Source of the DNA: Chthonomonadales bacterium | Lineage (GTDB): Bacteria; Armatimonadota; Chthonomonadetes; Chthonomonadales; Chthonomonadaceae | Length of the DNA stretch: 19,077 nt | Direction: 5' to 3' | NCBI GenBank assembly: GCA_038217285.1 | Contig: JBBQPO010000101.1 | Coordinates: 1-19,077, forward strand | In this document: one piece after another, positions 1-19,077 of the stretch | Layout of the letters: every line of letters begins with the position of its first letter | How positions within the stretch are numbered: position 1 is the first letter of the stretch | Notes under the pieces: generated by a model | Told to the model about the DNA's origin: nothing | Databases searched by the model: none | What the model saw: only the letters and a program-made list of their open reading frames with translations | Made by a program: the position numbers and the translations under genes

Positions 1-1
1 A

Positions 2-214
2 TTGACCTGGCATCTCTTCTACTGGGCTGCGCCGACCAAAGCGGTGGAAGTACGGACGGTCTCAGCGATATTGGAACGGATTAAGGCGAACCTGTACGAC
101 GCGGGAGTGCCGACCCCGACAGCGACATCCGCGACCATTCTGCAGCGGCGTCAACCCGCCCAGAACGACGGCAATAATGCGCAGGATGGTCGAGCGTGGG
201 AGGAGAGGATTTGA
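2..214 (+). CDS. Possible 3' end of a hypothetical protein entering from the left edge
   Basis: Open frame from the window edge to TGA at 212-214 with a low-complexity, tail-like C-terminus. No recognisable motif. Confidence 0.3.
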   Translation: MTWHLFYWAAPTKAVEVRTVSAILERIKANLYDAGVPTPTATSATILQRRQPAQNDGNNAQDGRAWEERI

Positions 215-620
215 CTACTTTGCCTCTTTAGAGTAAGAGCCGGCCCCATTCCGCATAGCGTTCGCGAATGCGACCACGCCGGTAACTCGGTGCCAGCAGC
301 GCGATGAGGCATCCGAGGCCCAGCGCCAGAAACTTAACCAGATTCCAGGTTGGATGGAATCCCACAAACAACACGTCAGCAAAAGAGGGAGAGGTCTGTG
401 CAGGACCAGGGCTGCCTCGACTGTCTGCGGAGGGTTCCCCATGCCGGAACACGTTCCTCAACGTCTCCAGAGACGGATGCTGTCGAAGTGAAACTCTCAT
501 GCTGAGCGGAGTAGAGAGATCCTCACAGCGCGGTGTAACCAAACCCAGACGACTGCGTATCCAGAATCAGTTCCGCGGTCAAGAACTATGGGCGGTGATG
601 TTATCGAGGGGAGAAATGAA

Positions 621-1115
621 ATGGCTCGACTTGAAACCAAACGCCTCGATGCAGGCGATCGTTTCCCGAAAATGGTCTTCCGGTTTACCGATGGCAGCAT
701 GCAAGCTTTCCCACAGGAGTCCGCCGGATCCTACTGTGTTCTGCTCGTCTATCGCGGAGTGTGGTGACCGGTCTGCCATCAGCAGTTGGCTGATTATCAG
801 GCGCGGATTCGCTCTTTCGAACAGATCAAGGTCAAAGTCGTCGCCGTCTCTGCGGACCCGCAGGAAGATGCCCAAAAGATGATCGATGCGGAAAAGCTCA
901 CTTTCCCCGTCGCCTATGGCCTGCCGGCTCACGAGGTCGCCGCGCAGACGGGAGCATTTTTCAACGCGGAGAAGAACTACCTGCATGCAACCGGTTTTCT
1001 CCTCGACCCTTCCGGCACGGTGCTGGCAGCCGTCTATAGCACCGGAGCGATCGGGCGCCTCACCGCCTCCGATGCCCTGGGCACGATTGTGCATCTGCAA
1101 AAGTCGGAGGCATGA
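621..1115 (+). CDS. AhpC/TSA (peroxiredoxin-like, thioredoxin-fold) redoxin, probable selenoprotein (UxxC), 164 aa
   Basis: SD-like GAGGGGAG at 606-613 and ATG at 621. Translation: MARLETKRLDAGDRFPKMVFRFTDGSMQAFPQESAGSYCVLLVYRGVW-[TGA 765-767]-PVCHQQLADYQAR..., in frame with track ORF 786..1115 (VVAVSADP, LTFPVAYG, HATGFLLDPSGTV). The TGA occupies the first Cys position of the family motif F/YRGxWCPxC. Confidence 0.88.
768..806 (+). promoter_or_regulatory. Putative bacterial SECIS element
   Basis: Directly 3' of the in-frame UGA. Upper stem ATCAGC (778-783) pairs with GCTGAT (789-794) around loop AGTTG. Lower stems are GTCTG (771-775) with CAGGC (798-802) and CCG (768-770) with CGG (804-806). 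The upper stem begins at the 11th nt after the UGA. Confidence 0.65.
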
Positions 1116-1191
1116 ACATACGGGAGAGATCCACAGGCGCTGCGGTTTCCGTTTCCATCTGAAACCATCGTAAGGAGGAACTTAGGCCACA

Positions 1192-1288
1192 CGCAACAAT
1201 TATCGTCTGAACTCCATGTCGATTTTGATCTCTTTTGAGGCCGCAGGATCGTGCGATAATTGTTGCGCCATAGTAATACTATGGCGCA
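1192..1288. repeat. Two overlapping perfect inverted repeats
   Basis: CGCAACAATTATCG (1192-1205) pairs with CGATAATTGTTGCG (1254-1267). TGCGCCATAGT (1264-1274) pairs with ACTATGGCGCA (1278-1288) around AAT. Confidence 0.8.
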
Positions 1289-1373
1289 TCGCCCGGTTGC
1301 GATAGCGTTCGATGTCATTGTGTCGAACGTCCGCTATAGGACCGAGGCTCCTGCGAAAACGCCTCCTCCCGAA

Positions 1374-1401
1374 GTTTAAATTTGTGTTAAGGGTTGTTCA
1401 A
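1374..1401. promoter_or_regulatory. Possible Pho-box-like direct repeats
   Basis: TTAA (1376), TTAA (1387) and TCAA (1398) at exact 11-bp spacing, in an AT-rich patch upstream of phosphonate genes. Confidence 0.3.
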
Positions 1402-1522
1402 GGCCGCCAAAAGCCGCAGCCCGTGTACCACAAATCAGGTATTCTTAGGACAGATCTATACATGGGCACGACACTGGAATGTGTTCCCCTTCAAGTGACC
1501 GAGAGAAACAAAGGTAAGAAGC

Positions 1523-2140
1523 TTGACGATCATAGACGATGTTTTTGCGCTCTTTGCGGAGCGGGGTGCGGATGCCTATTTCGGAGAGCCTGTCTCGCAG
1601 CTAGAACACGCGTTGCAGACGGCTCATCTGGCCGAACAGGCGAAGGCGTCGGACGCGCTTGTCGTCGCTGCCCTGCTGCACGATATCGGGCACCTGATCC
1701 ATGGCGAGGCGGAGGACGTCGCGGATCAGGGCGCTGACGCGCGACATGAGGCCGCCGGGGAAGCCTGGCTGCGCCGCTGGTTCGGCGAGGAAGTGACGGA
1801 ACCCGTTCGACTGCATGTCGCCGCGAAGCGTTATCTCTGCGCGACCGACCCCAGCTATCTGATCCGGCTCTCACCCGCTTCACGACAGAGCCTCGCGCTG
1901 CAGGGAGGACCGTTCGACTCTGCCGAGGTGCAAGCGTTCGAGGCCAATCCGCACTACGCGGCGTCCGTGCGTCTGCGTCTCTGGGACGACTCGGCCAAGA
2001 TTCCAGGCCTCGACGTGCCAGGGCTCCAACACTATCGCGTACGCCTGGACGCTGCTGTGCGGCACGACAGAGATGCTGGAGGAAACGGACATGAACGTAC
2101 AACTTGTGGTGTTCGACATGGCGGGAACGACAGTTTATGA
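1523..2140 (+). CDS. phnZ: Phosphonate degradation-associated HD-domain oxygenase (PhnZ-like)
   Basis: Motifs YFGEPVSQLEHALQ, ALLHDIGH, RHE, LHVAAKRYL, LSPASRQSLALQGG and LRLWDDSAK. TTG start. The C-terminal tail overlaps the next gene by 50 nt. Confidence 0.88.
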   Translation: MTIIDDVFALFAERGADAYFGEPVSQLEHALQTAHLAEQAKASDALVVAALLHDIGHLIHGEAEDVADQGADARHEAAGEAWLRRWFGEEVTEPVRLHVAAKRYLCATDPSYLIRLSPASRQSLALQGGPFDSAEVQAFEANPHYAASVRLRLWDDSAKIPGLDVPGLQHYRVRLDAAVRHDRDAGGNGHERTTCGVRHGGNDSL

Positions 2141-2264
2141 CGGAGATGCCGTCAATGTTTGCCTTCGGGGCGCCCTTCAGGCCGCGGATATAGAGGGGAT
2201 ATTTTCACCCGGTTTGACACAGACTTCTCTGGATGTTCATCCGGCCTCGACAGTCCTACTATGA
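2091..2264 (+). pseudogene. Truncated phosphonatase-like HAD hydrolase (PhnX-like), N-terminus only
   Basis: SD GGAGG upstream. MNVQLVVFDMAGTTVYDGDAVNVCLRGAL contains HAD motif I in the PhnX form (FDMAGTT). Resemblance is lost after about 33 aa and the frame stops at 57 aa, whereas full enzymes exceed 200 aa. Confidence 0.8.
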
Positions 2265-2279
2265 TAAAGGAGACCGACC

Positions 2280-3629
2280 TTGGCTGAACCGACCGCACCC
2301 GTCAAGTTGCCTACCGATGGCGCTGTGCCTTCCGCACCGTTAAGCAGACGGCAGCTCCTCACCATCGCCCTCCTGCTCATCGGCTATGCGGGCTACTACC
2401 TCTGCCGTGTCCACCTCTCTGTCACCACGTCTTCGTTGATCGAGGAGTTCGGCAAAATCGGTCTTAACAAGGAGCGTATCGGTGACATCAATTCGATCGG
2501 CCTGATCTTCTACGCCGCCGGGAAGTTCATCAACGGCTCCAACGCCGACTACCTGGGCGGCAAGAAGATTTTTCTCCTCGGCATGGGCGGCGCCATCCTC
2601 TGCACTCTCTTTTTCGGAATGAGCAGTACGATCCCAATGTTTACGCTGGCCTGGGCGTTGAACCGCGCCGTTCAGTCCGGTGGCTGGGCGGGTCTCGTCA
2701 AAATCTCCTCCCGGTGGTTCAGCTATTCGCTCTACGGCACCATCATGGGTGTCATCAGCCTCAGTTATCTGTTCGGCGATTTCGTCTCCCGCCTCTTTCT
2801 GGGGCAGCTCCTCAGCCAGGGAGTCGGATGGCGCGGCGTCTTCTTTATCGCCGCCGGTGTACTGGGAGTCATCTTTGTCATCAACCTGTTTTTGCTGAAG
2901 GAGACTCCCCAGGAGGTCGGAGAGCCGGAACCTGCGCCGAACCCGGCGAATCTCTACGGGGATGCCGGGAAACAGGCCGGGCCGACCAGCCTCCGTGACC
3001 TGCTCCTGCCTCTGCTCAGCAATCCGGCCTTCTGGGTGGTATGCGGCCTCTCTTTTGGCTTTACGATGGTCCGCGAAACCTTCAACGACTGGATACCGAC
3101 CTATCTGCATGAGGTCATCGGCATGGCGAAGGGCGCTGCTGCAAAGGCAAGTTCGCTCTTTCCTCTGTTCGGCGGCTTCTCCGTCTTGCTGGCGGGCTTC
3201 TTGAGCGATCGTCTGGGCCGCAAGGGCCGCGCGCTCATCATCCTCGGTGGCCTGCTACTCTCCATCCCGGCGCTGCTGGCGCTGGCCTATGTGAAATTCG
3301 GCCACTCCGCCACCCTGCCGCTGATCGCCTTCGGCGCGGTCGCGTTCGTCATGCTGGGCCCGTATTCGCTGCTGGCCGGAGCCATCGGAATGGACTTCGG
3401 GGGCAAGAAAGGAAGCGCGACGGCAAGCGGCTGGATCGACGGCATCGGCTATATCGGAGGTATTCTGGCCGGCAAGTGGATCGGACACATCGCGGACAAT
3501 CCGGCACAAGGCTGGGCGGTCGCTTTTCAGGTATTGACTGGGGTGGCGATGCTGACTACCGTCGCCGCCGCACTATACCTGTGGCAGCAGTCGCGCCCGC
3601 TTCCGGCCACCGTCGTTATACAAGAATAG
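2280..3629 (+). CDS. MFS transporter, organophosphate:Pi antiporter (GlpT/UhpC/OPA) family
   Basis: SD AAAGGAGA and TTG start. About 12 hydrophobic segments; motifs GYAGYYLCR, YAAGKFING, GFLSDRLGRK and ATASGWIDGIGYIG. Confidence 0.88.
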   Translation: MAEPTAPVKLPTDGAVPSAPLSRRQLLTIALLLIGYAGYYLCRVHLSVTTSSLIEEFGKIGLNKERIGDINSIGLIFYAAGKFINGSNADYLGGKKIFLLGMGGAILCTLFFGMSSTIPMFTLAWALNRAVQSGGWAGLVKISSRWFSYSLYGTIMGVISLSYLFGDFVSRLFLGQLLSQGVGWRGVFFIAAGVLGVIFVINLFLLKETPQEVGEPEPAPNPANLYGDAGKQAGPTSLRDLLLPLLSNPAFWVVCGLSFGFTMVRETFNDWIPTYLHEVIGMAKGAAAKASSLFPLFGGFSVLLAGFLSDRLGRKGRALIILGGLLLSIPALLALAYVKFGHSATLPLIAFGAVAFVMLGPYSLLAGAIGMDFGGKKGSATASGWIDGIGYIGGILAGKWIGHIADNPAQGWAVAFQVLTGVAMLTTVAAALYLWQQSRPLPATVVIQE

Positions 3630-3721
3630 CATTCCTTCCCCCTGCTCCCGATGTCACCCTGACCACCGGCACGGGCGGGACAGAAGGCTGTGGCAACGTC
3701 CTCTCCTTGTGCCCAACAATC

Positions 3722-3754
3722 TGCGAGCCGCAGAGACTATCTCTGCGGCTCGCA
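3722..3754. terminator. Perfect 15-bp hairpin between convergent genes (possible bidirectional terminator)
   Basis: TGCGAGCCGCAGAGA-CTA-TCTCTGCGGCTCGCA between the MFS stop (3629) and the gdh stop (3784). U-tracts are weak on both strands. Confidence 0.55.
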
Positions 3755-3783
3755 ACGATTTCTGTAGGGAGGACGACCAGGAG

Positions 3784-5118
3784 TTACGGGTAGATGCCGC
3801 GCAGGGTGCTGGCATCGGCGACGCGTTTGACGCCGATAAGGTGGGCGGCGAGCCGCATATCGACGTTTTCGCGTTTCGCCATCGTCCGCACATCCCGATA
3901 GGCGCGCACCATGATCGCTTCCATCTTCGCGTTGACCTCCTCCTCCTGCCAGAAGAAGAACTGCAGATCCTGCACCCATTCGAAGTACGAGACCACGACG
4001 CCGCCGGCGTTCGCCAGCACGTCCGGCACGAGGAACACGCCTCGTTCGTGCAGAAGGCGGTCGGCCGCAGGCGTCGTAGGGCCGTTGGCGCCTTCGATGA
4101 TGATCGGAGCCTTGATCCGGTCGGCGTTCTCGGCAGTGATCTGATTCTCGGTGGCGGCGGGAACCAGGACGTCCACATCCAGCTCCAGCAGTTCGCGGGT
4201 TCCGATAGGATCGCCTCCACCGTGGGTGGTCAGGGTGCCGTCGCGATTGGCGCACTCACGGAGGGCGGTGATATCGAGCCCGTCCGGATTGTAGAGGCCG
4301 CCGAGGGCATCGCTGACCGCCACAACTTTCGCGCCCATCTCCGCGAAGATACGCGCGGCCACGCCGCCGACGTTGCCGAAGCCCTGCACCGCCACGCGCA
4401 GGCCGCGCAGATCGAGACCGGACTCGCGGATCGCCTCGCGGGTCACGAAGACGATGCCGCGCCCGGTGGCGTCGTTGCGCCCCTCCGAGCCGCCGACCGC
4501 GACCGGCTTGCCTGTCACGACGGCAGGAACGGTGCGGCCCTGCGTCATGGAGTAGGTGTCCATGATCCAGGCCATCGTCTGCGGGTTGGTGCCCATGTCG
4601 GGCGCAGGAATGTCGGTGGTGGGGCCGATGACGATGCTGATCTCCGAAGCGTAGCGGCGGGTGAGGCGTTCGAGTTCACCGAGGGAGAGCAGTTTGGGGT
4701 CGCAGACAACGCCGCCTTTGGCGCCGCCAAAAGGGATATTGACGAGCGCGCATTTCCAGGTCATCCACATCGCCAGGGCGCGTACTTCGTCGAGATCGGT
4801 GGTGGGGCTATAACGGATTCCGCCTTTGCTGGGGCCTCGCGCTATGTTGTGCTGCACACGGTAGCCGGTGAAAACCTGCGTGTCGCCCTTGTCCGTCTTC
4901 ACCGGGAAATGAACGGTCAGCTCGCGCTGCGGGTATTTGAGTATCTCGTGCATCCCGGGATCGAGTTCCAGATAGCGGGCTGCGATATTGAGTTGTTCCA
5001 ACGCATTGTGATACGGGTTGCTGCTTTCGCGCGGTAATCCCTCCCGCACCGGGGCTTCCGGCAAAGGCGGGCGCGATTTTTGGTGCGCCTCGTCGGGACG
5101 TGAGAGTGCAGGGCTCAT
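3784..5118 (-). CDS. gdhA: Glu/Leu/Phe/Val dehydrogenase (glutamate dehydrogenase)
   Basis: Motifs GPSKGGIRY, MTWKCA, GGAKGG, DIPAPDMGT, VVTGKP, QGFGNVG, EGANGPTT and PDVLANAGGVVVSYFEWVQ. The ATG at 5118 is preceded by SD GAGGAGG. Confidence 0.95.
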   Translation of the reverse strand: MSPALSRPDEAHQKSRPPLPEAPVREGLPRESSNPYHNALEQLNIAARYLELDPGMHEILKYPQRELTVHFPVKTDKGDTQVFTGYRVQHNIARGPSKGGIRYSPTTDLDEVRALAMWMTWKCALVNIPFGGAKGGVVCDPKLLSLGELERLTRRYASEISIVIGPTTDIPAPDMGTNPQTMAWIMDTYSMTQGRTVPAVVTGKPVAVGGSEGRNDATGRGIVFVTREAIRESGLDLRGLRVAVQGFGNVGGVAARIFAEMGAKVVAVSDALGGLYNPDGLDITALRECANRDGTLTTHGGGDPIGTRELLELDVDVLVPAATENQITAENADRIKAPIIIEGANGPTTPAADRLLHERGVFLVPDVLANAGGVVVSYFEWVQDLQFFFWQEEEVNAKMEAIMVRAYRDVRTMAKRENVDMRLAAHLIGVKRVADASTLRGIYP

Positions 5119-5466
5119 CGATTCCTCCTCGAACCTGGATAACGACACGGCCGGTTGTTCAGGGAAGAGCGGTCTCTCGATTCCCGTCGGCCTCGCTGCC
5201 GACGGCCACTGTCCGGCTCTATGTCGCCTCTATACTATTCCTACGCAGAACGCAGGGCAAGCATTACCCGATGCCACAGTTATCAAAAATGGTTTTGTTC
5301 CTTCCATCATTCGGTTTCAAACAGAGGAGTTTCCGTACCTACGGTGAATTTCAGACTGTGTGCGACTCTATTGGACGCCGCAAACTCGCCAATACCCTCG
5401 AAGGAAGGCCCACCGAAAAGATCCGCCTTCCAGCGGGCCATAATTCTAACGCAAGGAAAACAGAAA

Positions 5467-5865
5467 ATGTCAGACAACCATGATCCTCTTGAAGAAGACG
5501 AGGCCGATGTTGACCCAGCTTGGGCCCGAAGAAAAGGTCCACTCCTAATCGTCGTGGTAGCGGGTGCACTTCTCGCCTTGAATCACTACGAAGCGACAAA
5601 TAACGGCAAAGTATACCTCTGGATCGTCCTTATGGCTCCCCTGTTCTTTTGTCTTGGCGTAGGTGGACTAATCGATCCACGCCTCTCTTTAGCGATGGGA
5701 CCGCAAGGGCGACATTTCCCTACAAAGATCAAGGCTCTTGGTGGGCTGCTGGTTGCCGTCGGTATGATCGCATCGGCCTATCTTGCGCTCGGCGTCTATC
5801 GTCTGCAAGAGCCGGCAACGAGCCAGCCGGCCGTCAGTCAGGACCTGCCTGGTTCCTCACGATGA
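5467..5865 (+). CDS. Hypothetical membrane protein (about 3 TM helices), 132 aa
   Basis: AAGGA upstream of ATG 5467 (MSDNHDPLEEDE...). Acidic N-terminus followed by three hydrophobic stretches. The 5' part of track ORF 5155.. looks non-coding. Confidence 0.65.
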   Translation: MSDNHDPLEEDEADVDPAWARRKGPLLIVVVAGALLALNHYEATNNGKVYLWIVLMAPLFFCLGVGGLIDPRLSLAMGPQGRHFPTKIKALGGLLVAVGMIASAYLALGVYRLQEPATSQPAVSQDLPGSSR

Positions 5866-6342
5866 AGCTGCCAACACAATGAATTCCTCGTCGCTGCCCA
5901 GCAGGCGCAGGGTTTTGTCGTCACGCTCACTGCGATAGTACTTCGCGAGCAGGCGATCAAACACAGAGTCCGCCGGTGAGACGCACGCGAACAGGGTCGC
6001 ACATGACTTCAGCTTGAGGTCGTCGGGGGCCCCGAAGATGTCTATCGCGGATCGGCCCTCGGTGCGAACGACCGCTTCCGCACACTCTGTCAGCCTCGTT
6101 CCCAGGATGGAATGACTCAGGTACGCCTTCGCCTCTGCGAGGCTTTTTATCGCGTAGTGCTTGGAGGTCGAACTGAAAGCGAGCCCGTCGATCTGCGGGA
6201 AGATGTACCATATCCAGTGGGAGCGCTTCCGGCCGCTGTTGATTTCCTGGAGCGCCTGATCATAGGCGTTGTCCTGAGCCTGCAGGAAGCGGCTCAGGTC
6301 GTATGGGTCGTCCATGCTGTGAGATTCGTTCGAGTTGATCAT
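5857..6342 (-). CDS. DUF1810 family protein
   Basis: Motifs DDPYDLSRFLQAQ, ALQEINSGRKRSHWIWYIFPQ, EAKAYLSHSILGTRL and IFGAPDDLKLKSCATLF. The start at 6342 overlaps the upstream stop (ATGA); an alternative start is MDDPY at 6315. Confidence 0.85.
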   Translation of the reverse strand: MINSNESHSMDDPYDLSRFLQAQDNAYDQALQEINSGRKRSHWIWYIFPQIDGLAFSSTSKHYAIKSLAEAKAYLSHSILGTRLTECAEAVVRTEGRSAIDIFGAPDDLKLKSCATLFACVSPADSVFDRLLAKYYRSERDDKTLRLLGSDEEFIVLAASS

Positions 6343-6620
6343 GCTGTTCTCCGCGCACGTCCGGCACCAAAACGTCGTATGTAGCCATAATCCACACGGG
6401 TCATCCAGGTTTGTGCGTCCGGGATGCAAGCCACAAGACGGTCTCCTGCAACAATTTCGTCAGCGTCCATTTCCCACGCAGCCGTTTCGATGTCAATCGC
6501 AACGTATGCGCCTTTGTGATCTGCCTCGACATGGGCGCGAATATTACGTTCGTAGATTTCGGTACCTAATCGGGCAGCCTCTTCTTGGGTGTAGCGAGGT
6601 TGACGTACTAACATAACCAT
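6339..6620 (-). CDS. Small conserved hypothetical protein (family usually adjacent to clan AA aspartic proteases)
   Basis: SD AAGGAGA. RQPRYTQEEAARLGTEIYE...GAYVAIDIETAAWE...PDAQTWMTRV matches a small-protein pattern I recall from cyanobacteria and Planctomycetes. Confidence 0.75.
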   Translation of the reverse strand: MVMLVRQPRYTQEEAARLGTEIYERNIRAHVEADHKGAYVAIDIETAAWEMDADEIVAGDRLVACIPDAQTWMTRVDYGYIRRFGAGRARRTA

Positions 6621-6752
6621 GTCTCCTTAACTGACCGTCTGGACGTGCGCTATACGAAGCTGGATCATCCCTCAAAAGAGCGTCCGGGCTCTCTCACAGT
6701 TAAGCAGCAGCCCAAGCAGAAATAGGACGGTGCTGGTCCGCTACCGACTAAA

Positions 6753-7778
6753 TCATCGCGAAACAGGACGTTCAAGGGGGAATAAAATAATGACTCGCGC
6801 CCCCCCTTGCTCCCGATTCTCATAAGCGATCTCCCCTTGCAGGTCGTAACGACTGATGGTCTCCACAAGTTCTACGCCCGTGTTGGCGGAGGTATGCGGA
6901 TCAAAATCGGGCGGGAAGCCTTCCCCTTCGTCCCATACCTCCAACCGGCCATGATTCACTTGAAGGGTGAAAACGATGCCGATGGTTCCCTTCCCATGTT
7001 TGGTAGCATTGCTCACCAACTCGTTTGTCAGAATGGCCAGAGCGGTCGCCTGTCTCAGGGGCAGGGAGATATCTTCGACTTGAAGCTCCAGTTTCCTCCC
7101 AATGCTCATTCCCTGCAAGAGAGGAAATAACTTTTCCAGGGTCTCCCGGACAGAGATCGTTTCGGCCTCTCCACCTTCTTTGGTTTGATGGGTCAGAATA
7201 TCATGAATCGCGGCGAGGCCACGCACATGCTGGCTCAGACGCATCAGTTCCGATTTAGGAACCATCTCCTCGTGCATTCCTATCTGAATATCTATCAGAG
7301 CCGAAATGATCTGCAGGCTGTTCTTGACGCGATGATGCGTCTCCGTCATGGCCTGTTGGAGATGATGGTTGAGCGATTTGATGCGGGACTGAGCCTCCTC
7401 CGCCATCCGACGGGCGTTCAATATCTCATCCTCGAACTGGCTGCGTTGGCGCACAACTATGAAAACACAGTCGTTGACAGCAGTCTGATTTCTCTCACGA
7501 CGGAGAGCATTCACCAGCACGGGTAACTCACCGCCTTCCGCCGTGCGGATCGCAAAATAGACCTCCTCGACATTGCCGGTGAGTTTGAGCAGAGGAAAGA
7601 AATGAGTCTGATAAAAGATGCGGCTTGCTATGGGCAGGAGTGTCTCTATGTGCTTTCCAGTCACCGCATCCGGGGAATAGCCGAGCCATGTCAGCAGCGT
7701 CTTATTGGCGGCAATAATAACGCCATCATCGGAGAAAGAGAGGAAGCCGCATGGGGCGCTATCGAGGAGTGAATCCAT
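6753..7778 (-). CDS. PAS-domain sensor histidine kinase (HisKA_2/HWE-like)
   Basis: RsbP-like PAS (LLDSAPCGFLSF...RIFYQTHFFPLL), H-box ETHHRVKNSLQ, N-box NELVSNATKHG and G-box DEGEGFP. Confidence 0.9.
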   Translation of the reverse strand: MDSLLDSAPCGFLSFSDDGVIIAANKTLLTWLGYSPDAVTGKHIETLLPIASRIFYQTHFFPLLKLTGNVEEVYFAIRTAEGGELPVLVNALRRERNQTAVNDCVFIVVRQRSQFEDEILNARRMAEEAQSRIKSLNHHLQQAMTETHHRVKNSLQIISALIDIQIGMHEEMVPKSELMRLSQHVRGLAAIHDILTHQTKEGGEAETISVRETLEKLFPLLQGMSIGRKLELQVEDISLPLRQATALAILTNELVSNATKHGKGTIGIVFTLQVNHGRLEVWDEGEGFPPDFDPHTSANTGVELVETISRYDLQGEIAYENREQGGARVIILFPLERPVSR

Positions 7779-7783
7779 ATCGT

Positions 7784-8608
7784 TTATTTACTATCACTTG
7801 CTTTCATGTCGCTTAAATAGCTCTGTATCTCTCGGATGATCTCTTCCGGATGGCTCACGTGAGGACAGTGTCCTGTCGCCTCCAGCAAGCGCAGCGTGCT
7901 CTGCGGTAGATGGCGATGCAGGTAGTGACCCACCTCTACCGGAGCGATCAAGTCCTGAGCGCCCTGCAGGATCAGCGTCGGCACAGATACCAGAGGCAGA
8001 TCGCTTCGGTTATCGCCGAAGAAGGTGACCTCCGCGAAGCGACGTGCGATCGTCGGGTCTGTAGAACAGAAGCTCTGTGCCAGCTCCGCGCTCTTCTCCG
8101 GCTGCTCTGGATTACCCATTACGAGGGGAGCAAGGTAGTGCGCCCAGCCCATATAGTTTTTGTCCATCATCGCCAGTAAGGCCTCGATGTCCTTGCGCTC
8201 AAAACCTCCGATGTAGTCAGGCGGAGCGTTCAGGTAGCGAGGGGAAGGGCCGACAAGGATCAGGCAGTCAAAGCGGTGCGGTTCACGGATGGAGGCAAGC
8301 ATCCCGATGATGTTGCTCACCGAATGCCCCACGAAAATGACATCCGACAGGTTCAGGGCTTCACAGATATCGAGTACGTCCTGCACATAGCCATCGAGAC
8401 TACCATATCGCTCGGGACTATACTGGGAGAGGTCCGACTTCCCGGCCCCCACGTAGTCGAAGAGGACAATCTGGTAGGCTTCTTCAAAGGCTGGGGTAAG
8501 GAAGCGCCACATGTTTTGATCACACCCGAAGCCATGCGCGAACAACAGGGTTTGCGCGCCGTGCCCGAAGATGCGTACGTTATTGCGCGCCAAAACGCCT
8601 TGAGTCAT
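7784..8608 (-). CDS. rsbQ: RsbQ-like alpha/beta hydrolase (KAI2/D14-related)
   Basis: Motifs RNNVRIFG, FAHGFGCDQNMWR, nucleophile GHSVS, GPSPRYLN, SFCSTDP, QDLIAP and ATGHCPH. The ATG at 8608 has SD GAGGGAG. Confidence 0.9.
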   Translation of the reverse strand: MTQGVLARNNVRIFGHGAQTLLFAHGFGCDQNMWRFLTPAFEEAYQIVLFDYVGAGKSDLSQYSPERYGSLDGYVQDVLDICEALNLSDVIFVGHSVSNIIGMLASIREPHRFDCLILVGPSPRYLNAPPDYIGGFERKDIEALLAMMDKNYMGWAHYLAPLVMGNPEQPEKSAELAQSFCSTDPTIARRFAEVTFFGDNRSDLPLVSVPTLILQGAQDLIAPVEVGHYLHRHLPQSTLRLLEATGHCPHVSHPEEIIREIQSYLSDMKASDSK

Positions 8609-9036
8609 CTCTCCCTCTTCCAGGGCATCGTCGTGTGATGCAAAAAACAGATTGCCTCTGCGCTCGGGCAGAGGCTGCGGCAGCGAAAAAAGTATAACTA
8701 CCGATATCGCCTCTATTTTGAGCGTCGGGGATGGTTGCCTAGTTCTCTTTACAGTGGGCAAACACCTGCAAAATTTCAGGTATCACAACCCTATAACTTG
8801 CAGGCAGACGCCGCACCTGGACGGTTGGTTCCTGGAAATGTAAAATTTCCAGGGGTACATAGCTATGACTAAGCTTGCATTCGCCTCATTGAAGGTCGCT
8901 GATACAAATGATCCTATACATGATGAAGGCACATAACTGTCTCATAAATTCATGCCAGGAGTATAGTGGTCGGCTTTAGGCAGGGGAGGAAGGCACACAA
9001 GGGATAAGGGCTGAAGGGTGAGAATTGATTCATCCC

Positions 9037-12000
9037 TTATTTAGACACCGCCTTGTGATTCAGGGTGAGCGGCACGCTTCCGGTCGTGGAGACGGCTACT
9101 CTCCAGATCTCCACGACGTTCTGTGCGCGCAGAATCCGTACACCCTCCGGGCGTTCCAGCGCCTCCAGTGCGCTGCCGGTCAGTTCAAATTCCCGTGTTT
9201 CCGCATCATAGTAGATGTCGAGAGCGCGGCCGAGAAAACGGAGGTTTCGAATGCCTCCCGTATGCTCTGGAGCGATGAGTTGCGGCAGACCTTCTCCGAA
9301 GTCCAGGCCATTGTGCCAGAAGACACCGTCGAGCAGATGGGCCGCTCCCCCCATCTCGGGGAAGACACCGGAAGGCTGAGGTGGGAAACCGCCGAGATAG
9401 GTTTCCGCATACTCCCCGGCCAGGGTGATCTCCCGCATTCCGGCCTCCGCCATCATTTCGGCTTCATGCGTTAATCCCTGCCGCGAGACTTCGCGCATCA
9501 TCTTGCTGTAACGAGGAAAACCGAGGATGTCCGGCCCGAGAAACGGCATATCTTGTGGAACAGAGGCCCGAAATACGGTTTGTAAGTAGCCTGTCTCCGC
9601 AGGAGTTAGAATCCCAGGAGGAAGCGCCCAGCCATGGAGCATGCCCAGGCGGTTCACCCACTCACGGCGTCCAGTGTCCGGGTAGAACTTATGGGCCTGC
9701 TGATTGGGCCGGGGCCAGAACCGCTGCTTATAGAGCGCGGTCAGGGTCTGGCTCTGCGCCCGCCAGAAGGCCCTTTCGGCAGGCAATCTCAGAGCGGCTG
9801 TTATCTGCTTGAGATAGTCCATGTCGGACAGCACGTACGCCGTGAATCCCCCATCCTTCTGGTCGGGTGGGGTGGAGTTGTAGTAGATCCAGCGTGGATC
9901 GCTCTCCTTCCACAGCACGAACTTCTTGAGAGCAGGATAGACCTGACGCAACAGGTTCTCATTGCCGGTCGCCTGATAGAGGGTCCAGGCCGTCTGGGCA
10001 GCGATGCAGAACAGCCCCTCCCCCTCCATCGATCCGTCTGCCTCCACCAGCGACATCATGCCCTGGAAGGCGGCCCAGGCCGTATCCGGCGTGACCCAGG
10101 CCAGGTACTGCATGGCGAGAAAGCTTTCGTACTGCGAGGAGCCGCGCGCATGGGGCGCCCCCTCCTTCCACAGCGAGGCCTTGCCGATAGGGTATTGCGG
10201 GTAGGCGAAGCCGTTCTCCGGTTGGGGCGGCAGGAGATCCGAGAGGAGATAGACCCAGGCCCGGTAGTAGGCGCGGCGGATCGATTCCGGCGTGGAGCCT
10301 TTGCGGTCGATGCCGGTCAACTGGAACTGTGCCGGGCGGGGAACGCGCGCCAGCAGATCGTTCCACTCCGCTTCACGCAATTTGAGCGCCTCACGAATGG
10401 CGGCAGGCCGCGCCACGTCCGGTGCGGGTGGCGCCTCGGCACTGTCGGCCGCCGAAAACCGCGCGGTGACGCCGACTTCGTCGCCCGCTTGCAGGTCTTC
10501 CAGTTCGACCGCCCAGATGCCGTTCCTGGCCAGAGGGTCGGGGCGGCTCTCCGCAAAGTCTGTCCAGGTCGGATAGAACCCCAGGAATCGGCCCGGCCGA
10601 CTGATCACAATATCGGCCCGATAGGAGGGAGCGTGTATCGAAAGCGTGTGCGTATTCGGATTCCAGGCGGCTTGCCCCTGTGTGATGTCTCCACTAAGGA
10701 CCAGACTTACAGGACCATGCGTCCTGGCAATACGCAGGAGTTGAGAGACTGCCTCCACATCGTGAAAACCCACGGTGCTCTCCAGCTTGAGGCCACTCCC
10801 ACTCTCGGCTTCCTGTACAAGCTGGTGCGGGGACCAGCGCACGGGCCGACCGCTCAGAGCCAGACTGTCCGGACCAGTGCCGACAAAACGCATGTCGGTG
10901 GCCGTCACCGTCGTCCCCTTCTTGAACACAACGAGTTTTACCAGAAAGCTGCGATTTCCGTGCCACCCGGTCGCTTCTCGAATGTTGTAGCAGAAGGTTC
11001 CCGAGGCGGTCACGTCGGGCTGGATATATCTGTGGGCGGGCTCGTCTTTCGCCTGGACCAGGAGCGCCCAGTTCCCGGTCGCATGTTCCACGCGCAGCAG
11101 CAGAAAAGGCGTCTGGTCGAGATCGACATGCACGGAGGTCAGGAGAGTACCGGAAGAGGGGCTGGTAGACTGTACCCGCACCCGGCGGTTCCCCCAGGCA
11201 GACGTCGCGTTCTCCGTGTGCCAGTTCGCAGCGCGCTCCGACGAGAAGCCGAGAGCGGTCGTGTTGCGGAAGAGGCCGCTGCGGGCAGCGGTCGGTATCC
11301 ACCCCCAGAAGAAGGGCAATCGGATGGGGATCTCCCCGGCGTGGTAAGCGAGGTGCATGGGCAGTGCGAGCAGATCTGCCTTACCTTTGAGAGGCGGCAC
11401 AGGCATTACGGGATGAATCACGAGACGGCTGTTCGGATGCGTCAGCCAGAACGAACGGGTTTCGGGGTCCGCCAGGCTCTCGCAATCGACTCCGTCCGAC
11501 TTCGGGGCCAAGGCCACCTCGGTCTGCGCGGCTCGGGTGAACTCTGTCCGCATGCCCTGCGCGCTTACCCCTAATCGGCCTACATGGATCGCTGCGCCAG
11601 GGAAGGCATACCGCACACGCCATAGAATCGTGCCGGTCGTTGAAGCGATCTCGCCTTCGATCTCCTTCGCCCGCAAGGAGAGTCGTAAGCGATAGGTCTC
11701 CCCCCGTTTCCAGACAAACGGTTGGTCCAGCTTCTCCGTGACGGTATAGACAGGTTCCGGTGATCGGACCGCATCTGGCCCCACACGCAGCTCCGTATAG
11801 CGGCCTTTGCCATCCGGCGTCTCTACCAGGTCCAGCCGCCAGAAGTTGGTTGAATCGAAATAGAGACACAGTCCGGCCAGACTCCAGCCTGTTCCGACTC
11901 GCTCACCAGGGGTGACATCGACCGTCACCGTCTGGACGGGAGCCAGCAGCGTATCCTCTCGCAGAGCGAACGCGCGGTTCCCTTCAGGAACGGCGCAACG

Positions 12001-12225
12001 CAAGGTGTCGCCCGTGCTGTGCCAGTCCCCACCCTGGGTACGCCAGGAACCTACCGTCTCGGCGATAACGGGCGCAGCGCTGCCGGGACTCACGGGGCCA
12101 TAAACCAGCGCAGCAAACAGCAATAGCCTGCCGACGGAGACTCTGTTAGAGAAATCGTTCCGGCGCTTCCATCCGCTACCGAGGGACAAAATGAGAATTA
12201 CCTGCCCGAGATAGAATATGCACAT
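9037..12225 (-). CDS. Large, probably secreted, multi-domain carbohydrate-active protein (beta-rich N-terminal domains plus (alpha/alpha)6 glycoside hydrolase-like C-terminal domain)
   Basis: 1062-aa ORF with a basic/hydrophobic signal-like region (RLLLFAALVYG...SAA). The C-terminal half (YYRAWVYL, ESFLAMQYLAW, AWTLYQATGNENLLRQVYPALKKF) resembles GH63/GH37/GH15-like folds. Start position uncertain. Confidence 0.7.
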   Translation of the reverse strand: MCIFYLGQVILILSLGSGWKRRNDFSNRVSVGRLLLFAALVYGPVSPGSAAPVIAETVGSWRTQGGDWHSTGDTLRCAVPEGNRAFALREDTLLAPVQTVTVDVTPGERVGTGWSLAGLCLYFDSTNFWRLDLVETPDGKGRYTELRVGPDAVRSPEPVYTVTEKLDQPFVWKRGETYRLRLSLRAKEIEGEIASTTGTILWRVRYAFPGAAIHVGRLGVSAQGMRTEFTRAAQTEVALAPKSDGVDCESLADPETRSFWLTHPNSRLVIHPVMPVPPLKGKADLLALPMHLAYHAGEIPIRLPFFWGWIPTAARSGLFRNTTALGFSSERAANWHTENATSAWGNRRVRVQSTSPSSGTLLTSVHVDLDQTPFLLLRVEHATGNWALLVQAKDEPAHRYIQPDVTASGTFCYNIREATGWHGNRSFLVKLVVFKKGTTVTATDMRFVGTGPDSLALSGRPVRWSPHQLVQEAESGSGLKLESTVGFHDVEAVSQLLRIARTHGPVSLVLSGDITQGQAAWNPNTHTLSIHAPSYRADIVISRPGRFLGFYPTWTDFAESRPDPLARNGIWAVELEDLQAGDEVGVTARFSAADSAEAPPAPDVARPAAIREALKLREAEWNDLLARVPRPAQFQLTGIDRKGSTPESIRRAYYRAWVYLLSDLLPPQPENGFAYPQYPIGKASLWKEGAPHARGSSQYESFLAMQYLAWVTPDTAWAAFQGMMSLVEADGSMEGEGLFCIAAQTAWTLYQATGNENLLRQVYPALKKFVLWKESDPRWIYYNSTPPDQKDGGFTAYVLSDMDYLKQITAALRLPAERAFWRAQSQTLTALYKQRFWPRPNQQAHKFYPDTGRREWVNRLGMLHGWALPPGILTPAETGYLQTVFRASVPQDMPFLGPDILGFPRYSKMMREVSRQGLTHEAEMMAEAGMREITLAGEYAETYLGGFPPQPSGVFPEMGGAAHLLDGVFWHNGLDFGEGLPQLIAPEHTGGIRNLRFLGRALDIYYDAETREFELTGSALEALERPEGVRILRAQNVVEIWRVAVSTTGSVPLTLNHKAVSK

Positions 12226-12274
12226 CCGTTACGGTAGCTCCTCTCCTAAATAGGCTGATGGAGGCAACTTTGAG

Positions 12275-12463
12275 TGGGGTGAACTCCTGTCCGACGTAGC
12301 CGTTATACCCGATAGCAGTACTGGCCCGCATGATGGCCGAGTAGTTGAGCTCCTGACTATCGTCGATTTCGTTGCGGACGGGGTTGCTGGCGGTGTGGAA
12401 ATGGCCGATGTACTGGATATTGTTGCGTAGTGTGCGGATAACGTCGCCTTCTATTTGCTACAT
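12275..12463 (-). pseudogene. hyi: Hydroxypyruvate isomerase (xylose isomerase-like TIM barrel) 3' remnant, copy A
   Basis: Absent from the ORF track. The minus strand reads M*QIEGDVIRTLRNNIQYIGHFHTASNPVRNEIDDSQELNYSAIMRASTAIGYNGYVGQEFTP, which matches the Hyi C-terminal region. It has an internal TAG and no 5' portion. Confidence 0.8.
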
Positions 12464-12512
12464 GCATACAAACATGCAGAAGCTCGTTCAGTTCTTTCGT
12501 AGTTTGGGTTCA

Positions 12513-12616
12513 CGGGGTTGAAACCCCGCGCTGAAATGGGAAGTCCGCCGTCGCGGACTCAATGCATCCAACCTGCGAAGGCAGGTTTACCATATCAGAA
12601 CGGCAATTCATTGCCG
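12513..12616. repeat. REP/REPIN-like multi-hairpin element
   Basis: Four 7-bp hairpins: CGGGGTT-GA-AACCCCG (12513-28), AGTCCGC-CGTC-GCGGACT (12542-59), AACCTGC-GAAG-GCAGGTT (12570-87) and CGGCAAT-TC-ATTGCCG (12601-16). CTGAAATGG and CCATATCAG can pair around the two inner hairpins. Confidence 0.65.
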
Positions 12617-12715
12617 GGAAAAGTACGAACAAACTATGAGCCACTAATTAGCAATCGACTAAGGCCATGCCATCTGGCCTTATTTATAGGCGTCGCAGAA
12701 TGCGCACTCTTTGTG

Positions 12716-13720
12716 CTAAGGTTTATCTCCCAGTTGGTCCAAACGCTGGCGCAGAGTTTCAATGGTCCTTTGTGTAGCTGGATCAACAGCACCTGTTTCA
12801 TAAGGAGGAATATCGAAATCCCCGGTCTCTATCGCATTAAATATTCGTTTTAAGAGATCGCGAAAAGCCTTCTCGGCACGATCTGCATACCTATGCAAAG
12901 TTTCGAGTTGCTGTGGAGTAAAAAGTGCTAAGGTTGGGTGACCAATATCTATCGAGTTACGGAGCAACATCGAAGGAATGAAATCTCTTTCGATTTCTTC
13001 AGTGGTATATTTCAAGTCTGCCAACGCTGTCCTCACTTGATCTCGGTTCGGACCATATAGTATTTCCAAGACCTTGTAAAAGTTGAGCAAAGCTTCTGCT
13101 AAAAACTCTCCTGGCATTTTTCCTTCGCGTTTCACTCGGCAAGCAACATAAAAATAATGCAAGGCAGCGATTAGACGCCTGCGATGTGGTGCAGCCAGTA
13201 TGTCGAACCGGTTCCATGCTGTGGCAAACTTCTGCTGCTGGAGGTCTTGGGTGGTGATATTTACTTCTATGCGCCAATCTGACAGTTCCCATCGAAACAG
13301 CACGGATCCTATTTTGCCATCCACTCGTTCTACAAATGGCGGATCTGCGAACTCTAAGGCAAGTAGAAGTGGCAGTCCAAAATACAGGGATTCGAGCACC
13401 TCAGTGAACTTCGTGTTATCCTCGAAATGTTCTTTGATCGTAACGCAATTCCCCTCCAAGGTAATGCGCCGAATGGGTTCTTCAATTTCAACCTCCAGTG
13501 GTGCCAGTGGCGAACTACATTCAACAAAGTGCTGGCCTGTATTTGCATTGAACAAAACCCTGGCGTGTTGGGATTGTACAGTCGTTAATCCACCACCTGG
13601 TGCTTTCCCAAATGGCTGGAGTGGCTGAAAATGCAATGACACCTCGACATCAGCGGGAAATTGGGGAGGGCGATTCCCTATAATGCGTAACACCCTTGGC
13701 CTTACCTGATATGTAAACAT
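12716..13720 (-). CDS. HEPN-motif protein (ApeA/MauJ-like), putative RNase effector, 334 aa
   Basis: SD GAAAGGA 5 nt before ATG 13720. The helical C-terminus has ALHYFY...ALLNFYKVLEIL...LLRNSIDIGH (R-x6-H, 12938-12961). Visibly lower GC than the flanks. Confidence 0.65.
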   Translation of the reverse strand: MFTYQVRPRVLRIIGNRPPQFPADVEVSLHFQPLQPFGKAPGGGLTTVQSQHARVLFNANTGQHFVECSSPLAPLEVEIEEPIRRITLEGNCVTIKEHFEDNTKFTEVLESLYFGLPLLLALEFADPPFVERVDGKIGSVLFRWELSDWRIEVNITTQDLQQQKFATAWNRFDILAAPHRRRLIAALHYFYVACRVKREGKMPGEFLAEALLNFYKVLEILYGPNRDQVRTALADLKYTTEEIERDFIPSMLLRNSIDIGHPTLALFTPQQLETLHRYADRAEKAFRDLLKRIFNAIETGDFDIPPYETGAVDPATQRTIETLRQRLDQLGDKP

Positions 13721-13805
13721 CAGCATCCTTTCAATTAGACGTCGCAGATGCGATAAGCCATCTCCAGACTGATGGAGGCATCCTTGACTGGACTGACCTC
13801 CTGAC

Positions 13806-13975
13806 CTCCTGCCCGACACATCCGTCATAGTTAGTAGCGGCGATTGCCCGCATGATGGCCGGGTAATAGAGTTCCTGCCACTCGTCGATCTCATGCCTGC
13901 CGGGCACTCCCGCCGTGTGGAAATGGCCGATGTGTTTGATGTCCTGAAGTATGCAGGAAATTACATTGCTTCGAT
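13806..13975 (-). pseudogene. hyi: Hydroxypyruvate isomerase 3' remnant, copy B
   Basis: Reads IE(G, apparent 1-nt deletion)NVISCILQDIKHIGHFHTAGVPGRHEIDEWQELYYPAIMRAIAATNYDGCVGQE, inside track ORF 13731..14030. The flanks are unrelated to Hyi. Confidence 0.85.
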
Positions 13976-14004
13976 CACAGGGCATTTTCATACACAGACT
14001 ATCG

Positions 14005-14667
14005 CTACATATTATCGACAAGTGCCGCAAACCTCGAAAAGACGGGATCAGCGGGATCGAAGAGACCCCTGCCCGACTTGAACGCCGTGTGAAGTTCCTT
14101 CAACGGTTCGCGATGCGTTGAGAGCCAGCTATAGAGCCGCGCCTTTGTCTTCGAACCAAACGGAACGGGGTCACAAATATCCAGGCAGGTAATCAGGTCT
14201 TCCACGCATGCACGATGGTCACTCATGGCGACCGCTCGCCAGAGCAGGGCTTCAAGGTCACCTTCCGTACCAGGATCGGGCATAATCCAGACGCTCCATT
14301 GCCGCCCCTGGCTATCTCCAAACCATTGATCCGAAGTCACTTTTGGTACTTCTTCGCCCAGGCCAAGCGCCCATTGTGTAAGCGCACTTTGAACTGCGGT
14401 GGCCGGATCATTATCGGCATCTCGCACAATCGCGACGCGCTTAATCTGATCGTACCCTTCGACGGCACGTATCGTTTGAAGTTCCAATCGCAGTTGATTT
14501 TTGCCTTCGTAGACATGAATTTGAACATCGTCTCGCGGACGTAAGAAGCGAAAAAAGTGAAACTCATCTGGTCCTTCGACAAGCAGAAGATTGGGAGAAG
14601 TGAAGGTCTCCCGATTATAACGGCGAGGGGAATTGTCTGCGCCTTGTGAAGTTCCAGTGCGTCTCAT
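14005..14667 (-). CDS. DUF3226-like TOPRIM-fold protein
   Basis: TOPRIM-type motifs LLLVEGPDE and IVRDADND, plus GDLEALL and KTKARLYSWL. Overlaps the ATPase stop by 4 nt (ATGA). Confidence 0.75.
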   Translation of the reverse strand: MRRTGTSQGADNSPRRYNRETFTSPNLLLVEGPDEFHFFRFLRPRDDVQIHVYEGKNQLRLELQTIRAVEGYDQIKRVAIVRDADNDPATAVQSALTQWALGLGEEVPKVTSDQWFGDSQGRQWSVWIMPDPGTEGDLEALLWRAVAMSDHRACVEDLITCLDICDPVPFGSKTKARLYSWLSTHREPLKELHTAFKSGRGLFDPADPVFSRFAALVDNM

Positions 14668-15761
14668 CGAACCTCCAAACCGCTCTCCAGCGCACGCCCA
14701 AGCATAGCATGATCGAAAGTATGAATGATCACCTCACCGTCCGTTCTACGTTCTAAACGGTGAACGCGCAGAGCGTCAGGAGTCTCGATGAACGCTTCGT
14801 GAATCGCATGGATACAGTCATAGCTATGCGTCGTCGCCCAAACTTGAGAATTATAGACATTGACGGCAGAAACTACGGAGCGCCACACCTGGGGAAGCAT
14901 GGAATAATGGATGCCGTTGTCGACTTCATCGATGAGACAGATCCCGTTTTTGGCCGCTCCGATTGCGGAGAGGATCGATATCACATTGCTGAAGCCATCT
15001 CCCATATTCTCAAGGGGAAGAGTACGGTCAAAGCCCAAGTCCGCCTCCAACACCGCAGTGGGGGAAATTACCTCGCCGCGTTCCATTGTCAGCACTACCA
15101 GGGAACGCAAACGCGGCTCGATCTCCCTGAGGAGACCGAGTAAAATTTCCACGCCGCCGCTTCGGTAAAGTTGCGAATAGCGACGCGCATGGGACCAGGC
15201 CTCCGCTCGGTTTGTCCCCAGCCAAACAAGGATTGGCACCTCCGGGAAACTTTTTCCGCTAAATTGCCGTTGAGACCGAGCAGGGAACATACTGCGGCCT
15301 TGCAACGGTTGTCGAATAATCGCCTTCGCTTGGTCATCCGCCGTGACTTCAACCACAATTTCGCGCCCCGGCTGTAACAGAGACTCGCCATCTTCAGAAG
15401 CATCGCTGTCGCTCTCCAAATCGAAGGGCAAAGCCTCTTGACCCTTAACTTCTCGAATCACTGCCTGAGCAGAGAGCTCTATTCCGCTGACAGTGCCATG
15501 GATCAAAAGAGGATTCGTGCTGTGCGTTTGATAGAATGCCAGCTGATAATCCTGCGACAAATCCGTCGGCCGGCGCTCTACGCGATTCCTGGTCGCTCTC
15601 CGTAAGTGCCTTGGATCACCAGACAAGAGCACACGTATCGCCTCAAGCAGGCTTGTCTTCCCTGTATCGTTACGTCCAACGATAAGGTTGACGCGGCTTG
15701 CATCTGTCAAGGAAAGTTCGTTTAGGCCTCGAAATCGTTCTATATGAAGGCGCGTCAGCAT
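14664..15761 (-). CDS. ABC-type ATPase (AAA_15/AAA_21-like)
   Basis: MLTRLHIERFRG start, Walker A GRNDTGKT, signature-like MGDG, Walker B ICLIDEVDNG and H-loop TTHS. No TM segments. Confidence 0.9.
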   Translation of the reverse strand: MLTRLHIERFRGLNELSLTDASRVNLIVGRNDTGKTSLLEAIRVLLSGDPRHLRRATRNRVERRPTDLSQDYQLAFYQTHSTNPLLIHGTVSGIELSAQAVIREVKGQEALPFDLESDSDASEDGESLLQPGREIVVEVTADDQAKAIIRQPLQGRSMFPARSQRQFSGKSFPEVPILVWLGTNRAEAWSHARRYSQLYRSGGVEILLGLLREIEPRLRSLVVLTMERGEVISPTAVLEADLGFDRTLPLENMGDGFSNVISILSAIGAAKNGICLIDEVDNGIHYSMLPQVWRSVVSAVNVYNSQVWATTHSYDCIHAIHEAFIETPDALRVHRLERRTDGEVIIHTFDHAMLGRALESGLEVR

Positions 15762-15930
15762 ACTTTCCCCATCCATCAAGAGCCATTTGCCACTTCAAAC
15801 TCCCATGAAGTGGTAGCGGACTCAGCGTAAAATGCGAATTCGGGGCAGCGGTCCCGTGTGCTATCACGGCTAGGGTTCGACAAAACAACGTAAAATCCTG
15901 CTGTTGTCAGAGGCCCAGTCATGAAGAGCG

Positions 15931-15948
15931 AAACGGACGTTTCCGTTT
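15931..15948 (-). terminator. Short hairpin after the ABC operon
   Basis: AAACGGA-CGTT-TCCGTTT immediately after the permease stop codon, with a weak U-tract. Confidence 0.3.
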
Positions 15949-15949
15949 G

Positions 15950-16837
15950 TCAATCTTTTATCCCGCTCAGGGCGATGCCTTGAATGATATTGCGTTGAAA
16001 CAGCAGAAAGGCCACGATGACAGGAAGCGTGCAGAGCACGCTGGCGGCCAGCGTCAGGCCGTACTCTGCGTAGTAAGAGGTCTGAAACAGCGCGATCCCG
16101 ACCGGCAGCGTGTACTTGTCCACCGAGTCGAGATAGACCAGCGGCCCGAGGAAATCGTTCCAGGAGCCGATGAAGGTGAAGATGCCCAGGGTGGCGAGCG
16201 CAGGTCTGGAGAGCGGGAGCAGGATATGCCAGAAGATCCCCCAGCGCGAACAGCCGTCGATAGCCGCGGCCTCTTCCAACTCTTTCGGGAGGCTGATGAA
16301 GAACTGATGCAGCAGGAACACCCCGAACGCCCCCGCGCCCGCCGGAATGATCAGCGCGGTCGGCGTGTCCAGCCAGCCCAGCCGATTCAGGATCAGGTAG
16401 ACCGGAACCAGCAGGATCTGGCCGGGAACCATCATCGTCGCGACAACGGCGCCGAAGACCCATTTTTTTCCCGGCAGATCCAGCCGGGCGAAGGCGTACG
16501 CGGCCAGAGAATCGACCGTCAGGACCAGCAGCGTCGCCGCCGAGGAGATAAACAGGCTGTTGCCGAACCAGCGCACGATCGGAATCTCTTCCGGGCTACC
16601 CAGAATAGCGCGGAAGTTTGCCAGGGTGGTCGTGCGTGGCAGCAGGCCGTGGAAGCGCACGATCTCCGAGTCCGGTTTGAAAGCCGTGATGAGAATCAAC
16701 ACCATGGGAAAGACGAACAAGAGCGCCCCCAGGGCCACCAGCCCTTCATAGAGCCACAGTTGCCGCCTCGCGCCCGCATGGTTCCCTGCCCCATTCGCTT
16801 TCTTCGACGCGTGATTTTGCGGATCATCTGTCAGCAT
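15950..16837 (-). CDS. Carbohydrate ABC transporter permease (MalG-like)
   Basis: EAA motif LPKELEEAAAIDGCS, plus AAYAFARL and FIGSWNDFLGPL. TGATG coupling to the upstream permease gives a start at 16837. Confidence 0.93.
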   Translation of the reverse strand: MLTDDPQNHASKKANGAGNHAGARRQLWLYEGLVALGALLFVFPMVLILITAFKPDSEIVRFHGLLPRTTTLANFRAILGSPEEIPIVRWFGNSLFISSAATLLVLTVDSLAAYAFARLDLPGKKWVFGAVVATMMVPGQILLVPVYLILNRLGWLDTPTALIIPAGAGAFGVFLLHQFFISLPKELEEAAAIDGCSRWGIFWHILLPLSRPALATLGIFTFIGSWNDFLGPLVYLDSVDKYTLPVGIALFQTSYYAEYGLTLAASVLCTLPVIVAFLLFQRNIIQGIALSGIKD

Positions 16838-17709
16838 CACCGCTCCCTCATCAGGCGGAACTGCGCCAGGGAAAAGACCGCGATCACCAGAAACAGCAGC
16901 CAGCTTAACGCCGCCGCGTACCCCATCCGGTAGTTGTTGAAGGCAGTCTCGTAGATATACTGGACCAGCGAGCGGGTGCTCATCTCCGGCCCGCCACGCG
17001 TGATCATAAAGGTCTGTCCGAACACCTGAAAGGCTCCGATGACGTTGATGACCACGACGAACAGCAGCACAGGGCGCAGCAGCGGCAGGGTTATGTGGCG
17101 GAAGCTCTTCCAGCCCGTCGCGCCATCCAGCGCCGCCGCCTCGTGGTATTGCGGGGGGATGTTCTGCAGCCCCGCCAGCAGCACCACCATCGGCCCGCCC
17201 ACGGTCCACCAGAGGGTCATCAGAACGATGGAGATCATGGCCCAGTGCGTATCCGTCAGCCAGGGAACCTTGATTCCAAAGCGGCCCAGATAGGCGTTGA
17301 ACAGCCCGAACTCGCTGTTATAGAACCACCGCCAGAGGATGCCGGCCACACTGATGGTGAGGATAGTAGGCGTAAAGTAGGCGGCGCGATAGAAGGCCTG
17401 CCGTCGGCCGGGCAGCGACTTCAGCCCAACCGCGATCAGCAGGGCGAGGCAGACCGTGAGCGGAACCGCGAGCGCCACAAACTTGAACGTCGCGACCAGC
17501 GATTTCCAGAAGTAGGGGTCGCGGACGGCTTCGGCGTAGTTCCCCAGGCCGGCGAACCGCGGCTGAAGCCGCGAGAGCATCTCCCAGCGGAACAGGCTCA
17601 AGCGGAGCCCATACAGCAGCGGAAGGACGATAAACATCCCGAACAGCGTCAGGTAGGGCAACGCGTAGAGGTAGCCGGACCAGCGGCGCAGCAGACGGCT
17701 GCGGGTCAT
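16837..17709 (-). CDS. Carbohydrate ABC transporter permease (MalF/UgpA-like)
   Basis: EAA motif LAGLQNIPPQYHEAAALDGA, plus ITLPLLRP, FQVFGQTFMITRGGP and MGYAAALS. Confidence 0.93.
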   Translation of the reverse strand: MTRSRLLRRWSGYLYALPYLTLFGMFIVLPLLYGLRLSLFRWEMLSRLQPRFAGLGNYAEAVRDPYFWKSLVATFKFVALAVPLTVCLALLIAVGLKSLPGRRQAFYRAAYFTPTILTISVAGILWRWFYNSEFGLFNAYLGRFGIKVPWLTDTHWAMISIVLMTLWWTVGGPMVVLLAGLQNIPPQYHEAAALDGATGWKSFRHITLPLLRPVLLFVVVINVIGAFQVFGQTFMITRGGPEMSTRSLVQYIYETAFNNYRMGYAAALSWLLFLVIAVFSLAQFRLMRER

Positions 17710-19004
17710 AGCTCTCCTCCCGACCCGGCGTTACGCTCGCGCGCCAGGATCGTGTTGATGTTGGCGGTCGCCATGTCCAGCGCCTCCTGCGGCGTGGCGC
17801 TCCCCCGCAGCGCCTTCTCGACGGCGTTGTTGAACTCCGTTTGGTACTCGAAGATGAAAGGCAGTCGCGGCAGGTAGACGACATAGGGTATCTCACGGGC
17901 GAACGCGGACTGCACGGCCATCGCCTTAAACCTGGGCGTCTCGCGCAGGCTCTTGCGGACCGGTATCTGGCCACCGGCGGCCCAATCCAGGCTGTTGTCC
18001 GAGAGGAACTTGATGAAGCGCCAGGAGGCCTGCAGTTCCGGTCCCTGGAGATCGCCGCGCAGACAGAGGTTATGCGAACCGGCCCAGACCGCCCGGTGCT
18101 CTCCCACGTCCGGCGCGGGCGCGCCGCCGAAGTCGAGGTCCTGCTGCTTCTGCAGATCGGCCAGCATATAGATTCCTTCGAACACCATGCCGATTTTGCC
18201 CTGTCGAAAGCCGATCCAGGCGTCGTAGTTCTCCGGCGGCGGGGCGTACTTGTATTTTCGGATCAGATCCACGCAGAACTGAAGCGCAGCGACGTTGCGC
18301 GGGCCGTTCATGATGCAGTGCGCGTAGTCCGGCGTGAAGAACTCGCCGCCGAACTGCAGCATAAAGCTGTAGACGTTCGATTCGAAGTTGGTGAAGACAA
18401 AGCCCCACTGATCGGGCTTTCCGCCCGACGCGGGACGCGTCAGTTTCCGCAGGGCCTCTAAAAACTCGGCGCGGTCCGCGGGCGGCTTCGGCTCTCCGCG
18501 CGCATCCACGATTCCGGCCTCGCGGAACAGGCGACGGTTGTAGTACATGCCCATCGGCCAGATGTCGAGCGGCGCTCCGTAGTGTTTGCCAGCAACGGCA
18601 ACCCCCTGCCAGATATTGGCGTCGATGTCGCGCACGTCGATGCCGTTAGGCTGCGCGCATAGATCGTCCACGCCGCGCACGAAGCCGGATTTGGCAAAAC
18701 GGGGAATGGCCAGCGTCTGCAGCACGAAGACCTCCGGCGCGCGTCCGCCGAGTCCCGCCACGAACAGCTTATTGTAGTAGGTCGCCCAGTCCATGCGCTG
18801 CATCAGCACATCGACATCGGGGTTCTCCTGGTTGAAGCGTTTGACCAGGCGTAACATGGTACGACCGTCCGGCCCGGTGAACCCGTTCCAGAAGCGGACC
18901 GTGACCACCCGCCTGCTGCCCGGCCGGCATCCTGTAAAAGAGGAAGTCAGCAGTGCCGACGCCATCAGGAGTAGTATAAGCGACGTTTTATGAAGAGTAT
19001 GCAT
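17706..19004 (-). CDS. Carbohydrate ABC transporter substrate-binding lipoprotein
   Basis: Signal peptide with lipobox-like FTGC; motifs FWNGFTGPDG, FNQENPDVDV and MYYNRRLFREAG. ATG at 19004 after GAGAGGG; ATGA overlap with the permease. Confidence 0.92.
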   Translation of the reverse strand: MHTLHKTSLILLLMASALLTSSFTGCRPGSRRVVTVRFWNGFTGPDGRTMLRLVKRFNQENPDVDVLMQRMDWATYYNKLFVAGLGGRAPEVFVLQTLAIPRFAKSGFVRGVDDLCAQPNGIDVRDIDANIWQGVAVAGKHYGAPLDIWPMGMYYNRRLFREAGIVDARGEPKPPADRAEFLEALRKLTRPASGGKPDQWGFVFTNFESNVYSFMLQFGGEFFTPDYAHCIMNGPRNVAALQFCVDLIRKYKYAPPPENYDAWIGFRQGKIGMVFEGIYMLADLQKQQDLDFGGAPAPDVGEHRAVWAGSHNLCLRGDLQGPELQASWRFIKFLSDNSLDWAAGGQIPVRKSLRETPRFKAMAVQSAFAREIPYVVYLPRLPFIFEYQTEFNNAVEKALRGSATPQEALDMATANINTILARERNAGSGGEL

Positions 19005-19077
19005 CAGCGCCCTCTCGAACATTCGCTGTTGAACCGCTATTATCCTTCGCATGTTGGCGTGTGAATCGAGTTGCTCA

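Follow-up and report, generated by a model that had tools for sequence, protein, structure and literature searches.

The window analysed here, a stretch of 19,077 nt that makes up the entire contig C101 of a Chthonomonadales genome (G000), raises the question of why two truncated copies of one coding gene, hyi, should lie among defence-like genes. The remnants are probably junctions of a tandem array at a GA dinucleotide in codon 176 of hyi, and the likely builder of this array is a large serine recombinase that acts in trans. This reading would give a candidate mechanism, a candidate enzyme and a crossover placed to the base pair to a defence hotspot of a little-studied phylum in which most units carry no mobility gene.

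Two hyi remnants and their neighbours

The remnants were found 1522 nt apart, where the initial annotation had placed them, and both exact blocks that they were said to share were re-read in place. An ungapped count gave 31/57 identical residues instead of the 33/57 first proposed, and local DNA identity is 73%. Each is the 3' end of a hyi-like isomerase gene and starts at about codon 176; the NCBIfam Hyi/OtnI models match remnant A at E 1.6e-12 and remnant B at E 4.4e-08, and both match the intact hyi of the same genome on contig C207 (E about 1e-28). The absence of an intact hyi and of an integrase from the window holds for the whole of contig C101, and its array has no link to an intact hyi in the present assembly.

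Remnant A (12251..12469, minus strand) extends to 12251 (codon 243) and reads as a left arm, a central GA (12451-12450) and a host-type hyi 3' part, an attR/attB-like junction. Its GTATGCA motif (12469-12463) lies 18 nt from the centre, and it is 81% identical to the 3' part of the intact hyi in G000. Remnant B (13735..13993, minus strand) comprises a decayed attP-like junction, a 45-bp imperfect palindrome (13949-13993), with an element-type right arm and then a hyi 3' copy. It does not end at the GQE residues, as had been proposed, but passes a frameshift made by an 8-nt duplication and reaches the hyi stop at 13735; it is 84-86% identical to the element-type 3' ends of G001. The 1522-bp unit bounded by remnants B and A has recognisable att sites at both ends. 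No trace of hyi was found in the window upstream of the ATPase gene described below.

The cargo of this unit is a predicted HEPN-type gene (12716..13729, minus strand; 46% GC) that occurs in 1 of 42 family genomes. The nuclease motif of HEPN proteins is R-x4-6-H, and the predicted protein has an R-x6-H motif that is conserved among its aligned homologues (R254 in 52/52, H261 in 51/52). The gene has no PADLOC match and only a weak MauJ match, and the best hit among PDB sequences reaches only E 0.02. The REP/REPIN-like multi-hairpin repeat beside it (12489..12652, no strand assigned) is genuine, with 30 BLAST matches on 20 contigs and a folding z of -4.2. It is absent from the other cassette junctions fetched, so it was dropped as a general junction component and is a passenger outside the att system.

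Beyond remnant B lie genes for a DUF3226 protein (14005..14667, minus strand) and an AAA_15/AAA_21 ATPase (14664..15761, minus strand), which are 68 and 62% identical to genes inside a hyi array of another genus (G054), where the pair also occurs. The initial annotation described the pair as an ATPase with a TOPRIM-like partner; the partner matches DUF3226. Judged by their best PADLOC matches (PDC-M38A, E 6e-50; PDC-M38B, E 3e-11), the two would represent the adjacent A and B genes of the candidate system PDC-M38. A sugar ABC operon upstream (15950..19052, minus strand) is either cargo or flank. Downstream of remnant A, a large glycosidase-like gene (9037..12225, minus strand), with a weak six-hairpin glycosidase match below the curated cut-off, is either the oldest resident of the array or its flank. 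Contigs from three other studies (X2, X3 and X4) cover the glycosidase and ABC genes and not the HEPN-type gene, those of X4 also not the ATPase pair, a non-coverage that proves nothing; none of these contigs spans the 1522-bp unit. On one X2 contig, only 82% alike and possibly from another organism, the match to the intact gene returns from 1592 to 1396, the pattern expected of a tandem copy. Among the sequencing runs listed for this DNA, none was of RNA.

hyi 3' fragments and cargo in related genomes

Altogether, 44 hyi 3' fragments were counted in 18 of the 42 family genomes and three metagenome contigs. Their 5' boundary is shared: 26 of the 44 start within codons 171-179, three further 5' and 15 further 3'. 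Stacks are up to six fragments deep behind one intact hyi (G051), with units of 0.6-6.5 kb. Profile scores favour the copy nearer to the intact gene in 8 of 11 multi-copy arrays and the far copy in two. The genes upstream of hyi differ between loci, and no recombinase is among them. The proposal that hyi is an attachment anchor with a common 5' boundary and variable, defence-rich cargo thus finds support in relatives, and the outcomes named beforehand as speaking against it (simple decay of intact tandem paralogs, breakpoints differing among genomes, invariant core genes between the copies) were not seen. The proposed unit of cargo plus hyi 3' end is better read as a hyi 3' copy, its downstream cargo and a short left arm; in every distal fragment, the hyi portion is likely that of the older resident.

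A restored gene with a displaced 3' fragment, as in gene-replacing integration of the icd/e14 type, is present in these genomes. The same right-arm patch was found in 10 of 45 distinct intact hyi genes. Identity among these carriers, chosen on 6 of the 23 patch bases, is 94% inside the patch and falls to 48% over the 23 nt that follow; the corresponding values for the other 35 genes are 69 and 64%. In the same proportion (10/45, in three families and both paralogs), host-type sequence gives way to element-type sequence no more than about 10 nt from the GA. The G001:C509 gene resembles paralog h72 (82%) up to the site and the other paralog type (78-87%) beyond it. Since intact genes often combine an element right arm with a swapped 3' end, integration appears to repair the gene and not to break it.

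The cargo between copies is variable and includes Septu, Shedu, HEC-01, PDC-M38, Cas I-B and toxin-antitoxin-like pairs. At E 1e-8, PADLOC matches were obtained for 31 of 53 chosen cargo proteins and 4 of 48 upstream ORFs, a comparison in which the cargo set was picked by hand, the upstream control was not, and several matches are to generic domains. When all script-called cargo ORFs are counted, with unscanned ones as misses, 26/100 are positive. Part of the cargo has no defence-like character (sulfotransferase, BNR, DUF1552), and no phage genes occur among the annotated cargo. Because the gene-end repeats delimit the cargo exactly, unannotated genes between them are good candidate anti-phage systems.

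Attachment sites and a candidate serine recombinase

An intact hyi near an integrase, the arrangement foreseen in the initial annotation, does exist in relatives. In G347, a 657-aa protein with Resolvase, Recombinase and zinc-ribbon matches begins about 30 nt outside the arm of a hyi fragment. Side-by-side comparison places the arm motif there 23 nt to the left and 23 nt to the right of the central GA, a 48-bp attP. Four congeners match the G347 fragment from the crossover onward, but their alignment to its intact gene does not start until 40-49 nt further on. In G399, a frameshifted homologue (72% identity), adjoined by Replic_Relax and coupling protein genes, lies beside a hyi fragment whose left arm is at 22 nt, not 23. 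In G001, a homologue (68% identity) stands 4.3 kb behind a restored hyi and is cut by the contig end; its assembled C-terminal half matches. The attL and attR of G347 are on separate contigs, as are those of G399. The three recombinases form one clade in a quick tree (SH-aLRT 99), and no hyi was found near homologues of 29-34% identity. This clade provides a new candidate integrase whose predicted att pair targets a widely conserved motif.

Of the 42 family genomes, just one was found to contain the close clade. It was not found in the window or in G000, and the units therefore look non-autonomous. Array contigs had no recombinase-family match among the matches listed, and no contig was seen with both an array and a recombinase-bearing element. 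The serine recombinases on contigs G000 C20 and G399 C7 were considered as the enzyme and rejected, being unrelated to the hyi clade. Scans of viral contigs with the hyi C-terminus, the right-arm pattern and the recombinase gave no locus. Phage records contained only four low-identity matches (under 60%), and the best 30 of 265 plasmid matches were also of low identity, to full TIM-barrel or hyi genes and one unannotated gene.

In 7 of 24 integrase-free junctions, remnant A included, the left motif stands 18 nt from the centre and not 22-23. This position is 5 bp nearer to the centre, which is attB spacing; in shuffled sequences the motif fell at one offset at a rate of 0.005 per junction. Compared by eye with the motif at the 5-bp-shifted position, the host hyi site agrees at 4/7 bases in its right half and 2/7 in its left. 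Many arrays have a host-type right arm at all junctions, and the same cargo-plus-arm adjoins right arms of different type in two genomes, host-type in one and element-type in the other (G045 versus G008). Canonical pairing of attP with attB leaves the entry of 18-nt-arm units unexplained, and the 23-versus-18-nt difference bears on the directionality of serine integrases. Two other enzyme classes were dropped: dif/XerCD, as no Xer-type inner repeat was visible by eye, and a tyrosine integrase with a 7-bp overlap, an idea prompted by the odd symmetry (43 bp) of cassette junctions, because the G347 site has even symmetry.

An incoming circle would carry an attP of roughly 48 bp and, after it, a hyi 3' copy of its own spanning the last ~77 codons; a recombinase that related autonomous elements provide in trans would likely catalyse crossover at the GA. 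Full-length hyi would thereby be rebuilt and the prior 3' end displaced behind the cargo. With each further entry another unit, consisting of a hyi 3' copy, cargo and a roughly 20-nt arm, would join the stack, the newest probably in front; most units, being integrase-free, would depend on a visiting element. Mosaic 3' ends and deletions probably arise in addition through RecA-mediated exchange between the 240-bp repeats.

A more tentative extension, which we regard as possible and somewhat doubtful, is that the units are integron-like cassettes without a resident integrase. Such mobile defence units would use a coding-gene 3' end as their repeat and be moved by a visiting large serine recombinase. 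With the left-arm motif shifted by 5 bp to attB spacing, every insertion would leave a fresh, better-than-native landing site, and the array would grow without breaking the gene. If so, the arrays would be a precisely bounded source of new anti-phage genes, such as that for the HEPN-type protein of the window.

Alternative origins and known systems

The units could also have decayed in place, each being what is left of a separate autonomous serine-recombinase element that integrated at hyi and later lost all that lay between its first cargo genes and attR, so that the small units would be immobile by themselves. This is the published origin of CIMEs in the part of PMC5704250 available, and the compact G001 element is already broken by IS pieces, as the G399 recombinase is by a frameshift. 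Independent deletions should leave remnants of the recombinase, however, and none of the hyi clade was found by tblastn (E 0.01) in the array loci fetched up to L119. The same compact cargo also recurs with tight ends in different genera: G000 C166 and a metagenome contig share, at 88% identity, a unit of an antitoxin-like and an HNH gene, and Septu cargo is found in G046, G216 and one metagenome contig. Decay in place is an unlikely origin.

Homologous recombination alone, with one ancient site-specific event followed by RecA circle exchange between 240-bp hyi repeats and an inherited boundary, would account for the mosaic 3' ends, for arrays with host-type right arms throughout and for a G020 fragment closer to the 3' end of the window's genus (90%) than to the gene of G020 itself (73%). 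Among the matches listed, moreover, five array-bearing genomes have just two tyrosine-recombinase matches each, and five have no resolvase match. We nevertheless hold it improbable, given the switch near the GA in 10/45 intact genes, the G045 and G008 arms and a mutual identity of only 70-85% between copies. Decayed tandem hyi paralogs, or a chance duplication with unrelated genes between, might explain the 15/44 eroded fragments with scattered starts and two 5' hyi pieces, but this reading is already contradicted by the common boundary and the shared non-coding arm motif, besides the non-core cargo and the adjacent recombinase clade, and is scarcely credible.

With site-specific accretion as the preferred reading, the closest parallel is the CIMEs of the ICESt1/ICESt3 paradigm, which are described in the portions available as integrase-free, keeping their att sites, lying in tandem at one gene end and relying on autonomous relatives (PMC5704250). 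The hyi arrays share the first three properties, would share the fourth and are CIME-type accretion. The general process, tandem accretion by elements without an integrase, is described; a case with this target gene and this enzyme class was not found in the literature searched. An origin from ICEs or IMEs would agree with the autonomous relatives, but no intermediates with recombinase remnants were found in array loci. The same text, as far as available, ties gene-preserving 3'-end integration to tyrosine recombinases and has site-specific serine-recombinase IMEs disrupt their target, whereas here gene repair through a long, 77-codon replacement end is associated with a large serine recombinase, in small units (0.6-6.5 kb) up to six deep (PMC5704250).

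The integrase of prophage e14 of Escherichia coli is of the tyrosine type. According to the available part of PMC13626634, e14 integrates inside the coding gene icd, brings a replacement C-terminus and leaves a displaced C-terminal pseudogene (icdC) and chimeric alleles. The hyi elements likewise integrate in a coding gene, swap its 3' end, displace a fragment and make chimeric alleles, but they form many stacked units, with a serine recombinase and no phage genes in the annotated cargo, in place of a single prophage. Large serine integrases such as LI and A118 use a roughly 48-bp attP with distal inverted motifs about a central dinucleotide (PMC3783163, in part). The hyi case resembles them in its three-domain enzyme by the att site, its ~48-bp attP and its conserved coding target, and differs in cassette junctions with the motif at attB spacing. 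Targets are described as disrupted in the accessible portion of a survey, in whose main text and eight available supplementary files hyi was not found as a target (PMC10083194).

Literature searches, which covered few subscription journals, found no paper on hydroxypyruvate isomerase with an integrase and attB or with a genomic island and integration site. AP_endonuc_2 with integrase returned only unrelated work, PDC-M38/DUF3226 gave no paper, and the matches listed contained neither a case of serine recombinase with gene restoration nor an Armatimonadota island. Defence integrons, as far as their description was accessible (10.1101/2024.07.02.601719), resemble the hyi arrays in compact, mostly co-oriented cassettes, in anti-phage and toxin-antitoxin-like genes and in a near end that is usually best preserved. 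Unlike integrons, the hyi arrays were not found to adjoin an integron integrase, their junctions lack an attC-type GTT core by eye, and their repeat is part of a coding gene. Integrase-only hotspot islands of E. coli, in the part of PMC10121019 available, share defence cargo at a fixed chromosomal spot and an unclear means of transfer; most hyi units, in contrast, do without even an integrase, and a gene-end repeat marks the limits of every unit.

Hyi fragments and cargo of the window

The genome of the window is distributed over 459 contigs, and the window equals one complete contig (C101, JBBQPO010000101.1). Two hyi 3' fragments, remnant A (12251–12469, minus strand) and remnant B (13735–13993, minus strand), match the Hyi/OtnI models, and the initial annotation was right that they are 1522 nt apart and have both exact sequence blocks in common. 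It had counted about 33 of 57 identical amino acids; the figure is 31 of 57, with 73% identity in DNA, and because of these low values its view that the pair is no recent duplication stands. Two hyi-like genes are intact in this genome, h207 on contig C207 and h72 on contig C72, both outside the window contig, and there are further fragments, two on contig C166 and one on contig C315. Remnant A spans codons 173–243 of h207 and, in sequence comparison, is 81% like the gene's own 3' end. Remnant B extends through an 8-nt duplication as far as the stop codon; it bears the right-arm patch described below and is 84–86% like the element-type ends (those ascribed to an incoming element) of G001, a genome of the same genus.

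The AAA ATPase gene (14664–15761) and the DUF3226 gene (14005–14667) have PDC-M38A and PDC-M38B as their best PADLOC matches, and in G054, which belongs to another genus, this pair (at 62% and 68% identity) is flanked by two hyi fragments. The candidate HEPN gene (12716–13729; 46% GC) was found in one of the 42 genomes of the family Chthonomonadaceae and has 286 homologues in the database; it retains the R-x6-H motif, and its product is likely a HEPN-type nuclease. The REP-like element of the window is multicopy in its genome and was not found at the other fetched junctions. We infer that remnant B, the HEPN gene, the REP-like element and the arm of remnant A form a 1522-bp unit, and that the ATPase pair, together with the arm of remnant B, makes up the distal portion of a second unit that has lost its own hyi copy.

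Hyi arrays and their cargo in relatives

The hyi gene is a real family-wide, site-specific accretion hotspot. Full-length hyi searches of 41 relatives and of the family's 42 genomes returned numerous partial matches beginning at residues 162–177. Twenty-eight of the fetched partial-match loci were scanned with a nucleotide profile built from 45 intact 3' ends; one of the 45 matches at E 1e-5, an intact gene cut by the locus edge, was dropped, leaving 44 fragments in at least 18 of the 42 family genomes and in three metagenome contigs. The common 5' boundary suspected earlier is borne out: 26 of the 44 start at codons 171–179, while three extend further 5' and 15 begin further 3'. Fragments are present in two more families. 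In G051, an intact hyi is followed by six fragments within 19 kb; the 16 units measured are 0.6–6.5 kb in size, and G009 has a few larger intervals. By profile score, preservation is better in the copy closer to the intact gene in eight of 11 multi-copy arrays, worse in two and equal in one. No fragment was found behind the hyi gene in the near-complete assemblies G007 and G015.

Unlike the 3' fragments, L036 6827–7171 (G020) and L037 11939–12142 (G010) are 5' or internal hyi pieces. On contig C20 of G001 (locus L106), an h72-type gene adjoins a GH43-like/ABC block, which shares 91% identity with the block that follows the C166 fragment of the window's genome (L003); this h72-type locus is possibly an empty-site allele.

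The cargo of relatives is also defence-rich, as had been supposed. The best PADLOC matches include Septu A and B (G046, G216 and one metagenome contig), HEC-01 (G019, G014 and G054), Shedu (G045), a retron-type RT (G057) and NYN and HEPN proteins, and in G006 two hyi fragments enclose a Cas I-B operon of four genes (L058, contig C115, 224–6551). At E 1e-8, PADLOC matches 31 of 53 cargo proteins versus 4 of 48 ORFs upstream of intact genes, the 53 being hand-picked (46 from 100 script-called ORFs and seven seen earlier); the share is 26 of the 100 script-called ORFs when unscanned ones count as misses. Part of these matches are generic (ankyrin, WD40, HNH), and part of the array cargo is metabolic. 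Twenty-seven of the 31 matching proteins are co-oriented with hyi, as called by an ORF caller biased to that strand.

Small related antitoxin-like ORFs occur at L004 1141–1353, just behind the C315 fragment, and at 6339–6620 (minus strand) of the window, the latter with no Pfam match. A long ORF (L004 1–778) ends before the C315 fragment. The gene behind h72 (L002 1–202) presumably starts like a SIR2-domain protein, and Pfam gave no match for this short piece; it and the long ORF of L004 are possibly one broken unit.

Attachment site, swapped 3' ends and serine recombinase

In the fragments, a short non-coding left arm is joined to hyi around codon 176, which holds GA, the central dinucleotide of the proposed crossover. 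Ten of the 45 intact genes share one right-arm patch, which encodes D-V-I-S-C/S-I; they come from three families and include both types of paralog. The patch carriers, chosen on 6 of the 23 bases right of GA, have a mutual identity of 94% over these 23 nt and 48% over the next 23, the values for the other 35 intact genes being 69% and 64%. Before the site, the gene on contig C509 of G001 resembles h72 (82%) more than h207 (60%); after the site, the order is reversed, with 66% for h72 and 78% for h207. Identical cargo and left arm are joined to a host-type right side, that of a resident gene, in G045 and to an element-type one in G008; therefore, the left arm travels with the preceding cargo, and a unit is thus read as hyi 3' copy, cargo and arm. 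Hyi 3' ends have been swapped between genes. The patched hyi of G046 (L047 4739–5497) shifts frame just past the right arm and seems to regain it later.

No recombinase was found in the small units. Within the phylum, a search of 401 genomes with the right-arm patch pattern found seven that match, among them two from outside the family, G347 and G399, and the displaced fragments of these two directly adjoin a divergent large serine recombinase, which agrees with the earlier idea of hyi as an attachment site. The enzyme of G347 is intact (657 aa), and that of G399 is 72% identical, frameshifted and followed by a relaxase and a coupling protein. A third recombinase (68%), truncated where its contig ends, is located in G001, 4.3 kb behind the patched gene. 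In a quick tree, the three form one group with five database proteins without context (SH-aLRT 99). This clade was not found in the window's genome, and no hyi was found near more distant homologues (29–34% identity), one of which adjoins a truncated comM-type gene. The distant homologues at L137, L143, L132, L130 and L136, which share the N-terminal extension and adjoin truncated comM-type and ComF-like genes, are a wider Armatimonadota recombinase family.

In G347, a 48-bp site is delimited by a motif that starts 23 nt to the left of GA and by its mirror, which ends 23 nt to the right. This fits the att architecture in the passages of PMC3783163 consulted, where the attP motif occupies half-site positions 16–24 and is moved 5 bp inward in attB. 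In four congeners of G347, the alignment to its fragment starts at the crossover and that to its intact gene only 40–49 nt past it, as would be expected of attR (fragment) and attL (intact gene). The ICE-like contig C20 of the window's genome (L075 and 29755–36579), with a coupling protein and tyrosine and serine recombinases, has no hyi link; it presumably also carries a relaxase-like gene and an E2-like gene pair.

Proposed route of entry and known systems

For the observed boundary, arms, swapped ends, adjoining recombinase clade, variable cargo and recombinase-free units, we propose that a circle bearing attP and about 77 hyi codons would recombine at GA, which would rebuild hyi and displace the old 3' end, and that repeated entries would stack units into an array. 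Integrase-free units would depend on a visiting element, and RecA exchange among hyi repeats would add mosaics. In 7 of 24 integrase-free junctions (five genera, including remnant A), 18 nt instead of 22–23 separate the left motif from GA, the rate in shuffles being 0.005 per junction for an offset spotted before the test; four junctions match the motif at −14. The 18-nt spacing is that of attB, and such a junction would resemble a new attB, not a product of canonical attP × attB integration. It may go back to a single 5-bp deletion in an ancestor, or reflect a relaxed enzyme or another route by which cassettes enter.

In the CIME model, as given in part of PMC5704250, integrase-free elements accrete at a gene end, as units do here, and e14 at icd replaces the coding 3' end (passages of PMC13626634), as at hyi. 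Targets are disrupted by site-specific serine-recombinase IMEs in other passages of PMC5704250, and integration targets are called disrupted in those of a large survey (PMC10083194). Under the terms searched, hyi is not named as a target in the same passages or in eight supplementary files of the survey, a check that unnamed targets in sequence tables would escape, and no report of hyi as an integration site was found in the literature searched. Integrase-only defence islands, whose mobility is unclear, are described in part of PMC10121019. New here are hyi as the target, the unexpected enzyme class, the deeply stacked arrays of compact units rich in defence genes, and a spacing anomaly that can be tested.

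Elsewhere in the window, an AhpC/TSA-family ORF (588–1115, plus strand) contains a single TGA in frame, within a W-U-P-V-C motif, and from this motif we take it to be a likely selenoprotein. An HD-domain gene, a 63-aa truncated ORF, presumably HAD-like, and an MFS transporter (1523–3629, plus strand) look like a decayed phosphonate-type locus.
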